A DNA stretch of 64,000 nt from an uncultured Candidatus Saccharibacteria bacterium (GTDB lineage Bacteria; Patescibacteriota; Minisyncoccia; Phycocordibacterales; UBA1006), in NCBI GenBank assembly GCA_964464735.1, contig CAYXKF010000001.1, positions 35,690 to 99,689 of the forward strand. The letters are read 5' to 3'. Each line of letters starts with the position of its first letter. Position 1 is the first letter of the stretch. The translations under genes and the position numbers were made by a program. Shown here in pieces: positions 1 through 64,000 of this stretch. The notes under the pieces are model-generated. The model worked only from the letters and a program-made list of their open reading frames with translations, was not told the DNA's origin and searched no databases.

Positions 1-347
1 CGATTGTCGCGCAGTCGGTCGTTGATTGGTTTGCTGATGCTCATCATCAAAAAATAGTTACCGATTTGCTTGAACAAATAACCATCACCAATCCTACGGC
101 GGTAACCAAAAAAACAAACTCTACACTTGTTGGAAAAATATTTGTACTAACTGGAACGCTTCCAACTTTATCGCGCGATGAAGCAAAAGAATTAATCCGA
201 AAGGCGGGTGCGAAAGTGGCAAGCAGTGTCTCGAAAAATACTGATTATGTGGTCGCAGGCGAAAGCGCGGGATCAAAACTTGATGAGGCGCAGAAGCTGG
301 GTGTAAAAATAATTGACGAAAACCAGTTTCTTGCCTTGATAAAATAA
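1..347 (+). CDS. ligA: NAD-dependent DNA ligase LigA, C-terminal fragment (BRCT domain); gene continues upstream of window
   Basis: Reading frame is open from position 3. The translation ...[63 protein letters not shown] is a typical LigA C-terminal BRCT domain. The ORF-track start at 66 is an internal TTG. Confidence 0.8.
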
Positions 348-362
348 AAAGGCCCTGCTTTT

Positions 363-980
363 TTAAATTGCAGAGCGCTTTTCTTTCCGCTGGAGTATTT
401 TTATAACCAAGGGAAGAATAAAAAATATGTTATATATCGCAAACGTGCCTGCAAAAAAAATGTAAGGCACTGTCCATGTGGGGGCGATATATACCGTGAT
501 GATGTTCGTTATCCAAAATCCAATGTAGGATGGTAACGAGCTTAAGTTGGGTTTTTCCCAAGTTTTCCGTAGTAAAGGAATACCTGCAATCATTTGTGCG
601 ATTGTTGAAAAGATGGTTGCCCAGTATAAATCACCAGACATGAGAAAAATTGAGTATACCCACGCGATGAAACTTAGGGCAACTAAGACTGAAATAAAAG
701 TATCAAAGCCTTCCCAGATAATTTTCTGTTTTCTAGTGAGCATAAGAATGCTCATGGCGAGTGCGCCAATAACGAATGCGATCGTCATTGCGTAGCTTTT
801 TTGTTGCTGGATGGCAATGATACATGATACACAGTCTAATAGAAACCATAGGAACCAGGTAGTGAAACTTTGTCCCTCACCATCTTGTTTGATAATGGAA
901 AAAGCAATAGGAAGGTAAGAGCATGATGCTATACTTATGATAACCCAATCGGTTGGACGTAATTCAAGGAACTGATCCAT
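363..980 (-). CDS. hypothetical polytopic membrane protein
   Basis: 205-aa ORF with several hydrophobic helices and no recognizable catalytic motif. Confidence 0.45.
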   Translation of the reverse strand: MDQFLELRPTDWVIISIASCSYLPIAFSIIKQDGEGQSFTTWFLWFLLDCVSCIIAIQQQKSYAMTIAFVIGALAMSILMLTRKQKIIWEGFDTFISVLVALSFIAWVYSIFLMSGDLYWATIFSTIAQMIAGIPLLRKTWEKPNLSSLPSYIGFWITNIITVYIAPTWTVPYIFFAGTFAIYNIFFILPLVIKILQRKEKRSAI

Positions 981-1043
981 TAGCGGTAATTTTGTTGAAC
1001 TCTACAGTACATTATAGTATTAAAATGTCAAATAATATTTAAT

Positions 1044-2720
1044 ATGAGTTCTGATATACTTTCTTCTATGAATCAATGCCAAAAGTGCCAAGCGCAATTC
1101 GAGATTACTGCCGACGATAATGCTTTTTATGAAAAAATGGGCGTGCTTGCTCCAACGCTATGCCCCAAATGCCGCGCGCAGCTGCGTTTAAGTTTTCGCA
1201 ATGAACGGGTGTTTTACAAGCGCGTTTGCGACCGTTGTCAAAAGCCGACCATTAGCATGTTTAGCCAAAACAAGCCGTATCCGGTGTGGTGCTATGACTG
1301 CTGGTGGGCGGACGATTGGGATCCTTCGGTATATGGGCAAGACTACGATCCGTCGCGTCCGTTTTTTGAACAATTTAAAAACCTGTATGCACGCGTTCCA
1401 AAGCCGGCGCTTGTTTCGATGCGCGGGGTGAACTGTGAATATTTAAATTATGCAGCCGACAATAAAAACTGCTATATGATTGTTGAAAGTTCGAATAATG
1501 AAGATTGCATTCATTGTTATTGGATCCAGCTTTCAAATAATTTGGTTGATTGTTCGTTTACCAATAAGGTTGAACTTTCGTATGAAAGCGATGATTGCTA
1601 CGATTCGTTTCGCTTACAGTATTGCCGAGGCTGCCACAGCTGCACCGACAGTTACTTTTTATTGAATTGCCGCGGATGTGCCAATTGTGTCGGATGTACC
1701 AACCTTCGTCAAAAGCAATACTGTATTTTTAATGAACAATATTCGAAAGCAGAATACGAAGAAAAACTAAAGTCATTTGGGTTTGATACGACAAGCGGTG
1801 TTGAACAATTTCGTAAACAATTTAATGAATTTGTAAAAAAGCAGCCGCGAAAATATGCCGAAATAACCAATGCGGTTAATTCGACTGGAAACTACATGGT
1901 GAATATAAAAAATAATAAAAACTGTTTTCATTCGTACGATGCCGAAGATAATGTGTATTGCGTGCATGCATGGCGCGGAGCGAAAGATTGCATGGATTGC
2001 AATACGGTAGGGCGCAATGCCGAAAAAATGTACAACACTTTAAATACCGGAATCGACGTGTCCAACTGCATTGGCTGTAGCGTTTGCTGGGGTTCGACTT
2101 TTATGACGTATTGTGTTAATTGCCCAAGCTCGGCAAACTGTTTTGGGTGCGTCGGCATGCGTACCAAAAAGTATGCCATTTTAAATAAACAGTATTCGCC
2201 CGAAGAATATGAAAAATTAAAAGCCCAGATTGTCAGTGACATGAAAGCCCAGGGTGTTTACGGTGATTTTATTCCAAAAGATGTTTCGGCATTTGGGTAT
2301 AACGAATCTTCGGCGGCAATTGAATTTCCGCTTTCTAAAGACGAAGCACTTGCCCAAGGGTTTAAATGGGAGGATACGCCGCGGGGGACATACGACAAAG
2401 AAACCAAACAGTGGAACGATGTTCCTGATTCGATCAACGACATTACTTTTAATGTTGTTCCTGAAATTTTTACCTGCACAAACTGCACCAAAAATTACAA
2501 AATTATTGCAAACGAACTTGCATTTTATAAACGCCTTAATATCCCACTTCCGCAATGTTGCCCAGATTGTCGTCATGAACGGCGACTAAAGGCGCGCGGG
2601 CCAAACGAACTACATACGCGCAGCTGTTCAAACTGCAATGCTTTGGTGCAAACGTCGTATTCAGAAACCGATGTCCCGATTGTGTATTGTGAAGCATGCT
2701 ATAACCAAGCGTTTGCATAA
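1044..2720 (+). CDS. large cysteine-rich protein with terminal zinc-ribbon domains and an internal duplication (function unknown)
   Basis: 558-aa ORF with more than 60 Cys, mostly in CxxC pairs. The N-terminal ~80 aa and C-terminal ~80 aa are homologous, sharing the pattern AFY[EK][KR].....CP.CR...RL..RN. Two ~120-aa internal repeats both end in NLRQKQYCIFNEQYSKAEYEEKLK and MRTKKYAILNKQYSPEEYEKLK. Confidence 0.7.
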   Translation: MSSDILSSMNQCQKCQAQFEITADDNAFYEKMGVLAPTLCPKCRAQLRLSFRNERVFYKRVCDRCQKPTISMFSQNKPYPVWCYDCWWADDWDPSVYGQDYDPSRPFFEQFKNLYARVPKPALVSMRGVNCEYLNYAADNKNCYMIVESSNNEDCIHCYWIQLSNNLVDCSFTNKVELSYESDDCYDSFRLQYCRGCHSCTDSYFLLNCRGCANCVGCTNLRQKQYCIFNEQYSKAEYEEKLKSFGFDTTSGVEQFRKQFNEFVKKQPRKYAEITNAVNSTGNYMVNIKNNKNCFHSYDAEDNVYCVHAWRGAKDCMDCNTVGRNAEKMYNTLNTGIDVSNCIGCSVCWGSTFMTYCVNCPSSANCFGCVGMRTKKYAILNKQYSPEEYEKLKAQIVSDMKAQGVYGDFIPKDVSAFGYNESSAAIEFPLSKDEALAQGFKWEDTPRGTYDKETKQWNDVPDSINDITFNVVPEIFTCTNCTKNYKIIANELAFYKRLNIPLPQCCPDCRHERRLKARGPNELHTRSCSNCNALVQTSYSETDVPIVYCEACYNQAFA

Positions 2721-2757
2721 ATAAAAGAGGCCGCGTTTGAGCGGTCCCTGTTTGTAA

Positions 2758-3192
2758 CTAATTATGATGAGGTGTGAATTTTTGGGTTTTTGCAAAAAAG
2801 ATTACTGCTAAGAATATCCATATTGCAGTCGTAGTCTCTGTCCATAGTTCGAACATGCAGCAGTTTTGGTGTGGCAAAATAAAGTAGAATATCCATTTTG
2901 TGGACGGTAAAGCAAAAACAGCACAAAGAAACAAAGTTTCCTTATTGGATGTTTTTAGGTCGTTATCTTTTACTACTCTTTTTTGAAATAAGTACAAGAA
3001 TACGATTGACATGAACATATAAGTGAATGGTTGAAGCAAAAGGGGAAAGTTGCTTAGTTGCCGTGGATCTATACTGAATAGATATCCGAACGTAAGTACA
3101 TTTATTACAGCAATAATAACTCCCGCTTTCCAATGAAATATGAGCTTGCCAGCTCGCAATAAGAAGTCTGACGGTATTTTCTTGGGCACCAT
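2758..3192 (-). CDS. hypothetical membrane protein
   Basis: 144-aa ORF with 3-4 predicted TM helices, convergent with the upstream gene. Confidence 0.4.
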   Translation of the reverse strand: MVPKKIPSDFLLRAGKLIFHWKAGVIIAVINVLTFGYLFSIDPRQLSNFPLLLQPFTYMFMSIVFLYLFQKRVVKDNDLKTSNKETLFLCAVFALPSTKWIFYFILPHQNCCMFELWTETTTAIWIFLAVIFFAKTQKFTPHHN

Positions 3193-3291
3193 AAGTAGTT
3201 TTTGTTTTTTACATTAGCTTGCTATGAGCAGTGTGTCAACCCTACACGTATATACTCGCGTCTTTTATGAAAATGTGTATAATCTTTTTTC

Positions 3292-3576
3292 ATGGACGCA
3301 CAGCAGATAAAACATTTTGCACGCCTTGCGCGCATTGGTGTAACCGATACCGAAGCCGACAGTTTGGCGCGTGACGTTAGTCGCATTCTTGAATTTGTTG
3401 ATACGCTGCAAAAGATCGTGCCCGACCAGTCGTATTTAAGCGCAGTCAATCATACGCATGTCGACACTAATCATGTGCGCGATGATGTTCCGCTTGATTC
3501 GGATGCCGCGGTCGATATCGTAAACGGTTTTCCTAAATCAGTAAAAGGGATGCTTAAGGTTCCTAAAGTTTTGTAA
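3292..3576 (+). CDS. gatC: Asp/Glu-tRNA amidotransferase subunit C
   Basis: 94 aa, MDAQQIKHFARLARIGVTDTEADSLARDVSRILEFVDTLQ matches the GatC family. It sits immediately upstream of gatA. A TATAAT box lies at ~3278-3283 just upstream. Confidence 0.8.
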   Translation: MDAQQIKHFARLARIGVTDTEADSLARDVSRILEFVDTLQKIVPDQSYLSAVNHTHVDTNHVRDDVPLDSDAAVDIVNGFPKSVKGMLKVPKVL

Positions 3577-3577
3577 T

Positions 3578-4981
3578 ATGGATATCGACTTATCACAACT
3601 AACCATTGCAAAGGCACACGAGATGCTGGTTGCAAAGCAGATCACGCCCAAGCAATTAATCGAAGCGTACAAGGCCGAGATTGCAAAACGTAATCCAGGG
3701 GTTAATGCATTTTTGGAAGTGTTTGACGATCCGATTCCAACCGAGGTTGATCCCGACAAGCTGCTTTCGTGTATTCCCATCGCATTGAAAGATAATATTT
3801 TAATGCAAGGCCACATTGCAAGCGCTTCATCGAAGATGCTTGAGCATTATGTTGCGCCGTATGATGCAACAGTGGTTAAAAAATTAAAAGAAGCGGGCGC
3901 ATACATTATTGGCCGTACGAACATGGATGAATTTGCGATGGGAAGTTCGACCGAAACGTCGGCATACGGCGTTACCAAAAACCCGATCGACGAATCGCGC
4001 GTTCCCGGCGGATCAAGCGGTGGCGCCGCTGCGGCTTTGGCGATGAATGGAGCATTAGGTGCTTTGGGTACCGACACAGCCGGTTCGGTTCGCCAACCAG
4101 CGGGCTTTTGCGGTGCGGTAGGGTTGTATCCGACCTATGGATCCGTTTCGCGCTATGGCGCAATTGCCATGGGTTCGTCGCTTGACCAGGTTGGTCCTAT
4201 TACCAAGACCGTCGAGGACTGTGAAATACTTTTTAATGCAATTAGTGGTTACGATGCGCACGACGCAAATTCACTTTCGACCGAAACACGCCTTCGTATG
4301 GCAAGCCGCCCGATGGGCAAGCGCATTGGTGTTCCGACCGAGGTGCTTGAAAAAGACGGTATCGACCCCGATGTGCGTGCAAACTTTAACGAATCAATCG
4401 AAAAGATGAAGGCGCTGGGTTACGAAATCGTGCCGATCTCGCTCCCGCATATTTTTTATTCGCTTCCGGCGTACTACATTATTATTCCGGCCGAAGTGTC
4501 ATCAAATCTGGCACGTCTTGACGGGCTTCGCTATGGCACTGCAGCGCCCGAAGGAATGGACCTGTTTAATTCGTATCTTGAAAGCCGTGAACAGGGGTTT
4601 GGTGCCGAAGTAAAACGCCGCATCATTTTAGGGACATATATTTTATCGTCAGGCCACTACGAATCATATTACGCACTTGCGCAGCATATCCGGTCGCTTA
4701 TTACCGACGACTTTGTAAAGGCGTTTGAAAAAGTTGATATCATTGCGACACCGACTTCGCCAACAACCGCATTTAAGATCGGCGAAAAACAAGATCCAGT
4801 ATCAATGTATCTTGCCGATATCTTTACGGTACCTGCCGACTTGGCCGGAATCCCAGCAATTGCGATTCCATCAGGAAAGGATGCAAATGGCCTGCCGTAT
4901 AGCATGCACTTTAATGCACCGCATGGATGCGAACAATATTTGTTTGACGTTGGAAAAGATTTTGAAAGCGTTGTACAATAA
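3578..4981 (+). CDS. gatA: Asp/Glu-tRNA amidotransferase subunit A (amidase signature family)
   Basis: 467 aa with the amidase signature GGSSGGAAAALA and the N-terminal MDIDLSQLTIAKAHEMLVAKQITPKQL typical of GatA. It overlaps the gatC stop by 1 nt. Confidence 0.9.
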   Translation: MDIDLSQLTIAKAHEMLVAKQITPKQLIEAYKAEIAKRNPGVNAFLEVFDDPIPTEVDPDKLLSCIPIALKDNILMQGHIASASSKMLEHYVAPYDATVVKKLKEAGAYIIGRTNMDEFAMGSSTETSAYGVTKNPIDESRVPGGSSGGAAAALAMNGALGALGTDTAGSVRQPAGFCGAVGLYPTYGSVSRYGAIAMGSSLDQVGPITKTVEDCEILFNAISGYDAHDANSLSTETRLRMASRPMGKRIGVPTEVLEKDGIDPDVRANFNESIEKMKALGYEIVPISLPHIFYSLPAYYIIIPAEVSSNLARLDGLRYGTAAPEGMDLFNSYLESREQGFGAEVKRRIILGTYILSSGHYESYYALAQHIRSLITDDFVKAFEKVDIIATPTSPTTAFKIGEKQDPVSMYLADIFTVPADLAGIPAIAIPSGKDANGLPYSMHFNAPHGCEQYLFDVGKDFESVVQ

Positions 4982-5023
4982 ACGCATTGCATTTGTGCCA
5001 CAGGCACATTAACGCAAAACCAC

Positions 5024-5659
5024 ATGTTCGAAGGCGTCCGATTTTTGAATGTCGAATATTTTTTTAACAAGATCGCTGATTTTTTTGCGACTGTTTTTGG
5101 TTATTTGTTTGGCCGTACTTCGGGGGGTACCGTTGATGTGTATCACCGCGGATCAGATGGCCTGCTGGAAGTTTCGCGCAGCAGTGGGCAAGGGTATCAT
5201 ATTTTCTTATTTATCGTCGGCTTTATTGCGCTGATGATGATCATTTATTATTTGTACCTTTCGTACGAAATCCGCCAGATGGAAGTCGAGCATGTAAACC
5301 ATTGGCATGCGCCCGAAACGCACCGCACACAGTCGGCCAATCCGCGCCTTCAGCGATGGGAGAAAGTCGTAGGATTATTCAATTCGTCCGACCATACGCA
5401 GTGGCGTCTTGCTATTATTGAAGCTGACACTATGTTAGAGGAATTAATGGAATATCTAGGTTTTGATGGTACTAATTTAGGTGAACGGCTTAAATCGGCA
5501 TCGGTGCGTGTTTTTCCACCGCTTCAAGACGCATGGGAAGTACATAATTTACGTAATCGCTTGGCGCACGAAGGACTTACCTACGACCTGCAGCAAGACG
5601 AAGCAATGCGCGCGCGCAAGATCTACGAAAACCTGTTTCGGGGGTATAATTTTATTTAG
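5024..5659 (+). CDS. membrane-anchored protein with a C-terminal HEPN-like (Rx4H, DUF4145-like) domain
   Basis: 211 aa with one strong TM helix (YHIFLFIVGFIALMMIIYYLYL). The C-terminal helical region WRLAIIEADTMLEEL...AWEVHNLRNRLAHEG contains an R-x4-H motif in the arrangement seen in HEPN/DUF4145 domains. The exact start is uncertain. Confidence 0.5.
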   Translation: MFEGVRFLNVEYFFNKIADFFATVFGYLFGRTSGGTVDVYHRGSDGLLEVSRSSGQGYHIFLFIVGFIALMMIIYYLYLSYEIRQMEVEHVNHWHAPETHRTQSANPRLQRWEKVVGLFNSSDHTQWRLAIIEADTMLEELMEYLGFDGTNLGERLKSASVRVFPPLQDAWEVHNLRNRLAHEGLTYDLQQDEAMRARKIYENLFRGYNFI

Positions 5660-5721
5660 CACTAAGTCGCTGCTGCTTGCGCATTTGGTTATTTTCGGTA
5701 TAGTAGTTCGGTTCACTTTAT

Positions 5722-5792
5722 AGCGGGGTGGAGTAATGGTAGCTCACCGGGCTCATAACCCGGGGGTGCCCGTTCGAATCGGGCCCCCGCAA
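5722..5792 (+). tRNA. tRNA-fMet (initiator, anticodon CAU)
   Basis: Cloverleaf folded by hand. The anticodon loop is CUCAUAA. Three consecutive G:C pairs at the base of the anticodon stem (GGG/CCC), A11:U24, and a mismatched 1:72 pair (A.A) are initiator hallmarks. The T-loop is TTCGAAT. CCA is not encoded. Confidence 0.8.
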
Positions 5793-5845
5793 CACGATCA
5801 TATTTTCTCGTTGATTTTTTGCCCCGCTTAGGGTATCTTTCTCGT

Positions 5846-5922
5846 GTCGGGGTAGCTCAGTTGGTTAGAGCGTAGCACTCATAAAGCTAAGGTCGGCGGT
5901 TCGATCCCGCCCCTCGACACCA
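5846..5922 (+). tRNA. tRNA with CAU anticodon (elongator Met or lysidine-modified Ile2); 3' CCA encoded
   Basis: Hand-folded with acceptor GTCGGGG/CCTCGAC containing one G.U pair, D-arm GCTCAGTTGGTTAGAGC, anticodon loop CTCATAA, T-arm GGCGGTTCGATCCCGCC, and ACCA at the 3' end. Confidence 0.8.
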
Positions 5923-5976
5923 GCGGTGGATTTTTTGCATACGTATGCTAAGATGCGCCGGTACAATTACATAGAT

Positions 5977-6050
5977 GCAGTCGTAGCTCAACTGGTTAGA
6001 GCACCCGCCTGTCACGCGGGAGGTTGCGGGTTCGAGTCCCGTCGACTGCG
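5977..6050 (+). tRNA. tRNA-Asp (anticodon GUC)
   Basis: Acceptor GCAGTCG/CGACTGC, anticodon loop CTGTCAC, T-arm GCGGGTTCGAGTCCCGT, discriminator G. Confidence 0.85.
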
Positions 6051-6057
6051 CAGAAAG

Positions 6058-6090
6058 CAAAAACAGCCACCTGAAAAGGGCTGTTTTTGC
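6058..6090 (+). terminator. Rho-independent terminator after the tRNA-Asp cluster
   Basis: Hairpin aaCAGCC-acctgaaaag-GGCTGtt followed by TTTTTG. Confidence 0.6.
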
Positions 6091-6132
6091 GTATGGTCGT
6101 TATCCTGAATTTTAAAAATATGGTATTCTGGC

Positions 6133-6720
6133 ATGATGGAAGGAGTGATTCTATTTGCACAGCAAGTAAAACCGATCGTCATAATTATTCATGCGATAGC
6201 AGGCGCAATTGCGTTGGGTGCAACAACCGTTACCGACTATCTTTTTTTTCAATTCCTTAAGGATCTTAAAATCACGGTGCGCGAATCACAGACCCTTGCG
6301 CTGCTATCGAACATTTTGTGGACGGCGCTTGCAATACTGATCGTCTCGGGCTGTTTATTATTTTTAAGCGACATTGCGCGGTATTCGCACAGCAGCAAGT
6401 TTTTGGTTAAATGTGTCGTCGTGGGGGTCATTGCGATCAATGGATATATTTTGCACCGCGTCGTTACACCGCGCATGATCCAGCTTGATTTCATTACGCG
6501 CGCGCATCGTGATAACCACGTCGCACTCAAACGCTTAGCCTTTGCATGCGGAGGCGTCTCGGTCTTTTCGTGGTACTTGGCATTTGTGCTGGGCATGCTT
6601 GCGCGGATTGCGATGCCATTTTGGATATTGGTTGTCATCTACGCAATCGCGCTCGTCGGTATTATGTTAACGGGGCAGGTGGTCTATTGGTACTATCATC
6701 GACGCGCTCCAAAAGCATAA
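6133..6720 (+). CDS. hypothetical polytopic membrane protein
   Basis: 195 aa with 5-6 predicted TM helices. Confidence 0.45.
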   Translation: MMEGVILFAQQVKPIVIIIHAIAGAIALGATTVTDYLFFQFLKDLKITVRESQTLALLSNILWTALAILIVSGCLLFLSDIARYSHSSKFLVKCVVVGVIAINGYILHRVVTPRMIQLDFITRAHRDNHVALKRLAFACGGVSVFSWYLAFVLGMLARIAMPFWILVVIYAIALVGIMLTGQVVYWYYHRRAPKA

Positions 6721-6723
6721 TCT

Positions 6724-7557
6724 ATGAATCACGGGCCGCGTGTTCTTATTTTCTTAGTAACGTTGTGCATTATTGTTTTTTTAGCACAGCTGCGCGTTCC
6801 GATATCGCAGCCATCAGTGGCCGTGCCAATTGCACCAATTGACGAAGTGATTAAAAATACGACGCTGCCGTTGTATAAACGGTTCATGGTTTTGTCGCCG
6901 GTTTCGTTATACATGCAAACACATTTTAGCGACGGCGCAAAAAATCCTTGCCCAAAGCCCAAGCAGTTGTACTCGGACATGTTTTTTGCATTCGTCGATT
7001 TTACCCATGCGCTTCCAGATGGATATGTGCCTAATGACTTAGTTCCATTGCCATCACGTTTTGTAAAAAAGACTAGCGGTACGGTATGCATGCGCGCCGA
7101 GGCCGCAGACGCCATGATCGCGATGCTTACTGATGCGGCAAATTCACAACAGTCAATCGTTGTTTCGTCGGCATTTCGTTCGTCTGAAACGCAAGAGACA
7201 ATTTTAAATGAACGCTTAAACACCATCGGCGAAGCGGCGTATACCCATGTGGCGCTTCCGGGGCATTCGGAACACCAGCTGGGAACGACCGCCGACTTGG
7301 CGGCATTGTCGCTTAATTATTCCTCAGCCGCGCACGCATTTGGTGATTCGATCGAAGGAAAGTGGATTGCGGCGCATGCAGTCGAATATGGTTTTGTGCA
7401 AAGTTACCCATACGGAAAAGAGCCGATTACTGGCTACATTTACGAACCGTGGCATTACCGCTACGTTGGTTTACAAACTGCAAATGCGGTTGTTAATGCA
7501 AGCTTGACTTTGACTGAATATTTAAACCCTGAATTGCTATTAGGCCAACAAAATTGA
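6724..7557 (+). CDS. D-alanyl-D-alanine carboxypeptidase, VanY/peptidase M15B family
   Basis: Motifs SAFRSSETQETIL, GHSEHQLGTTADL and EPWHYRYVG match the VanY-type Zn D,D-carboxypeptidase signature. An N-terminal TM anchor is present. Confidence 0.8.
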   Translation: MNHGPRVLIFLVTLCIIVFLAQLRVPISQPSVAVPIAPIDEVIKNTTLPLYKRFMVLSPVSLYMQTHFSDGAKNPCPKPKQLYSDMFFAFVDFTHALPDGYVPNDLVPLPSRFVKKTSGTVCMRAEAADAMIAMLTDAANSQQSIVVSSAFRSSETQETILNERLNTIGEAAYTHVALPGHSEHQLGTTADLAALSLNYSSAAHAFGDSIEGKWIAAHAVEYGFVQSYPYGKEPITGYIYEPWHYRYVGLQTANAVVNASLTLTEYLNPELLLGQQN

Positions 7558-7619
7558 CAAAGTTTTTTAGCTGTTTCGTTTCCCCTTAGTCCATTACAAG
7601 AGGAGTATAATGAAAATAT

Positions 7620-8885
7620 ATGAAGACGACGTGGCAAAACCAACACGTGCCTACTGAGTCAGAATTGATGGGTAATCTTTTGACCGATGTCGTTATTGTG
7701 GGTGCAGGTGTTGCTGGAACCACGACAGCATATTTGCTTGCCCTGGCTGGCGTGCGCGCCATTGTGCTTGAAAAAGGCGAAATAGTGCAAAACTCGACGA
7801 CCGCCTACACGACCGGATTTTTAGTTTCTGATATTGATACCGACTTGGTTGACCTTATAAAAATATTTGGTGCCGAAAATGCAAAAACAATTTGGTCGTC
7901 GCATGCGCATGCAATTGATGCAATCGAACGTATTGTAAAAAAAGAAAAAATAGAATGCGAATTTATGCGCGCCGATGAATACTGGCTTGCAACATCAAAA
8001 AATTCAAGCAAGCAACTGCGCACCGAAGCGGCATTAGCGCGATCGTATGGTTTTAGTATTGCCGAAGTTCCGATTATGAACCCGTTTGGTTCTTTTGACA
8101 GCATACATGTGTTTAAAAATCAGGCAAAGTTTCATGCCATCAAATATTTGGCTGCGTTGCGCGAAGCGGCGATACAAAATGGGGCAGTGTTTTTTGATAA
8201 TACCGAAGTCGTGCAGATAAGCGGTGATGCACTGGTAACTGTTACTACTAGTGATGGTAAAAAAGTAACCGCACGGCATTTGGTTATTGCAACGTACGAA
8301 CCGTTTTATAACCCCTGGCGGCTGTTTGCCAAAAAGGGAATGTACGTTTCGTATGTTTACGAGTTGGCAGTGCCAAAGGCGGTAATTCCCGAAGGGTTGT
8401 ATCAAGATAGTCATAATCCGTATCACTACATGCGCGTCGACCAAATTGGCGGTGACGAGGATCGCATGATCATTGGCGGTGAAGACCGGCGCGAGGAACT
8501 GCCTGCGGCATTAAAAAAGAATTTTGCCGCACTCTTAAGTTATTTTGAAAAGCAATTTCCTGGTATCGCGTATCGCATCGTAACGCAGTGGGATGGACCG
8601 ATACTTGAATCGATCGATGGCATTGCGTTTATTGGATCATATTGCAATAAGCATCCTAATCGACACATTGCGACCGCGTTTTCGGGAAACGGTATGACCT
8701 ATGGCTATTTGGCAGGTGAAATTATTTCTGACGCTATTTTAGGAAACAAAAATCCATATGCAAAAATATATACTCCTATGCGCCGGCATATCACATTTTG
8801 GGGAATCGTTATAAAAACCCGCGATTACGTCGGTGAATTTTTTGGCGCGTATCTTAAAAACATTTTTAAGAAAAAGCATTCGTGA
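7620..8885 (+). CDS. FAD-dependent oxidoreductase (DAO/glycine oxidase-like)
   Basis: The Rossmann dinucleotide motif VVIVGAGVAGTTTAYLLA lies near the N-terminus, and the 421-aa length fits a DAO-type fold. The start could alternatively be the ATG at 7667. Confidence 0.7.
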   Translation: MKTTWQNQHVPTESELMGNLLTDVVIVGAGVAGTTTAYLLALAGVRAIVLEKGEIVQNSTTAYTTGFLVSDIDTDLVDLIKIFGAENAKTIWSSHAHAIDAIERIVKKEKIECEFMRADEYWLATSKNSSKQLRTEAALARSYGFSIAEVPIMNPFGSFDSIHVFKNQAKFHAIKYLAALREAAIQNGAVFFDNTEVVQISGDALVTVTTSDGKKVTARHLVIATYEPFYNPWRLFAKKGMYVSYVYELAVPKAVIPEGLYQDSHNPYHYMRVDQIGGDEDRMIIGGEDRREELPAALKKNFAALLSYFEKQFPGIAYRIVTQWDGPILESIDGIAFIGSYCNKHPNRHIATAFSGNGMTYGYLAGEIISDAILGNKNPYAKIYTPMRRHITFWGIVIKTRDYVGEFFGAYLKNIFKKKHS

Positions 8886-8957
8886 GCCGTTGGCCGGGAT
8901 TGAACCGGCGACCTCGTCCTTACCATGGACGCGCTCTACCAACTGAGCTACAACGGC
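8885..8957 (-). tRNA. tRNA-Thr (anticodon GGU)
   Basis: The reverse complement folds as GCCGTTG-TA-GCTCAGTTGGTAGAGC-G-CGTCC-ATGGTAA-GGACG-AGGTC-GCCGGTTCAATCCCGGC-CAACGGC with discriminator U. The 3' end overlaps the stop codon of the upstream CDS. Confidence 0.85.
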
Positions 8958-9024
8958 AATAACTTCGCCATACTACATTGTTTTATATATTTTTTCAATA
9001 ACCGCTATCTGGTATACTGACACT

Positions 9025-9348
9025 ATGGCAAAGCTGATGAAACTGGTGATTTATAGCCCAATTGATAGCACGCAAAAGATACTTGATGCCCTTGGCGCTG
9101 CTGGTGCGGGGCACATTGGCAACTATTCGCACTGCACATTCACCATGCGCGGAACCGGCCGCTTTAAGCCGCTTGATGGGGCGCAACCGGCAGTTGGCGA
9201 AGTAGGAAAACTTGAAGAAGTAATCGAGGATCGCATCGAGACCGTCTGTGAATTTGATAAGGTAAAAACTGCGATCGAAGCAGTCAGGGCAGTGCATCCC
9301 TACGAAGAGCCGGCAATTGACGTGTATCCTATCGAAGTCGTCGAATAG
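9025..9348 (+). CDS. small PII-like fold protein related to the Nif3/YqfO insert domain (CutA-like), function unknown
   Basis: 107 aa. The N-terminal DALGAAGAGHIGNYSHCTF...GRFKP and C-terminal AVHPYEEPAIDVYPIEVV match the HPYEEP(A)(Y/I)DVY motif of the Nif3-family PII-like domain. Confidence 0.5.
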   Translation: MAKLMKLVIYSPIDSTQKILDALGAAGAGHIGNYSHCTFTMRGTGRFKPLDGAQPAVGEVGKLEEVIEDRIETVCEFDKVKTAIEAVRAVHPYEEPAIDVYPIEVVE

Positions 9349-9386
9349 TTTGAACTTTTTTGGTTTTCTGGTATCGTGAAGCTCGT

Positions 9387-9459
9387 GCCAGTGTAGCTCA
9401 GTTGGTAGAGCACAGCTTTCGTAAAGCTGGGGTCGTCGGTTCAATCCCGACCACTGGCT
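9387..9459 (+). tRNA. tRNA-Thr (anticodon CGU)
   Basis: GCCAGTG-TA-GCTCAGTTGGTAGAGC-A-CAGCT-TTCGTAA-AGCTG-GGGTC-GTCGGTTCAATCCCGAC-CACTGGC with discriminator U. It is near-identical in backbone to the tRNA-Thr(GGU) 430 nt upstream on the other strand. Confidence 0.85.
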
Positions 9460-9492
9460 CAGCCAGCTTACTGCACAACATCAGTCTTATTT

Positions 9493-10206
9493 ATGAAAAA
9501 GCCCATCAAAAAAAATGCCCGTGCAGTATGGAACGCCGAATACGACGAACCGCAATATTTTACGATGTCGATGCAGCAAAGCGCCGAGCTGGGCCGTTTT
9601 GTGCGTTGGCTTAAGAAAGATTCGGGAAATGACATTTTTGAATACATCCGCGCGCTTGATGTTGGCTGCGGAAACGGTCGTAATTTATTGTACCTAGCCG
9701 AAAACTACGGCACAACCGGCATGGGATGCGATTTGTCCGATGTGGCTGTTGCTCAGGCGACCAGAGCGGCAAAAGAACACAACATCAAGGATGTATCATT
9801 TTTTGTACACGACCTTGCCGAAAAGTTTGCACTTGAAGACGCGTCGTTTGATTTAGTGATGGATATGATGGTGTCGCATTGTTTGGATAAAGCTGGGCGT
9901 GAACAATTTATTAAAGAGGTTGTTCGAATGCTAAAGCCTGGCGGATGGTATTTAGTAAAGACCTTCATGAAAGAAGGCGACCAACACGCAAAACGGTTGA
10001 TCGAAAAAAGCCCCGGCACCGAACCTGATTCGTACATTCATCCCCGCCTTGGCGTTATGGAGCATGTGTGGACAGAACAATCACTTCATGAATTTCTGGA
10101 GCCATATTTCAATATAAAATTTACTGTGCGTTCAAGCGGATACCAGCGCTGGAACAACCAGCCATACAAGCGCCGCTACATGGTGGTGTATGCCGAGAAA
10201 AAATAA
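9493..10206 (+). CDS. class I SAM-dependent methyltransferase
   Basis: Motif I LDVGCGNGRN and motif post-I LAEN...GCDLS fit a 237-aa Rossmann-fold MTase. Confidence 0.75.
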   Translation: MKKPIKKNARAVWNAEYDEPQYFTMSMQQSAELGRFVRWLKKDSGNDIFEYIRALDVGCGNGRNLLYLAENYGTTGMGCDLSDVAVAQATRAAKEHNIKDVSFFVHDLAEKFALEDASFDLVMDMMVSHCLDKAGREQFIKEVVRMLKPGGWYLVKTFMKEGDQHAKRLIEKSPGTEPDSYIHPRLGVMEHVWTEQSLHEFLEPYFNIKFTVRSSGYQRWNNQPYKRRYMVVYAEKK

Positions 10207-10209
10207 AAC

Positions 10210-10698
10210 GTGTATAATACAGCTATGAAAATTGAGGAATCATTTAAGAAAATATTAACAAAAACCAGAAAAACTGCCGCCGTCATTACTGCAGTTGGTC
10301 TTAGTGTATTGCCTAAAATAAATGAAGCACAAACTCCCGCGTCAGTGGAAGGATCTCATTATCGAGAGTCGACGACGGTACCTCGTTTTCTTATTGATGC
10401 AGGTGTTTTTGATCCCAGTTTTAAACCTGGTTTTTATGACGAGTTGACCGAAAGAGGTATTCCTTTAGTTGAAAAGCGTATTCAGTATAATCCTGATGGC
10501 TCTATTGCACATTATTATGAAGATGTGCCCGAGCGAGGTATTACCAATATATTTGCCACAGAATATCCTAAAATAGTTTATTTTACTCGGATAAGGCAGC
10601 CTCAAGAAGAAGGCGCAGGAGTATTAGTTGATTATTTTGATAAGACGACAGGAAAACTGCTTGGTACATTGCCTGCAAGATTAACAAAGGATGAATAA
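10210..10698 (+). CDS. hypothetical secreted/membrane-anchored protein
   Basis: 162 aa with an N-terminal signal/anchor ([14 protein letters not shown]). The 3' end overlaps the prfB start by 8 nt. Confidence 0.4.
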
Positions 10699-11566
10699 AG
10701 AAGAAATCCAACAACAAATCGAAGTGCTTGAGGCGAAAATGTATGATCCTGATTTTTGGAATGACAAAGTGCAGGCGCAGCAAGTGCTTAAAGATATCGA
10801 GGATTTAAAGGCAAAACTTGAAGGCGGCGGCATGTACGATAAGGGTCCAGCAGTGCTTTCGATTTTCACCGGCGCGGGTGGCGACGATGCCGAAGATTTT
10901 TCGCGGATGCTTTTTGAAATGTATCAACGCTACATTGAACGCAAAGGGTGGCGATGGGTGGTAGTTGAAGAAAATAAAAACTCAATGGGCGGGTACCGAA
11001 GTTTGACGATCGAGATCGATGGAAAGAACGTTTATGGAACACTTAAAAATGAATCAGGCGTGCATCGGCTGGTGCGTATGTCGCCATTTAATTCGAAGGG
11101 TAAGCGCAACACATCGTTTAGTATGGTTGAAGTTTTACCCAAGTTCGAGAAGCTTGATTTTGTGATTCCTGAAACCGATCTTGAGATTAGCTTTGCCCGA
11201 AGCGGCGGCAAGGGTGGTCAAAACGTCAACAAGCGCGAAACGGCGGTACGCATTGTGCACAAGCCAACAAATTTGTCTGTGCATGCAACGACGCAACGCA
11301 GCCAAGAAGCAAATCGAGAACACGCGATGCAGTTGTTAAGCGCAAAAGTATGGCGGCATGAAGAAGAAAAAGCAAAAGCAGCCGAGCGGGGCATGGCGAT
11401 CAGTGCGACGACCGATAACGAATGGGGAAGCCAGATTCGCAGCTATGTGTTGCATCCGTACCAAATGGTAAAAGACCATCGCACCGGCGTTGAAACTTCA
11501 CAGGTAAGTAAGGTGTTAGATGACGGCGAGTTGGACGAATTTATAGATGCAGAGAAAGATATTTAA
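10691..11566 (+). CDS. prfB: peptide chain release factor 2 (short form, no programmed frameshift)
   Basis: GGQ motif [24 protein letters not shown] and the RF2-specific SPF tripeptide ([10 protein letters not shown]). At 291 aa it lacks ~40 N-terminal residues relative to E. coli RF2. Confidence 0.9.
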
Positions 11567-11600
11567 TATATAATCTCTTATTATATATTACCCTAGCTCT

Positions 11601-12104
11601 ATGAAGGAATTTCTTGTCCCTAAAATAGAAAAAAAGAATCAGGATGGAGTAATTGGTAATCCTGAGGTTTCAAGTCAAAAGATTCTGGAGTTAAATGAGC
11701 TTGAAAAGAAAGTTAAGGATGCGATTTCTCATTACGAACAAAATGCCGAGGATGCAGCGGTGCAGATGGATCGGTTTACGGATATGCAAAGCCAATTGCG
11801 GACAGTCGAGGAGGAACGAAATCCAGGATGGGCACTCGTGGCACGGGAATTGCGAAAACAGATTGATCACGCACAAACATGGGGAGGTCCAGGAGCTAAA
11901 AAGGGTTTTGAAAGCTGGAAACAGTCATATTTTATTCCCCAAATTAAACAGTATTACAGCCAATTAAAAAACGAACATAGTAGGGATGGTAGCACTAGTG
12001 CCGAGCAGCAAGAGGTGGACAAAATCATTAAAAGAACAATGAGACAACTTGAAGATTATAGTATGTATCTTGGTGACCAGGATGAGCATCAGATGGCAGC
12101 TTAA
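11601..12104 (+). CDS. hypothetical protein
   Basis: 167-aa ORF with charged, coiled-coil-like composition. No recognizable motif. Confidence 0.4.
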   Translation: MKEFLVPKIEKKNQDGVIGNPEVSSQKILELNELEKKVKDAISHYEQNAEDAAVQMDRFTDMQSQLRTVEEERNPGWALVARELRKQIDHAQTWGGPGAKKGFESWKQSYFIPQIKQYYSQLKNEHSRDGSTSAEQQEVDKIIKRTMRQLEDYSMYLGDQDEHQMAA

Positions 12105-12145
12105 CGGATTTTTCTTTTCAAAAAACCCGTGTATAATAATCAGGT

Positions 12146-12820
12146 ATGATTCATTTTAATCGTGTAACAAAAGCGTATCGCGACACTCCTGCAGTGCGCG
12201 ACATTTCTTTTACCGTCGGCAAGGGAGAATTTGTCATTTTATCTGGCCCGTCGGGTTCAGGAAAAACAACCCTGTTAAAACTTTTGATCGGACACGAACA
12301 TCCGACCGAAGGCGAGGTGTCTTTTCATTCACGCCCAATTGATTCTTTGTCGGATAGTGAACTGCAAGAATTTCGCCAATCACTTGGTATTGCCTTTCAA
12401 GATTTTCGCTTAATTTCTGACAAGACCGCTTACGAAAACGTCGCCTATATGATCGAGCATGCCGTGGCGCACGATATGGTAAAGCCCGACGTCATGTATG
12501 TGTTAAAGCTGGTCGGGTTAGATCACAAGCACACGAGCTTCCCGCACGAACTATCTGGTGGCGAAAAGCAGCGCTTGGCATTGGCTCGCGCGATTGTGCA
12601 CCAGCCGTCAATTATTTTGGCTGACGAACCGACGGCAAACCTAGATCACGAAAATGCAAGCCTGATTGTTGATATTTTAAAGCGCCTTAACGAGCTGGGA
12701 GCTACCGTTATCTTGGCAACTCATAATACGCATGTAATTGAAAATCTTGGCAAGCGGACGCTTAGGTTGAATCGTGGTAAGCTTGAACACGATTCGCATA
12801 CGGCGAAAAAATCTCACTAA
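12146..12820 (+). CDS. ftsE: cell division ATP-binding protein FtsE (ABC ATPase)
   Basis: Walker A GPSGSGKTTLLKLL, ABC signature LSGGEKQRLALARA, Walker B ILADEPT. It sits immediately upstream of the FtsX-like permease. Confidence 0.85.
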   Translation: MIHFNRVTKAYRDTPAVRDISFTVGKGEFVILSGPSGSGKTTLLKLLIGHEHPTEGEVSFHSRPIDSLSDSELQEFRQSLGIAFQDFRLISDKTAYENVAYMIEHAVAHDMVKPDVMYVLKLVGLDHKHTSFPHELSGGEKQRLALARAIVHQPSIILADEPTANLDHENASLIVDILKRLNELGATVILATHNTHVIENLGKRTLRLNRGKLEHDSHTAKKSH

Positions 12821-12825
12821 TAGTA

Positions 12826-13754
12826 TGAAGAATCCAACAACACATCGACTGTTTCGTGATGGCTTTACCTCGATCGCACGATCAAGCGCTTTTTCGTTTG
12901 CAACCGGCGTCGTCGCGTTTTTGGCGGCATTGATGATCATCGTTGCAATTTTGGCATACGGTTTAAGTGCAAACGTGCGCAGTACCATCGCGTCAAAAGT
13001 CGACATGAACGTGTATTTTTTTCCAGCAACTGATCAGGCGATTGTCGAAGCATTTGCGGGCTTTGCCCAAAGCCGCAGCGAAGTGGCAAGCGCAACTATT
13101 GTTACCCGCGCAGAAGCGCTTGAAGCATTTCGTGCGCGCCATGCAAACGACGCGCTTACATTGCAGGCGCTTGATGAATTAAACGAAAATCCCTTGGGTG
13201 CTTCGGTAATAATCCAAACCCATGAACCTTCGCAGCTTAAAGCGGTTGCAACATTGTTAAATGGAGACACCGACGCCGTTAAACAGTTTTATCCGTACAT
13301 CGAACGTGTAAATTATTTTGACCACGAACAAATTATCGACCGCTTTAATATCTTTTCGGGTACGTTAAAGGCAATTATTATTGCAGTTGTCATTGGTACG
13401 CTTCTATTAGTTACGATGCTTATGTATACGATGGCAAAGGTACACATGATCGCCGATTTTGAAATGCATGAAACCAAGCGACTGCTTGGCGCCGAAAAAG
13501 CATCAATTGTCGCACCGCGTATTATCAGCAGTTTGATCATCAGCGCCACAGCCGCAACGATTGCGCTTATTGTGGGTGTCATTGCATCATGGCAATTAAC
13601 CAATATTTCTGGACGATTTTTTGAAGGTTTTAGCTTTGATGGATTTTTACTGCAATCGCTTCCGTTAGTATGCGCCGTGGTATATACCGTGTTATTTTTG
13701 TGTGCCATTGGTACGACATTCGTTGCATATTCGACCACGTCGCGCGCTCGTTAA
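12826..13754 (+). CDS. ftsX: cell division permease-like protein FtsX
   Basis: N-terminal TM, a ~180-aa extracytoplasmic domain, then three C-terminal TM helices, which is FtsX topology, downstream of ftsE. I chose the ATG at 12826. The ORF-track start at 12774 overlaps ftsE. Confidence 0.8.
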
Positions 13755-13779
13755 TTAATTATCATAAAAAAGGTATCGC

Positions 13780-15432
13780 ATGAAAAACAAAAAGCATAAA
13801 ACAAAGTATGTGTTCGTTGTCGGTGGAGTAATGTCGGGTGTTGGTAAGGGGATCACGACTTCTTCGATCGGGACACTGCTTTCATCGTACGGACTTAAGG
13901 TTGCACTAATGAAGGCTGACCCATATTTAAATGTGGATGCCGGTACCATGAACCCAATTGAACACGGCGAAGTGTTTGTACTTAATAGTGGCCTTGAGAC
14001 CGATCAGGATATGGGCAATTACGAACGCTTCTTAAACAAAAGTTTACCGGCCGAAAATTACATGACCAACGGTATGGTGTTTCAATATGTCATCAATAAG
14101 GAACGCGCGTTAGGGTACGGTGGTAAATGCGTCGAGCCAACTTTCCATATTACCGAAGAGATCATGCGCCGTATTAACGCTGCATCAGAAGCATCAAAGG
14201 CCGATGTGATGGTTATTGAAATTGGGGGAACGGTAGGCGAATACCAAAACGCGATCTTTCTTGAAGTGATCCGTCATCTTAAGAACAAGTGTCCGCAGTG
14301 TATTCAAACTGTTATGGTTAGCTATCTGCCAATTCCATCAAAAATCGGCGAGATGAAGACCAAGCCTACCCAAAATGCTGTACGCCAGCTTAACAGCTAT
14401 GGTATCCAGCCTGACTTTATTGTCGCTCGTGCTGAACATGCGGTTGATGACAAGCGCAAAGAAAAAATTGCCGACATGTGTGGCGTTGCTGCTGACCATA
14501 TTATCTCGGCGCCTGACGTCGAAAGCATTTATGATGTGCCACTGAACTTTAAAAAAGATGGCTTTGGCGAAACACTTATTGAATCGCTTGGTATTCGTAC
14601 AAAGCAATCTGACTTGTCAGAGTGGGCAGGGTTTGTGTCGAAAATGAAAAAAGCGAAGCAAGAAATCAAAATTGCCATCGTTGGTAAATATTTTTCAAGC
14701 GGAGGATACGTACTTTCGGATGTATATATTTCGATCATTGAAGCGCTGAAGGTTTCGGCCGCAGCTCAAGGGGTAAGGCTTTCGATTGATTGGTATGACT
14801 CACGCTCGTTCGAGGCGAATCCTAAAAAATCGCTTCAGGTCTTACAACAATATGGCGGCATTTTGGTTCCGGGCGGGTTTGGTTCGGGTGGTATCGAAGG
14901 CAAAATTAACGTCATCGAATTTGCACGAACGAAAAAGATCCCATACTTTGGCATTTGCTACGGCATGCAGCTTGCAGTAATTGAATTTGCGCGAAATGCG
15001 GTCAAGCTTAAAGGCGCCCATACTCAAGAAGTGGACAAGGGGGCGCCCCATCCGATTGTTATGGTGCTTCCTGACCAGGAACTATTAATAAGCGGTGGCA
15101 AGATGGGCGGCACAATGCGCCTGGGCGCGTATTCATGCAGCGTCAAAAAGGGAACACATGCTTATGATGCCTATAAAAAAACAACCATTACCGAACGCCA
15201 TCGTCATCGCTACGAAGTAAATCCTGCGTACCACGACATTCTTCAAAAATCAGGTATGGTGTTTTCAGGTATGTCACCCGATGGTCGCCTGGTTGAAATC
15301 GCCGAATTGCCTAAAAACAAACATCCGTTTTTCGTTGGTGTGCAGTTTCATCCCGAATTTTTGGCGCGTCCGCTTGACCCGCACCCATTGTTTAGTGCGT
15401 TTATCAAGGCTGCAAAAAAGGGCAAAAAATAA
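13780..15432 (+). CDS. pyrG: CTP synthase
   Basis: N-terminal KYVFVVGGVMSGVGKGITTSSIGTLL, the glutamine amidotransferase domain motifs GICYGMQ and QFHPEF, 550 aa. Confidence 0.95.
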   Translation: MKNKKHKTKYVFVVGGVMSGVGKGITTSSIGTLLSSYGLKVALMKADPYLNVDAGTMNPIEHGEVFVLNSGLETDQDMGNYERFLNKSLPAENYMTNGMVFQYVINKERALGYGGKCVEPTFHITEEIMRRINAASEASKADVMVIEIGGTVGEYQNAIFLEVIRHLKNKCPQCIQTVMVSYLPIPSKIGEMKTKPTQNAVRQLNSYGIQPDFIVARAEHAVDDKRKEKIADMCGVAADHIISAPDVESIYDVPLNFKKDGFGETLIESLGIRTKQSDLSEWAGFVSKMKKAKQEIKIAIVGKYFSSGGYVLSDVYISIIEALKVSAAAQGVRLSIDWYDSRSFEANPKKSLQVLQQYGGILVPGGFGSGGIEGKINVIEFARTKKIPYFGICYGMQLAVIEFARNAVKLKGAHTQEVDKGAPHPIVMVLPDQELLISGGKMGGTMRLGAYSCSVKKGTHAYDAYKKTTITERHRHRYEVNPAYHDILQKSGMVFSGMSPDGRLVEIAELPKNKHPFFVGVQFHPEFLARPLDPHPLFSAFIKAAKKGKK

Positions 15433-15592
15433 GAAGGCGATTTTTTATCAGACCTTCCAAAAACCCGAATATTTGCCTGCTGACAAATTTCGTCCACCTC
15501 GGGGCCTAGCCCCTGCGGTGAGCTTTTTGGAAAGGTCTGATCGGTAGTTTTTAAGAAATGACAACTTTATTTTATTTTGTTACTCTTTTATT

Positions 15593-16075
15593 ATGAAATA
15601 CACTCTTTGTATTCCAGTTAAAGACAATCAAATCCTTCTTGGAAAAAAGACCAGCGGATTTTTGACCGGAAAATATAATGGCTTTGGAGGCAAGATCGAA
15701 CCAGGCGAAAGCGTGTACAATTCTGCCGTGCGAGAACTCCAAGAAGAATGCGATATTACGCCGACAAGCATGGACCTTGTTGGTGTCATTTATTTTGATT
15801 CGCCCAATTATCTTGAAACCGGCATCATGCATGTCTTTAAGGTAACCGCATGGGAAGGTATCCCTAAGCAAATCGAAAAAATGATCCCACAGTGGTTTGA
15901 TAATGATAAGATCCCGTACGACCAAATGTGCACCGATGACCCATTTTGGTTTCCGTTATTTTTAGAAGGCAAAACATTTGAAGCAAAATTTAAGTTTGGT
16001 GAAGATATGGTAGTGCTTGAACATGAAGTTGTCGAGAAAGATTTAAGTAATTTAAATATTCACACGATGAAATAA
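15593..16075 (+). CDS. NUDIX hydrolase (MutT-like)
   Basis: NUDIX box GGKIEPGESVYNSAVRELQEECDI (GX5EX7REUXEEXGU). Confidence 0.8.
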   Translation: MKYTLCIPVKDNQILLGKKTSGFLTGKYNGFGGKIEPGESVYNSAVRELQEECDITPTSMDLVGVIYFDSPNYLETGIMHVFKVTAWEGIPKQIEKMIPQWFDNDKIPYDQMCTDDPFWFPLFLEGKTFEAKFKFGEDMVVLEHEVVEKDLSNLNIHTMK

Positions 16076-16081
16076 AAAGAA

Positions 16082-16100
16082 CCCTCTGCTTTGCAGAGGG
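16082..16100. terminator. bidirectional Rho-independent terminator between convergent genes
   Basis: Perfect hairpin CCCTCTGC-tt-GCAGAGGG flanked by A-run upstream and T-rich downstream. Confidence 0.6.
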
Positions 16101-16128
16101 CCTTTATTGTTGTTGATGCGTTTAAATT

Positions 16129-17274
16129 TTAATGTGCCCAAGGTTGGCTTAATAGTATAAGTGCAATTAAGTACCATCCAATGAGTTTTTGAAGTATTAG
16201 GCAGAAACCCACTACGTTGTTATTTTTTAGCTGTATAATTGCTTCACTCCTTAATGGACTACCAGGAAAGAAATTGTCGAGCGCGAAATAAAATGAATAA
16301 ACTATTTTGGTAAACCATGAATTCTTCGTGTGTGAACGCAAATTTAGTAGGTACACTTGCGAAAACAGTAAGATCAATATCAAGGCTGTCCAAAGTATTC
16401 GCATCGGCCGCATGCCATATCCATAGGTGAGCTCCAGAAACAAGTATTCGCATGTTTTTAAGAAGAAAGGTTTCAACTTTCTTTGTTCAGTGCGATGGGT
16501 GAAATAAACATCATTTGCTTCGGCGTACTTTCCTTGGTCACGGTAATTTTTCTCAAGAGCTAAGAAAAATACAGGATCATATACAACACATTTTTTTAAA
16601 CTAAATCCGTTTGAATCTGGAAACCATGGAAATTCAAATCTTGAAAATCCATAGGTGTTAGTAAAATCTATTGTATCGTTGCTTGTTAGCAAGCAACCTC
16701 TAAATATGGTTGTTTCCTCAAACTGATTGTCTTTAAGATTTATTCCTTGTTTGAAATTATTACCAATAAATCTTACATTATTAAAGACGGTTTGATTAAA
16801 CGTAATTTCTTTTTCGAAGGTACATTTAGTGAACTGCAGATGTTTTTCAAATTTACTGTAGTAACATCTGAATGCTCCTTTAAAAGTGCAAGCGTAAAAG
16901 TAGGCATCGGGGCAATTAAGTTCATTGATGTAAACGTTTTGAGTAAAAACGCACATTGTAAAAGTCAGGTGGCTGTAAAAAGTAGCGTCGTCAGCGTATA
17001 GGCCGTCAAATTCTACATTTCTAAAGTTTACATCAGGATATTGAACATCTCTATTGTGAAATGTAAGATGTCCTTCCACCTTACAATATTCAATATATAT
17101 GTTTTTGTCTTCCTTTAACGCTTTATTGATGGTGTCTGCTGAGACAATTATAATTGAATCTGGTGTTCCTTCAAATATAAGGCTTCCATAATAATTGGCC
17201 GGAATTGTGTCTTTGGTCTTTGTATATGCAATCTGTGCTATTGCACAAAGGCATAAAAGTAGTACTTTATTCAT
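16129..17274 (-). CDS. pentapeptide-repeat protein with N-terminal signal peptide and C-terminal transmembrane domain
   Basis: Signal peptide MNKVLLLCLCAIAQIAYT. The central region has ~5-residue periodicity of F/C/L positions (e.g. FTMCVFTQNVYINELNCPDAYFYACTFKGAFRCYYSKFEKHLQFTKCTFEKEITFNQTVFNNVRF), typical of pentapeptide repeats. The C-terminal ~110 aa carry 3 hydrophobic helices. The gene is visibly AT-richer than its neighbours. Confidence 0.6.
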   Translation of the reverse strand: MNKVLLLCLCAIAQIAYTKTKDTIPANYYGSLIFEGTPDSIIIVSADTINKALKEDKNIYIEYCKVEGHLTFHNRDVQYPDVNFRNVEFDGLYADDATFYSHLTFTMCVFTQNVYINELNCPDAYFYACTFKGAFRCYYSKFEKHLQFTKCTFEKEITFNQTVFNNVRFIGNNFKQGINLKDNQFEETTIFRGCLLTSNDTIDFTNTYGFSRFEFPWFPDSNGFSLKKCVVYDPVFFLALEKNYRDQGKYAEANDVYFTHRTEQRKLKPFFLKTCEYLFLELTYGYGMRPMRILWTALILILLFSQVYLLNLRSHTKNSWFTKIVYSFYFALDNFFPGSPLRSEAIIQLKNNNVVGFCLILQKLIGWYLIALILLSQPWAH

Positions 17275-17477
17275 GTTTTAGTTTGGTGGGTTTTTGGTGA
17301 AGAAACCACGCCGTTCAACTATTTAAAAGGTATAGTTTCTTCACCAATGCTGCTTTTCAAAGTATGAGAATTCGAATGTATAATAGCATATATTAATAGA
17401 TATGTCAATTTCGCTTTTGCAGGGTGAAATTCTAAAAACCTATTGATTTATCAAGGTTTAATTATTATTCTACAAAT

Positions 17478-18116
17478 ATGAACAAATCTATAAAATTAAT
17501 CTGCTTTGACATGGACAAGACGGTAATCAACCAAAGCAGCTGGTATAAGCTAAATTTGGCGTTGGGAATGACTCATGATGACGACATGGCGCTGTATAAC
17601 GCATACCTTCGAAACGAATTCAATTATGTCGAATGGACAGCGAAAATTTTGCAATTTTATAAAAAAAGTCCTAAAGCGAATCGCACCGACATGCTGACTA
17701 TTTTATCGGACTACCAGTTTGTTCCTGGTGCTGTCGAGACCGTTGCATATTTGCAGGCAAAAGGGTATAAGGTTGCGCTTATTTCGGGTGCGGTTGATGT
17801 GATGGTTAACTTAGCGGCAAGCGACCTTAATGTCGATTTTGCCGAAGCATGCAATACCTTGGTCTTTGACGAAGATGGGCGGCTGACCGATTTGATTCCG
17901 TGCGTCAGTGATATTTCGGCAAAGCTTGAATATCTTCAAAATATTTGTGACCGCCTTGGTATCGATATTACCCAATGTGCATGCGTGGGGGACGGCGATA
18001 ATGACATTGCACTTTTTCGTGCAACAAAGCACGGCATAACGTTTACCGATTCGCATATTAAAGACGAAGCATGGAAAGTTATAGACAAACTTGCTGACCT
18101 ACAGGAAATTTTTTAA
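17478..18116 (+). CDS. HAD-superfamily hydrolase, subfamily IB (phosphoserine phosphatase-like)
   Basis: Motif I FDMDKTV, motif III K..ALISGA, motif IV GDGDNDIALF. Confidence 0.7.
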   Translation: MNKSIKLICFDMDKTVINQSSWYKLNLALGMTHDDDMALYNAYLRNEFNYVEWTAKILQFYKKSPKANRTDMLTILSDYQFVPGAVETVAYLQAKGYKVALISGAVDVMVNLAASDLNVDFAEACNTLVFDEDGRLTDLIPCVSDISAKLEYLQNICDRLGIDITQCACVGDGDNDIALFRATKHGITFTDSHIKDEAWKVIDKLADLQEIF

Positions 18117-18249
18117 TACTTTGTGCCTAGATTGAATTATTTTGACAAAAACTCAATTTTCCGGTCAATTTACTATACGATAAATATATATTGTAAAACG
18201 ATAAACAATAGTGTAAGCTTATAGCATTAACTTATAAGCGTTTACTACT

Positions 18250-18735
18250 ATGAAAAAAGGATCCACTTTATTTTTACGTCTTGCAATTATTGGTATTGGC
18301 ATCATTGCCTTTGGATTTTGCATTTTTTTAGTTCCTTCGATTGGCAGCGACATCATAGACGAATGGCCGTCACTGTATTACATACATTATATCGTTATGA
18401 CCGTGTCGTATCTTTCGGTCATTCCTTTTTTTATTATCTTGGCTCAAGGTTGGCGGCTGTTAAATTTTGTCGATAAAAATACTGCTTTTTCGCAGGTATC
18501 GGTCAAAGCCTTAAATTGGATAAAATATTCTGCAGTGATTATCGGGATACTTTATGCCCTTTATGTTCCTTTTTTATTTTATCCCGTTGCCCAAGCAGAT
18601 GATGCCCCTGGTGTGATTATTATAGGACTTGTCATCGCTGGTACCCCATTTGTTTTTGCAGTTTTCACAGCAGTACTTAAGCGACTTCTTCAGAATGCCA
18701 TCGAATTTAAAAGCGAGAACGAGCTAACTGTATAG
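18250..18735 (+). CDS. DUF2975-like membrane protein (partner of YozG-type HTH regulator)
   Basis: 161 aa with 4 TM helices. It lies immediately upstream of, and 4 nt from, a 69-aa Cro/C1-type HTH gene, the conserved two-gene arrangement described for DUF2975/YozG pairs. Confidence 0.55.
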   Translation: MKKGSTLFLRLAIIGIGIIAFGFCIFLVPSIGSDIIDEWPSLYYIHYIVMTVSYLSVIPFFIILAQGWRLLNFVDKNTAFSQVSVKALNWIKYSAVIIGILYALYVPFLFYPVAQADDAPGVIIIGLVIAGTPFVFAVFTAVLKRLLQNAIEFKSENELTV

Positions 18736-18739
18736 TTGT

Positions 18740-18949
18740 ATGGCAATAGTCATCAACATAGACGTCATGTTGGCAAAACGCAAAATGAGCGTCACCGAAC
18801 TTTCAGAAAAAGTGGGCATCACCATGGCCAACTTATCGATCCTTAAAAACGCAAAAGCAAAAGCGGTTAGGCTTTCGACCCTTGAAGCAATTTGCAAGGC
18901 GCTTGATTGCCAGCCGGGCGATATCCTTGAATATCGAAAAGGCAAATAG
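18740..18949 (+). CDS. helix-turn-helix transcriptional regulator, XRE/Cro-C1 family (YozG-like)
   Basis: The 69-aa MAIVINIDVMLAKRKMSVTELSEKVGITMANLSILKNAKAKAVRLSTLEAICKALDCQPGDILEY is the canonical YozG-type HTH_26 sequence pattern. Confidence 0.8.
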   Translation: MAIVINIDVMLAKRKMSVTELSEKVGITMANLSILKNAKAKAVRLSTLEAICKALDCQPGDILEYRKGK

Positions 18950-18958
18950 GTGTACTTG

Positions 18959-19029
18959 TTGCCGGACTAGGACTCGAACCTAGATACCAAGGACCAAAAC
19001 CTTGTGTCCTACCATTAGACGATCCGGCA
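18959..19029 (-). tRNA. tRNA-Gln (anticodon UUG)
   Basis: The reverse complement folds as TGCCGGA-TC-GTCT-AATGGTA-GGAC-A-CAAGG-TTTTGGT-CCTTG-GTAT-CTAGG-TTCGAGT-CCTAG-TCCGGCA with discriminator A. U8 and the D-stem fit. Confidence 0.8.
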
Positions 19030-19120
19030 ATACGGTACAAGGATAGCTTTTTTAGGCCATAAATCAAGCCTTTATTTAAGCACTAGCCGTGCTATACTCT
19101 GCGCGCTGAATATTGGCTAT

Positions 19121-20632
19121 ATGCAAAAAACCATCGCAGTAAAGAATGTTTCATATTCGATCAATGGGCGCCACATCCTAGATGGCGTTTCTTTTCGCTG
19201 CTCAATCAATGAACGCATTTGTATTTTTGGCGAAAACGGTGCTGGTAAGTCAACGTTGCTTAAATTGTTATGCGGAGTCTTAGAAGCTGATGATGGCGTG
19301 GTGCAGCATGAAGGGCGTATCCGTTTTAAATACGTGGCGCAAGAATTTAATCCTGAACATAAAGACCAAACGATTCAAGAATACATTAAGACCGAGGCGG
19401 GCGAGGGGTTATATAAAAAGATATTTGCATTGGGTCGCGATTTTGGTTTTGACTTAGAAGCTAACAAAACCAAGGTATGCAAAAGCCTATCGGGCGGCCA
19501 ACAAAAAATATTGGCGCTTAGCGTTGCGTTTGCAACGAATCCTGATTTTTTATTGCTTGATGAACCCGAGAATCACCTAGATATTGTCAGCCGCTTAGCG
19601 CTTGTGGGTATTGCCGAAGATTTTAAGGGTGGCATCATATTTATTTCGCACGACCGATTGATGATCGACCGCATATCGACCAAGGTGGGCGAATTGGCAA
19701 ACGGCAAGTTGCATATATCCGAAGGAGGATACGACGATTACATTAAGATGAAAATGGAGCGTATTGGCGGGCTTCAGCGAAAGTATGATGCCGAAACAAA
19801 GCGTATGAAGCAAATCGCCGCATCGCTGGATATTTTAAAACAAAAGGCAATACGCGGAAAAGAAGTTTCGGCGTACCACAAGGCGCGCGAAGAATTTGAC
19901 GCGCTTAAAAAAGCGCACAAAGAATCGGCCCGGCCGGACGACATGAAGACTAAAATTTCACTTGCGGGTGCAAATCGTCAACTGCATGACGGCAAACTAT
20001 TGTTTCGTATCCATCGCGGTATGTTTCAGTATCCAACTGCGCAATCGCGAACATTTACCGACGTTGATCTCGAGATCCGAACAGGTGACAAAATTGTGTT
20101 GCTTGGAAGAAACGGCTCGGGCAAATCGACCTTGCTTAAATGCCTAACCGGCGAATTACCACTTACGGGCGGCCAGATAAAATGGGGAAACGACATTTTG
20201 TGGGCGTACTTTGACCAGCATGCCGAATTTGACCCAGACGAAACGCCGATTACTATTGTGGCAGTAAAACTAAACTGTTCTGATATGACCGCTCAAGCGG
20301 CTTTAGGTGCGATGCGGTTTGATACTGACCGCATGAAGACCGCAGTAAAGTTTTTGTCGGGCGGGGAGCGCATGCGGCTTCGTTTTGCGATCGCATTTGG
20401 TAAAAAACCTGACTTCTTAATTTTGGATGAACCGACCAACCATATCGACGAAGTGACATGGGAAGTGCTGCTTGAAGCGTGTATTAATTCTAAAAGCTCG
20501 ATCTTACTGGTGACGCATGATCACGAATTCATCGAGGAATTTAATCCAAGCGTGTTTTGGTTAATTCACAACCAAAAGATTCTTGAACGCCATAAGGACC
20601 TGGATGTGCTTTTGGATGAAATCCGCGGCTAG
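19121..20632 (+). CDS. ABC-F family ATPase (two tandem ABC domains, no TMD; translation-associated EttA/Uup-like)
   Basis: Two Walker A sites (GENGAGKSTLLKLL and GRNGSGKSTLLKCL) and two signature motifs (LSGGQQKILAL and LSGGERMRLRF). A charged linker separates the domains. No membrane domain. Confidence 0.85.
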   Translation: MQKTIAVKNVSYSINGRHILDGVSFRCSINERICIFGENGAGKSTLLKLLCGVLEADDGVVQHEGRIRFKYVAQEFNPEHKDQTIQEYIKTEAGEGLYKKIFALGRDFGFDLEANKTKVCKSLSGGQQKILALSVAFATNPDFLLLDEPENHLDIVSRLALVGIAEDFKGGIIFISHDRLMIDRISTKVGELANGKLHISEGGYDDYIKMKMERIGGLQRKYDAETKRMKQIAASLDILKQKAIRGKEVSAYHKAREEFDALKKAHKESARPDDMKTKISLAGANRQLHDGKLLFRIHRGMFQYPTAQSRTFTDVDLEIRTGDKIVLLGRNGSGKSTLLKCLTGELPLTGGQIKWGNDILWAYFDQHAEFDPDETPITIVAVKLNCSDMTAQAALGAMRFDTDRMKTAVKFLSGGERMRLRFAIAFGKKPDFLILDEPTNHIDEVTWEVLLEACINSKSSILLVTHDHEFIEEFNPSVFWLIHNQKILERHKDLDVLLDEIRG

Positions 20633-20644
20633 TGGTATACTTAG

Positions 20645-21040
20645 GTGCATATGATCTACATCTACACCCTGGTCCCACTTGTTATTATTGACGCCATTTG
20701 GCTTTTTTTAATGGGCAGCCATTATCGCACCTGGCTATCAACTATATTTGCTGCGAAAGTGTCTATTATTCCGATACTTATTTTTTACCCCCTTTACGCT
20801 TTAGGGATCGTATTTTTTGTGTTGCGCCCCGCGATACAATCAGGGGCAACATGGTGGCACGTGCTTCTTACGGGAATGTTTTTAGGTTTAATCGCTTACG
20901 GTGCGTACGACCTGACCAACCAGGCAACACTTAAAGACTGGCATTGGTATGTAACGCTTATTGATATAGCGTGGGGTGTAGTTGTTACGGGTGCAGCAAG
21001 TACAATTGGTTTTTCGCTATTTAATTATTTTATAAGATAA
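20645..21040 (+). CDS. hypothetical small membrane protein (possibly DUF2177-like)
   Basis: 131 aa with four TM helices. The family assignment is tentative. Confidence 0.45.
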   Translation: MHMIYIYTLVPLVIIDAIWLFLMGSHYRTWLSTIFAAKVSIIPILIFYPLYALGIVFFVLRPAIQSGATWWHVLLTGMFLGLIAYGAYDLTNQATLKDWHWYVTLIDIAWGVVVTGAASTIGFSLFNYFIR

Positions 21041-21051
21041 TAACAAATAGT

Positions 21052-21759
21052 ATGGGAGAAAATTGGTTTAAAAATCCGCTTTCAGTATTTAATAAGAAAA
21101 AACCCGAGAACACTTCGGAAAACAACGATGCAACACCTGATCGTGCCAAGATGGGTCCAAACGACCTGGTATTGCTTATGCTTAATAACTTTGGTTTTCA
21201 TGTTTCACGAATCGAAGACATCACCTATGAACAAATTAAGGGCACTGACTTGGCGGGAGTCGCAAGCGCAAGTAATGGCGGGAGTCGTGTTACGCTAGAA
21301 AATTTCTTAAATCAAAAGGGTGTATACCCCGAACACTTTCTTATGATTGGCGAGCTTATGGTTGCTCCAAATTACGAAGAGGTTGTTAAGAAAACATATC
21401 AGAATGTCGACGAAGTTGTATTACATGACCCTTTTGCGTCACTGGGTACCTTATTTGACCGTATCAAGGAAAACTCTAGGCAGGTTGGGGCTGATACATT
21501 TATTGTAAAAAACAATAAAACAGGTATTGCATATTCCTTTCCAAAAAAATTTGCCGAAGGCTTTTATCATCTCATGAAGCATCTTGAAAAATTGAATTAC
21601 GAAGGGCAGGTGTTAGATAAATATAAAGAGAATAATATGCCTCAAAAATATATCGACGAGCAAGAGAAGAAGCTTGCGCAAATCGATACTGCGCATGGGC
21701 CAAGTAAATATCTGCAAACATGGTTTGAGCAGCAGCAGAGGAAACAGGGTTTGAAATAA
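21052..21759 (+). CDS. hypothetical protein
   Basis: 235-aa soluble ORF with good coding periodicity and no recognizable motif. Confidence 0.4.
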   Translation: MGENWFKNPLSVFNKKKPENTSENNDATPDRAKMGPNDLVLLMLNNFGFHVSRIEDITYEQIKGTDLAGVASASNGGSRVTLENFLNQKGVYPEHFLMIGELMVAPNYEEVVKKTYQNVDEVVLHDPFASLGTLFDRIKENSRQVGADTFIVKNNKTGIAYSFPKKFAEGFYHLMKHLEKLNYEGQVLDKYKENNMPQKYIDEQEKKLAQIDTAHGPSKYLQTWFEQQQRKQGLK

Positions 21760-21762
21760 ACT

Positions 21763-22224
21763 ATGTCTGATCGCTTTACATACATTGGTTCGTCATACTT
21801 GCTTTTGATTAACGACAGAAAGATCCTTCTGTTGCGTCGGGCAAATACTGGTTTTCAGGATGGCAATTATGGCTTGCCGTCTGGGCACTTGGATGGTAAG
21901 GAAACTGCACGCGAAGGCTGCGCTCGTGAAGTGCGCGAGGAAATTGGCATTACTATTCAGCCCGAAGATCTAAATGTTGTACACGTAATGCATCGCAAGG
22001 CCGAACGCGACGAACGCATCGACTTTTTTATGACCGCAAACCAATATGAAGGCGAAGTAAAAAATTGTGAACCCAATAAATGTGACGACCTTTCGTGGTT
22101 TTCGCTTGATGCGTTGCCAGAAAATATGGTTGATTATGTAAAAGTTGCAATTGAGCATTATCAAAATGGAAAATCTTATTCGGAATTTGGTTGGAATTCT
22201 GCGCTTGCGGGCGCAGGGAAATAA
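21763..22224 (+). CDS. NUDIX hydrolase
   Basis: NUDIX box GHLDGKETAREGCAREVREEIGI. Confidence 0.75.
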   Translation: MSDRFTYIGSSYLLLINDRKILLLRRANTGFQDGNYGLPSGHLDGKETAREGCAREVREEIGITIQPEDLNVVHVMHRKAERDERIDFFMTANQYEGEVKNCEPNKCDDLSWFSLDALPENMVDYVKVAIEHYQNGKSYSEFGWNSALAGAGK

Positions 22225-22239
22225 AGTAGAATCTTCGGT

Positions 22240-22719
22240 ATGTTTACAAAAACCATCCAAAAAATTTTAGACTTCATGGACCGCTGGCGCGATGAGCACA
22301 TCGTCATTTCAAGTGTCTTGTTTACATTGCAAGTAGTACACCTTATTTGGTTGTTGGTGTTTGTGGTACTGCCAAAGCTTGGTGTGCAAACGGGTGAACT
22401 GCCACGGCTTCTTGAATACATCATTATTGTTGTCGACTACACCGAAATCCCGGCGCTTATTTTAACGACACTGCTGTACATCGGCGAATGGAATCGTGAT
22501 CGCAAGTTCAAAAACATTTTGTATATTTTATTCTTAAACACTCAATGGATCCATTTGTTTTGGATCACCGACGAATTTGTTGTGTCATCATTTGCAAGCC
22601 CTATTACGATGGCGCCATGGCTGGCATGGGTTGCGATTGCAATTGATTACCTAGAAGTTCCAGTAATGTACGAAACTATCAAAAAAGCGCTTTCGCTGAA
22701 AAAAGGAAAAGCGCAGTAA
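22240..22719 (+). CDS. hypothetical membrane protein
   Basis: 159 aa with 4 TM helices. Confidence 0.45.
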   Translation: MFTKTIQKILDFMDRWRDEHIVISSVLFTLQVVHLIWLLVFVVLPKLGVQTGELPRLLEYIIIVVDYTEIPALILTTLLYIGEWNRDRKFKNILYILFLNTQWIHLFWITDEFVVSSFASPITMAPWLAWVAIAIDYLEVPVMYETIKKALSLKKGKAQ

Positions 22720-22722
22720 GCT

Positions 22723-23304
22723 ATGGTGAAGGCGTTCTTTTTTGATGCTGATGGAGTCGTAATAAAATCTCGAAGCGAACTATTTAGTACGCGTTTTGCG
22801 CGCATGCAAGGCGTTGACCCCGCGCTTGTCGTTCCGTTTTTTAAAAACGACATGAAGGAATCTTTTTTAGGAAAAGGGGATATCCGCGCCGCGTTGGAAA
22901 AATATTTAAAGGTATGGAAATGGGAGGGAACTGCAGACGAGTTTTTGCTGTATTGGTTTAAAGAAGAAAGCCCTGCCGATGAAACAACGCTTTCAAAAAT
23001 TGATGCACTTCGGCAAAAAGGCTATAAGTGCTATTTGGCGACTGGTCGCGAGCCGCATTGGGCGGCCTATTTACTTGATAGGGCTGGTTTGCGAAACCGT
23101 TTTGATGGATTTCTGTTTTCGTACGAACTGGGTTATGACAAAGAAGATCCACGGTTTTTTACCAAAGCGCTTGAAACTCTTAATGTGCAGCCTTCGGATG
23201 TTGTTCATTTTGACGATAGCGCCGAGGATCTTTCTGCTGCTTGTGCTGCTGGTATAGATGCTCAGTTATTTACGGGATACAATATACTTGATACATATTC
23301 ATGA
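22723..23304 (+). CDS. HAD-superfamily hydrolase, subfamily IA
   Basis: Motif I FFFDADGVV, and HFDDSAEDL near the C-terminus. Confidence 0.75.
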   Translation: MVKAFFFDADGVVIKSRSELFSTRFARMQGVDPALVVPFFKNDMKESFLGKGDIRAALEKYLKVWKWEGTADEFLLYWFKEESPADETTLSKIDALRQKGYKCYLATGREPHWAAYLLDRAGLRNRFDGFLFSYELGYDKEDPRFFTKALETLNVQPSDVVHFDDSAEDLSAACAAGIDAQLFTGYNILDTYS

Positions 23305-23360
23305 AATATTCTCTCAAATAAATATGTGAATATGAAGCGGTTTGATTAGTACTGCAGTAA

Positions 23361-23396
23361 AACAAAAAGAGGCGCGATACGCGCCTCTTTTTGTTT
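23361..23396. terminator. bidirectional Rho-independent terminator
   Basis: Perfect 9-bp stem AGAGGCGCG-ata-CGCGCCTCT flanked by aaacaaaaa and ttttgttt. Confidence 0.7.
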
Positions 23397-23406
23397 AAAT
23401 CTATTC

Positions 23407-23529
23407 CTACGACGATTGCTCGTCTGTAGCGTTGTCGTTCGTATCCATTTCTTCTGCCTTCATGCCGCACTGCGGGCATGTTCCGTCTACCATCTCTACA
23501 TTACACATAGGGCACATGTTATTTTCCAT
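23407..23529 (-). CDS. small (40 aa) zinc-ribbon protein, not in ORF track
   Basis: The minus-strand ORF MENNMCPMCNVEMVDGTCPQCGMKAEEMDTNDNATDEQSS has two CxxC pairs 11 residues apart (rubredoxin-like knuckles) followed by an acidic tail. A terminator lies immediately downstream, and the sequence upstream of the ATG is purine-rich. Confidence 0.5.
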   Translation of the reverse strand: MENNMCPMCNVEMVDGTCPQCGMKAEEMDTNDNATDEQSS

Positions 23530-23636
23530 ACATTTTCTTTCTTAGCTATGGTAATCGTCGACCTTAGTATTGTACTCCTTTAATTTTGGATATGCTACAA
23601 TCAAAAAAGCATTATTAATCAAGTAATTACGTACCC

Positions 23637-24335
23637 ATGAAACAAATTATTACTATTATTGCTGCTGTCGTTGTTATTGCGATTGCCGGATATTTTGTCA
23701 GCATTACCCGCGCGCCGTCGGCTCCATCAACTGATATTCAAACTGCTGCCGAAAGTAACGAATCTGGCGCGGTTGCCACGTCGCAAGGCGAGGTGTATCG
23801 CATTTCACAAACCGAATCAAAGGCAGGCTTCGAAATCGGTGAAATTTTGCGCGACAAGCCGTTTACGGCCGTTGGAACAACCAGCGAAGTTGCCGGCGAC
23901 ATTAGCTTAAAAGTTGACGAGGAATCGGGTCATGAATATTTTGATTTTGGCACCATTACCATCAATGCGCGAACCTTTAAAACTGATAGCGAAAACCGCG
24001 ATGGTGCCATTGCGCGCATGATCTTGCGCTCCGAGGATCCGGCAAACGAATTTATTACCTATAAGGTAACTTCGGTTGGCTTGCCTGACGCGCCTGTGCC
24101 AGATGTTGCAACTGCATTTTCGGTTACCGGCGACCTGACCATTTCGGGTGTGACCAAGCAAGTCACCATGTTGGGAACCATGACTGCCAACAGTGCAAAA
24201 TTGTCGGGCAATTTGTCGGCCAAAATTAAGCGTTCAGATTTTGGCTTAACCATTCCAAACATCCCATTTGTTGCAAGCGTGGATGATGAATTTACCATCA
24301 AGGCTGACATTGTTGCCTACCGCATTGCCGAATAA
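23637..24335 (+). CDS. YceI-like family protein (membrane-anchored/secreted)
   Basis: N-terminal anchor, then a ~170-aa domain with the YceI pattern (GFEIGEILRDKPFTAVGTTSEVAGDISL...AFSVTGDLTISGVTKQVTMLG). Confidence 0.7.
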   Translation: MKQIITIIAAVVVIAIAGYFVSITRAPSAPSTDIQTAAESNESGAVATSQGEVYRISQTESKAGFEIGEILRDKPFTAVGTTSEVAGDISLKVDEESGHEYFDFGTITINARTFKTDSENRDGAIARMILRSEDPANEFITYKVTSVGLPDAPVPDVATAFSVTGDLTISGVTKQVTMLGTMTANSAKLSGNLSAKIKRSDFGLTIPNIPFVASVDDEFTIKADIVAYRIAE

Positions 24336-24351
24336 GTATTTTGTGCCACTT

Positions 24352-24380
24352 AAAAAGAGCGGGGGAAGCCCGCTCTTTTG
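24352..24380 (+). terminator. Rho-independent terminator after the yceI-like gene
   Basis: Hairpin GAGCGGG-ggaag-CCCGCTC followed by TTTTG. A TGGTATAAT -10 element follows at ~24398-24406. Confidence 0.65.
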
Positions 24381-24414
24381 CGTATGCATTTTGTGCTGTG
24401 GTATAATACCTCGC

Positions 24415-25323
24415 ATGAAAAAATATCTTTTGCCTTTAAGCCTTGGCGTTACTTTGGCATTTGTAGCTGCGGTGCCGCTTTTCGCACAGCAGGCATTGTC
24501 AAACGAATACAATACGATGCCGTCGTCGGTTACTCGTCAAAAAGTAACCGGTATTGCGCCTGGATTAACTGCCGAAGTAACTGCAGGTTCGATCTTTTGG
24601 CTCAATGGTTCTGCAAAGGTAAGCTGGCTTACCTCAAGTAAAAATCCAACTATATTTTCCGGAGCGCTTGATTTTCTAAAAGCGCGCGATATTGCAAAGC
24701 AACAAAGTGGCGGCGAACTAGTCTTGGCGTTTGCGGCAGCCTATAAGGCGCCCAGTGGAAGCATCGAAGGTGTGGCGTACCAAAAAGGGCAAGCGGTCGG
24801 GCAAAGTACATACAGCAAAACAGGGTTCGTTTATATCACTCCTGCGGGTAAAATTGAACTGTATCGATACGCAACGACAAACAGTAATGGCGCGACGGTT
24901 GTCGATACTACCCAGGCCGACGCATTGGTTGCCCGTGCACAGCAGGAAAAAGGATCGTTGTTTCAGCAAATTCCAGCAATTTGGGATGGTGTAAAGCGGG
25001 TAAACTCGACCAGTACTAGCCCATATCTTTGGCGCGCCCTGGTTCGCACAACATCGGGCCAAATTGGAGTTTTGAATGTTGATTTAAACTATACGCAAAA
25101 CCAATTTTTAGATATGGCGTTGGCGCTTAAGGATGCTTCGGGTAATAAGCTTATTGATGATCTGATTCTTTTGGATACGGGCGTATTTTCGTACGGGATA
25201 TTTCGTGATAATGAACAAATAACTGCCGACGCGGCAAACAACCAATTTAGCGCCAATGTCATGGAGGATGCGGCATTCCCAAACTATAAAGATTACACTA
25301 ATATATTAGTTATTGGTCAGTAA
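24415..25323 (+). CDS. hypothetical secreted protein (possibly phosphodiester glycosidase/DUF2233-like)
   Basis: Signal peptide MKKYLLPLSLGVTLAFVAAVPLFAQQ. The start was chosen downstream of the terminator and -10 box, because the ORF-track start at 24268 runs through the terminator. The family assignment is weak. Confidence 0.5.
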   Translation: MKKYLLPLSLGVTLAFVAAVPLFAQQALSNEYNTMPSSVTRQKVTGIAPGLTAEVTAGSIFWLNGSAKVSWLTSSKNPTIFSGALDFLKARDIAKQQSGGELVLAFAAAYKAPSGSIEGVAYQKGQAVGQSTYSKTGFVYITPAGKIELYRYATTNSNGATVVDTTQADALVARAQQEKGSLFQQIPAIWDGVKRVNSTSTSPYLWRALVRTTSGQIGVLNVDLNYTQNQFLDMALALKDASGNKLIDDLILLDTGVFSYGIFRDNEQITADAANNQFSANVMEDAAFPNYKDYTNILVIGQ

Positions 25324-25331
25324 TCGATTTT

Positions 25332-26336
25332 ATGAGTGCTTCTGATAATGCCATTATTGTATCCGGGTTAACCAAAGAATTCAATTTTCCGGTTAAAGAT
25401 CCGAAAAAAAATTGGTTTAGTAATTTGCTGTCTCCTGAAATTCGTACCATACAGGCAGTCTGTAATGTTTCGTTTTCGGTTTCTAAGGGTGAACGGGTGG
25501 CATTTATTGGACCCAATGGGGCAGGTAAATCGACAACAATAAAAATGCTTACTGGCATCTTGTTTCCCTCACGCGGTAACGTTAATGTGCTTGGCCTAGA
25601 TCCAACGGTTGATAGAAAAAAATTGGCCTACAAAATTGGGACTGTATTTGGTCAACGCTCGCAGCTACTGCCAAATTTACCGCTTACTGATTCGCTAGAG
25701 TTTTTCGGTGTTATGTATGATATGTCTGATAAGCAAATCAAAAGCCGGATTAGCGAGTTGAGCCAACAATTTGATTTAGCTGTATTTATAGATCAGCCGG
25801 TGCGTAAGCTTTCATTAGGGCAGCGGATGCGTGCCGAAGTTGCTGCTTCACTAATGCATAAGCCGGAAATAATCTTTTTAGATGAGCCAACAATTGGTCT
25901 TGATGTGGTCGCAAAAAAAGCACTTCGTGATCTTTTGTTAAAGGTTAATAAAGAGGAAGGCGTTACTATTTTTCTTACCTCGCATGATGTTGGAGACATT
26001 GAAACTTTGTGTACGCGTACGATAGTAGTAAACCATGGAGAAATTATGAAAGACTTACCTACATCCGAGCTTGGTACCGCTTTTGCCTTCGAAAAATACA
26101 TAGAACTTACTGCGGCACAATCATTTGCTGAATTTCCGAAACTCTCAAAAGGGCTTACTTATGTATCGCAGGCACCTGAAAAAGTTGTGGTATCAGTAAA
26201 TACGCAAATAGTTAAAGTCCAAGATGCGCTTAAATTGTTAATGCGTTCATTTGAAGTGTCTGATGTGGATGTGTATAGCACAGATCTTGAAACAGTTATT
26301 AGGCATATGTATGAAGCAGCTTCGCCTCGGACTTAA
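25332..26336 (+). CDS. ABC transporter ATP-binding protein (ABC-2 exporter type)
   Basis: Walker A GPNGAGKSTTIKML, signature LSLGQRMRAEVAASL, Walker B IIFLDEPT, H-loop TSHD. Confidence 0.9.
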   Translation: MSASDNAIIVSGLTKEFNFPVKDPKKNWFSNLLSPEIRTIQAVCNVSFSVSKGERVAFIGPNGAGKSTTIKMLTGILFPSRGNVNVLGLDPTVDRKKLAYKIGTVFGQRSQLLPNLPLTDSLEFFGVMYDMSDKQIKSRISELSQQFDLAVFIDQPVRKLSLGQRMRAEVAASLMHKPEIIFLDEPTIGLDVVAKKALRDLLLKVNKEEGVTIFLTSHDVGDIETLCTRTIVVNHGEIMKDLPTSELGTAFAFEKYIELTAAQSFAEFPKLSKGLTYVSQAPEKVVVSVNTQIVKVQDALKLLMRSFEVSDVDVYSTDLETVIRHMYEAASPRT

Positions 26337-27111
26337 CATTATTCAAATGCTTACTAAGGATCGGATGTACTATCCGGGGAGACTTTTTGCTGATGTTACT
26401 GCGATGCTCATGCGTTTTGGGGTACTGGTGCTTTTATATTGGTATGTATATCGCGTAAAAGGAGGTAGTATTGCGGGTACTGATTTTTCGATGGTGGCGT
26501 GGAGCATGTTTTTTTATTTCTCTTTTTCTGTGTTGCGCTTGCGTGATATTTATTTGTCTATTATGCAGGACATAAAGTCGGGAAATGTTGAGACGTTATT
26601 TACAAAACCCATTTCGTACTTAGGGTTTCGCATGTACTGGCAGCTAGGATACGGGTTGTATTCATGTGCGATAATTTTTCCTGTAGGATTCTTGATTATG
26701 GCGCTCACGGTCGGGATCCCCGCCACAATGCACAGTTGGTTTTTTGTTCTAACTGCAATCGCTGTTGTTATAGGAGCACATATATTGCAGTTAATACTGT
26801 ATGCTATTGTCGGGCTGCTTGCTTTTTGGATCGAAGACGTAAAGCCAGTGTTTTGGATTGTCGATAAGGCGGTTATGATCCTTGGAGGTTCGTACTTACC
26901 AGTGGCATTGTTTCCGCCCATTATGTATAAATTGGCAATCTTAAGCCCCTTTGGAGCGACGCAATTTATTACTCATACGGTGTACCCAAGCTGGGGCACC
27001 ATGTGGTTGCAGTTACTTGCAATTCAGCTGTTTTGGATAGTTCTGCTAGCAATGGTCCTTTTTGGGTTATTTGCTTCGGCGAAAAAGCATGTATCAGTCA
27101 ATGGCGGATAA
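26311..27111 (+). CDS. ABC-2 family transporter permease (first of two)
   Basis: About 266 aa with 6 TM helices, directly downstream of and overlapping the ATPase gene. I chose the ATG at 26311. Confidence 0.65.
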   Translation: MKQLRLGLNIIQMLTKDRMYYPGRLFADVTAMLMRFGVLVLLYWYVYRVKGGSIAGTDFSMVAWSMFFYFSFSVLRLRDIYLSIMQDIKSGNVETLFTKPISYLGFRMYWQLGYGLYSCAIIFPVGFLIMALTVGIPATMHSWFFVLTAIAVVIGAHILQLILYAIVGLLAFWIEDVKPVFWIVDKAVMILGGSYLPVALFPPIMYKLAILSPFGATQFITHTVYPSWGTMWLQLLAIQLFWIVLLAMVLFGLFASAKKHVSVNGG

Positions 27112-27910
27112 TACTATGATCAACGAATTGCGCTTTGCGCTTTATACCATAAAAAAGAATATCCAAAGCAATGCCGAACTGCGCACCAGCTTCATGATGA
27201 ATATTGCGGGAATGGCTTTAAATAATATCTCTTTTATTATTCTTTGGACTTCGTTCGTGCACTCGGTTGGAATTATTAATAATTGGCGGGCAATAGATAT
27301 TATTGCTCTTGAGGGGTTTTCTGCTGTGGTGTTTGGGGTAGCTCTTTCGTTTGGAGATGGAATACGACGTATACCTGCGTTGGTTACCAGTGGAGCTTTT
27401 GACCGTTTTATGCTTGCACCTAAAAATCTTCTTATTCGGGCGGCGACTTCTTCGTTTGGCGCGGCTGCGCTAGGAGACGCCCTCTTTGGAATAGTGTGCC
27501 TTATTGTATACGCTGTAGTTGTTAATTTATCACTTTACCAGATCGGAATACTTATCCTCGCCGTCATTGCGTCGGTAATTTTGTTTGCATCTGTTGCTGT
27601 AACTATATTTTCGCTGGGTTTTATCTTTACTGACGGCGAATCGACTGTCGCAGGATTCTTCGAGATATTCTTTACTCCTACCTTATTTCACGCAGGCGCA
27701 TTTACGGGAGTGCTGCGTTTCGTGTTTACGTTCGTAGTCCCATCGTTAGTCGTGGCAGGATTACCTGTTGAGGCGGTGCGCGATATGTCTATTGTAAAAT
27801 TGACTGTCATTGTTGGAATGTCATTAGTTTGGGCGGTTTTGGCTGTTTGGTTTTTTGGGAAGATGATACAAAAATACGAAAGTTCAAATTTTATGACGTT
27901 TGGAAATTAA
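27101..27910 (+). CDS. ABC-2 family transporter permease (second of two)
   Basis: About 269 aa with 6 TM helices. The ATG at 27101 overlaps the stop of the preceding permease (ATGGCGGATAA), which indicates translational coupling. Confidence 0.65.
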   Translation: MADNTMINELRFALYTIKKNIQSNAELRTSFMMNIAGMALNNISFIILWTSFVHSVGIINNWRAIDIIALEGFSAVVFGVALSFGDGIRRIPALVTSGAFDRFMLAPKNLLIRAATSSFGAAALGDALFGIVCLIVYAVVVNLSLYQIGILILAVIASVILFASVAVTIFSLGFIFTDGESTVAGFFEIFFTPTLFHAGAFTGVLRFVFTFVVPSLVVAGLPVEAVRDMSIVKLTVIVGMSLVWAVLAVWFFGKMIQKYESSNFMTFGN

Positions 27911-27911
27911 C

Positions 27912-27941
27912 AAAAAAAGCGGCCGCAAGGCCGCTTTTTTG
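27912..27941. terminator. bidirectional Rho-independent terminator (ABC operon / rpsA convergent)
   Basis: aaaaaaa-GCGGCC-gcaa-GGCCGC-tttttt. Confidence 0.7.
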
Positions 27942-27954
27942 AATATTACAGTGT

Positions 27955-29040
27955 TTAGCTTACAAAAGTCAAAGTCATCTTTTGTTCCTTTGGATTGAAC
28001 ACGTTGATCTTGAACTTGTATGATTTGCCCAGTTCCAACTTGTCCTTCATTTCTTTCATGTCGGCAAAGTTTGAAACGTGGATCAAGCCTGCAACGCCTT
28101 CTTCGATCGAAACCAAAGCGCCGTGCTTGTTGAACTTGATCACTACACCGTCAACAACATCGTCCTTGGTGTACTTGTTTTCGGCAAGCGTCCATGGGTT
28201 TGCTTTAAGTGCCTTGATCGAAAGCGACAATTTGCCGTCTTTGATCTCGATAACCTTAGCGCGTACCTTTTCGCCGACCTTGTAGGCCTTGCGAGGATCC
28301 TCGACCAAGCCCCAGTCGATTTCTGAAATGTGTACCAAACCTTCAAGGCCTTCTTCGACTTTCAAGAATACACCAAAGTCTACAGCGCCAGTCACTTCGC
28401 ACAATAGTTCGTCGCCGACATTGTACTTGGTAACCAGTTCTTTTCGTTCAGAATTATCCGAACCTTTTTCAGTAAAGATAAGTTTGCCTTCTTTAGGGTT
28501 GACTGAAAGGATCATGACCGAGATGGCGGTACCAGTAAGCTTCTTAAGCTCTTTCAAAATCTGGTCCTTGTCGCCATCGTCAACGCGCGGGTAGTGTTCG
28601 CTTTTTAACTGTGATGCCGGCAAGAATCCTTCGATACCATGCCATTCAACCATAAGGCCGCCTTTGTTGGCATCCTTGATGGTAAGTTCAAATACCGTTT
28701 TTTCGCGTAATGCTTTTTCGGCGTCAGACCATAATACTGCCTGCTTCGCTTCTTGAAGCGAAAGTTCGACGTATCCGTCTTCGTTTTCAGTATCAACAAC
28801 CTTTGCCTTAATCATGTCGTTCGGGTGAACGTTTTTTAGGATTTCGCGGGCAATGATAAATTCGCGTCCGTAAATGACACCAGTTCCGAATGGATTGATG
28901 TTTACATACACGCGGCCCTTGCTGATCGAAAGAACGACGCCTTCAAGGATGGCACCTTCTTCGATAGGGTTTTTCTGCTCGTTTTCAAGCAGGGTTTTCA
29001 TCATTTCTGATGTAACACTTGTTTCTGTTGCTTCTGGCAT
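27955..29040 (-). CDS. rpsA: 30S ribosomal protein S1 (short 4-domain form)
   Basis: Four tandem S1 domains (e.g. GEKVRAKVIEIKDGKLSLSIKAL and GDELLCEVTGAVDFGVFLKVEEGLEGLVHISEI). 361 aa. Confidence 0.9.
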   Translation of the reverse strand: MPEATETSVTSEMMKTLLENEQKNPIEEGAILEGVVLSISKGRVYVNINPFGTGVIYGREFIIAREILKNVHPNDMIKAKVVDTENEDGYVELSLQEAKQAVLWSDAEKALREKTVFELTIKDANKGGLMVEWHGIEGFLPASQLKSEHYPRVDDGDKDQILKELKKLTGTAISVMILSVNPKEGKLIFTEKGSDNSERKELVTKYNVGDELLCEVTGAVDFGVFLKVEEGLEGLVHISEIDWGLVEDPRKAYKVGEKVRAKVIEIKDGKLSLSIKALKANPWTLAENKYTKDDVVDGVVIKFNKHGALVSIEEGVAGLIHVSNFADMKEMKDKLELGKSYKFKINVFNPKEQKMTLTFVS

Positions 29041-29271
29041 AATTTGATGTAATACAAAACCGCTTTCGACAGCGGCTTCAATGTCAGAAAGGGTATTTTG
29101 GGGTTTCTTCCCAAAAGGGTTATACCTTTCGTCGATTGGCTACTAATGAATGCAAGTATACTTATAAAAACTGTTTTGGCAAGAGGTTGACTTACTGGGA
29201 TGCGGGTATACCATTGATATAAATTCAACCTTATTTTAATTTTTAACGAACCCTAAAAAAAGGAGGTTACG

Positions 29272-29796
29272 ATGCCGATAAAAGGATTAGTGCGCGGAAT
29301 TGCGAATCCGTTGCGAATAGAAAAGATGGAGGTGGGAGAAACAGCTTACATGTATTTTGATGAGGTATTTCTTAGTCAGGATATTCTCTATGTTCATGCG
29401 TTTACCCAAGTTATCAATCAAAGCAATTTTGATACCTTAGAGAAATTCCTAAAGGAAAAGTATATCACCATTAAAAGGCTGGGTATGGGATTTACTGATA
29501 AGGATTTTGAACTTGACTTCTCAAGCCTTGCGCCTGATTTCTTCTTATCGATTGAAAGCCCGATCCCGCTTAAAAATATGCCGGTGGACGAAAGGAGCCA
29601 GTACTTATTTTTTCATGATTTTGATCTTGGGATAGCAGAAATTGAAGTCGTAAGCCCGTTAGGTGCCAGTGATGAACTAAACGAACATACGCCCTTGAAT
29701 GTTCTCGAGGAAAAGCTTGTAGAAGCAGAGGATAGTCAGGATTATGAAACGGCCTCAAAGATACGCGATTTCATAGCAAAACAGAAAGAGAAGTAG
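29272..29796 (+). CDS. hypothetical protein with C-terminal UVR (UvrB/UvrC-type) motif
   Basis: Strong SD AAGGAGG sits 7 nt upstream. The C-terminal EEKLVEAEDSQDYETASKIRDFI resembles the UVR helical hairpin motif. Confidence 0.5.
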   Translation: MPIKGLVRGIANPLRIEKMEVGETAYMYFDEVFLSQDILYVHAFTQVINQSNFDTLEKFLKEKYITIKRLGMGFTDKDFELDFSSLAPDFFLSIESPIPLKNMPVDERSQYLFFHDFDLGIAEIEVVSPLGASDELNEHTPLNVLEEKLVEAEDSQDYETASKIRDFIAKQKEK

Positions 29797-29914
29797 AATC
29801 GTAAGTAATTGTTTGTGTTAAAATCCCTGCCCAAAAAGCAGGGATTTTTAAACTATATTTTTAGACTAAATCAAGTACTCCCTGTGCTCAGAAAATGCTA
29901 TAATTCCAAGCATC

Positions 29915-30553
29915 ATGATCGTAACGTATTTTGGGAATTCCTATCTGAAATTCCAGGTAGGAAGCTATGTTATTGCCGTTAATCCGCCTAAAAAAGGATC
30001 GGGCGTGCCGGTGTTTGGCGCAGACGTCGTTTTGTGTTCGGCGCTTGATGAAATGCATCACGGCGTCGAGACCGTAACGTTTGGCGCAAAGACCCCGTTT
30101 TTAATTGACGGTCCGGGCGAATACGAAGTGGGCGACATTTTTATCCGTGGCGTCGGCGCGCAAACCAAAGCGCACGGCTACGTAACGTCATATTCGTTTA
30201 AGTTCGATGACATTTCGGTTTGCATAATCGCTCCAGTGTCAAATATCGAAGAATTAGGAAACGAATTTTACGAGATCGTCGAAGATGTGGGCATTTTGTG
30301 CGTGCCAATCGCGGGCGGTGACTTCTTGGATTCGCATGCGGCGCATAAGCTTGCTGTTTCGCTTGAAGCAAAGCTGGTGATCCCGTTGGGTGCCGAAGAA
30401 AGTAAGGCTGATAAGGACGCGCTTTCAAGCTTTCTTAAAGAGTCAGGTGCCAAGGATGCTACAACAATGGACAAGCTTACCATTAAAAAATCCGAACTGG
30501 GCGGCAAGGAATGCGTGCCGGTGGTATTGTCGGCAATGAAGAAGGGCGATTAA
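29915..30553 (+). CDS. MBL-fold metal-dependent hydrolase-like protein (UPF0173/YtkL-like, degenerate metal motif)
   Basis: MIVTYFGNSYLKFQVGSYVIAVNP and the overall 212-aa architecture resemble the UPF0173 family. The HxHxDH motif is degenerate (ALDEMHHG). Confidence 0.5.
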   Translation: MIVTYFGNSYLKFQVGSYVIAVNPPKKGSGVPVFGADVVLCSALDEMHHGVETVTFGAKTPFLIDGPGEYEVGDIFIRGVGAQTKAHGYVTSYSFKFDDISVCIIAPVSNIEELGNEFYEIVEDVGILCVPIAGGDFLDSHAAHKLAVSLEAKLVIPLGAEESKADKDALSSFLKESGAKDATTMDKLTIKKSELGGKECVPVVLSAMKKGD

Positions 30554-30557
30554 CTAT

Positions 30558-30797
30558 ATGGCAAAAATACTGCATCACATCCGAAAACAGCCCGAGCATG
30601 TGCGCGTGCGCTACATGTATTTGACCGTAGGCGTCATTGCCGTGGTTATTATTATTCTGTGGCTTATCGGACTGACGTATAAATTGTCGCGCGTGCAAGT
30701 GCAAGACGACCTAAACCGTCAGCAAACGACGCTTGAAACTTTAACCACCGATTCAGTGTATCCAAGCGCTACGCCCGACGCAATTATTGTCCAATAA
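30558..30797 (+). CDS. hypothetical small single-pass membrane protein
   Basis: 79 aa with one TM helix (YMYLTVGVIAVVIIILWLIGL). Confidence 0.35.
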   Translation: MAKILHHIRKQPEHVRVRYMYLTVGVIAVVIIILWLIGLTYKLSRVQVQDDLNRQQTTLETLTTDSVYPSATPDAIIVQ

Positions 30798-30813
30798 TTA
30801 GTAATTCTTTATT

Positions 30814-33291
30814 ATGCCGCGAGCTAAAACAAACTCAAAAGACGAATCACCTGAAGCGACACCGCGCGAAGGTATTGTTCCAATCAATATCACCGCTGAA
30901 ATCAAGGAATCGTTTTTGGCGTATTCGATGTCAGTCATCACATCACGCGCATTGCCTGACGTGCGCGACGGGCTTAAGCCGGTACATCGTCGTATTTTAT
31001 ATTCGCTTCACGAAAACGGCTTGACGGCTGCGGCAAAATTTCGAAAGTCCGCATTTATCGTGGGTGACGTGTTAGGTAAATATCACCCGCATGGCGATAC
31101 GTCAGTATATGACTCGATGGTCAACATGGCGCAAGATTTCTCATATCGTTATCCTTTGGTGTGGGGGCAGGGAAACTTGGGATCAATCGACGGGGATGCT
31201 CCGGCCGCGATGCGTTATACCGAAGCAAAGATGTCTCGTTTGGCAGGCGAACTGTTGCGCGATATCGACAAAAATACGGTTGATTTTCGCCCCAACTATG
31301 ACGAAACCCGAAACGAACCAGTGGTGCTTCCAACTGTTGTGCCAAGTCTTTTGCTTAACGGAACGCTTGGTATCGCCGTTGGTATGGCAACCAATATTCC
31401 TCCGCATAACTTAGGCGAACTAATCGACGCGTGCGTAACACTGATCAACGATCCAAAAGCGACCAACGAAGATTTGCTTGAATTTGTCAAAGGCCCTGAT
31501 TTTCCAACGGGCGGCGTCATTTACGGAAAGACCGATATTAAGCATGCGTACACAACTGGACGCGGCGGTGTCGTAACACGCGGTGAGGCAACTATTTCTG
31601 ACGGCGCACGCGGCACATCGCAGATTGTCATAACGTCGATTCCGTATCGCGTAAACAAGTCGGCCTTGATCATGAAGATCGCCGAACTGAAGATGGAGAA
31701 AAAACTTGAGGGTATTAAGGAACTTCGCGACGAATCAACAACCGACATCCGCATCGTGATCGAACTAAAAACCGGCGCGCATCCACAAAAGGTATTGAAC
31801 TATTTATATAAGCACACCGACCTCGAGCAAAACTTCAACTTTAACATGGTTGCATTGGTCGACGGCATCCCGCAAACACTGTCGCTGCGCGATTTTTTGA
31901 CCGCATTTCTTGATCACCGCATGGTGGTGATCCGTCGCCGAAGTGAGTTTGACCTGGCAAAAGCAAAAGCGCGCGAACATATTTTAGAAGGGCTAACCAA
32001 GGCACTTGATCATATTGACGAGATCATCAAGTTAATCAAAGCATCGGCCGACGTAAATGTCGCGCGCGAAAACTTGATGAAAAAATTTAAGTTTTCAGAA
32101 ATCCAAGCAAACGCGATTCTGGAAATGAAACTGCAAAAACTTGCCGGTCTTGAACGAAAGAAAATCGAAGAGGAGCTTAAGGAAGTTCGCAAGGTCATTG
32201 CATATCTTGAAGATTTGCTTAAATCGCCTAAAAAGATGCTTGCCGTCATTGAGGACGAACTGGTCGAGATCCGCGAAAAATATGCCGACGAACGGCGAAC
32301 CAAAGTGGTCAAAGCAGCAGTCGGAAGTTTGTCCGACGAAGACCTGATTCCTGATACCCAAGCCGTATTGGTGTACACCGCCGACCAATATATTAAGCGC
32401 GTTGATCCGTCAGAATTTCGCACCCAAAAGCGCGGTGGTGTGGGCGTGTCTGACAACAGCATGAAAGAAGAAGACGTCATTACGCACATTTTGACATCTT
32501 CGACGCATAGCGATTTGTTATTCTTTACTGACCGCGGAAAGGTGTATCAAATCAAGATGTTCGAACTTCCTGAAGGCAAGCGCACAACGCGCGGAAAATC
32601 AATCCGCAACTTCTTGGGACTATCTGATACCGAACGGGTTACATCTATTTTGGCAATGCCAAAAGATGTTAAGAACTCGTCGGTAAACCTGATGCTTGGT
32701 ACCAAGGGCGGTACCATGAAAAAAGTCGCAATCGACAGCTTTAAGCAGGTGCGCGCAAGCGGCATCATTGCGATTTCGCTTGATGACAAAGACGAATTGT
32801 TGGGTGCACACTTTGTTGATAAGGACGATACTGTTTTGTTGGTATCGGCCGACGGGCAATCGATTCGATTTGAAGAATCTGATATTCGTGTTATGGGCCG
32901 AACAGCCGGAGGCGTGCGTGCCATGAAGCTTGATAAGGATGATTACATTGTTGGCATGAACGTTGCGGGTAAAAATACTGATGCAAAAACGACCGTACTA
33001 GTGCTTGCACAAAACGGATACGGAAAGCAGACCGAAATTTCAGAATACAAGGTGCAAAACCGCGGCGGATCAGGTATTAAAGTAATGCAAGTAACCGACA
33101 AGACCGGCTTGGTGGTTGGCGTACAAATTGTAAACAACGAGACCGAATTGATTGCTATTTCGCAAAAAGGGCAGGTGATTCGAACTGAACTAAAATCTAT
33201 TCCGGTACTTTCACGCGCAACGCAAGGTGTACGCGTTATGAAGCTTCGAGAAGAAGGCGACAAGGTAGCTTCGTATACGCTTGTCGAATAG
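30814..33291 (+). CDS. gyrA: DNA gyrase subunit A
   Basis: [28 protein letters not shown] with the active-site Tyr region, a C-terminal beta-pinwheel with a GyrA-box-like QKRGGVG. 825 aa. No gyrB is adjacent. Confidence 0.95.
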
Positions 33292-33315
33292 TAATCCCCT
33301 AAAAATATTTTTACC

Positions 33316-33864
33316 ATGTCGTATCCGTGCTATACTTTTGCCATGCACGCATTTGAAGCTGCGGTAAACGAACTTGCCTTACAACAAACCGACCATGTCA
33401 TGATTGCGGGAATACTTCCGACGTGGCACGAACTATTGCTTGTCATACAACGCCTTGATGTTACCAAGGGCAGTGTTTTGATACCTCAAGCTGATTTGGG
33501 GCGTGCAAAACACATGATGCAATCAATCAATCAGCAAGGGCTTGCACATGCCGTTATTGCATATCAAGGAATGATTGACGCACCGTATGGTGCGATCGTA
33601 AAAGAGGAAAGCGTTGACGCGTTATTATACGTGCCTCAAAAAAGTGATGATATTGATGTGGCGGCGCAAGAAATAAAACGCATCGTAAAACATGGACGCA
33701 AGGTTGCCATTATTGAACAAACGCCGGCTCATCCACTTGCAAAAGGAATTGTTTTGCATTCGGTTGCTGCGGCGCTCCAAAAAGCTGGCTTCTCGTTGGT
33801 GCACACTGCAACTGCTGCACGCACGCATACCGTTTCGGTATTGGTTTCGCCAAAATCTGTATAG
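33316..33864 (+). CDS. hypothetical protein
   Basis: 182-aa soluble ORF with no recognizable motif. Confidence 0.4.
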   Translation: MSYPCYTFAMHAFEAAVNELALQQTDHVMIAGILPTWHELLLVIQRLDVTKGSVLIPQADLGRAKHMMQSINQQGLAHAVIAYQGMIDAPYGAIVKEESVDALLYVPQKSDDIDVAAQEIKRIVKHGRKVAIIEQTPAHPLAKGIVLHSVAAALQKAGFSLVHTATAARTHTVSVLVSPKSV

Positions 33865-33901
33865 CGTATCAGTCGGCGATGCGATATAATTACACTATAG
33901 T

Positions 33902-35281
33902 ATGGGCAAGCTCTCGACATTTCAATTAATACTGGGCGGCGTCTTTGTTGCTTTTATTATCATTGGATTTTTATATTTCACATCGGCGGGCAAAAAAAAT
34001 GCCAACGCGCCAAAAGGGCAATACAGCGGTACGGTCACTATTTGGAGCATCATTCCGCGCGAACTTATCCAGGCACCGATTGCAAAATTCCAAGCTGACA
34101 ACGAAGCGGTGCGCATCACGTACCGGCAAATTAACGAAAGCGAAATCACGGCCGAAGTCATTAACGCCTTAGCGCAAGGCACCGGGCCCGACATTTTGAT
34201 GTTTCCAGCCGAACGGTTAATCCAGCTGCGCGGTATCTTATACCCGATTTCATATGCCAACATTTCGCAGGACGTATTCATGCAAAAATTTATCGATGGC
34301 GCGTCGGTCTTAATGCAACCCGAAGGCATTTATGGGCTGCCCGTTTTGGTTGACCCGATGGTCATGTATGTGAACCGTGATATTTTAAATAGTACATTTA
34401 TTGCAAACGCTCCGCAGTATTGGGACGAATTTCCTAATTTGGTACCAAATGTTACGCAAAAAAATAATGCCGGACTTATTACCCGTTCGACTGTGGCACT
34501 TGGCTTTCCGTTAAATATCAGTCATGTTGCCGACATTATGACCGCGCTTTTCATGCAGTTGGGCAGCACCATGGTTGCAACGGATGATTTTGGCGAAACG
34601 GGCGGGGGGATCCAATACCGCCTTGCACTTCGTGGGCCGGGCAAATTTAGTGCGCGCCCTATTGCCGACGCGTTTGAATACGCAGTTGCATTTTCGGATC
34701 CGGCAAAAACAACGTATACCTGGTCGGCAGGGCTTCCATTGTCACGCGACTATTTTGTGGGCGACCGGTTGCTTGCATACTTTGGATACGCCAGCGAATA
34801 TGGCATACTGCGTTCGCTTAATCCAAACCTAAACTTTTCGATCGAAATGCTGCCGCAGATGCGCGTCAGTTCAACCAAGGCGACTTTTGGAAAAATCTAT
34901 GCCTTGGGCATGACCAAAAAATCGCAAAATGTCGCTGCGTCATTCGCGCTGATGAACGCGATCGTGCAGCCTGATGTCATGCAGCCGGTTTATACTTCCA
35001 TGGGCTTGCCGCCGGTATTCAAGTCATCGCTTGCCGCCATGCCTAATGATCATCGTTCGACTGTCACGCGGCAGTCCGCCCTTATTACCAAGTCGTGGCT
35101 TAACCCGCTTGTTGAAGCATACGATACTACCGTTATTCAAAGTTTGCAGCGTGTCCTTTCGGGAGAATTGTCGCCTGCGCAAGTTGCCAACGAAATGGAC
35201 ACCGCACTTGCTCCGCTGTTCGATAGTGTTAACGAACAAAATGCTAAAAATGCTTCGGCTGCCGCCGCGGCAAAACAATAA
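33902..35281 (+). CDS. ABC transporter substrate-binding protein (family 1, sugar-type), orphan
   Basis: N-terminal anchor, then the periplasmic-binding-protein pattern (TIWSIIPRELIQAPIAKFQADN...GTGPDILMFPAERL). No permease or ATPase genes are adjacent. Confidence 0.75.
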   Translation: MGKLSTFQLILGGVFVAFIIIGFLYFTSAGKKNANAPKGQYSGTVTIWSIIPRELIQAPIAKFQADNEAVRITYRQINESEITAEVINALAQGTGPDILMFPAERLIQLRGILYPISYANISQDVFMQKFIDGASVLMQPEGIYGLPVLVDPMVMYVNRDILNSTFIANAPQYWDEFPNLVPNVTQKNNAGLITRSTVALGFPLNISHVADIMTALFMQLGSTMVATDDFGETGGGIQYRLALRGPGKFSARPIADAFEYAVAFSDPAKTTYTWSAGLPLSRDYFVGDRLLAYFGYASEYGILRSLNPNLNFSIEMLPQMRVSSTKATFGKIYALGMTKKSQNVAASFALMNAIVQPDVMQPVYTSMGLPPVFKSSLAAMPNDHRSTVTRQSALITKSWLNPLVEAYDTTVIQSLQRVLSGELSPAQVANEMDTALAPLFDSVNEQNAKNASAAAAAKQ

Positions 35282-35299
35282 GCTTTTGTCGTAAGGATC

Positions 35300-36592
35300 A
35301 TGTGGTATAATGCTTCTTACATGAATTTTGCCCAGGCCAAGACTATTACTGGCTATAACCAATTTTTTAAATGCATCATTATTGCGATCGCTTTTTTTAC
35401 TTGTTTCTTTTCGATCGCCTTGGTGTCGCATGCCGAAGGGGGAATTGTTTTTACTGGTGTCACCTTAAAACCCGATACCGCCGCGGCAAACGGAACGTAT
35501 ATTTTGTCAGGCAATCTTAAGCTGCTTAGTGGCAGTACAAATGGCACAAGCGCGCCCGTAGGCTTAACGCTTGTCGACTTGTCGACTGGCGGTACACAGA
35601 CGTCAGCGCTTGGTACATATACGGTTGGTGCCGCGGCTCCTTTTTCGGTCAAAGGGCTTACGGGTACTTCGTATCGCTTTAATCATTCAATAAATAACCA
35701 GACTGTTGCAGCGTTTACTATTATTTCGTACACCGGTCCTGCGGCAATGGCGCTTACCCCAACATATTCTGACGTAAAGCTCGAGGCCGATTCTGTCAAT
35801 CAGGGTAAATATATTTTGTCAGGAAAAATGAATCTAGCCGGCGGCACCGGTACTTTTCAGTTTACCTCGATCGAAACAAAGGGAACAGGTGAGACTGCTT
35901 TTGCGTCAAAAGCACAAACTGGATCACCAAGCTTTGGTGCTACAGCTGCGTTCAGTGTAAATAATTTAACTAAAACTTCGTACGAATGGTATCCAAAAGT
36001 TACCTATAATAATCAGGTGTATACTGTGGGAACTCCACAGACAATATCGGTTGGGGGAACGAACCAAGGTACCAATCCGCCAAACCAAAACCAGCAAAAT
36101 TCCCAAAATAATAATCAAAGTAATCCGACAACGCAAAATACCACACAAACGACTGTGGCCGGTGGCAACGGACTTTTTGATGAATTTAAAAATGGCCTTG
36201 TTCACTGCGGCCGAAAAGTTGCCGACCCGGCGCGGGGTATTACGACAAAGCCGTGCACATTTGACGACTTAATTATTTTGGCAAGCCGCATTATCCGCTT
36301 TGCGATGTATCTTATTGTAGTTGCAGCAGCGATCGTCGTTATATGGATCGGTTGGATTTACTTATCGGCAGGTGGCAATACCGAAAAGGTCGCCAAGGCA
36401 AAACATGCGGCAACCAGTTGGGTTATTGGCGTCGTGTTGGTCATGTGCGCTTGGCTAATTGTCAGTTTCGTATTGCGAAGTTTCTTAAGCAAAGAGTATC
36501 TTCAAAAGCATCCGAACGCATTATTGCTTGAAAAAGTGGATGACGCATCGACACAAAATAAATCATTACAAGACATTATTACCGGACAATAA
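35300..36592 (+). CDS. secreted beta-rich protein fused to a C-terminal VirB2/TrbC-like pilin hairpin
   Basis: Signal peptide, a ~300-aa Thr/Gly/Ser-rich repeat region, a Q/N-rich linker, then FDDLIILASRIIRFAMYLIVVAAAIVVIWIGWIYLSAGGNTEKVAKAKHAATSWVIGVVLVMCAWLIVSFVL. That tail is two TM helices separated by a short charged loop. The start may instead be the ATG at 35321. Confidence 0.6.
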   Translation: MWYNASYMNFAQAKTITGYNQFFKCIIIAIAFFTCFFSIALVSHAEGGIVFTGVTLKPDTAAANGTYILSGNLKLLSGSTNGTSAPVGLTLVDLSTGGTQTSALGTYTVGAAAPFSVKGLTGTSYRFNHSINNQTVAAFTIISYTGPAAMALTPTYSDVKLEADSVNQGKYILSGKMNLAGGTGTFQFTSIETKGTGETAFASKAQTGSPSFGATAAFSVNNLTKTSYEWYPKVTYNNQVYTVGTPQTISVGGTNQGTNPPNQNQQNSQNNNQSNPTTQNTTQTTVAGGNGLFDEFKNGLVHCGRKVADPARGITTKPCTFDDLIILASRIIRFAMYLIVVAAAIVVIWIGWIYLSAGGNTEKVAKAKHAATSWVIGVVLVMCAWLIVSFVLRSFLSKEYLQKHPNALLLEKVDDASTQNKSLQDIITGQ

Positions 36593-36594
36593 TT

Positions 36595-37449
36595 ATGAAA
36601 AAGTTTACCTTTGTATCAGCAGTATGTACAGTTGCCACTTTTGCCTTTTTGATTACTGGGCATTTGGTAATGGCCCAAACAACGCCGGATGCGCAGTTTA
36701 GTACCACATTCTCGAATGCGTCACTTCTTCAACAAACAGCACCTTCAGATACTTCTAAGTATGTCTTGCAGGCAACTGCAAAAGTTATTAATAATTCAAA
36801 TGGGGCTATAATAAACCCTGCCAACGCGGCATTCCCAGCATACTTTGTAAAGATAACCGGCAGCAATGGGACAAGTATCGAATCTGCCCATAACGCAGCG
36901 CATGCATTTGGCAGCCCATTTACGTTTACCGAAACAAATCTTTCGTTGCCGCCGCCCTATACTTACCAATTATCTATTACATATCAGGGGCAAAAAAAGG
37001 TAGTAAGTTCGCCGCAGACCATAGCTTTGACTGGAGGTGCTGACAGTAATGGTAATCAACCTTTTAATCCTGCAGGAAGCCCGCAGGGAACTGACTCGGA
37101 AGCTTTCAATCCTGCAGGTTCACCAGAGTCGCAGGATCAGGCGTTAGAACTTGATTCTACTTCAAAACATCTACTTGAAAATCCACTAAAGGTAAATTCG
37201 ATCCAAGAACTAATTGCCGAAATTCTTAAGGTCATTTTGATCATTGCGATCCCCGTCATTGCGATCTTTATTGTCATTGCCGGATTCCGTTACGTCATGG
37301 CGCGCGGCCAACCGAGCGAGCTTGAAGTTGCGCATCGTAATATTTTGTTCGTGATCGTAGGTGCTGGGCTTATCATCGGATGCGTGCTCATTGTCGACGT
37401 GATCACCACGACCATTAATGATATTAAGGCTGATGTTCAGCAACAATAA
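36595..37449 (+). CDS. secreted protein with C-terminal VirB2/TrbC-like pilin hairpin
   Basis: Signal peptide. An internal tandem repeat FNPAGSPQGTDSEA/FNPAGSPESQDQA. The C-terminal IQELIAEILKVILIIAIPVIAIFIVIAGFRYVMARGQPSELEVAHRNILFVIVGAGLIIGCVLIV is a TM-loop-TM hairpin. Confidence 0.6.
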   Translation: MKKFTFVSAVCTVATFAFLITGHLVMAQTTPDAQFSTTFSNASLLQQTAPSDTSKYVLQATAKVINNSNGAIINPANAAFPAYFVKITGSNGTSIESAHNAAHAFGSPFTFTETNLSLPPPYTYQLSITYQGQKKVVSSPQTIALTGGADSNGNQPFNPAGSPQGTDSEAFNPAGSPESQDQALELDSTSKHLLENPLKVNSIQELIAEILKVILIIAIPVIAIFIVIAGFRYVMARGQPSELEVAHRNILFVIVGAGLIIGCVLIVDVITTTINDIKADVQQQ

Positions 37450-37453
37450 TCGT

Positions 37454-38071
37454 ATGCGCATATTTGCAATCTTCGTCATATTTTTTACCACGTTCATTCC
37501 TTCGGCATTTGCACAGCAAGGGCAGGGAAACCCGTATTACCAGTCTCCGTCGCAATCAGGTAATCCGGCCTACAATCCGGCAAATGATCCTTTGCTTAAC
37601 ATGCAAGGGCAAGTTAATTTAAACAATACCGAAATGGCCGGATGGTTTGCACAAACCAATGCCGATGTAAGCTCGATCCAAAACGACCCGGCATGGAGTC
37701 CGATTATTACCGTGCAGGGAAACGGCCAAACGACTGGGGCACCCGTTGATACCGCAAGTGCCTGTAAAACAATTAAGATCAAAAGTATTGCCACACTGGC
37801 AGACTTTGTCACTTGTACCATTTCGCGATCATTAATACCGCTTATCTTTGCCTTAGGCGTTATGTTTTTAGCATGGGGTACTACTATGCTGGTTTTGAAT
37901 GCCGGCAACGAAGAAGCGCGCGAAAAGGGTAAAAGCATCATGATCTGGGGGTTGCTTGGGTTCTTTGTCTTGGCATCGGTTTGGGCATTGGTAGGGATAC
38001 TGCTTCGAACCTTCCAGCTTGATACCTCGACCAAGGCGCCCGTACCGTGCTTCCAAGACGGGACGTGCTAA
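37454..38071 (+). CDS. secreted protein with C-terminal VirB2/TrbC-like pilin hairpin
   Basis: Signal peptide MRIFAIFVIFFTTFIPSAFAQQ and a Q/N/P-rich region. The C-terminal LADFVTCTISRSLIPLIFALGVMFLAWGTTMLVLNAGNEEAREKGKSIMIWGLLGFFVLASVWALVGILL is a TM hairpin. I chose the ATG at 37454. Confidence 0.6.
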   Translation: MRIFAIFVIFFTTFIPSAFAQQGQGNPYYQSPSQSGNPAYNPANDPLLNMQGQVNLNNTEMAGWFAQTNADVSSIQNDPAWSPIITVQGNGQTTGAPVDTASACKTIKIKSIATLADFVTCTISRSLIPLIFALGVMFLAWGTTMLVLNAGNEEAREKGKSIMIWGLLGFFVLASVWALVGILLRTFQLDTSTKAPVPCFQDGTC

Positions 38072-38151
38072 TAGAAATATGGTATACTAGCCCAAGAGTT
38101 CGAAAACGGGCTACGATTATTAATTAGTATTTAGTCATTTTAGTTTCACGT

Positions 38152-38514
38152 ATGAAAAAGAAACTTATCGCGCTGGGCTTGGTGTTGGTGCCGTCAATGG
38201 CATTTGCACAGGCAACTGCGTTTACTATCCTAGGAACTGTCGCGCTATTTATCAAGCGTGCGATCCCTATCTTGGTTGCAGCCGCAATCCTGTTCCTTAT
38301 CTTCAATGTAATCCGCTATGTCATTGCGGGTGATGCCGAGAAGCGCGAGGATGCGAAGGGCTACCTTATTTGGAGTTTCGTTGCATTGGCATTCTTTGCC
38401 TTGGTATTCGGTTTGATCAATGTATTGGCGTCAACTTTTGGTATCAACCAGGGTCAAGACATCAACTCGACCGGTGGTGGCGCAAACGATTTCATCCCGA
38501 CTGTTTACTACTAA
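38152..38514 (+). CDS. VirB2/TrbC-like pilin (short form)
   Basis: 120 aa. A signal peptide with AFAQA cleavage site, then TM1 ILVAAAILFLIFNVIRYVIAG, charged loop DAEKREDAKG, and TM2 YLIWSFVALAFFALVFGLINVLAS. Confidence 0.65.
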   Translation: MKKKLIALGLVLVPSMAFAQATAFTILGTVALFIKRAIPILVAAAILFLIFNVIRYVIAGDAEKREDAKGYLIWSFVALAFFALVFGLINVLASTFGINQGQDINSTGGGANDFIPTVYY

Positions 38515-38521
38515 GTAATTC

Positions 38522-38827
38522 ATGCTTGCGTGGTTTATTCCCATTACAGTGCGCGCCCAAGAGGTATTAGTACCTCAGGTGGTCAAGTTGATGCAAAGCC
38601 TCAATAAGCACGTCATAAACCCATTGGTTAAGGTATTGTTTGTTGTCGCATTGTTGGTATTTGCCTGGGGAGTCATCGAGTTCTTTTTGGCAAAACAAAC
38701 TAACGAAAGTCTTGAACAAGGACGGCAACACATGTTGTGGGGGATTGTTGGAATGGCGATCATGGGGGGAGTGTTTGGTATCATGTACTTCATCATTTCG
38801 ACCCTTGGCGTAACCTATATCCACTAA
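38522..38827 (+). CDS. VirB2/TrbC-like pilin (short form)
   Basis: 101 aa. Signal peptide (VRAQE), TM1 LVKVLFVVALLVFAWGVIEFFLA, loop KQTNESLEQGRQH, TM2 MLWGIVGMAIMGGVFGIMYFIIS. Confidence 0.6.
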   Translation: MLAWFIPITVRAQEVLVPQVVKLMQSLNKHVINPLVKVLFVVALLVFAWGVIEFFLAKQTNESLEQGRQHMLWGIVGMAIMGGVFGIMYFIISTLGVTYIH

Positions 38828-38845
38828 TAAAACGAGCCACGAAAA

Positions 38846-38877
38846 AAGCCCCTGTATTTTGCAGGGGCTTTTAGTTT
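38846..38877. terminator. bidirectional Rho-independent terminator between convergent genes
   Basis: aaaaaa-GCCCCTG-tattttg-CAGGGGC-ttttagtttt. The reverse strand also gives a hairpin plus a T-run. Confidence 0.65.
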
Positions 38878-38888
38878 TAGGCAAATTT

Positions 38889-39893
38889 TTAACTTGCCGT
38901 TTGTGGTTGAACTTTCCAGTAGTAAACAATAAATGTATCACTTACCATGGATTGCATGTAGTAGCTGTAACCAGTATGGTAGTCTAACCTTCCCAGGTTA
39001 TTACTGCCATCTAAAGCTACAGCGATAACATCATTTTTTGTTACGATACCGCCGTTTCTAAAATAAAAATAAGGTTGGTAACCTTTCTCTACTTTAATTA
39101 AGCGGCGATCGTTTTGTTGTAAGTAGAACGTGTCGGCATACATCACGGAGCTGTCTTGATGCGCCATCTTTTTTTCAAGCGTATTGCTTGTTGGTGTTAC
39201 TGTTGCGTACAGCTCATCGTCAGGGCCTTTTAATTTCTTTCTGGCCGAAGAATATGCATTTTCCCGTTCTTCACGAATGCTCGTGGTGAAAGGGCGTAGG
39301 ATGTCAAAATCACTGTCTGATTTTTGTGTTTTACTCGCAGTGCTTTTTTCAGTCGGAGCTGAAAGGAATCCAATAACAACAAATATCGCTACTAATATGC
39401 CAACCGGTTTTGCCCACTTGTAGTGTTTGTCATAATACAAGAAGGTGAAAAATATGGCTACCAGTAGCATGGTCGTAAACATTGCACTCCAGGTCAGCCC
39501 TTGGTGGACGTAGGTAAAAAATCTCCAGTCGCCGTAAATGGAAAAGAATATAAGGAATGCAATTATTCCCAATATCCACCACTTAAAATTCGACCAGAAA
39601 GCTTTAATACCGTTTGTTGTAGTGTTACCACTACTCGTTCCTCCTCCGCTTGAACTGCTGCCTAAGCCGAACAGGGCAGGAATAAGAAAAAGTAGTGAGG
39701 CAACAAGAATAAGTATATAAAAAGCGGCGGGTGCCGCCAAAATGAAGAATGTCCATTTTGCAACGCTCCAATCGCTTAGTAGCCACACTAAAAGTGCAAT
39801 GACTACTGCTGCTACATATATACCTACCCATTTCCAATTACTGGTTGCAGCAGAATTGATTCTGTTGCGCGTGTTGTTGATTTGTGCTTGCAC
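38889..39893 (-). CDS. hypothetical polytopic membrane protein with C-terminal extracytoplasmic domain
   Basis: 334 aa. The N-terminal ~170 aa carry 5 TM helices and a Gly/Ser/Thr-rich loop. The C-terminal ~150 aa are soluble and Tyr-rich. It lies 13 nt downstream of the SPFH-like gene on the same strand. Confidence 0.5.
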   Translation of the reverse strand: MQAQINNTRNRINSAATSNWKWVGIYVAAVVIALLVWLLSDWSVAKWTFFILAAPAAFYILILVASLLFLIPALFGLGSSSSGGGTSSGNTTTNGIKAFWSNFKWWILGIIAFLIFFSIYGDWRFFTYVHQGLTWSAMFTTMLLVAIFFTFLYYDKHYKWAKPVGILVAIFVVIGFLSAPTEKSTASKTQKSDSDFDILRPFTTSIREERENAYSSARKKLKGPDDELYATVTPTSNTLEKKMAHQDSSVMYADTFYLQQNDRRLIKVEKGYQPYFYFRNGGIVTKNDVIAVALDGSNNLGRLDYHTGYSYYMQSMVSDTFIVYYWKVQPQTAS

Positions 39894-39906
39894 TTTGTTT
39901 AATTTT

Positions 39907-41016
39907 TTAAGTGTTAACTAATGATTGAACCCCAATTGCTCTTAATTGGCTTTGGGGAAGCATGTAGTTGAAAAGTGCCTTGTCGTCAACCTTACCGTTT
40001 TTGTCGGTAAATTCTGCGATAAGTAGTTTTGCAACTTCAGCTTCGCCTTCACCATGCTTGATGGCAATTTCTTTTTCTGTTTCTGCCTGCAGAAGCTTCT
40101 TCTTTAATATGGTTATTAAAAGAATTTCACGCAATAAATCACGAGTTGCTTCGTCGGAAGGGTTCATATACACAATAGCGGTATTATGAGTTTTGAATCC
40201 GAATTCAGCATCAAAACCTTGAGCTAGTTTCTTGTAGCTCTGATCTTCGATCATCTTTTTTCGCTCGTCGTCACTGTACGATTGGAAGGTGTAATTAAGT
40301 ATGTCGAATATCGGTGCGATTTTTACGCTGTCAGTACTAAGAAGCATTTCTGCCGTCTGGTCGTTTCCAAAATCACGCAAGGCAGGTTCGTACGAGGTAT
40401 GGAGTACCTGATAAAAACCACCTGGAGTGCCTGATTGAATACGATAGTCAGTAGATTCGATATCAGTGAGAATCATTACGTTGAACTTTGCGCCTTTCTC
40501 AAATAATTCCAATTCGTTGTAAAGTATCCCTACGTTAGTTATTTCTTCGCGAAGAATTCCAGGATCCAGTTTTTTTTCTATAAGTCTGGGTTTTTCGCCT
40601 TCCTGGGTTGAAGGAGGTATTTCCTGGTAACTTACAACTTCTTTTGAGCGGACGCCGGGCATCCAACTGCTGTAGCGATAAAGCTTAAGAAATTTGTTAA
40701 CGAATGATTCCTTTGGTAATTGCGCCAATTCATCAGGAGTAAGGTTGTCGAAAACTTTTCCTGAAGTGTGGATAAGCCGGCCTCTATGCCTACTTTCTCC
40801 AAGCACTCCAACGAATCTTCCGAATAGGGTATATACTACAACTTCTCCGGTTCTTTGTGGGCCCCGTCCCCAAAATATTTCTTTCGTCATCCCAAAAAGG
40901 TAGGCGAAAGGTAGTTCTAATGTAAGGAGGCTTTTTATAGCTTCAATGATGATTTTCCCTAAAGACCAGTCATTAGCTTGGGCCTCTTCGATGCGGTTTG
41001 GATTAATTTGATTCAT
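39907..41016 (-). CDS. hypothetical protein, possibly SPFH/band-7 (flotillin)-like
   Basis: 369 aa. N-terminal GEVVVYTLFGRFVGVLGESRHRGRLIH resembles the start of an SPFH domain. The C-terminal LQAETEKEIAIKHGEGEAEVAKLLIAEF resembles the flotillin/HflK EA-repeat helix. The assignment is tentative. Confidence 0.4.
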   Translation of the reverse strand: MNQINPNRIEEAQANDWSLGKIIIEAIKSLLTLELPFAYLFGMTKEIFWGRGPQRTGEVVVYTLFGRFVGVLGESRHRGRLIHTSGKVFDNLTPDELAQLPKESFVNKFLKLYRYSSWMPGVRSKEVVSYQEIPPSTQEGEKPRLIEKKLDPGILREEITNVGILYNELELFEKGAKFNVMILTDIESTDYRIQSGTPGGFYQVLHTSYEPALRDFGNDQTAEMLLSTDSVKIAPIFDILNYTFQSYSDDERKKMIEDQSYKKLAQGFDAEFGFKTHNTAIVYMNPSDEATRDLLREILLITILKKKLLQAETEKEIAIKHGEGEAEVAKLLIAEFTDKNGKVDDKALFNYMLPQSQLRAIGVQSLVNT

Positions 41017-41170
41017 CCTTTTCTGTTTTATTTTTGTTTACAAATATTGTTTTTTCAAAGGGCTATCAATACGATAGCTTGGTAGTATTATATCATATTT
41101 AAACTATAAAGTCAAGGTAGGGGAACGTCAAAAAAGCCTTATTTTTCAATAAGAATTACCCAAAACCGGT

Positions 41171-41623
41171 CTATTCGACCTTGACGATGATTTTTTTATC
41201 AATACCTAAAAAGCTGCCGGCGTGGATTGCCGAAAGCAGTAAAAGACAAATAAAGTAAATAACGTAGTGGTTTACCAGGTATCCGCCGTCGGTTGTGTAC
41301 GGAAAAGTAAGGGTCGGTAAATATAAAAGCATCATGATGATCATACCAATGGTCGTAAAAAAGCGCAGATAAAAACCTAAGATTACGGCAATGCCGACAA
41401 CAACTAAAATCCAAGGAATTGCTGCGTCAAAAATACCAACGATCTTTGCTGATGCAAGCCAGTCGTACACTTGGGGCAGTGTTGCTGATTTTGCAAACGT
41501 TGATTGTAGGCTCCAGGCGGCGTCCTTAAGCGCGCTGATGCCTTGGTAGGTCAAAAGCCATCCGATTGCGATGCGCAAAAATAACACAGCGCCTTTAGTG
41601 AAGTTGGAAATTTCCATACGCAT
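41171..41623 (-). CDS. DoxX-family membrane protein
   Basis: 150 aa with 4 TM helices. The N-terminal LFLRIAIGWLLTYQGISALKD fits the DoxX RIxxGxxFxxxGxxK pattern. Confidence 0.55.
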   Translation of the reverse strand: MRMEISNFTKGAVLFLRIAIGWLLTYQGISALKDAAWSLQSTFAKSATLPQVYDWLASAKIVGIFDAAIPWILVVVGIAVILGFYLRFFTTIGMIIMMLLYLPTLTFPYTTDGGYLVNHYVIYFICLLLLSAIHAGSFLGIDKKIIVKVE

Positions 41624-41704
41624 AAGTATACATCACTCGAAACGATAATAAAACAGGGGACATTGATATAGGGCGTCCTCTCTGCTATAGTACAACTCGT
41701 TTTA

Positions 41705-41776
41705 GGCGTGGTGGCGAAGTGGTAACGCTTCGGTCTGCAAAACCGACATGCGCGGGTTCAATTCCCGCCCACGCCT
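41705..41776 (+). tRNA. tRNA-Cys (anticodon GCA)
   Basis: GGCGTGG-TG-GCGAAGTGGTAACGC-T-TCGGT-CTGCAAA-ACCGA-CATG-CGCGGGTTCAATTCCCGC-CCACGCC with discriminator U. Confidence 0.85.
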
Positions 41777-41824
41777 CAAGGTTGATTTTACGCAGAAATG
41801 CAGTAAGATAGCTTTCGTGTTTAA

Positions 41825-41905
41825 TGCCGGGGTGGTGAAATGGCAGACACACCTGCCTTAGGAGCAGGCGCCGCAAGGCATGGAGGTTCAAGTCCTCTCC
41901 CCGGC
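41825..41905 (+). tRNA. tRNA-Leu (anticodon UAG), class II with long variable arm
   Basis: GCCGGGG-TG-GTGAAATGGCAGACAC-A-CCTGC-CTTAGGA-GCAGG, a long variable arm CGCCGCAAGGCAT, then GGAGGTTCAAGTCCTCT-CCCCGGC with discriminator A. Confidence 0.85.
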
Positions 41906-41931
41906 ACATGTGGAATACACGTATTCCAACA

Positions 41932-42004
41932 TCCGCCCGTAGCTCAGTTGGTAGAGCAGTCGCCTCTTAAGCGAACGGTCCTTGGTTCGAATCCAAGCGG
42001 GCGG
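41932..42004 (+). tRNA. tRNA-Lys (anticodon CUU)
   Basis: CCGCCCG-TA-GCTCAGTTGGTAGAGC-A-GTCGC-CTCTTAA-GCGAA-CGGTC-CTTGGTTCGAATCCAAG-CGGGCGG with discriminator A. There is one mismatch at the top of the anticodon stem. Confidence 0.8.
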
Positions 42005-42015
42005 ACAGACAGTCA

Positions 42016-42098
42016 TGCCCGAGTGGCGGAATGGTTTACGCAGAGGACTTAAAATCCTTCCCCTTCAACGGGTTGTGGGTTCGACTCCCACCTCGGGC
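42016..42098 (+). tRNA. tRNA-Leu (anticodon UAA), class II with long variable arm
   Basis: GCCCGAG-TG-GCGGAATGGTTTACGC-A-GAGGA-CTTAAAA-TCCTT, long variable arm CCCCTTCAACGGGTT, then GTGGGTTCGACTCCCAC-CTCGGGC with discriminator A. It is followed by a T-run. Confidence 0.85.
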
Positions 42099-42099
42099 A

Positions 42100-42423
42100 C
42101 TAGTTTTTTTCTTCGGCTATAAGTCGATAAATAACATCGCGCTTCTTGGCGCCGTCATCAATATGCCATGCGTATGTCTTAGGAAGCATGCCGCGCGTAT
42201 TCTTTTTTAAGTATGTCTTGATATCGACAATATGCTTTTGCAAAAAGCGCAGCGCATCTTTTTCGTACTTTTCGGGTAATACGCTTACACCGACGGTTGC
42301 GTGCGAAATATCCGGCGAAAGTTCAAGGCGTGCGACGGTGATAAGTGAATCACGGTTGGCATTTTTAGTAACCCATTGGGCAATCTGTTTTTGCAATTCT
42401 TTTTCAAGCGCTTCTTTTTTCAT
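42100..42423 (-). CDS. rbfA: ribosome-binding factor A
   Basis: 107 aa. SLITVARLELSPDISHATVGVSVL matches the RbfA core. It sits immediately downstream of infB on the same strand. Confidence 0.8.
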   Translation of the reverse strand: MKKEALEKELQKQIAQWVTKNANRDSLITVARLELSPDISHATVGVSVLPEKYEKDALRFLQKHIVDIKTYLKKNTRGMLPKTYAWHIDDGAKKRDVIYRLIAEEKN

Positions 42424-42425
42424 AA

Positions 42426-43895
42426 TTATTCAAAGTGTGATGCGATTAATGTTTCGCCACCGTTAAATTCGATAGGCGATTCGACCAGTAAGCCACATTC
42501 GGTTTCGGCTCGCGCAACGTCGGCTTCAATTTTGCCAAGCTTGATCATGGTTATTTTACCTTTGCCAATGCGTTCGTCGCCGCGTTCAATCTGAATTAGT
42601 TCGTCTTGTTTAAAAAGCCCGTCAGTAATACGGCAACCCAACACGGTACCGCTTTTAGTTGCACTAAATACCTTAAGCACTTTTGCCTTGCCAGTGATAA
42701 TTTCAACCGGTTCGCGCACGGTGCGCTTTTCACGTTCGGCCTCAAGCCATTCAGTCAATTTGTAAATGATGCTAAATTGCTCGACGGTCGCATATTGGCG
42801 TTCGTCCATAGTAAGCACGCGGCTGTCTTCTTTGACGTTAAAACCAAAAACGATCGAGCCGGTGCTGCTAGCTGCTAGTTGTATGTCAGATTCGTTAATG
42901 TCGCCGATGCCAGTCTTGATGATCTTAAACAAAATGTATTCGTTGCTGCGCTTTTTAATTTCGCTTTCAATTGCTTCGATGCTGCCAAACGTATCGCCTT
43001 TGATGATAATTGGTACGACTAAGCGCTTGTCGTTTTCATCGACTTGTTGCTGTACTTTTTGGCTGACCAATTCGCGATACACACGCAGTGCATCCTCGGC
43101 CTCTTTTTTAGTAGCGTAGGTTTCAAAGTGCGCACCAACGCGGGGAAGTGCGTCAAAACCAATTACTGTTACTGGGCTTGACGCGCTTGGCTCGATAATT
43201 GCCTTGCCTAAAAAGTTTTCCAAAATGCGTGTGGTCGACATATTGCCCTCGATCACGATAAAGCCGCCTTTGGGGATGATTCCTTGCTTAATAATAAGTG
43301 TTGCTGAAATGCCACGCTTTTTATCAAGGTGTGATTCGATCACGAAGCCTGATGCGGGAACGGCAGGGTCATGGGTAAAGTTTTCCATTTCGGCTGAAAG
43401 CAAGATCATGTCAAGTAATTCACTAATGCCTTCGCCGGTTTTTGCCGAGACATTAATGGCGGCCACAGTTCCGCCGTAGCCTTCGACAAACACGCCATGC
43501 TCCATAAGATCAGCTTTTACTTTTTCAGGGTTTGCGTTTGGTTTATCGATTTTGTTGACGGCAACAATAAAAGGAACTTTTTTATCCAAAATAGTATTGA
43601 TCGCTTCAACTGTTTGCGCCTTAACCGAATCTTCGGCCGATACAACCAATATTGCAATATCGGCAACGTTCGCACCGCGGTAGCGCATGTTGGTAAATGC
43701 TGCGTGACCTGGCGTATCAATAAAAGTAATTTTTTCGCCTGCATGTTCAACTTCGTATGCCGAGATGTGCTGCGTAATGCCGCCCGCTTCGGTCGCGACC
43801 ACATTTGATTTGCGAATATAATCAAGAAGCGTCGACTTTCCGTGGTCGACGTGTCCCATGATTACTACAACTGGTGATCGCTTAATGGTGCTCAT
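42426..43895 (-). CDS. infB: translation initiation factor IF-2 (short form lacking N-terminal domains)
   Basis: The G domain has VVVIMGHVDHGKSTLLD, DTPGHAAF and NKID. 489 aa. Confidence 0.95.
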   Translation of the reverse strand: MSTIKRSPVVVIMGHVDHGKSTLLDYIRKSNVVATEAGGITQHISAYEVEHAGEKITFIDTPGHAAFTNMRYRGANVADIAILVVSAEDSVKAQTVEAINTILDKKVPFIVAVNKIDKPNANPEKVKADLMEHGVFVEGYGGTVAAINVSAKTGEGISELLDMILLSAEMENFTHDPAVPASGFVIESHLDKKRGISATLIIKQGIIPKGGFIVIEGNMSTTRILENFLGKAIIEPSASSPVTVIGFDALPRVGAHFETYATKKEAEDALRVYRELVSQKVQQQVDENDKRLVVPIIIKGDTFGSIEAIESEIKKRSNEYILFKIIKTGIGDINESDIQLAASSTGSIVFGFNVKEDSRVLTMDERQYATVEQFSIIYKLTEWLEAEREKRTVREPVEIITGKAKVLKVFSATKSGTVLGCRITDGLFKQDELIQIERGDERIGKGKITMIKLGKIEADVARAETECGLLVESPIEFNGGETLIASHFE

Positions 43896-43900
43896 AGTGT

Positions 43901-44374
43901 TTATGCACTGTTAAGTGCAATATGGATTGCTGTCTCTTCTTCTTCGCTTAAATCGAAATCAACCGTGCCATTTTTAATTTGCTTGGTAAACAATTGCAAT
44001 CGTTCGCGTACTGATAAAAAAGTAATGAGGTAGCCTGATTTTTGTTCATTCAATAATGCTAATGCAAAGCTTTGGTTGCCGCCTAGATCGGGAAGGGCGT
44101 TAAATTTCACAAACCCAGTGTAGCGAATAGCGCCTTGCACTTTTGTTTGAAGTTCGGCGATAAGTGCCTCGGCATTTGCTTGTTTGCGCTGAAGTGCCTT
44201 GATGTCGGCACCAAGCAAGCGAATGACATCTTCAAGCGAATCAGCCTTTTTTCCGCGAAGCAGCTTGCTGATGCGCATGCCGTTAAGTGTCGTGATAATG
44301 CACGCGATAAATGATAGAACCAAACTGATTGCAAGAATGATAAGTTGGGTTGACATATAGGGGCGATTATACAT
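43901..44374 (-). CDS. DUF4446-like membrane-anchored protein
   Basis: 157 aa with an N-terminal TM helix. IRYTGFVKFNALPDLGGNQSFALALLNEQKSGYLITFLSVRE resembles the DUF4446 conserved core (RYn.F...GGnQSF.lALLD). It is 5 nt upstream of infB. Confidence 0.5.
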   Translation of the reverse strand: MYNRPYMSTQLIILAISLVLSFIACIITTLNGMRISKLLRGKKADSLEDVIRLLGADIKALQRKQANAEALIAELQTKVQGAIRYTGFVKFNALPDLGGNQSFALALLNEQKSGYLITFLSVRERLQLFTKQIKNGTVDFDLSEEEETAIHIALNSA

Positions 44375-44409
44375 ATATTTAGCAGAGTTTCAATGTATTT
44401 ATTACCACT

Positions 44410-45624
44410 ATGCGCTTATTTACCCGCAAACCACTATATTTTGACAGTGCGTCTGGGCAGCCAGTATCCGCAAAGGTGCTGCGTTACATGCGTTCGATTC
44501 AAGAAACTTCCGATATTAACCCAAGCGGCCTTTGTGGCGTGCATCAAAAGTCACGCGCACTTCTTGAAGATGCACGCAAAAGTATCGCCAAAGAAATAGC
44601 CGCATTGCCGCGCCAGGTTGTTTTTACGCACAGCGGGACCGAATCAAATGCTTTGGCCGTAGGTGGTATGTTGTCAAAACTGTTTAGCGAAGGGAAGCGT
44701 GACATGCATGTTATTACAACTGCAATCGAACATAGCTCAGTGCATCATTTGCTTGATCAGTACGCATCCGTGTATTCATTTACTGTTCACTTTGCATCTT
44801 TAGAAAACGGCCAAGTCGATATTAAAGCTCTGCGTGAAATGATCATTGCACTTAAGCCGGTGTTGATTTCGATACAGTATGTAAACAGCGAAACTGGCAT
44901 TATTCAAGATATTCGCGAAATTGCGCGTGCTATTCGTCATGCAAAAAAACAAGATCAAACGATCGAAACGCTGTTGCATACGGACGCAGCACAGGCACAA
45001 TACTGTGATTTGCATATTGACCGATTGGGCGTTGACTTTATGTCATTTTCAAGCGGAAAAATTGGCGGCCCACGGGGTGCTGCTGCGTTGTTTGTTCGCG
45101 ACCAAAAAAATATCATGGGCTATTTAGGTAAAGGTTCGCAAGAATACGGGCTATTTTCGGGAACCGAAAATGTGTTGGCAATTGCCGGCTTTGCGTATGC
45201 GTTTTCGTTGGCTCGTGATAACTACGAACAAAAAGCAAAACAACTTGCAGAGCTTCGAAGCTATCTTATAACCCAACTTCAAAAAGATATTCCTGAATGT
45301 GAAATCAACCAGGCAGCTTTAGTTGATATGCAATCACCGCATGTTGTGTCGGTTTCGATCCCCAATGCGCTTTCGGAACAATTGGTGATCGAACTTGATG
45401 CAAGGGGAATTGTCAGTTCGGCAAAGTCAGCATGCGAGTCGTTTGACGGTGGTCCGTCGCATGTCATCCGTGCGCTGTATGGTAACGTGCGTGACAGCTG
45501 GGGAACCGTGCGATTTTCGTTTGATAATTCTATTTCAAAAAGTGATGCTCGGTATGCGTCAAATGTTTTAGGTAAAACAATCAAAAAGATACGTAATATC
45601 CAAAGCCGTTTTAAGATAATTTAA
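44410..45624 (+). CDS. cysteine desulfurase family protein (class V aminotransferase, IscS/NifS-like)
   Basis: HTDAAQA and the PLP-lysine region SFSSGKIGGPRGAAALFV. 404 aa. Confidence 0.85.
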   Translation: MRLFTRKPLYFDSASGQPVSAKVLRYMRSIQETSDINPSGLCGVHQKSRALLEDARKSIAKEIAALPRQVVFTHSGTESNALAVGGMLSKLFSEGKRDMHVITTAIEHSSVHHLLDQYASVYSFTVHFASLENGQVDIKALREMIIALKPVLISIQYVNSETGIIQDIREIARAIRHAKKQDQTIETLLHTDAAQAQYCDLHIDRLGVDFMSFSSGKIGGPRGAAALFVRDQKNIMGYLGKGSQEYGLFSGTENVLAIAGFAYAFSLARDNYEQKAKQLAELRSYLITQLQKDIPECEINQAALVDMQSPHVVSVSIPNALSEQLVIELDARGIVSSAKSACESFDGGPSHVIRALYGNVRDSWGTVRFSFDNSISKSDARYASNVLGKTIKKIRNIQSRFKII

Positions 45625-45667
45625 TATCAATGCAGCTGTTTGACATTCTCTTTTTGAAGGGTAGTAT

Positions 45668-46915
45668 TTGTTGCAAATCCTTCTCAAGATGAAAGCAAAA
45701 ATCTCACCAAACAACCCGCTTGATCCTTTTACTATGGATTATCATATCAATGTAATGTTGGCCATATCACTTTTGAATCGTTACAAAACACCATTGTACT
45801 TATGCAATGGGATACAACTCACCAATACGCTGTTTCATGTTGAAAACGGCGACGGCACGTTTAAACACGCCTTGCTGGAATTCCAGAACGCTGATATTGC
45901 CCACACCTGTGGCTCGTATTTAAAAAATGCATTTCCTGCTCATTTAAGCAAGTTGGTAGAAATGCCGGCTAATTCTGTTTCAAAAAAGGTTGGTATTATA
46001 ACCAACGGTACAGATTTAAGTGAGTATGAGTTTGTATTAGATACTGCTACCACAGAAACTACTACTCCGGCTATACTGCCGGAGGATGAGGATGAGCTTA
46101 CAATTTACGTACCATTAGAGGTACCCGAACAGACACCTATTAAAGAAGTTGCTGAAACAAAAATTGAAAAACAAATCGAAGAAAAATTAAATAACAAAAA
46201 TCAACAAACTGATATGAATAAGAATGCAAACATAAAGAAAGAAATTAGCGCGGTAATGCGTGAGCGTGAACTGAATGAGGGCGCCGACTATTCAATGACT
46301 GTCAAAGATAGTGATGGAGGCGCATATGCGGAAATTGCCCTTAAAGGAGGTGCTCAAAAGTTGGCTAACCTTGTTGTCCTATCACTTAAAAACAAAGGTT
46401 TGAAAGCTGTAAAGTTAAAAGGCACTAATACTATCAGCGTAGAGATTGTAAAAGGCGTAGAGGCAAAACCATCATCTTCTGTCAAAGGGGGTGATAAAAA
46501 AGCCGCTAAACAAAATAAGCCAATTCAGAAGCGCAAGTACGTTCGCAGGGTTGAAAAGCCTGTTGCTAAAAAAGTACCTGTTAAGGCTAAGGCAAAGACG
46601 GTAGTTGCAAAACCCTTAAAACCCCGTAAGGCTAAGACCGGTCTTAACTCTGATGCCCTAATCGAACAGATTTTCTGTTCGCTTGGCGAGGAAAAAGTTA
46701 AGGAGATTGCATTGGGTTTGGGATTTGAACTTTTAGATGAAACATCAGGTCAGCTTGATGCTGATACATTATTTGCCGTATTGAAGAAGAATAATTTAGC
46801 GATTGTTCCTGTAAATGAAGCAGTAACCGATGTAAAATTTACTGTAGCCAAAGGCTTTACCTACAAAGTAAATGCTGTTGGTACAAGAAAAATGAGAGAA
46901 CTGCTGAATGCATAA
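45668..46915 (+). CDS. hypothetical protein with lysine-rich histone-H1-like low-complexity segment
   Basis: About 410 aa. The central segment KPSSSVKGGDKKAAKQNKPIQKRKYVRRVEKPVAKKVPVKAKAKTVVAKPLKPRKAKTG is strongly basic. The start could be TTG 45668 or ATG 45689. Confidence 0.5.
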   Translation: MLQILLKMKAKISPNNPLDPFTMDYHINVMLAISLLNRYKTPLYLCNGIQLTNTLFHVENGDGTFKHALLEFQNADIAHTCGSYLKNAFPAHLSKLVEMPANSVSKKVGIITNGTDLSEYEFVLDTATTETTTPAILPEDEDELTIYVPLEVPEQTPIKEVAETKIEKQIEEKLNNKNQQTDMNKNANIKKEISAVMRERELNEGADYSMTVKDSDGGAYAEIALKGGAQKLANLVVLSLKNKGLKAVKLKGTNTISVEIVKGVEAKPSSSVKGGDKKAAKQNKPIQKRKYVRRVEKPVAKKVPVKAKAKTVVAKPLKPRKAKTGLNSDALIEQIFCSLGEEKVKEIALGLGFELLDETSGQLDADTLFAVLKKNNLAIVPVNEAVTDVKFTVAKGFTYKVNAVGTRKMRELLNA

Positions 46916-46963
46916 TTTAGCAAAACAGGTTAAGCAAAATGCTGTCCGTAATAGGGCAGCATT

Positions 46964-47545
46964 TTAGTTTTCTTTTTCAATTTTTTTAAGGATCGATGGG
47001 ATTTTGGCAAAATCTTCAATTAATATTTCGCGCATGCCGCCGTTGTATAACGCCGAGGCTGGATGGTACAGCGGTAAAAAATATTCGGTATTTATATGCT
47101 TAAATTTTTTGTGTATTAATTTTCCGTGCACTGCAGAAATTTTTAAATCAGGAAAAAAGTCGTTCATCGAATGGCGGCCTAAAAAGATAATTACTTTTGG
47201 TGCGATAAAATTCAATTCGGCATAGAGCCATGGCGCGCATGCAGCTTTTTCAGAAGGCTCGGGATCGCGATTATTTGGTGGGCGGTATTTGACAATGTTG
47301 GTTATATAAATGTCTTCGCGCTTCATGCCAATGGTGCCAAGCATTTCGTTTAAAAATTTACCCGCGGCGCCGACAAAGGGAATGCCTTGTTGGTCTTCGC
47401 TTTTGCCCGGCGCCTCGCCAATAAAGACAATCTGGCTTTTAGGGTTTCCGTTGCCAAACACGGGTTGGGTCGCCGTCTTTTTTAGGGCAATGTCGGTCAA
47501 TTGGTGAAAATGGGTATGAAGGTCGGTTAGTTTGTTAAATTCCAT
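46964..47545 (-). CDS. uracil-DNA glycosylase, family 4
   Basis: GEAPGKSEDQQGIPFVGAAGKFLNEML and the C-terminal HPASALYNG match family-4 UDG motifs. Confidence 0.85.
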   Translation of the reverse strand: MEFNKLTDLHTHFHQLTDIALKKTATQPVFGNGNPKSQIVFIGEAPGKSEDQQGIPFVGAAGKFLNEMLGTIGMKREDIYITNIVKYRPPNNRDPEPSEKAACAPWLYAELNFIAPKVIIFLGRHSMNDFFPDLKISAVHGKLIHKKFKHINTEYFLPLYHPASALYNGGMREILIEDFAKIPSILKKIEKEN

Positions 47546-47619
47546 GCCTTTATATTAGCGTTAAAGGCTTACTATGCCAACCTTGATTTTGGCCTGTAAT
47601 TAAAGTACCATCGCCATAT

Positions 47620-47889
47620 ATGTTAGGAGGAATATTTTCTAAACTTAAAAACGCGGCGATCGGCAAGCTTTTGGAAAAGCAGCTTTCGCAATTACCACCC
47701 GAATACCGCGATATGGTTTTAAAGGCTGTCGAAGCGAATCCAAAATTCTTTAAGCAAATTGCCGACGAAGTCGAAGAAGCCAAGAAAAAGGGGATGAACG
47801 AACAGTATGCAACCATGCAGGTAATGGCAAAACACAAAGATCAAATGCAAAAGCTGTTCATGGATGCTGTTTCGGGCGAACAAAAGTAA
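47620..47889 (+). CDS. hypothetical small protein
   Basis: 89-aa helical, charged ORF immediately upstream of ychF. Confidence 0.35.
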   Translation: MLGGIFSKLKNAAIGKLLEKQLSQLPPEYRDMVLKAVEANPKFFKQIADEVEEAKKKGMNEQYATMQVMAKHKDQMQKLFMDAVSGEQK

Positions 47890-47898
47890 TTTAACCTT

Positions 47899-49008
47899 AT
47901 GAAACTTTCGATCGGAATTGTAGGCCTGCCAAACGTGGGCAAATCAACTTTTTTTAACGCGCTTACCAAAAACGCGGTTCCTGCCGCGAACTACCCGTTT
48001 TGCACTATTGACCCGTCGGTCGGCATTGTTGCGGTACCTGATGAACGGTTGCAAATACTCTCAAATTTCTCAAAATCAGCAAAAACTATTCCGGCAGCGA
48101 TCGAATTTGTTGATATTGCGGGACTTGTCGAAGGCGCCGCATCAGGCCAAGGTTTGGGCAATCAATTTTTGTCGCACATTCGCGAAACGGACGCAATTTT
48201 AGAAATGGTGCGCATTTTTCCTATTACCGGCGCGGGTGATGACATTACACATGTGTATGGAACGGTAGACCCTTTGAGGGATATTGGCGTCATTAATATG
48301 GAACTGATGCTTGCTGATTTGCAAACCGTTGAAAAGCGCCTTGCAAACATTGGCCGTGATATAAAGCGTGGTGACAAAGATGCGGTTGCCGAGGGGGCGA
48401 TTTTGGAAAAATTAAAAGTCGCGCTTGAATCAGGTCACATGGCAAACACGGTTTCGATTCTTGAACCCGAAGAAAAAGCGGTAAAGCAATTAAACTTACT
48501 TACGACTAAAAAATTTATTTACGGATTAAATAAGCGCTCGGGCGTTGATAATTTAGATAAGACTGATGCAACAAAGTTTAGCGAACTAACCAAAGCAATC
48601 GAAGCAATGGGATCCCAGTGGGTGGTTATTGATGCGAAGCTTGAAGACGAATTAAAAGAATTTGAAGGCGCTGAAAAAGATACCCTTCGCGAAACATACG
48701 GCGAACATGAAGATGGGGTGCGTGACCTCATTAAGGCGTGCTATAAACTGCTTGGCCTTGAAACATACCTAACAACTGGTCCCGACGAAACCCGTGCATG
48801 GACGATTGCGAAAAATTCGACCGCTCCGGTTGCTGCAGCCGCGATTCATACTGATTTTCAAAATAAGTTTATCCGCGCCGAAGTGGTATTTTGGCAAGAT
48901 TTGATTGATGCCGGCAGTTACGGCGAAGCGCGTGCAAAAGGAAAGGTGCGTGTCGAAGGAAAGGAATACATTGTAAAAGACGGGGATGTTATTGAATTTC
49001 GCATTTAA
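47899..49008 (+). CDS. ychF: ribosome-binding ATPase YchF (Obg family)
   Basis: G1 GIVGLPNVGKSTFFNALT, and a C-terminal TGS domain ending YIVKDGDVIEFRI. 369 aa. Confidence 0.95.
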   Translation: MKLSIGIVGLPNVGKSTFFNALTKNAVPAANYPFCTIDPSVGIVAVPDERLQILSNFSKSAKTIPAAIEFVDIAGLVEGAASGQGLGNQFLSHIRETDAILEMVRIFPITGAGDDITHVYGTVDPLRDIGVINMELMLADLQTVEKRLANIGRDIKRGDKDAVAEGAILEKLKVALESGHMANTVSILEPEEKAVKQLNLLTTKKFIYGLNKRSGVDNLDKTDATKFSELTKAIEAMGSQWVVIDAKLEDELKEFEGAEKDTLRETYGEHEDGVRDLIKACYKLLGLETYLTTGPDETRAWTIAKNSTAPVAAAAIHTDFQNKFIRAEVVFWQDLIDAGSYGEARAKGKVRVEGKEYIVKDGDVIEFRI

Positions 49009-49108
49009 CTTTTAAGAAAGGGCTCTTGGGCACTTTTGACATATTACAAAAAGCATGTAATATAAATTTGAAACCAATTTAGTTAACATATTTTAAAAGT
49101 GAGTAATT

Positions 49109-49660
49109 ATGGACCAAAGTGTAGTTAATTACCTAAATGAATGTCAGCAAGGTGCCCGATGTAAAACAGAATTGAAGGCCATTGGCCCTTTTTATTTTCT
49201 TGAGATGCATTTCCCCGAGCAGTGGGATATTCCACGCGAACATTACGATAATCTTATTAAGCGTGATGGTTCAGAGAAATCCGGATATATATTGTTTACG
49301 GATGAGATGAAAGGCGATCGTGATCCAAAGCCAAAAACATTGCGACTTTGTGGAGTAGATCAAGACGCGCCATTTAAAACATTGCGTGAGGCTGAATCTA
49401 TTTTGCAGACATATGGCATGTATCCACCTACAATAAAGGAGATGTCATATGCGTATCATAATTTACTCGAAGGAACTCGACATCCTTATATTGCGACCTT
49501 TAATAAGGTTATCGAGAAATTACCGATAGGAAGTCCACGCAATGGCACTATCATATTGCCCTCATCGTATCGACCAGCTCAAAAAAACTTTGTGGTTGAC
49601 GTGGGGGTACAACCATTCGATAAAAACATTACTCTTATTGCAGCAGTAACCGTTCATTAA
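49109..49660 (+). CDS. hypothetical protein
   Basis: 183-aa ORF with no recognizable motif, followed by a terminator. Confidence 0.4.
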   Translation: MDQSVVNYLNECQQGARCKTELKAIGPFYFLEMHFPEQWDIPREHYDNLIKRDGSEKSGYILFTDEMKGDRDPKPKTLRLCGVDQDAPFKTLREAESILQTYGMYPPTIKEMSYAYHNLLEGTRHPYIATFNKVIEKLPIGSPRNGTIILPSSYRPAQKNFVVDVGVQPFDKNITLIAAVTVH

Positions 49661-49675
49661 CGCACAGTTTAAAAA

Positions 49676-49710
49676 ATAAAGCCCCGAGCAAAATGCCGGG
49701 GCTTTATCTA
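49676..49710. terminator. bidirectional Rho-independent terminator (serves + strand CDS and minus-strand tmRNA)
   Basis: aaaaaataaa-GCCCCG-agcaaaatgc-CGGGGC-tttatct. The reverse complement also gives a hairpin plus a T-run. Confidence 0.6.
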
Positions 49711-49713
49711 TTG

Positions 49714-50104
49714 TGGAGATGGAGGGTATCGAGCCCTCGTACATGCATGATAACCATGCAAATCTACGTGCGTGTTTTGTTTAGGTGCCTTTCGGCATTC
49801 CGCTGTATCTTGTCATTAAACAAACAAACAAGGCACAGTATGCTGCACTGATACGATGTTGCTTCGTGCAGAATAAGCAAAAAAGTACTTAGAAATTATC
49901 AAACACGGCCTGATATGTCTAAGTGCATATCAGCGTGCTCCAAGCGCTTAGGCTCGGGCGAAAGAAGCGAATCCAAAAAATGGAGACGCTACCGCAGTTT
50001 TAGATTTTGCACTAAAATGCTGTACGCGTATTTTGACGCGCGCGACGTACGCGAGCGGCACGCATTGCATGATTATGATCATCCATGGCATTCAATACAT
50101 CCCC
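49714..50104 (-). ncRNA. ssrA: candidate tmRNA (ssrA), divergent
   Basis: It lies 88 nt downstream of smpB on the same strand. The 5' GGGGATG pairs with the 3' CATCTCC to form a 7-bp acceptor stem with G3.U70 (the Ala identity element), discriminator A, and a T-arm GAGGG-CTCGATA-CCCTC. 5' and 3' proximal segments can pair to form P2 (CATGCA/TGCATG). The internal reading frame is UAGU-GCA AAA UCU AAA ACU GCG GUA GCG UCU CCA UUU UUU GGA UUC GCU UCU UUC GCC CGA GCC UAA, giving the tag AKSKTAVASPFFGFASFARA. The total length is 391 nt. The ORF-track ORF at 49915..50208 on the opposite strand is probably spurious. Confidence 0.6.
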
Positions 50105-50191
50105 AAAATCTTTGTAGCGGAAATTTTTTAAGAACCCAGCGGTTCTCAATTACCATCCGGCAAGCCGGGGTGTTTTCCGTTAACTGTGTTA

Positions 50192-50641
50192 TCAAAGAAT
50201 TTCTTTGATTGAACGCTTGTCGGCCTTTTTCTTAAGGCTTTGGCGCTTATCAAAAAGCTTTTTCTTTTTTCCTAATCCGATGCGCAGTCGCATCCGATTA
50301 CGGTTTAAATATACCATTAAAGGTATAAGTGTCAACGATCCGCTTTTACGCTCGACTAACAATTTTTCAATTTCGCCTTTGTTTAGCAAGATTTTTCGCT
50401 TACGGTACGGCTGGTGCTTACTGGCCTTATTGTTTGGCTGATAAGGCGGAATAAACGATTCGGCGAGCCATGCTTCGCCCTGTTTAGAAATATGAATATG
50501 TGAACCCTCAAGCGACCCATGGCTGGCGCGCAGTGATTTTACCTCTGACCCGGTCAGCAAAAGCCCCGCTTCAACAGTGTCCTTGACATCATAAAACCGT
50601 TCGGCATTTTTGTTTTTTACCAATGGCTGCATGGCAAGCAT
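50192..50641 (-). CDS. smpB: SsrA-binding protein
   Basis: 149 aa. ERFYDVKDTVEAGLLLTGSEVKSLR and the C-terminal basic tail are typical of SmpB. Confidence 0.9.
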   Translation of the reverse strand: MLAMQPLVKNKNAERFYDVKDTVEAGLLLTGSEVKSLRASHGSLEGSHIHISKQGEAWLAESFIPPYQPNNKASKHQPYRKRKILLNKGEIEKLLVERKSGSLTLIPLMVYLNRNRMRLRIGLGKKKKLFDKRQSLKKKADKRSIKEIL

Positions 50642-50718
50642 TGTAGCACGACATCTGCATCGCTCAAAAAACGGTTTTTTATTGCTTTTGCATTAAATAT
50701 CCCTATAATGCAGGTGAT

Positions 50719-52599
50719 ATGAAGCAAAAGGCTCCAAACCCTAAAAAAATATTGCGCCAATTTATGGCACATATTATATCGCTGGTGATTTTGATCATCT
50801 GCGTCGGGTTTTTATATGCGGGCCTAAGCTATAGCAAAAAAAAGCAGGCGACCGAAGCAATCAGCGTTTCGCAAGTGGCGCAACTCGTAAAAGAAGGGCA
50901 AGTAAAAGCCATGACCCTTCGTGGCGAAAAAATTGAACTAGCATTGCAAGACGGCACCAAAAAGACTGCTAAAAAAGAAAACGACGCATCGCTGTCAGAA
51001 ACATTGGTTGCGTACGGTGTAACGCCAACGCAATTACAGGTGGTTGATTTTGAAATTCAAAACGATCGTGGGTTTGGATATATCTTTTTAAATATCTTGC
51101 CCATCCTGGCGCCTATTTTATTTTTTGTGATTTTGATTTGGTTTTTGTCGGGCCAAATGAAAGGTGGTGGCATGAAGGCCTTTAGTTTTGGGCAGTCTCG
51201 CGCACGCGTAACTGACCCCGATAAGCAAAACGTTACCTTTGATGACGTTGCCGGAAACGAAGTTGCAAAAATCGAACTTGCCGAAGTCGTCGACTTTTTA
51301 AAGAATCCAAAAAAATTCTTAGACATTGGTGCCACAATTCCTAAGGGCGTATTGTTAATGGGTGCACCCGGAACGGGCAAGACATTACTTGCGCGTGCGG
51401 TTGCAGGCGAAGCAAAGGTGCCTTTTTTTCACTTGTCGGGATCCGAATTTGTCGAAATGTTTGTTGGCGTGGGTGCGTCGCGTGTACGTGATTTGTTTGA
51501 CCAAGCAAAAGCAAATGCCCCGGCAATTATCTTTATCGACGAAATTGATGCCGTAGGGCGTCATCGTGGTGTTGGTATTGGCGGCGGAAACGATGAGCGC
51601 GAGCAAACCTTAAATCAAATTTTAGTCGAGATGGATGGCTTTGAACCGACCGAAAAAATTATCGTGATTGCTGCAACAAACCGAAGCGACGTACTTGACC
51701 CGGCATTGCTTCGCCCAGGGCGATTTGACCGTCGCGTCATTTTAGATTTGCCTGACCGCAAAGAACGCTTGGCGATTTTGCAGGTGCATGCACGCAAAAA
51801 GCAGTTAGGCGAAGATATTAACCTTGAAGTTATTGCCGAACGCACGCCAGGATTTTCGGGTGCCGACTTGCAATCGCTAATGAATGAGGCTGCAATATTT
51901 GCCGCACGCGAAAACCGTAAAAAAATAGCACAATATGATATTATTCGTTCAATCGAAAAAGTGATGATCGGCCCTGAACGCAAATCGCATTTGCATAGCG
52001 AAAAAGAACGACGTATTGTTGCATACCACGAAGCAGGCCATGCCATTTTGGCGTCATTGCTTGAACATGCCGATCCGGTGCACAAAGTATCAATTGTTGC
52101 GCGTGGATACACGGGAGGGTTTACGATGAAGCTTCCAATCGAGGAACGCAAATTGCAATCGAAAAATGAATTTTTGGATGATATTGTCGTTTCGATGGGT
52201 GGCTATGTTGCCGAAAAAGCAGTGTTTGGCGATATTACAACCGGACCTTCAAACGACTTACAGGTTGCATCGCGCATGGCATACAGTATGGTGACCCGTT
52301 GGGGTATGTCTGACAAAATTGGGCCAATTGCGCTTGAGGCCGCCGACGGCAGTTCACTGTCCGAACATGGTTCGGCATTTAGTAACCACACAGGTACGCT
52401 TATCGCCGAAGAAGTTTCAAAAATCATTCATGAATCTTTGGCACGCGCACAGCAGCTAGTGCAAGATAATCGTGCAGTTTTGGATGCTGTTGCTGATACT
52501 TTGCTTGAGAAAGAAACTATCGAACAAGACGAATACAACGCCCTTATTGAACGCTTTGGCATTATTGCTAAAAAGCGCAGTGAAGAAACAAAAACTTAG
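50719..52599 (+). CDS. ftsH: ATP-dependent zinc metalloprotease FtsH
   Basis: Two N-terminal TM helices, AAA+ Walker [12 protein letters not shown], and the Zn-binding HEAGHAI. 626 aa. Confidence 0.95.
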
Positions 52600-52604
52600 C
52601 ACGT

Positions 52605-53213
52605 ATGATTGCACGCATGCTTTCTCCAATTACGTCGTTATGCAAAACGATCTGGGGAGTGTGCCGTTTTAACCGCGCGCCAAAGCGCTGTATTCCAGAC
52701 GGAGACTGCATTGTTTCGCCCGCGATGGGAAAGGTGGTTGCTATTCATTTACTTACCAGTACTGACCTAACTTTTTTTAAGCATGACATCCGAAATTGCA
52801 TTTCGGTTGATGGCGTTACGTTGCCGGCGCATGTCATTATCATCGAGCTAACGCTTCGCGATGTGCATGTGCAGCGCGCCCCGATTGACGCAACGATAAT
52901 GCATATAGAACATTTTACAGGAAAGCATCACAGTGCCGTTAATAAACATACGATGGATGGCTTGGTAAATACGAACGAAAAAGTTTTTACGCTATTTAAA
53001 AATGATACCGAAACCATAGGTGTCATTCAGGTGGCGGGTTTGGCTGCGCGGCGTATCCGTTCAAATGTTGATGTTGGGCAAAAAATACAAAAAGGCGAAG
53101 TCTTTGGAAATATTATTTTGGGTTCGCAGGTTATTTTGATTATCCCACAAATACATACCCTTAAGGTTGCGGTAGGAGATTTGCTTATTGATGGTGAGAC
53201 GGTTATTGCGTAG
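52605..53213 (+). CDS. phosphatidylserine decarboxylase family protein (short archaeal-type form), tentative
   Basis: 202 aa. The C-terminal LGSQV resembles the G-S-T self-cleavage site of PSD proenzymes. The overall size fits the short PSD subclass. Confidence 0.5.
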   Translation: MIARMLSPITSLCKTIWGVCRFNRAPKRCIPDGDCIVSPAMGKVVAIHLLTSTDLTFFKHDIRNCISVDGVTLPAHVIIIELTLRDVHVQRAPIDATIMHIEHFTGKHHSAVNKHTMDGLVNTNEKVFTLFKNDTETIGVIQVAGLAARRIRSNVDVGQKIQKGEVFGNIILGSQVILIIPQIHTLKVAVGDLLIDGETVIA

Positions 53214-53263
53214 CGTTTGCTTTTTTGTTCTCCTGGGCGTAAAATCCCCAAAAACGAATAGCT

Positions 53264-53584
53264 ATGCATAATACAGAAAACCTTACCGTTTCGAATATCA
53301 GTATGATGCTCGAAATACCTGGCAGTGTCACCTTCAGGAATGTGATTAATTTATTTGCCTTGCTTAAAAAACCATTTCAGGTTGCAACTAAGAGTTTTGT
53401 TGAGGCTCAACAAAATGAGGAAAAAAGATTAATCATTGACGAAAAGCTTGATAATCATTCTTTCCGCAGCACTATTAAAAAACTTGTTGATGAATACACA
53501 AAACAGCAAATTCAATTCCAGCAACTTATACATACCATTTACGTGCATGTGCAAGATTTACAAAAATGCATTATGCAAGCATAA
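53264..53584 (+). CDS. hypothetical protein
   Basis: 106-aa helical ORF. Confidence 0.35.
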   Translation: MHNTENLTVSNISMMLEIPGSVTFRNVINLFALLKKPFQVATKSFVEAQQNEEKRLIIDEKLDNHSFRSTIKKLVDEYTKQQIQFQQLIHTIYVHVQDLQKCIMQA

Positions 53585-53591
53585 AATACAA

Positions 53592-53750
53592 ATGCTTCGA
53601 CTATTGTTGGTAATTTGCAAAGAGTTTAATGACGAAGACGGATGGGTTTCAGGTATTTTTCAGATAATATCAATAATCTGTTGGATATCGTTTTACTTGT
53701 TTTGGTTCGCTCAAATACTATCTGCCGGGGGTGATATTCCTCGCAGGTAA
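53592..53750 (+). CDS. possible small single-pass membrane protein (52 aa)
   Basis: ATG at 53592 gives MLRLLLVICKEFNDEDGWVSGIFQIISIICWISFYLFWFAQILSAGGDIPRR. It is followed directly by a strong terminator. Below the ORF-track length cutoff in this start position. Confidence 0.25.
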   Translation: MLRLLLVICKEFNDEDGWVSGIFQIISIICWISFYLFWFAQILSAGGDIPRR

Positions 53751-53759
53751 AAACTTTTT

Positions 53760-53788
53760 CTGGCGCCTATTACAGGGCGCCTTTTTTA
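53760..53788 (+). terminator. Rho-independent terminator upstream of glyA
   Basis: GGCGCC-tattacag-GGCGCC-TTTTTT. Confidence 0.65.
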
Positions 53789-53849
53789 ATGCATTTTTTA
53801 TCTTCTGGCAAGGGTTTTCAATATTAATACTTTCAAGTACAATCCAATC

Positions 53850-55109
53850 ATGTCATTCTTAGCCGATACTGATCCCCAAATTGCACAAGCGCTTGAAGGC
53901 GAGACTAAGCGCCAAAGCGAAGGGCTTGAGCTTATTCCATCTGAAAACTATGTATCGAAAGCCGTGCTACAAGCAATGGGCTCGGTTTTTACCAACAAAT
54001 ATTCCGAAGGATACCCCGGCCGACGCTACTATGGTGGGCAAGAATTTACCGACGAAGTCGAGCGCCTAGCGATCGAACGTATTTGCAAACTTTTTAACTG
54101 TAAGTTCGCCAATGTGCAGGCGCATTCGGGCGCTCCGGCAAACTTGGCGGTGTATAGTGCGCTACTTGAACCAGGCGACACCGTGCTTGGCATGGATCTT
54201 TCGCACGGCGGGCACTTGACGCATGGTCACCCAATGACGCTGCCGGCAAAGATCTATAAGTTCATAACGTATAAAATGAAAGATCCCGATACGGGCGAGA
54301 TCGACTACGATCACTTACGGGCGATGGCGCTTGAACACAAGCCTAAAATTATTTTGGCAGGATTTAGTGCGTACCCGCGAACGCTTGATTATAGAAAGTT
54401 CGTCGAAATTGCACACGAAGTCGGCGCAATTACCGTGGCAGACATGGCGCACATTGCAGGACTGATTGCCGGCAAAGCGCTTGAAAATCCGTTTGATTAT
54501 GATTTTGATATTATTACTTCGACAACTCACAAAACGCTTCGCGGTCCGCGTGGGGGAATTATTTTGACGCGCGAAAGCGAAGAGATTGCAAAAAAAATAG
54601 ACAAGGCGATTTTCCCTGGCATCCAAGGCGGTCCGCACATGCATGTTATTGCCGCAAAGGCAGTTGCGTTTTTAGAAGCATCGACACCGGCGTTTCAAAA
54701 TTATGCACGCCAGGTTCTTAAAAATGCAAAAGCAATGGAAGAGGTGTTCCGCCGTGAAAACGTGCGCATGATCGGCGGGGGAACCGACAACCATTTGCTG
54801 CTTGTTGATGTGTTTGGATCGCTTGGGGTTACTGGTAAAGAAGCACAGACTGTCTTGGATGAAGTTGGTATTACGCTTAACATGAACTCGATTGCAAACG
54901 ATACCCGTAAGCCGCTTGACCCGTCGGGAATCCGATTGGGAACCCCGGCTATTACCACCCGCGGATTTATAGAAGCTGACTGCGCACGCGTCGCTGAACT
55001 GATCATCGAGACGTTGAAGAATAAAGATGACGCCGAGGTGAAAGTAAAGATCCACAGCGAAGTAAAAGAAATGGCAAAAGCGCATCCTGTTCCGGATAGT
55101 TTTGTATGA
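53850..55109 (+). CDS. glyA: serine hydroxymethyltransferase
   Basis: SHGGHLTHG and the PLP-lysine region TSTTHKTLRGPRGG. 419 aa. Confidence 0.95.
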   Translation: MSFLADTDPQIAQALEGETKRQSEGLELIPSENYVSKAVLQAMGSVFTNKYSEGYPGRRYYGGQEFTDEVERLAIERICKLFNCKFANVQAHSGAPANLAVYSALLEPGDTVLGMDLSHGGHLTHGHPMTLPAKIYKFITYKMKDPDTGEIDYDHLRAMALEHKPKIILAGFSAYPRTLDYRKFVEIAHEVGAITVADMAHIAGLIAGKALENPFDYDFDIITSTTHKTLRGPRGGIILTRESEEIAKKIDKAIFPGIQGGPHMHVIAAKAVAFLEASTPAFQNYARQVLKNAKAMEEVFRRENVRMIGGGTDNHLLLVDVFGSLGVTGKEAQTVLDEVGITLNMNSIANDTRKPLDPSGIRLGTPAITTRGFIEADCARVAELIIETLKNKDDAEVKVKIHSEVKEMAKAHPVPDSFV

Positions 55110-55690
55110 GTACTCCCTTAGAAAAGTTTAGTGCAATAGTAAAAGAAAATTTTTCTCGTGAAGATTTTGCATATCACGAGTGGATGAACGAATATCATTT
55201 AAATATTGTGCATCGTATTGCCCTGGAGCTTTGCGATAAGTATCCACAAGCCGACAGAAACGTTGTCGAGGCCTTGGTATGGTTTCATGACTTCGGAAAG
55301 CCGCTTGACGAGAAAAACGAAAAAGCTGTTACTATTGAAAAAGGTACAGCTTGTATGCGCGAATGTGGTTTTGAGGGTCTATTTATTTCACGAGTAGTTG
55401 AATATTGGAATTTGATGGAGCAAAAGAATGAAATTGATATTGCTACAACGCCAATTGAAGTACAAATTATTTCATCGGCGGATGGTGCTTCGCATTTTAC
55501 TGGAGTATTTTATCCAAGCTATTTTGGCGATGGCCTTTCTTTTAAGCAAACCCAAGAAGAATTGCGGGTAAAAATCGACAAAGACTGGAATCGCAAGATC
55601 GTACTCCCTGAAGCAAAGGCAGCATTTAAAAAATATTATGAGCGGGCACTGGAAATGCTTGGCCAATTTCCGGATAAATTTATACAATAA
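55106..55690 (+). CDS. HD-domain phosphohydrolase
   Basis: H...HD motif (VHRIALEL ... WFHDFGK). It overlaps the glyA stop by 4 nt. Confidence 0.7.
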   Translation: MSTPLEKFSAIVKENFSREDFAYHEWMNEYHLNIVHRIALELCDKYPQADRNVVEALVWFHDFGKPLDEKNEKAVTIEKGTACMRECGFEGLFISRVVEYWNLMEQKNEIDIATTPIEVQIISSADGASHFTGVFYPSYFGDGLSFKQTQEELRVKIDKDWNRKIVLPEAKAAFKKYYERALEMLGQFPDKFIQ

Positions 55691-55695
55691 AGCAT

Positions 55696-56376
55696 ATGGC
55701 ACGAGGCAAACTAATTGTATTTGATGGCAATGATGGATCTGGCAAGCAGACCCAGATGCTTAAGATTGTTGAGCGGCTAGAAAAAGAAGGGCACAAAGTC
55801 CGCACTTTGGACTTTCCTCAGTATGATAATAACTTCTTTGGACACTTGATTGGCGAAGGACAAACGGGTGCGTTTGGCAAATGGACCGAACTTCCGTCAA
55901 AGTTAATTTCGATTACCTATGCTGCCGACAGGTTTGAAAGCAAAGACCAAATTGAATCATGGTTAAGCCAGGGTTATACTGTGTTTCTTGATCGCTACGT
56001 TTCGGCAAACCAAATTCATCAGGGCGGAAAAATTCATGATGTGTTAGAGCGCCGTGACTTTTTAGGCTGGCTTTCAAAAATGGAATACGAGGTGTTTAAG
56101 ATTCCTAAGCCAAGCCACACGTTTTATTTTGACGTATCAATCAATACTTCTTTTGAAAACCTCAAAAAGAAAAAGCCCGAACGGTATAAAGCGGGACAAG
56201 AAGACCAGACCGAAAACGACCGCACCTACTTAGAAAACTCACGCGAATGTGCGCTATGGATGGCATCGCAAAATAATACCTGGACGCTTATTAATTGTAT
56301 GGACGAGGAATCAATGCGCAGTATCGAAGATATCCACGAAGAGGTGTATGAAAACTTAACAAAAAACCTGCTGTAA
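55696..56376 (+). CDS. tmk: thymidylate kinase family protein
   Basis: P-loop IVFDGNDGSGKQTQ, DRYVSANQIHQGG (matching the Tmk DRH..S..AYQGG), and the LID region. Confidence 0.65.
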   Translation: MARGKLIVFDGNDGSGKQTQMLKIVERLEKEGHKVRTLDFPQYDNNFFGHLIGEGQTGAFGKWTELPSKLISITYAADRFESKDQIESWLSQGYTVFLDRYVSANQIHQGGKIHDVLERRDFLGWLSKMEYEVFKIPKPSHTFYFDVSINTSFENLKKKKPERYKAGQEDQTENDRTYLENSRECALWMASQNNTWTLINCMDEESMRSIEDIHEEVYENLTKNLL

Positions 56377-56391
56377 AAAGCAGGTTTTTTG
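56362..56391. terminator. bidirectional Rho-independent terminator overlapping the tmk stop (also serves minus-strand tRNA)
   Basis: aaaaaa-CCTGCT-gtaaaa-AGCAGG-tttttt. Confidence 0.65.
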
Positions 56392-56398
56392 TTTGCTG

Positions 56399-56471
56399 TG
56401 GGTGTGCATGGACTCGAACCATGGACCACCGAGGTATAAGCTCGGCGCTCTACCAACTGAGCTACACACCC
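56399..56471 (-). tRNA. tRNA-Ile with UAU anticodon (AUA decoder), unusual
   Basis: The reverse complement folds as GGGTGTG-TA-GCTCAGTTGGTAGAGC-G-CCGAG-CTTATAC-CTCGG-TGGTC-CATGGTTCGAGTCCATG-CACACCC with discriminator A. The anticodon loop CUUAUAC gives anticodon UAU. Confidence 0.75.
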
Positions 56472-56501
56472 AACGGCTTAAAATCTAGCATAAAATGATT
56501 A

Positions 56502-58670
56502 TTACTCAAAATGCACTTTGTGCTTTTGTTTTTCGATATGTTTTTTAAGCTCGGGATACTGTTTTAACTCGATATCGTTTTCAGCAATTGCTTTTGCGGC
56601 GTCGCGGGCTGCTTGCACCAGCTTTAAATTTTTTAAGGCTTCCATGCCGGTGTCGGTAAGACCGGATTGTTCGGCGCCAACCAAGTCGCCGGCGCCGCGT
56701 AGGCTTAAATCAAGTTCGGCAAGTTCGAAACCGTTTTTTGCAGTTACGAACGCACGTAACCGATCTTTTGATTTATCCGAATTTGCTTCGGTAAACAAAT
56801 AGCAATACGGCTGATGACTACTTCTCATTACACGTCCACGCAATTGGTGCAGCTGCGATAATCCAAAGCGTTCACTTCCTTCGATAATAATTGCCGTAGC
56901 GTTGGGTACGTTAACACCTACTTCGACAACCGATGTCGAAACTAATATTTGTGTTTTGCCACTGTAAAAATCGTTTAAGACCGACTCTTTTTTCTTTGCA
57001 AGCATTTTGCTGTGCATGACATCTATGCTGAATTCGGGAAAGATATTTTTTTTCAGATGTGCGGCTTCTGCAGTGACCGATTTTGCGATCAGCGCCTTCG
57101 CGCTATCTGGATCTGGTGCATCGATGCGCGGACAAATTACATATGCTTGACGACCTTCATTAATAAGGCTGCGAATATGTTCATATACCTCACTGCGTTT
57201 GTCTGGAGTTACCACGGTCGTTTGAACAGCTTTTCGTCCCGGTGGAAGTTCGTCTAAAATCGTTAGGTCAAGATCACCATACATGGTTAGTGCAAGCGTA
57301 CGAGGAATCGGCGTCGCGGTCATTGATAAAAAATGGGGCACTAGCTTGCTTCGCTTTGCTAAGGCCATACGTTGTGCCGTTCCAAAGCGATGCTGCTCGT
57401 CAACGATTGCCAGTGCCAAATGTTTAAACTCAAGCGTTTTTGCGATAAGCGCATGAGTACCCACGACAATGGGAATCTCGCCATTTGCAATCCATTTTTT
57501 TAATTGCGCACGCGAAATGTCTGTCCATGTTTTTCCATACACTTTGCTGGGAAACTTACGACATGACTTACCGGTAATTAAGCCAACCTGCATGCCGTAG
57601 TCTTTAAAAAACTTAATAAAGTTTTCAAACAATTGCGTTGCCAAGACTTCGGTCGGTGCCATAATGGCAACTTGCAATGTCCCAAAGTTTTGCCCTTTAG
57701 GACGCGTTTCGACAGCTGCTTTTGATGCCAGTGCGGCGATAAGTGTTTTACCCGATCCGACGTCGCCTTCAAGCAAGCGCATCATCGGGGCGCCCGATGC
57801 CATATCTTTGGTAATTTCGCCAATGGCTTTTTCTTGGCCCTTAGTTAAGTTAAAGCCCAAGTCAGCCGCGTGTTCTTTCAGGTCACTCATTTTCGAAGCG
57901 ATGATAAAGCTTTCTTCTTGCCGATATTTTTCACGTTCAATTGCACGGCCCAATTGCACGCTAAACATATTTTCAAATGCAAAGCGCTTTTTGGCCGCTT
58001 CGGCGTGTTTTTGGTTTTTGGGCGCATGCATCCAAACAATCGCACTTTGGCGGTTGGGAAGGCTGTATGTTTTTAGTAATTCGTCAGGCAAAATTTCGGG
58101 CACCTGTTCGTGCAATTTGTTTCGCAGTAACCGGGTAATCGAATGTTGCAGCCATGCCGACGTAACACCCTTGGTTTCGCTGTAGCGCGGATAGGCAAAC
58201 AGTTCGTCGCCGGTTTCGCTGTCGTGAAAAAGGGATTCTTTGTGCGCGTCGATCGGAAGCGCGGGAATCTTTTCGATACTTGGGTTAGTGATCGACCGCT
58301 TGCCGTTATATACGCTTACGATGCCATGCAAGTGCACGGGCGTGCCTTCAGTATATGTTTTTCCAATATACGGCTGATGAAACCAAATTAAGTCGATCGT
58401 ATCGCCCGCAATATCGACAAGCTTTGCGCTGGTAATCGGTGTTTTTGATTTGTATGTTTTTTTAACCTCGACGTCGGTAATGGTGCCAAATAAGGTTGCA
58501 TCTTCGCCTTCGGTTAAATTGATGATGCTTGTTGCTTGTGTAAACGAAGTGTAGCGAACCGGCGGATATAGCAAAAGATCTTCAAGCGTCTCGAGCCGAA
58601 GTTTTTTTAAGCCCACCTTTTGAGCAGGTGTCAATCGAAAGGTAGACTCAATTTTATCACTGATATGCAT
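56502..58670 (-). CDS. recG: ATP-dependent DNA helicase RecG
   Basis: Wedge domain, helicase motifs LLEGDVGSGKTLIA and VDEQHRFG. 722 aa. Confidence 0.9.
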   Translation of the reverse strand: MHISDKIESTFRLTPAQKVGLKKLRLETLEDLLLYPPVRYTSFTQATSIINLTEGEDATLFGTITDVEVKKTYKSKTPITSAKLVDIAGDTIDLIWFHQPYIGKTYTEGTPVHLHGIVSVYNGKRSITNPSIEKIPALPIDAHKESLFHDSETGDELFAYPRYSETKGVTSAWLQHSITRLLRNKLHEQVPEILPDELLKTYSLPNRQSAIVWMHAPKNQKHAEAAKKRFAFENMFSVQLGRAIEREKYRQEESFIIASKMSDLKEHAADLGFNLTKGQEKAIGEITKDMASGAPMMRLLEGDVGSGKTLIAALASKAAVETRPKGQNFGTLQVAIMAPTEVLATQLFENFIKFFKDYGMQVGLITGKSCRKFPSKVYGKTWTDISRAQLKKWIANGEIPIVVGTHALIAKTLEFKHLALAIVDEQHRFGTAQRMALAKRSKLVPHFLSMTATPIPRTLALTMYGDLDLTILDELPPGRKAVQTTVVTPDKRSEVYEHIRSLINEGRQAYVICPRIDAPDPDSAKALIAKSVTAEAAHLKKNIFPEFSIDVMHSKMLAKKKESVLNDFYSGKTQILVSTSVVEVGVNVPNATAIIIEGSERFGLSQLHQLRGRVMRSSHQPYCYLFTEANSDKSKDRLRAFVTAKNGFELAELDLSLRGAGDLVGAEQSGLTDTGMEALKNLKLVQAARDAAKAIAENDIELKQYPELKKHIEKQKHKVHFE

Positions 58671-58781
58671 GGTGGGTATTGTAACACACTTGTTTTGCCC
58701 TCCGGTTTGGCAGGTAGTTTTAAGGCTGTGGTATACTGTGAAGTAGAGTCGAAATTAAAGAGGCTTAAGATTTTTAATTAT

Positions 58782-59150
58782 ATGACTATGCATGTAGATA
58801 TTTATGCAAAAGGTGTCGAATTAAACGATACGCTTCGCGATTATGTAACCAACAGGATGACGCATGTCCAAAAATATACCAATCAGGACAGTGAAATGCA
58901 TGCGTATGTTGAAATCAAAAAAAGTTCGACCCATCATAAGTCGGCAGTCGATTTGTATCATGCCTCGTGCCGTTTGGTTATTGACGGGCACGAATACTAC
59001 GCCGAGACTTCAGATGGTGATATGTACGCCGCAATCGATGCGCTTCAAGAGCATGTATATCGAGAAGTCCGCGATCAAAAAGGAAAGCGCGAATCAATGT
59101 TTCGAAAAGGGCACCGTATGATTAGGAAATTATTTAAAAAAGGATCATAA
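58782..59150 (+). CDS. hpf: ribosome hibernation promoting factor (RaiA/HPF family, short form)
   Basis: MTMHVDIYAKGVELNDTLRDYVTNRM is the canonical HPF N-terminus. The RBS AAAGAGG lies ~17 nt upstream. The ORF-track start at 58620 is an implausible upstream extension. Confidence 0.8.
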   Translation: MTMHVDIYAKGVELNDTLRDYVTNRMTHVQKYTNQDSEMHAYVEIKKSSTHHKSAVDLYHASCRLVIDGHEYYAETSDGDMYAAIDALQEHVYREVRDQKGKRESMFRKGHRMIRKLFKKGS

Positions 59151-59158
59151 TATCATTT

Positions 59159-59839
59159 ATGAAATACATCATTGCAATTATTATTTTGGCGATTATCATT
59201 GTCGCAGCGTTATTTATTATTAAAAAAACACCTTCGCCGGGCTTGGGGCAACAAGTTGGTGCCTCGGATACTTATTCGAACCAGCAAGCTCAAGATATCA
59301 GCGCGTCGGCGTCAACACTAGCACAATCATCTATGCAAGAACCAGCAGCAAAAACTTATATTGCCACAATGGATACCTCGATGGGTACTATTGTGCTACA
59401 GCTTGATCCATCACATGCGCCAAATACGGTTGCCAACTTTGTAAAACTCGCTAAAAGCGGATTTTACGACGGTACGCGCTTTCACCGTGTGATTGAAGGC
59501 TTTATGATCCAGGGTGGCGACCCACAGTCAAAAGACATTGCAACTCGCCAATATTGGGGAACCGGCGGCCCTGATTATCGATTTGATGACGAACTAACCG
59601 GCAAAGAAACCTATCCACAAGGGACGCTTGCGATGGCAAATGCCGGCCCTAACACTAATGGTTCACAATTTTTTATTGTAACTGCAAACCCAGCGCCGCT
59701 TCCGCCAAGTTATACGGTGTTTGGTAAAGTAACTTCGGGTATGGATGTTGCATTGGCAATTGAAAAAGTGCAAACCAATCAGCGCGACATGCCGCTTGAG
59801 GATGTGATTGTGAATTCGGTGACTATTTCTGAAAAGTAG
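59159..59839 (+). CDS. peptidyl-prolyl cis-trans isomerase, cyclophilin type (membrane-anchored)
   Basis: GFYDGTRFHRVIEGFMIQGGDP and NTNGSQFFIV. Confidence 0.9.
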   Translation: MKYIIAIIILAIIIVAALFIIKKTPSPGLGQQVGASDTYSNQQAQDISASASTLAQSSMQEPAAKTYIATMDTSMGTIVLQLDPSHAPNTVANFVKLAKSGFYDGTRFHRVIEGFMIQGGDPQSKDIATRQYWGTGGPDYRFDDELTGKETYPQGTLAMANAGPNTNGSQFFIVTANPAPLPPSYTVFGKVTSGMDVALAIEKVQTNQRDMPLEDVIVNSVTISEK

Positions 59840-59842
59840 CCT

Positions 59843-60334
59843 ATGCCGCGCATTCCTGTTGTAGATGAAAATGATGTCGTTATCGGACATATAGACAGGA
59901 ATGATCGAGATCCTAATGACATTATCCGTATCAGTGCTGTTTGGATAACTGACGAAGATGGCAATATTTTACTTCAACAACGGAAATTAACCAAAAAAAA
60001 TAATCCCGGGAAATGGGGTCCGGCAGTTGCTGGTACAGTTGAAGAGGGTGAAACCTACATAGTGAATGCCTATAAGGAAATGAAGGAGGAAATTGGCGTC
60101 GAGGGTGTTTCTTTGTTCGAGTACAAGAAATATTACGGTGAAACTAATACTGGTAAGCGTTTTTGCCAAGTATACACTGCCACTATTCCGCGAAATACTC
60201 GTTTAACTATCGAAAAAAATGAAGTCGAACAGGTAAAGTGGTTTACTAAGGCCGAAGTACAGAAAATGATTAGTGAGCATCCGGATGATTTTGTTGGCGC
60301 GATGAAACAAGAACTCAAAAATGCTTTTTTGTAA
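59843..60334 (+). CDS. NUDIX hydrolase
   Basis: NUDIX box GTVEEGETYIVNAYKEMKEEIGV. Confidence 0.8.
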   Translation: MPRIPVVDENDVVIGHIDRNDRDPNDIIRISAVWITDEDGNILLQQRKLTKKNNPGKWGPAVAGTVEEGETYIVNAYKEMKEEIGVEGVSLFEYKKYYGETNTGKRFCQVYTATIPRNTRLTIEKNEVEQVKWFTKAEVQKMISEHPDDFVGAMKQELKNAFL

Positions 60335-60337
60335 AAA

Positions 60338-61144
60338 TTAAAATACTTGTTCTTTTTCTCCTTCGGGAATAACACGTTCAATCACGAACGTGTTATTTTC
60401 GTATCGGGCTTTGGTGATCTTTATGCGCTTACCGTTCGAATCGAAATAAAAAACTCCCGGCCAGCCAAAGTATGCGCGGTATTTTCGCCATTTGGTTTCG
60501 TCTGAATCAGTCGCTAAAAGTTCGCCGTCTTTTTTTTCGATCTTAGCGCAGTAGGTTGCGTCGGCGTCGTTTTGCGGTGTAAGCGTAAAATCTCCGGTTG
60601 CAAGTTTCGGAAACATTTCGATCAATGATTTACTTGCCTCGGTGCTCATCCACGCTTTTAAGTCTTCGGCAGTTTCGTTTCCATTCAAGGGATACTCTTT
60701 CTGAACGGCGATCGGACCTTTATCAAGTTCAAACTCCATTTTTTGAATCGTGAATCCGGTTTTTTCATCGCCCGCCAAAATGACCGCTTCGTTGCAACTA
60801 GCGCCTCGCCAACGAGGTAGCAGCGAGTAATGCACGTTAAAGCATCCATGTTTTGGAATATCCAACAACCACTGCGGAAATATTTTTCCGTAGGCAACAA
60901 CAATAAAAAAATCCCATTGTGTGCTTCGCAAAAACTCCTCGGCGTCTTTTAATTTTTCGGGTTGATGTACAGAAATATTCAAAGACTCGGCTAATACTTT
61001 AACAGGCGAGGGGGTCAGTATTTGTTTTCGTCCAACCGGCCGGTCAGGATTAGTAAAAACCGCATTTGGCGTATGGCCTGCGTCGATGAGCATTTTTAAA
61101 ACCGTTTCGGCGCTTTCGGGCGTGCCAAAAAATAGCCAGTTCAT
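60338..61144 (-). CDS. fmt: methionyl-tRNA formyltransferase (short form)
   Basis: MNWLFFGTPESAETVL, HYSLLPRWRGAS. 268 aa. It is convergent with the hpf-PPIase-NUDIX genes and adjacent to def. Confidence 0.9.
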   Translation of the reverse strand: MNWLFFGTPESAETVLKMLIDAGHTPNAVFTNPDRPVGRKQILTPSPVKVLAESLNISVHQPEKLKDAEEFLRSTQWDFFIVVAYGKIFPQWLLDIPKHGCFNVHYSLLPRWRGASCNEAVILAGDEKTGFTIQKMEFELDKGPIAVQKEYPLNGNETAEDLKAWMSTEASKSLIEMFPKLATGDFTLTPQNDADATYCAKIEKKDGELLATDSDETKWRKYRAYFGWPGVFYFDSNGKRIKITKARYENNTFVIERVIPEGEKEQVF

Positions 61145-61145
61145 A

Positions 61146-61661
61146 TTATTCTAAAGGAATCTTAGTGGTGCGCTTTTCGGCTTTCCAAATGTCGTCGGCC
61201 TTGTCGGTAAATAACACGCCGTCCAAGTGATCAAGTTCGTGCTGGATCACACGTGCAAGCAATGCGCCTGTACCGCGTTCGAACTTTTCGCCGTGTTCGT
61301 CATAGGCGACAACGGTAACTTGGGCAGGGCGGCGTACATGGCCGTAGACGCCGCGGATCGAAAGGCAGCCTTCCTCGAATGAAACCTTTTTAGAGCTTTT
61401 TTTGGTAATGATCGGATTAATAAACACGGTCGGACGAATGCTGTCTTCTTTTTTATAGACCGAATCGGCAATGACAAAAATGCGGGTCGTTTCGCCAATT
61501 TGCGGGGAAGCAAGGCCAATGCCGTCCTTGGTGTTTTTAAGCGTATCCTTAAGGTTTGCGATAATAGCCTGAATTTCTGCTGATTTAATATCTTTTACCA
61601 GAACCTCTTTTGCCTTGGTGCGCAATACCGGATCGCCGATTTGTACGATTTCTTTTTGCAT
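61146..61661 (-). CDS. def: peptide deformylase
   Basis: GIGLASPQIG, EGCLSI, HELDHLDG. Sits 2 nt upstream of fmt. Confidence 0.9.
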   Translation of the reverse strand: MQKEIVQIGDPVLRTKAKEVLVKDIKSAEIQAIIANLKDTLKNTKDGIGLASPQIGETTRIFVIADSVYKKEDSIRPTVFINPIITKKSSKKVSFEEGCLSIRGVYGHVRRPAQVTVVAYDEHGEKFERGTGALLARVIQHELDHLDGVLFTDKADDIWKAEKRTTKIPLE

Positions 61662-61757
61662 GCCTTTCTTATACCATATTTTTCGATTCTTTCAATAATC
61701 AGTAAATATTGTTTGACAAGTGTGATTTTTAAACTATTCTGATGAAAAATAAAAGAG

Positions 61758-62432
61758 ATGGATGCAATAAGATATTTTTCTGAAATTGATTCGTTACAGC
61801 GATATTTTAACAGCAGAAAAGATGATACTCCAACAAAGGGGTTTGTGGATCTTCTTGGTAGTATTATTATAAGACACACAGGTTATTTTAAACGACCGGA
61901 TCAATGTTTGGTTGATTTAGGATGCGGAGACGGACAAGTGCTGGCTGCTTTAATTAACTATTTAGGCTTCAAGAAAGCAATTGGCGTTGATGTGTCAGAG
62001 CATATGCTTAGCAGGCTTGATGCCTCTATGAAGTCAAAGTTTAGAAGAATAACTACTACCTTCCGTGTTAATTTAAATACTGAACTATTGCCAATACCCG
62101 ATAGAACCGCTGCATTAGTGACTTCTCTTGGCACCATGATGTATATTGATTCGTTGCCGCACGTGTTTTCTGAAGTTGCAAGAATTATGCGCATAAATGC
62201 ATATTTTTGTTTTACTGTAATTACCTCAGATAAGGAAACCTATGCTTATCAATCTCACGAAAGTACTCCGCTCTATTATGTTCACCGTATGTCAGACTTA
62301 AAAAAGATGATTGAATCATTTGGGTTTGTCATCGAAGCTGATATTCATATACAGGAACCATACCTCGTTAACGTAAATGAAAAAGGTAAGGATCACCCCA
62401 GAACCCTGATTGTAAGAAAAATAAAGAAGTAA
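61758..62432 (+). CDS. class I SAM-dependent methyltransferase
   Basis: Motif I LVDLGCGDGQV. The sequence is AT-rich. Confidence 0.65.
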   Translation: MDAIRYFSEIDSLQRYFNSRKDDTPTKGFVDLLGSIIIRHTGYFKRPDQCLVDLGCGDGQVLAALINYLGFKKAIGVDVSEHMLSRLDASMKSKFRRITTTFRVNLNTELLPIPDRTAALVTSLGTMMYIDSLPHVFSEVARIMRINAYFCFTVITSDKETYAYQSHESTPLYYVHRMSDLKKMIESFGFVIEADIHIQEPYLVNVNEKGKDHPRTLIVRKIKK

Positions 62433-62512
62433 ACTAAAACGCCCAGCTTATAGCCGGGCGTTTTAAATAGTAGATAAGGTGAATTAAATCTTCATCTTCT
62501 TCAAATACTCGA

Positions 62513-63787
62513 CTAAATACACAATAGGCACGGATTTTTGCTGGCGGTTTTCCATGTTTCGCACCAATACCGTTCCATCAAACGCTTCTTGCCGATGGAG
62601 AGCTTCACCGCGACGCCCATTTTTTCGGCCTGTGCAAGCTGCGAACCAATATTGTCTTTACCAAGCGCATGGAATAGGGGAATCTTTGCCTTACGCAGTG
62701 CTTCGATAATTGAAAGCGATTTGGTTTTTGCTTCCATGCCTAATTGCACAAAACAAACCTTTGGTTTTTTGGCGATCTTTGGCGAAAGTTCGGCCTGTGA
62801 AATTTCAAGAATGCGATCAACGCCTAGCGCCATACCAACGGCCGGAATATCTTTTTTAGAACCCAAGCGTTTTGCCAAGTAGTCGTAGCGTCCGCCGCCG
62901 CCCAAAGCTAACGATTCGGTGCTGTCGCCAAATTCGCTTGGTACGTTGGTAAAGTATTCGAATACCGTGTGGGTGTAGTAATCAAGGCCGCGCACCAGCG
63001 TGTGATCGATGGTGTATGGAACACCTAATTCGTCTAAATGTTCGATCACTTCTTTAAAATGTTTTTTACTAACGGGATTTAAATAGTTTAAAGCCTGGGG
63101 AGCCTCGACATTTATTTCTCGAGTTTTTTCTTCTTTTGAATCTAAAATACGAAGCGGATTTTTCTTAAGTCGCTCGCGGTCGATCGCTGGTAGCTGGTTG
63201 ATGTGCTTGCGGTAATATGCAGTTAATGCGCGCAAATATTCGACGCGCGATTCTTTGTCGCCAATGCTATTAAGCTTGATGGTAACGTCTTTAATACCGG
63301 CCTCCTCGATGATTTTGTATCCTGTGTAAATAACCAGCGCATCAAGCGTACTTTTGGTTTTGCCCAAGATCTCGACTGAAAACTGATAGAATTGCCGATA
63401 GCGGCCTTTTTGCGGCTTGTCGTGGCGAAAGTAGGGACCGTAGGTATATAAGTATACCGGCTGCGGGCGGTTCATCATGCCTTGTTCGATATATGCGCGC
63501 ATGATCGCGGCGGTACCTTCGGGGCGCAACACCAACGTGTCGCCACCCTTGGTCTTTAATTCGTACATTTCTTTTTCGACAATGTCGGTGCCTTCGCCAA
63601 CGCCGGTGGTAAAGACTTCAGTTTTTTCAAGTGCTGGAGTTTCGATTGGTTCAAAACCGTAGAATACCGAAATCTCTTGCGCCTTTTCGAAGAATCCTTG
63701 AAAACGGTAATAGTCGTTCCCATGAATGTCGCGCATGCCCTTAGGTGAAAATAGGTCTTCGGTCCGTACTTTTTTTGCTTCTGCCAT
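62513..63787 (-). CDS. hisS: histidine--tRNA ligase
   Basis: Class II aaRS motifs, LRPEGTAAIMRAY, GGGRYD. 424 aa. Confidence 0.9.
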   Translation of the reverse strand: MAEAKKVRTEDLFSPKGMRDIHGNDYYRFQGFFEKAQEISVFYGFEPIETPALEKTEVFTTGVGEGTDIVEKEMYELKTKGGDTLVLRPEGTAAIMRAYIEQGMMNRPQPVYLYTYGPYFRHDKPQKGRYRQFYQFSVEILGKTKSTLDALVIYTGYKIIEEAGIKDVTIKLNSIGDKESRVEYLRALTAYYRKHINQLPAIDRERLKKNPLRILDSKEEKTREINVEAPQALNYLNPVSKKHFKEVIEHLDELGVPYTIDHTLVRGLDYYTHTVFEYFTNVPSEFGDSTESLALGGGGRYDYLAKRLGSKKDIPAVGMALGVDRILEISQAELSPKIAKKPKVCFVQLGMEAKTKSLSIIEALRKAKIPLFHALGKDNIGSQLAQAEKMGVAVKLSIGKKRLMERYWCETWKTASKNPCLLCI

Positions 63788-63824
63788 AATACTTCTAAAA
63801 GTTAGTAATGATAATTATTCAAAA

Positions 63825-64000
63825 TCTGCAAGCTCTCCCGGATTGATTGCAAACGTCTTAAAAGGGAATAGTCGCACTAATGGTGTGCCGATGATATTTT
63901 TTCGTGGCAACACGCCCCATACGCGCGAGTCTGAACTTTGGTTGCGGTTATCGCCCATGACAAAGTATTCGTTTTCGTTAAGCGCAACAGTGATCGAGCT
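63825..64000 (-). CDS. lepB: signal peptidase I, C-terminal fragment (gene continues beyond window end)
   Basis: The minus-strand translation ...[47 protein letters not shown] contains the SPase I box E (GDNRNxSxDSR). The stop codon is at 63825-63827. Confidence 0.75.

Follow-up and report, generated by a model that had tools for sequence, protein, structure and literature searches.

[quoted passage not shown] Diwan and Agashe found TilS in 98% of the genomes of their survey, the title of a 2025 study calls it genetically conserved, and the bacterial species recorded with tRNA-Ile(UAU) numbered nine in 2013 and 19 in 2014. Among the closest described systems, the tRNA-Ile2(UAU) of Mycoplasma mobile has an unmodified U34 and t6A37, binds AUA and not AUG on its own ribosome while reading both codons on Escherichia coli ribosomes, and is served by an IleRS with an arginine at the position of E. 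coli W905 (Taniguchi et al. 2013). According to the same study, Bifidobacterium and Neorickettsia lack tilS and carry tRNA-Ile(TAT) together with a eukaryote/archaea-like IleRS, and both AUA systems are present in Lactobacillus casei and Cyanothece. Taniguchi et al. 2013 also counted 371 distinct TAT tDNAs in metagenomes and proposed UAU decoding as the ancestral state. Mycoplasmas have tilS between pth and ftsH, and it was there that the loss of the gene from M. mobile was diagnosed; Southlakia epibionticum, a saccharibacterium, has an essential tilS directly upstream of ftsH.

In the literature searched, no work was found that links lysidine or tilS with Patescibacteria or CPR, or that joins Parcubacteria with anticodon and isoleucine. 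The paper on RAAC4_OD1_1 (Kantor 2013) is silent in its main text on the UAU tRNA of this genome, and neither its supplement nor that of Nelson & Stegen 2015 holds anything on tilS or tRNA-Ile. The UAU mechanism itself is already known from M. mobile and Bifidobacterium; what is new in the locus described here is its breadth across a clade and the fixed linkage ftsH - tRNA-Ile(UAU) - recG.

A tRNA-Ile gene with a UAU anticodon

The DNA analysed, referred to as the window, is a stretch of 64 kb with 43.6% G+C and the standard genetic code. It has these features at the tRNA locus:

56399..56471, minus strand: tRNA-Ile(UAU) gene (ARAGORN, Rfam, sequence, and covariation on homologues)
56358..56393, minus strand: intrinsic-terminator-like hairpin, 15 pairs followed by a T run (terminator scan and sequence)

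ARAGORN calls a tRNA-Ile with the anticodon tat at position 34 (56398-56471, minus strand), and Rfam RF00005 matches 56399-56471 on the same strand over the full model with 74.5 bits (E 1.8e-14; threshold 29), the top tRNA score in the window. On the minus strand the gene reads GGGUGUG UA GCUC AGUUGGUA GAGC G CCGAG CUUAUAC CUCGG UGGUC CAUGG UUCGAGU CCAUG CACACCC A. It is 73 nt long, with a body of bacterial type, no intron, a discriminator A73 and no encoded CCA, and its canonical 7-nt anticodon loop CUUAUAC comprises U33, U34-A35-U36 and A37. The first-pass annotation, which had read a UAU anticodon in the loop CUUAUAC of a minus-strand tRNA with an Ile-like scaffold, is thereby borne out: ARAGORN and Rfam agree on the anticodon, and the body, with its A73, is conserved among homologues.

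The terminator-like hairpin lies directly 3' of the tRNA and extends into the 3' end of the convergent tmk gene (55696-56376), so it may terminate transcription both ways. A strict promoter scan found no sigma-70 match near the tRNA. The first-pass annotation had also named a non-optimal cloverleaf as grounds for refutation. The minimum free energy (MFE) fold of the bare sequence is in fact an extended hairpin and not a cloverleaf, but the cloverleaf is upheld by the covariation described below; the MFE fold was therefore rejected as an argument against the tRNA, since comparative data override it. The gene is almost certainly a functional, AUA-decoding tRNA-Ile(UAU).

Affiliation and gene content of the window

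The window encodes gyrA, ftsH, pyrG, gatA, a short IF-2, hisS, fmt, def, glyA, tmk, HPF, smpB and tmRNA. Named relatives of its FtsH, at 63-69% identity, come from Pacebacteria, Parcubacteria RAAC4_OD1_1, Nomurabacteria and Paceibacterota, which places the window within the Patescibacteria/CPR, among the Paceibacteria (Parcubacteria/OD1). At 80% nucleotide identity, L003 is the closest genome locus; it is labelled 'Candidatus Saccharibacteria'. This label, on L003 and on other TPA MAGs, was held to be unreliable because the named FtsH relatives are Parcubacteria/Paceibacteria, and also because a true saccharibacterium, Southlakia, has the arrangement tilS-ftsH.

Several other genes deserve mention. 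The IF-2 gene (42426-43895, minus strand) encodes 489 aa that match the IF-2 model from position 85, the typical N-terminal region being missing. A 430-aa protein with a C-terminal type IV secretion pilin domain, PF18895, is encoded at 35300-36592 (plus strand) and is preceded by a 459-aa, weakly solute-binding-protein-like ORF (33902-35281, plus strand); the two may be part of a Patescibacteria T4SS/conjugation-like apparatus. Among the relatives, the FtsH of RAAC4_OD1_1 (P0032; L190, 10001-11908) is named 'Lysyl-tRNA synthetase' at NCBI, which is a mis-annotation.

Conservation and covariation among relatives

The 41-nt core of tRNA-Ile(UAU), from the D arm to the variable loop, was searched in GTDB species-representative genomes and matched in 68 of them, mostly labelled Patescibacteria or CPR, some labelled 'bacterium' or 'uncultured bacterium' and one labelled Flavobacteriaceae. 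This last MAG (L022, JBLHIK010000014.1) carries a Patescibacteria-type tRNA-Ile(UAU) beside an ftsH 61% identical to that of the window, and the contig is probably a mis-binned CPR sequence. A looser tRNA pattern matched at least 120 metagenome contigs, and the core found no match in viral contigs. The carriers of homologues are all Patescibacteria, mostly labelled Parcubacteria or Paceibacteria. Together, the GTDB and metagenome homologues (the latter from at least 120 contigs) comprise 108 distinct 73-nt sequences, in which A73 is invariant.

Among these 108 sequences, compensatory changes occur in every stem pair left free by the search patterns except G53-C61, that is, in all acceptor-stem pairs, four T-stem pairs and the two pattern-free anticodon-stem pairs. 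In a set of 58 distinct homologues, 100% of the 1218 pair cells hold standard pairs, and both sides change in 13 of the 21 pairs. The covariation score is 0.504, compared with 0.127 in shuffles (0 of 500 reach 0.504), and sliding the register by 1-3 columns leaves only 32-50% of the cells paired. The poor pairing of shifted registers, together with the placement of tat at position 34 by ARAGORN, speaks against a different anticodon position, the other ground for refutation named at first pass.

In the pattern-retrieved loci, the search patterns prescribed the D arm and most of the anticodon arm, and the constancy of these parts in those sets is a consequence of this. Five loci picked by FtsH similarity alone (L190-L194), one of them from the 693-kb RAAC4_OD1_1 genome, provide an independent check: all five carry tRNA-Ile(tat) with the identical loop CUUAUAC, and in four the D loop is one base longer, so that the search patterns would have missed them. 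Position 34 had been left as Y in the looser pattern, and among the at least 120 metagenome matches listed it is U in 120 and C in none. An in-place switch from C34 to U34 was considered by seeking a CAU sibling of the same tRNA body, and the same listed matches contained no C34.

Overall, tRNA-Ile(UAU) was found in 192 of 193 related loci. The comparison with the tRNA sets of related Patescibacteria, recommended at first pass, gave this tRNA in every relative sampled; the accompanying description of a UAU anticodon as rare fits the literature but does not apply to this lineage. The gene is a genuine tRNA under strong purifying selection, and the UAU anticodon is fixed across the lineage.

A conserved ftsH - tRNA - recG block

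The genes around the tRNA in the window are as follows:

56502..58670, minus strand: recG helicase gene (Pfam RecG_wedge, DEAD, Helicase_C and RecG_dom3_C)
50719..52599, plus strand: ftsH (NCBIfam FtsH, 768 bits)
50192..50641, minus strand: smpB (Pfam SmpB, E 1.1e-40), divergent from ftsH
49711..50104, minus strand: tmRNA gene, ssrA (Rfam RF00023, 79.8 bits), downstream of smpB

The tRNA-Ile(UAU) gene lies in a conserved smpB / ftsH - tRNA - recG block. Where a near-complete ftsH is present (98 loci), the tRNA is found downstream of it, past the stop codon, in 97 (median distance 592 bp; at most 500 bp in 44 loci), and in all 47 loci holding both genes it lies between ftsH and recG. On its other side, ftsH has smpB no more than 1.5 kb upstream in 40 of the 67 loci whose upstream sequence spans 1 kb or more, and the tmRNA gene adjoins smpB in L190-L194. 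The orientation of the tRNA flips between lineages while its position between ftsH and recG is kept. In the window, the tRNA shares the strand of recG and follows the recG stop codon at a distance of 31 nt, whereas the tRNA of L003 (2722-2795) is inverted and converges on recG, 2 nt after its stop codon. In one MAG, two contigs (L038, JBAYUW010000003.1; L039, JBAYUW010000009.1) each carry a full smpB-ftsH-tRNA-Ile(UAU)-recG block, so that either the locus is duplicated or the bin contains two strains.

The site upstream of ftsH in the window is thus occupied by smpB and then the tmRNA gene, not by tilS. In this lineage the AUA decoder thus occupies the ftsH neighbourhood as tilS does in other bacteria, which may be a coincidence or a relic.

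The CAU tRNAs of the window

Two tRNA genes in the window have a CAU anticodon:

5722..5793, plus strand: initiator tRNA-fMet(CAU) (ARAGORN, sequence, and the discriminators of Silva et al. 2006)
5846..5922, plus strand: elongator tRNA-Met(CAU) (same sources)

The first of these has A11-U24, G12-C23 and three G-C pairs closing the anticodon stem; it carries an A1.A72 mismatch in place of the usual bacterial C1.A72, and its CCA is not encoded. The formylation and deformylase genes fmt and def are located at 60338-61661 in the window. The second has an encoded CCA and shows C3-G70, G4-C69 and G5.U68. Since tRNA-Ile2(CAU) is marked by G3/A3 or C70/U70 and by C4-G69 and C5-G68 (Silva et al. 2006), the second tRNA bears no Ile2 marks, and its assignment as Ile2(CAU) was ruled out by this elongator-Met pattern. 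The first-pass annotation had described the pair as an initiator and an elongator-like tRNA, and the discriminators of Silva et al. 2006 confirm them as fMet and Met. Both are clustered with tRNA-Asp, and PMX_810_sub, a Paceibacteria MAG whose tRNA(cat) genes number exactly two, has the same Met-Met-Asp cluster.

A further unusual tRNA, tRNA-Ser(ACU) with an A-starting anticodon, is absent from the window and present in relatives: L190 (15676-15763), L191 (19828-19917), L192 (15613-15700) and L193 (20797-20884), all on the minus strand, as well as L031 and L053. This tRNA-Ser(ACU) combines G73 with the long variable arm of type II and adjoins a normal tRNA-Ser(GCU). Apart from Arg(ACG), A34 tRNAs are very rare in bacteria, and tRNADB-CE has only 3 for Ser. 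The tadA gene is seemingly missing from at least one Paceibacteria MAG.

Search for tilS

No PP-loop motif (SGGxDS) was found in the ORFs of the window, and a looser motif scan of the window and 194 related loci (1.445 Mb) gave no match. A TilS profile HMM built from the catalytic domains of three solved TilS structures likewise retrieved nothing from these 1.445 Mb (best E = 0.49). Nor is tilS present upstream of any of the 67 related ftsH genes for which 1 kb or more of the preceding sequence is available, and in L190-L194 the 10 kb on either side of ftsH contain no PF01171 according to precomputed Pfam annotation. With respect to the canonical TilS / tRNA-Ile2(CAU) system, the window holds neither an Ile2-marked CAU tRNA nor a TilS match.

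The annotation table of PMX_810_sub, which is complete, has no K04075 (tilS). One gene of this MAG, PMX_810_sub_00091, is labelled 'tRNA(Ile)-lysidine synthase'; this label was rejected because the gene lacks K04075, matches an N-acetyl-sugar amidotransferase best and belongs to a glycan gene cluster. In the same table tsaD is present, and mnmE, mnmG and tadA are absent. PMX_810_sub is an incomplete MAG without ftsH, smpB and recG and shows no AUA decoder at all, probably because the part of the genome with these three genes is missing from it. Across the material sampled, namely the 64-kb window, 194 related loci and one MAG annotation, this lineage is probably without TilS.

Usage and meaning of AUA

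The inspection of AUA codon usage suggested at first pass showed that AUA is in regular use: the window contains 226 ATA codons, corresponding to 11.8 per 1000 codons and 15.6% of its Ile codons, and the residues aligned to ATA in related proteins are Ile-like. The meaning of the codon was assessed comparatively, not by proteomics, with 167 orthologues (88 FtsH and 79 RecG) and the window's own copies. In these orthologues ATA makes up 2067 of 8797 Ile codons, and the residues aligned to it are I 0.50, V 0.17, L 0.15 and M 0.03, not distinguishable from those aligned to ATC (0.52/0.16/0.15/0.03 in the same order). ATA therefore aligns with Ile/Val/Leu as ATT and ATC do, whereas the ATG profile differs. 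By these alignments, AUA is a frequently used isoleucine codon in this group and requires an efficient decoder.

IleRS type and proposed decoding of AUA

A search for long ORFs with HIGH and KMSKS motifs found no ileS in the window or in any related locus. In the annotation tables, complete for PMX_810_sub and truncated for Minisyncoccus archaeiphilus, the IleRS of both has PF00133, PF08264 and PF19302, and the type-1 zinc finger is not annotated. We take PF19302 to be the type-2 IleRS C-terminus, and PF06827 is presumably the type-1 IleRS zinc finger. The presence of PF19302 in these two other Paceibacteria points to a Bifidobacterium-like route, with a type-2 IleRS that would tolerate U34. 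The IleRS of Southlakia matches eukaryote-type structural templates (6LDK) and appears type-2-like, yet tilS is kept and essential in this organism, so the IleRS type alone does not imply tilS loss. In addition, the PMX_810_sub IleRS has a histidine-phosphatase domain; histidine-phosphatase (GpmB-like) domains occur in the CPR IleRS of PMX_810_sub and of SR1 (Kantor 2013), and Prokka mislabels that IleRS as GpmB.

We put the probability that tRNA-Ile(UAU) decodes AUA in a genome without TilS at roughly three in four. The suggestion made at first pass, that the genome may decode AUA without lysidine if the second CAU tRNA is elongator Met, is supported. Under the proposed mechanism, the minor tRNA-Ile2(UAU) would decode AUA by direct U34-A pairing, most likely as the sole AUA decoder and as a replacement for tRNA-Ile2(CAU) and TilS, with both tilS and tRNA-Ile(CAU) predicted to be absent from the whole genome. 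Charging would be performed by a type-2 (eukaryote-like) IleRS, able to accept U34 unlike the E. coli-type enzyme. A37 would carry t6A, and U34 would have little or no modification, given that the group appears to lack the MnmE/MnmG pathway. Misreading of AUG would be curbed by competition from tRNA-Met and/or by properties of the ribosome, as in M. mobile. The loop residue C38 differs from the A38 of E. coli tRNA-Ile, which is reportedly used as an identity element by the E. coli IleRS. Speculatively, the conserved C38 may matter for charging or for tuning codon binding.

It is conceivable, although we consider it unlikely, that the chemistry is different: U34, and perhaps U36, could be modified, either into pseudouridine, say, as happens in the psi-A-psi anticodon of eukaryotes, or by an enzyme not known so far, and the modification rather than the ribosome could restrict the tRNA to AUA and aid its recognition by IleRS. 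Such a scheme would be in keeping with the eukaryote-like type of the Paceibacteria IleRS, given that eukaryotic-type IleRS charges tRNA-Ile with psi-A-psi, and with the reading of both A and G by a bare U34 on E. coli ribosomes; the conserved C32/C38 loop could then be a recognition element for the modifying enzyme. However, M. mobile copes with an unmodified U34, mnmE and mnmG are absent from PMX_810_sub, and no candidate modifying enzyme was found here.

Redundant decoding, in which tilS and tRNA-Ile2(CAU) lie outside the window and the UAU tRNA is auxiliary, as in Lactobacillus casei/plantarum, Cyanothece and Ferrimonas, is improbable. Double systems do exist (Taniguchi et al. 2013), the 64-kb window is less than 10% of a typical CPR genome, and Southlakia, a patescibacterium of another class, has an essential tilS. 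Against this stand the lack of tilS beside ftsH in 67 relatives, at its site in Southlakia and the mycoplasmas, the lack of any TilS match in 1.445 Mb, and the lack of a C34 sibling among the at least 120 metagenome matches listed; PMX_810_sub, moreover, has no K04075 and only two CAU tRNAs. AUA also accounts for 15-24% of Ile codons, so the UAU tRNA must bear a heavy load.

That the gene is not a working Ile tRNA at all, being a pseudogene, a tRNA with another anticodon register or one for another amino acid (with AUA reassigned), is effectively refuted: the non-cloverleaf MFE fold and the missing sigma-70 match are outweighed by covariation that fits the cloverleaf perfectly and fails in shifted registers, by an invariant A73 in 108 distinct sequences, by the independent agreement of ARAGORN and Rfam on the anticodon, by the Ile/Val/Leu-like alignment of AUA, shared with AUC and AUU, and by the terminator 3' of the gene.

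Implications and comparison with known systems

Beyond the window itself, we lean slightly towards the wider view that a class-level lineage, the Paceibacteria/Parcubacteria, gave up the TilS-lysidine system and kept tRNA-Ile(UAU) between ftsH and recG throughout its radiation. One more UAU tRNA in a reduced genome would not surprise a tRNA specialist, but a class-wide replacement of TilS would be worth documenting. The Paceibacteria/Parcubacteria are among the most species-rich groups known, and if this view is true, UAU decoding would be common rather than a rarity and a major alternative to TilS within Bacteria. The failure of annotation pipelines to detect a conventional AUA decoder in Paceibacteria genomes would be accounted for as well. 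Some of the 371 TAT tDNAs of Taniguchi et al. 2013 are probably these tRNAs, and a whole class without TilS would bear on the proposal of ancestral UAU decoding made in that study. In addition, the lineage would offer many natural test cases, including the cultured Minisyncoccus, for the question of how a ribosome or a C32/C38 loop keeps U34 off AUG, and cultivable members in which U34 chemistry, recognition by type-2 IleRS and AUA/AUG discrimination could be measured.

Compared with the canonical system, in which the CAU anticodon of tRNA-Ile2 is converted to lysidine-AU by TilS, the outcome would be the same, with AUA read as Ile and AUG not read, and the ftsH neighbourhood is shared, since tilS lies there in many bacteria, including the patescibacterium Southlakia. 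However, the system described here has no C34, would need no lysidine step, and has no tilS in the sequence searched. Eukaryotic cytosolic tRNA-Ile(UAU), with its psi-A-psi anticodon, has the same type of anticodon and is charged by an IleRS of the class seemingly present in Paceibacteria as well, whereas an intron is needed for its pseudouridylation and the tRNA described here has no intron and a bacterial body.

The locus resembles that of M. mobile (Silva et al. 2006; Taniguchi et al. 2013) in its genomic UAU for AUA, reduced genome, A37 and A73, in the lack of tilS at its usual place by ftsH, and in the restriction of CAU to the fMet and Met tRNAs, here within the window. It differs in that M. 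mobile adapted a type-1 IleRS by a single Arg, while the Paceibacteria enzymes appear to be of type 2, and in that the change in M. mobile is recent and confined to one species, while here the tRNA is found in every relative sampled and is locked in an ftsH-tRNA-recG block. With Bifidobacterium and Neorickettsia, which belong to different phyla and whose systems are without biochemical characterisation, the lineage would share the full combination of tilS loss, tRNA-Ile(TAT) and a eukaryote-like IleRS.
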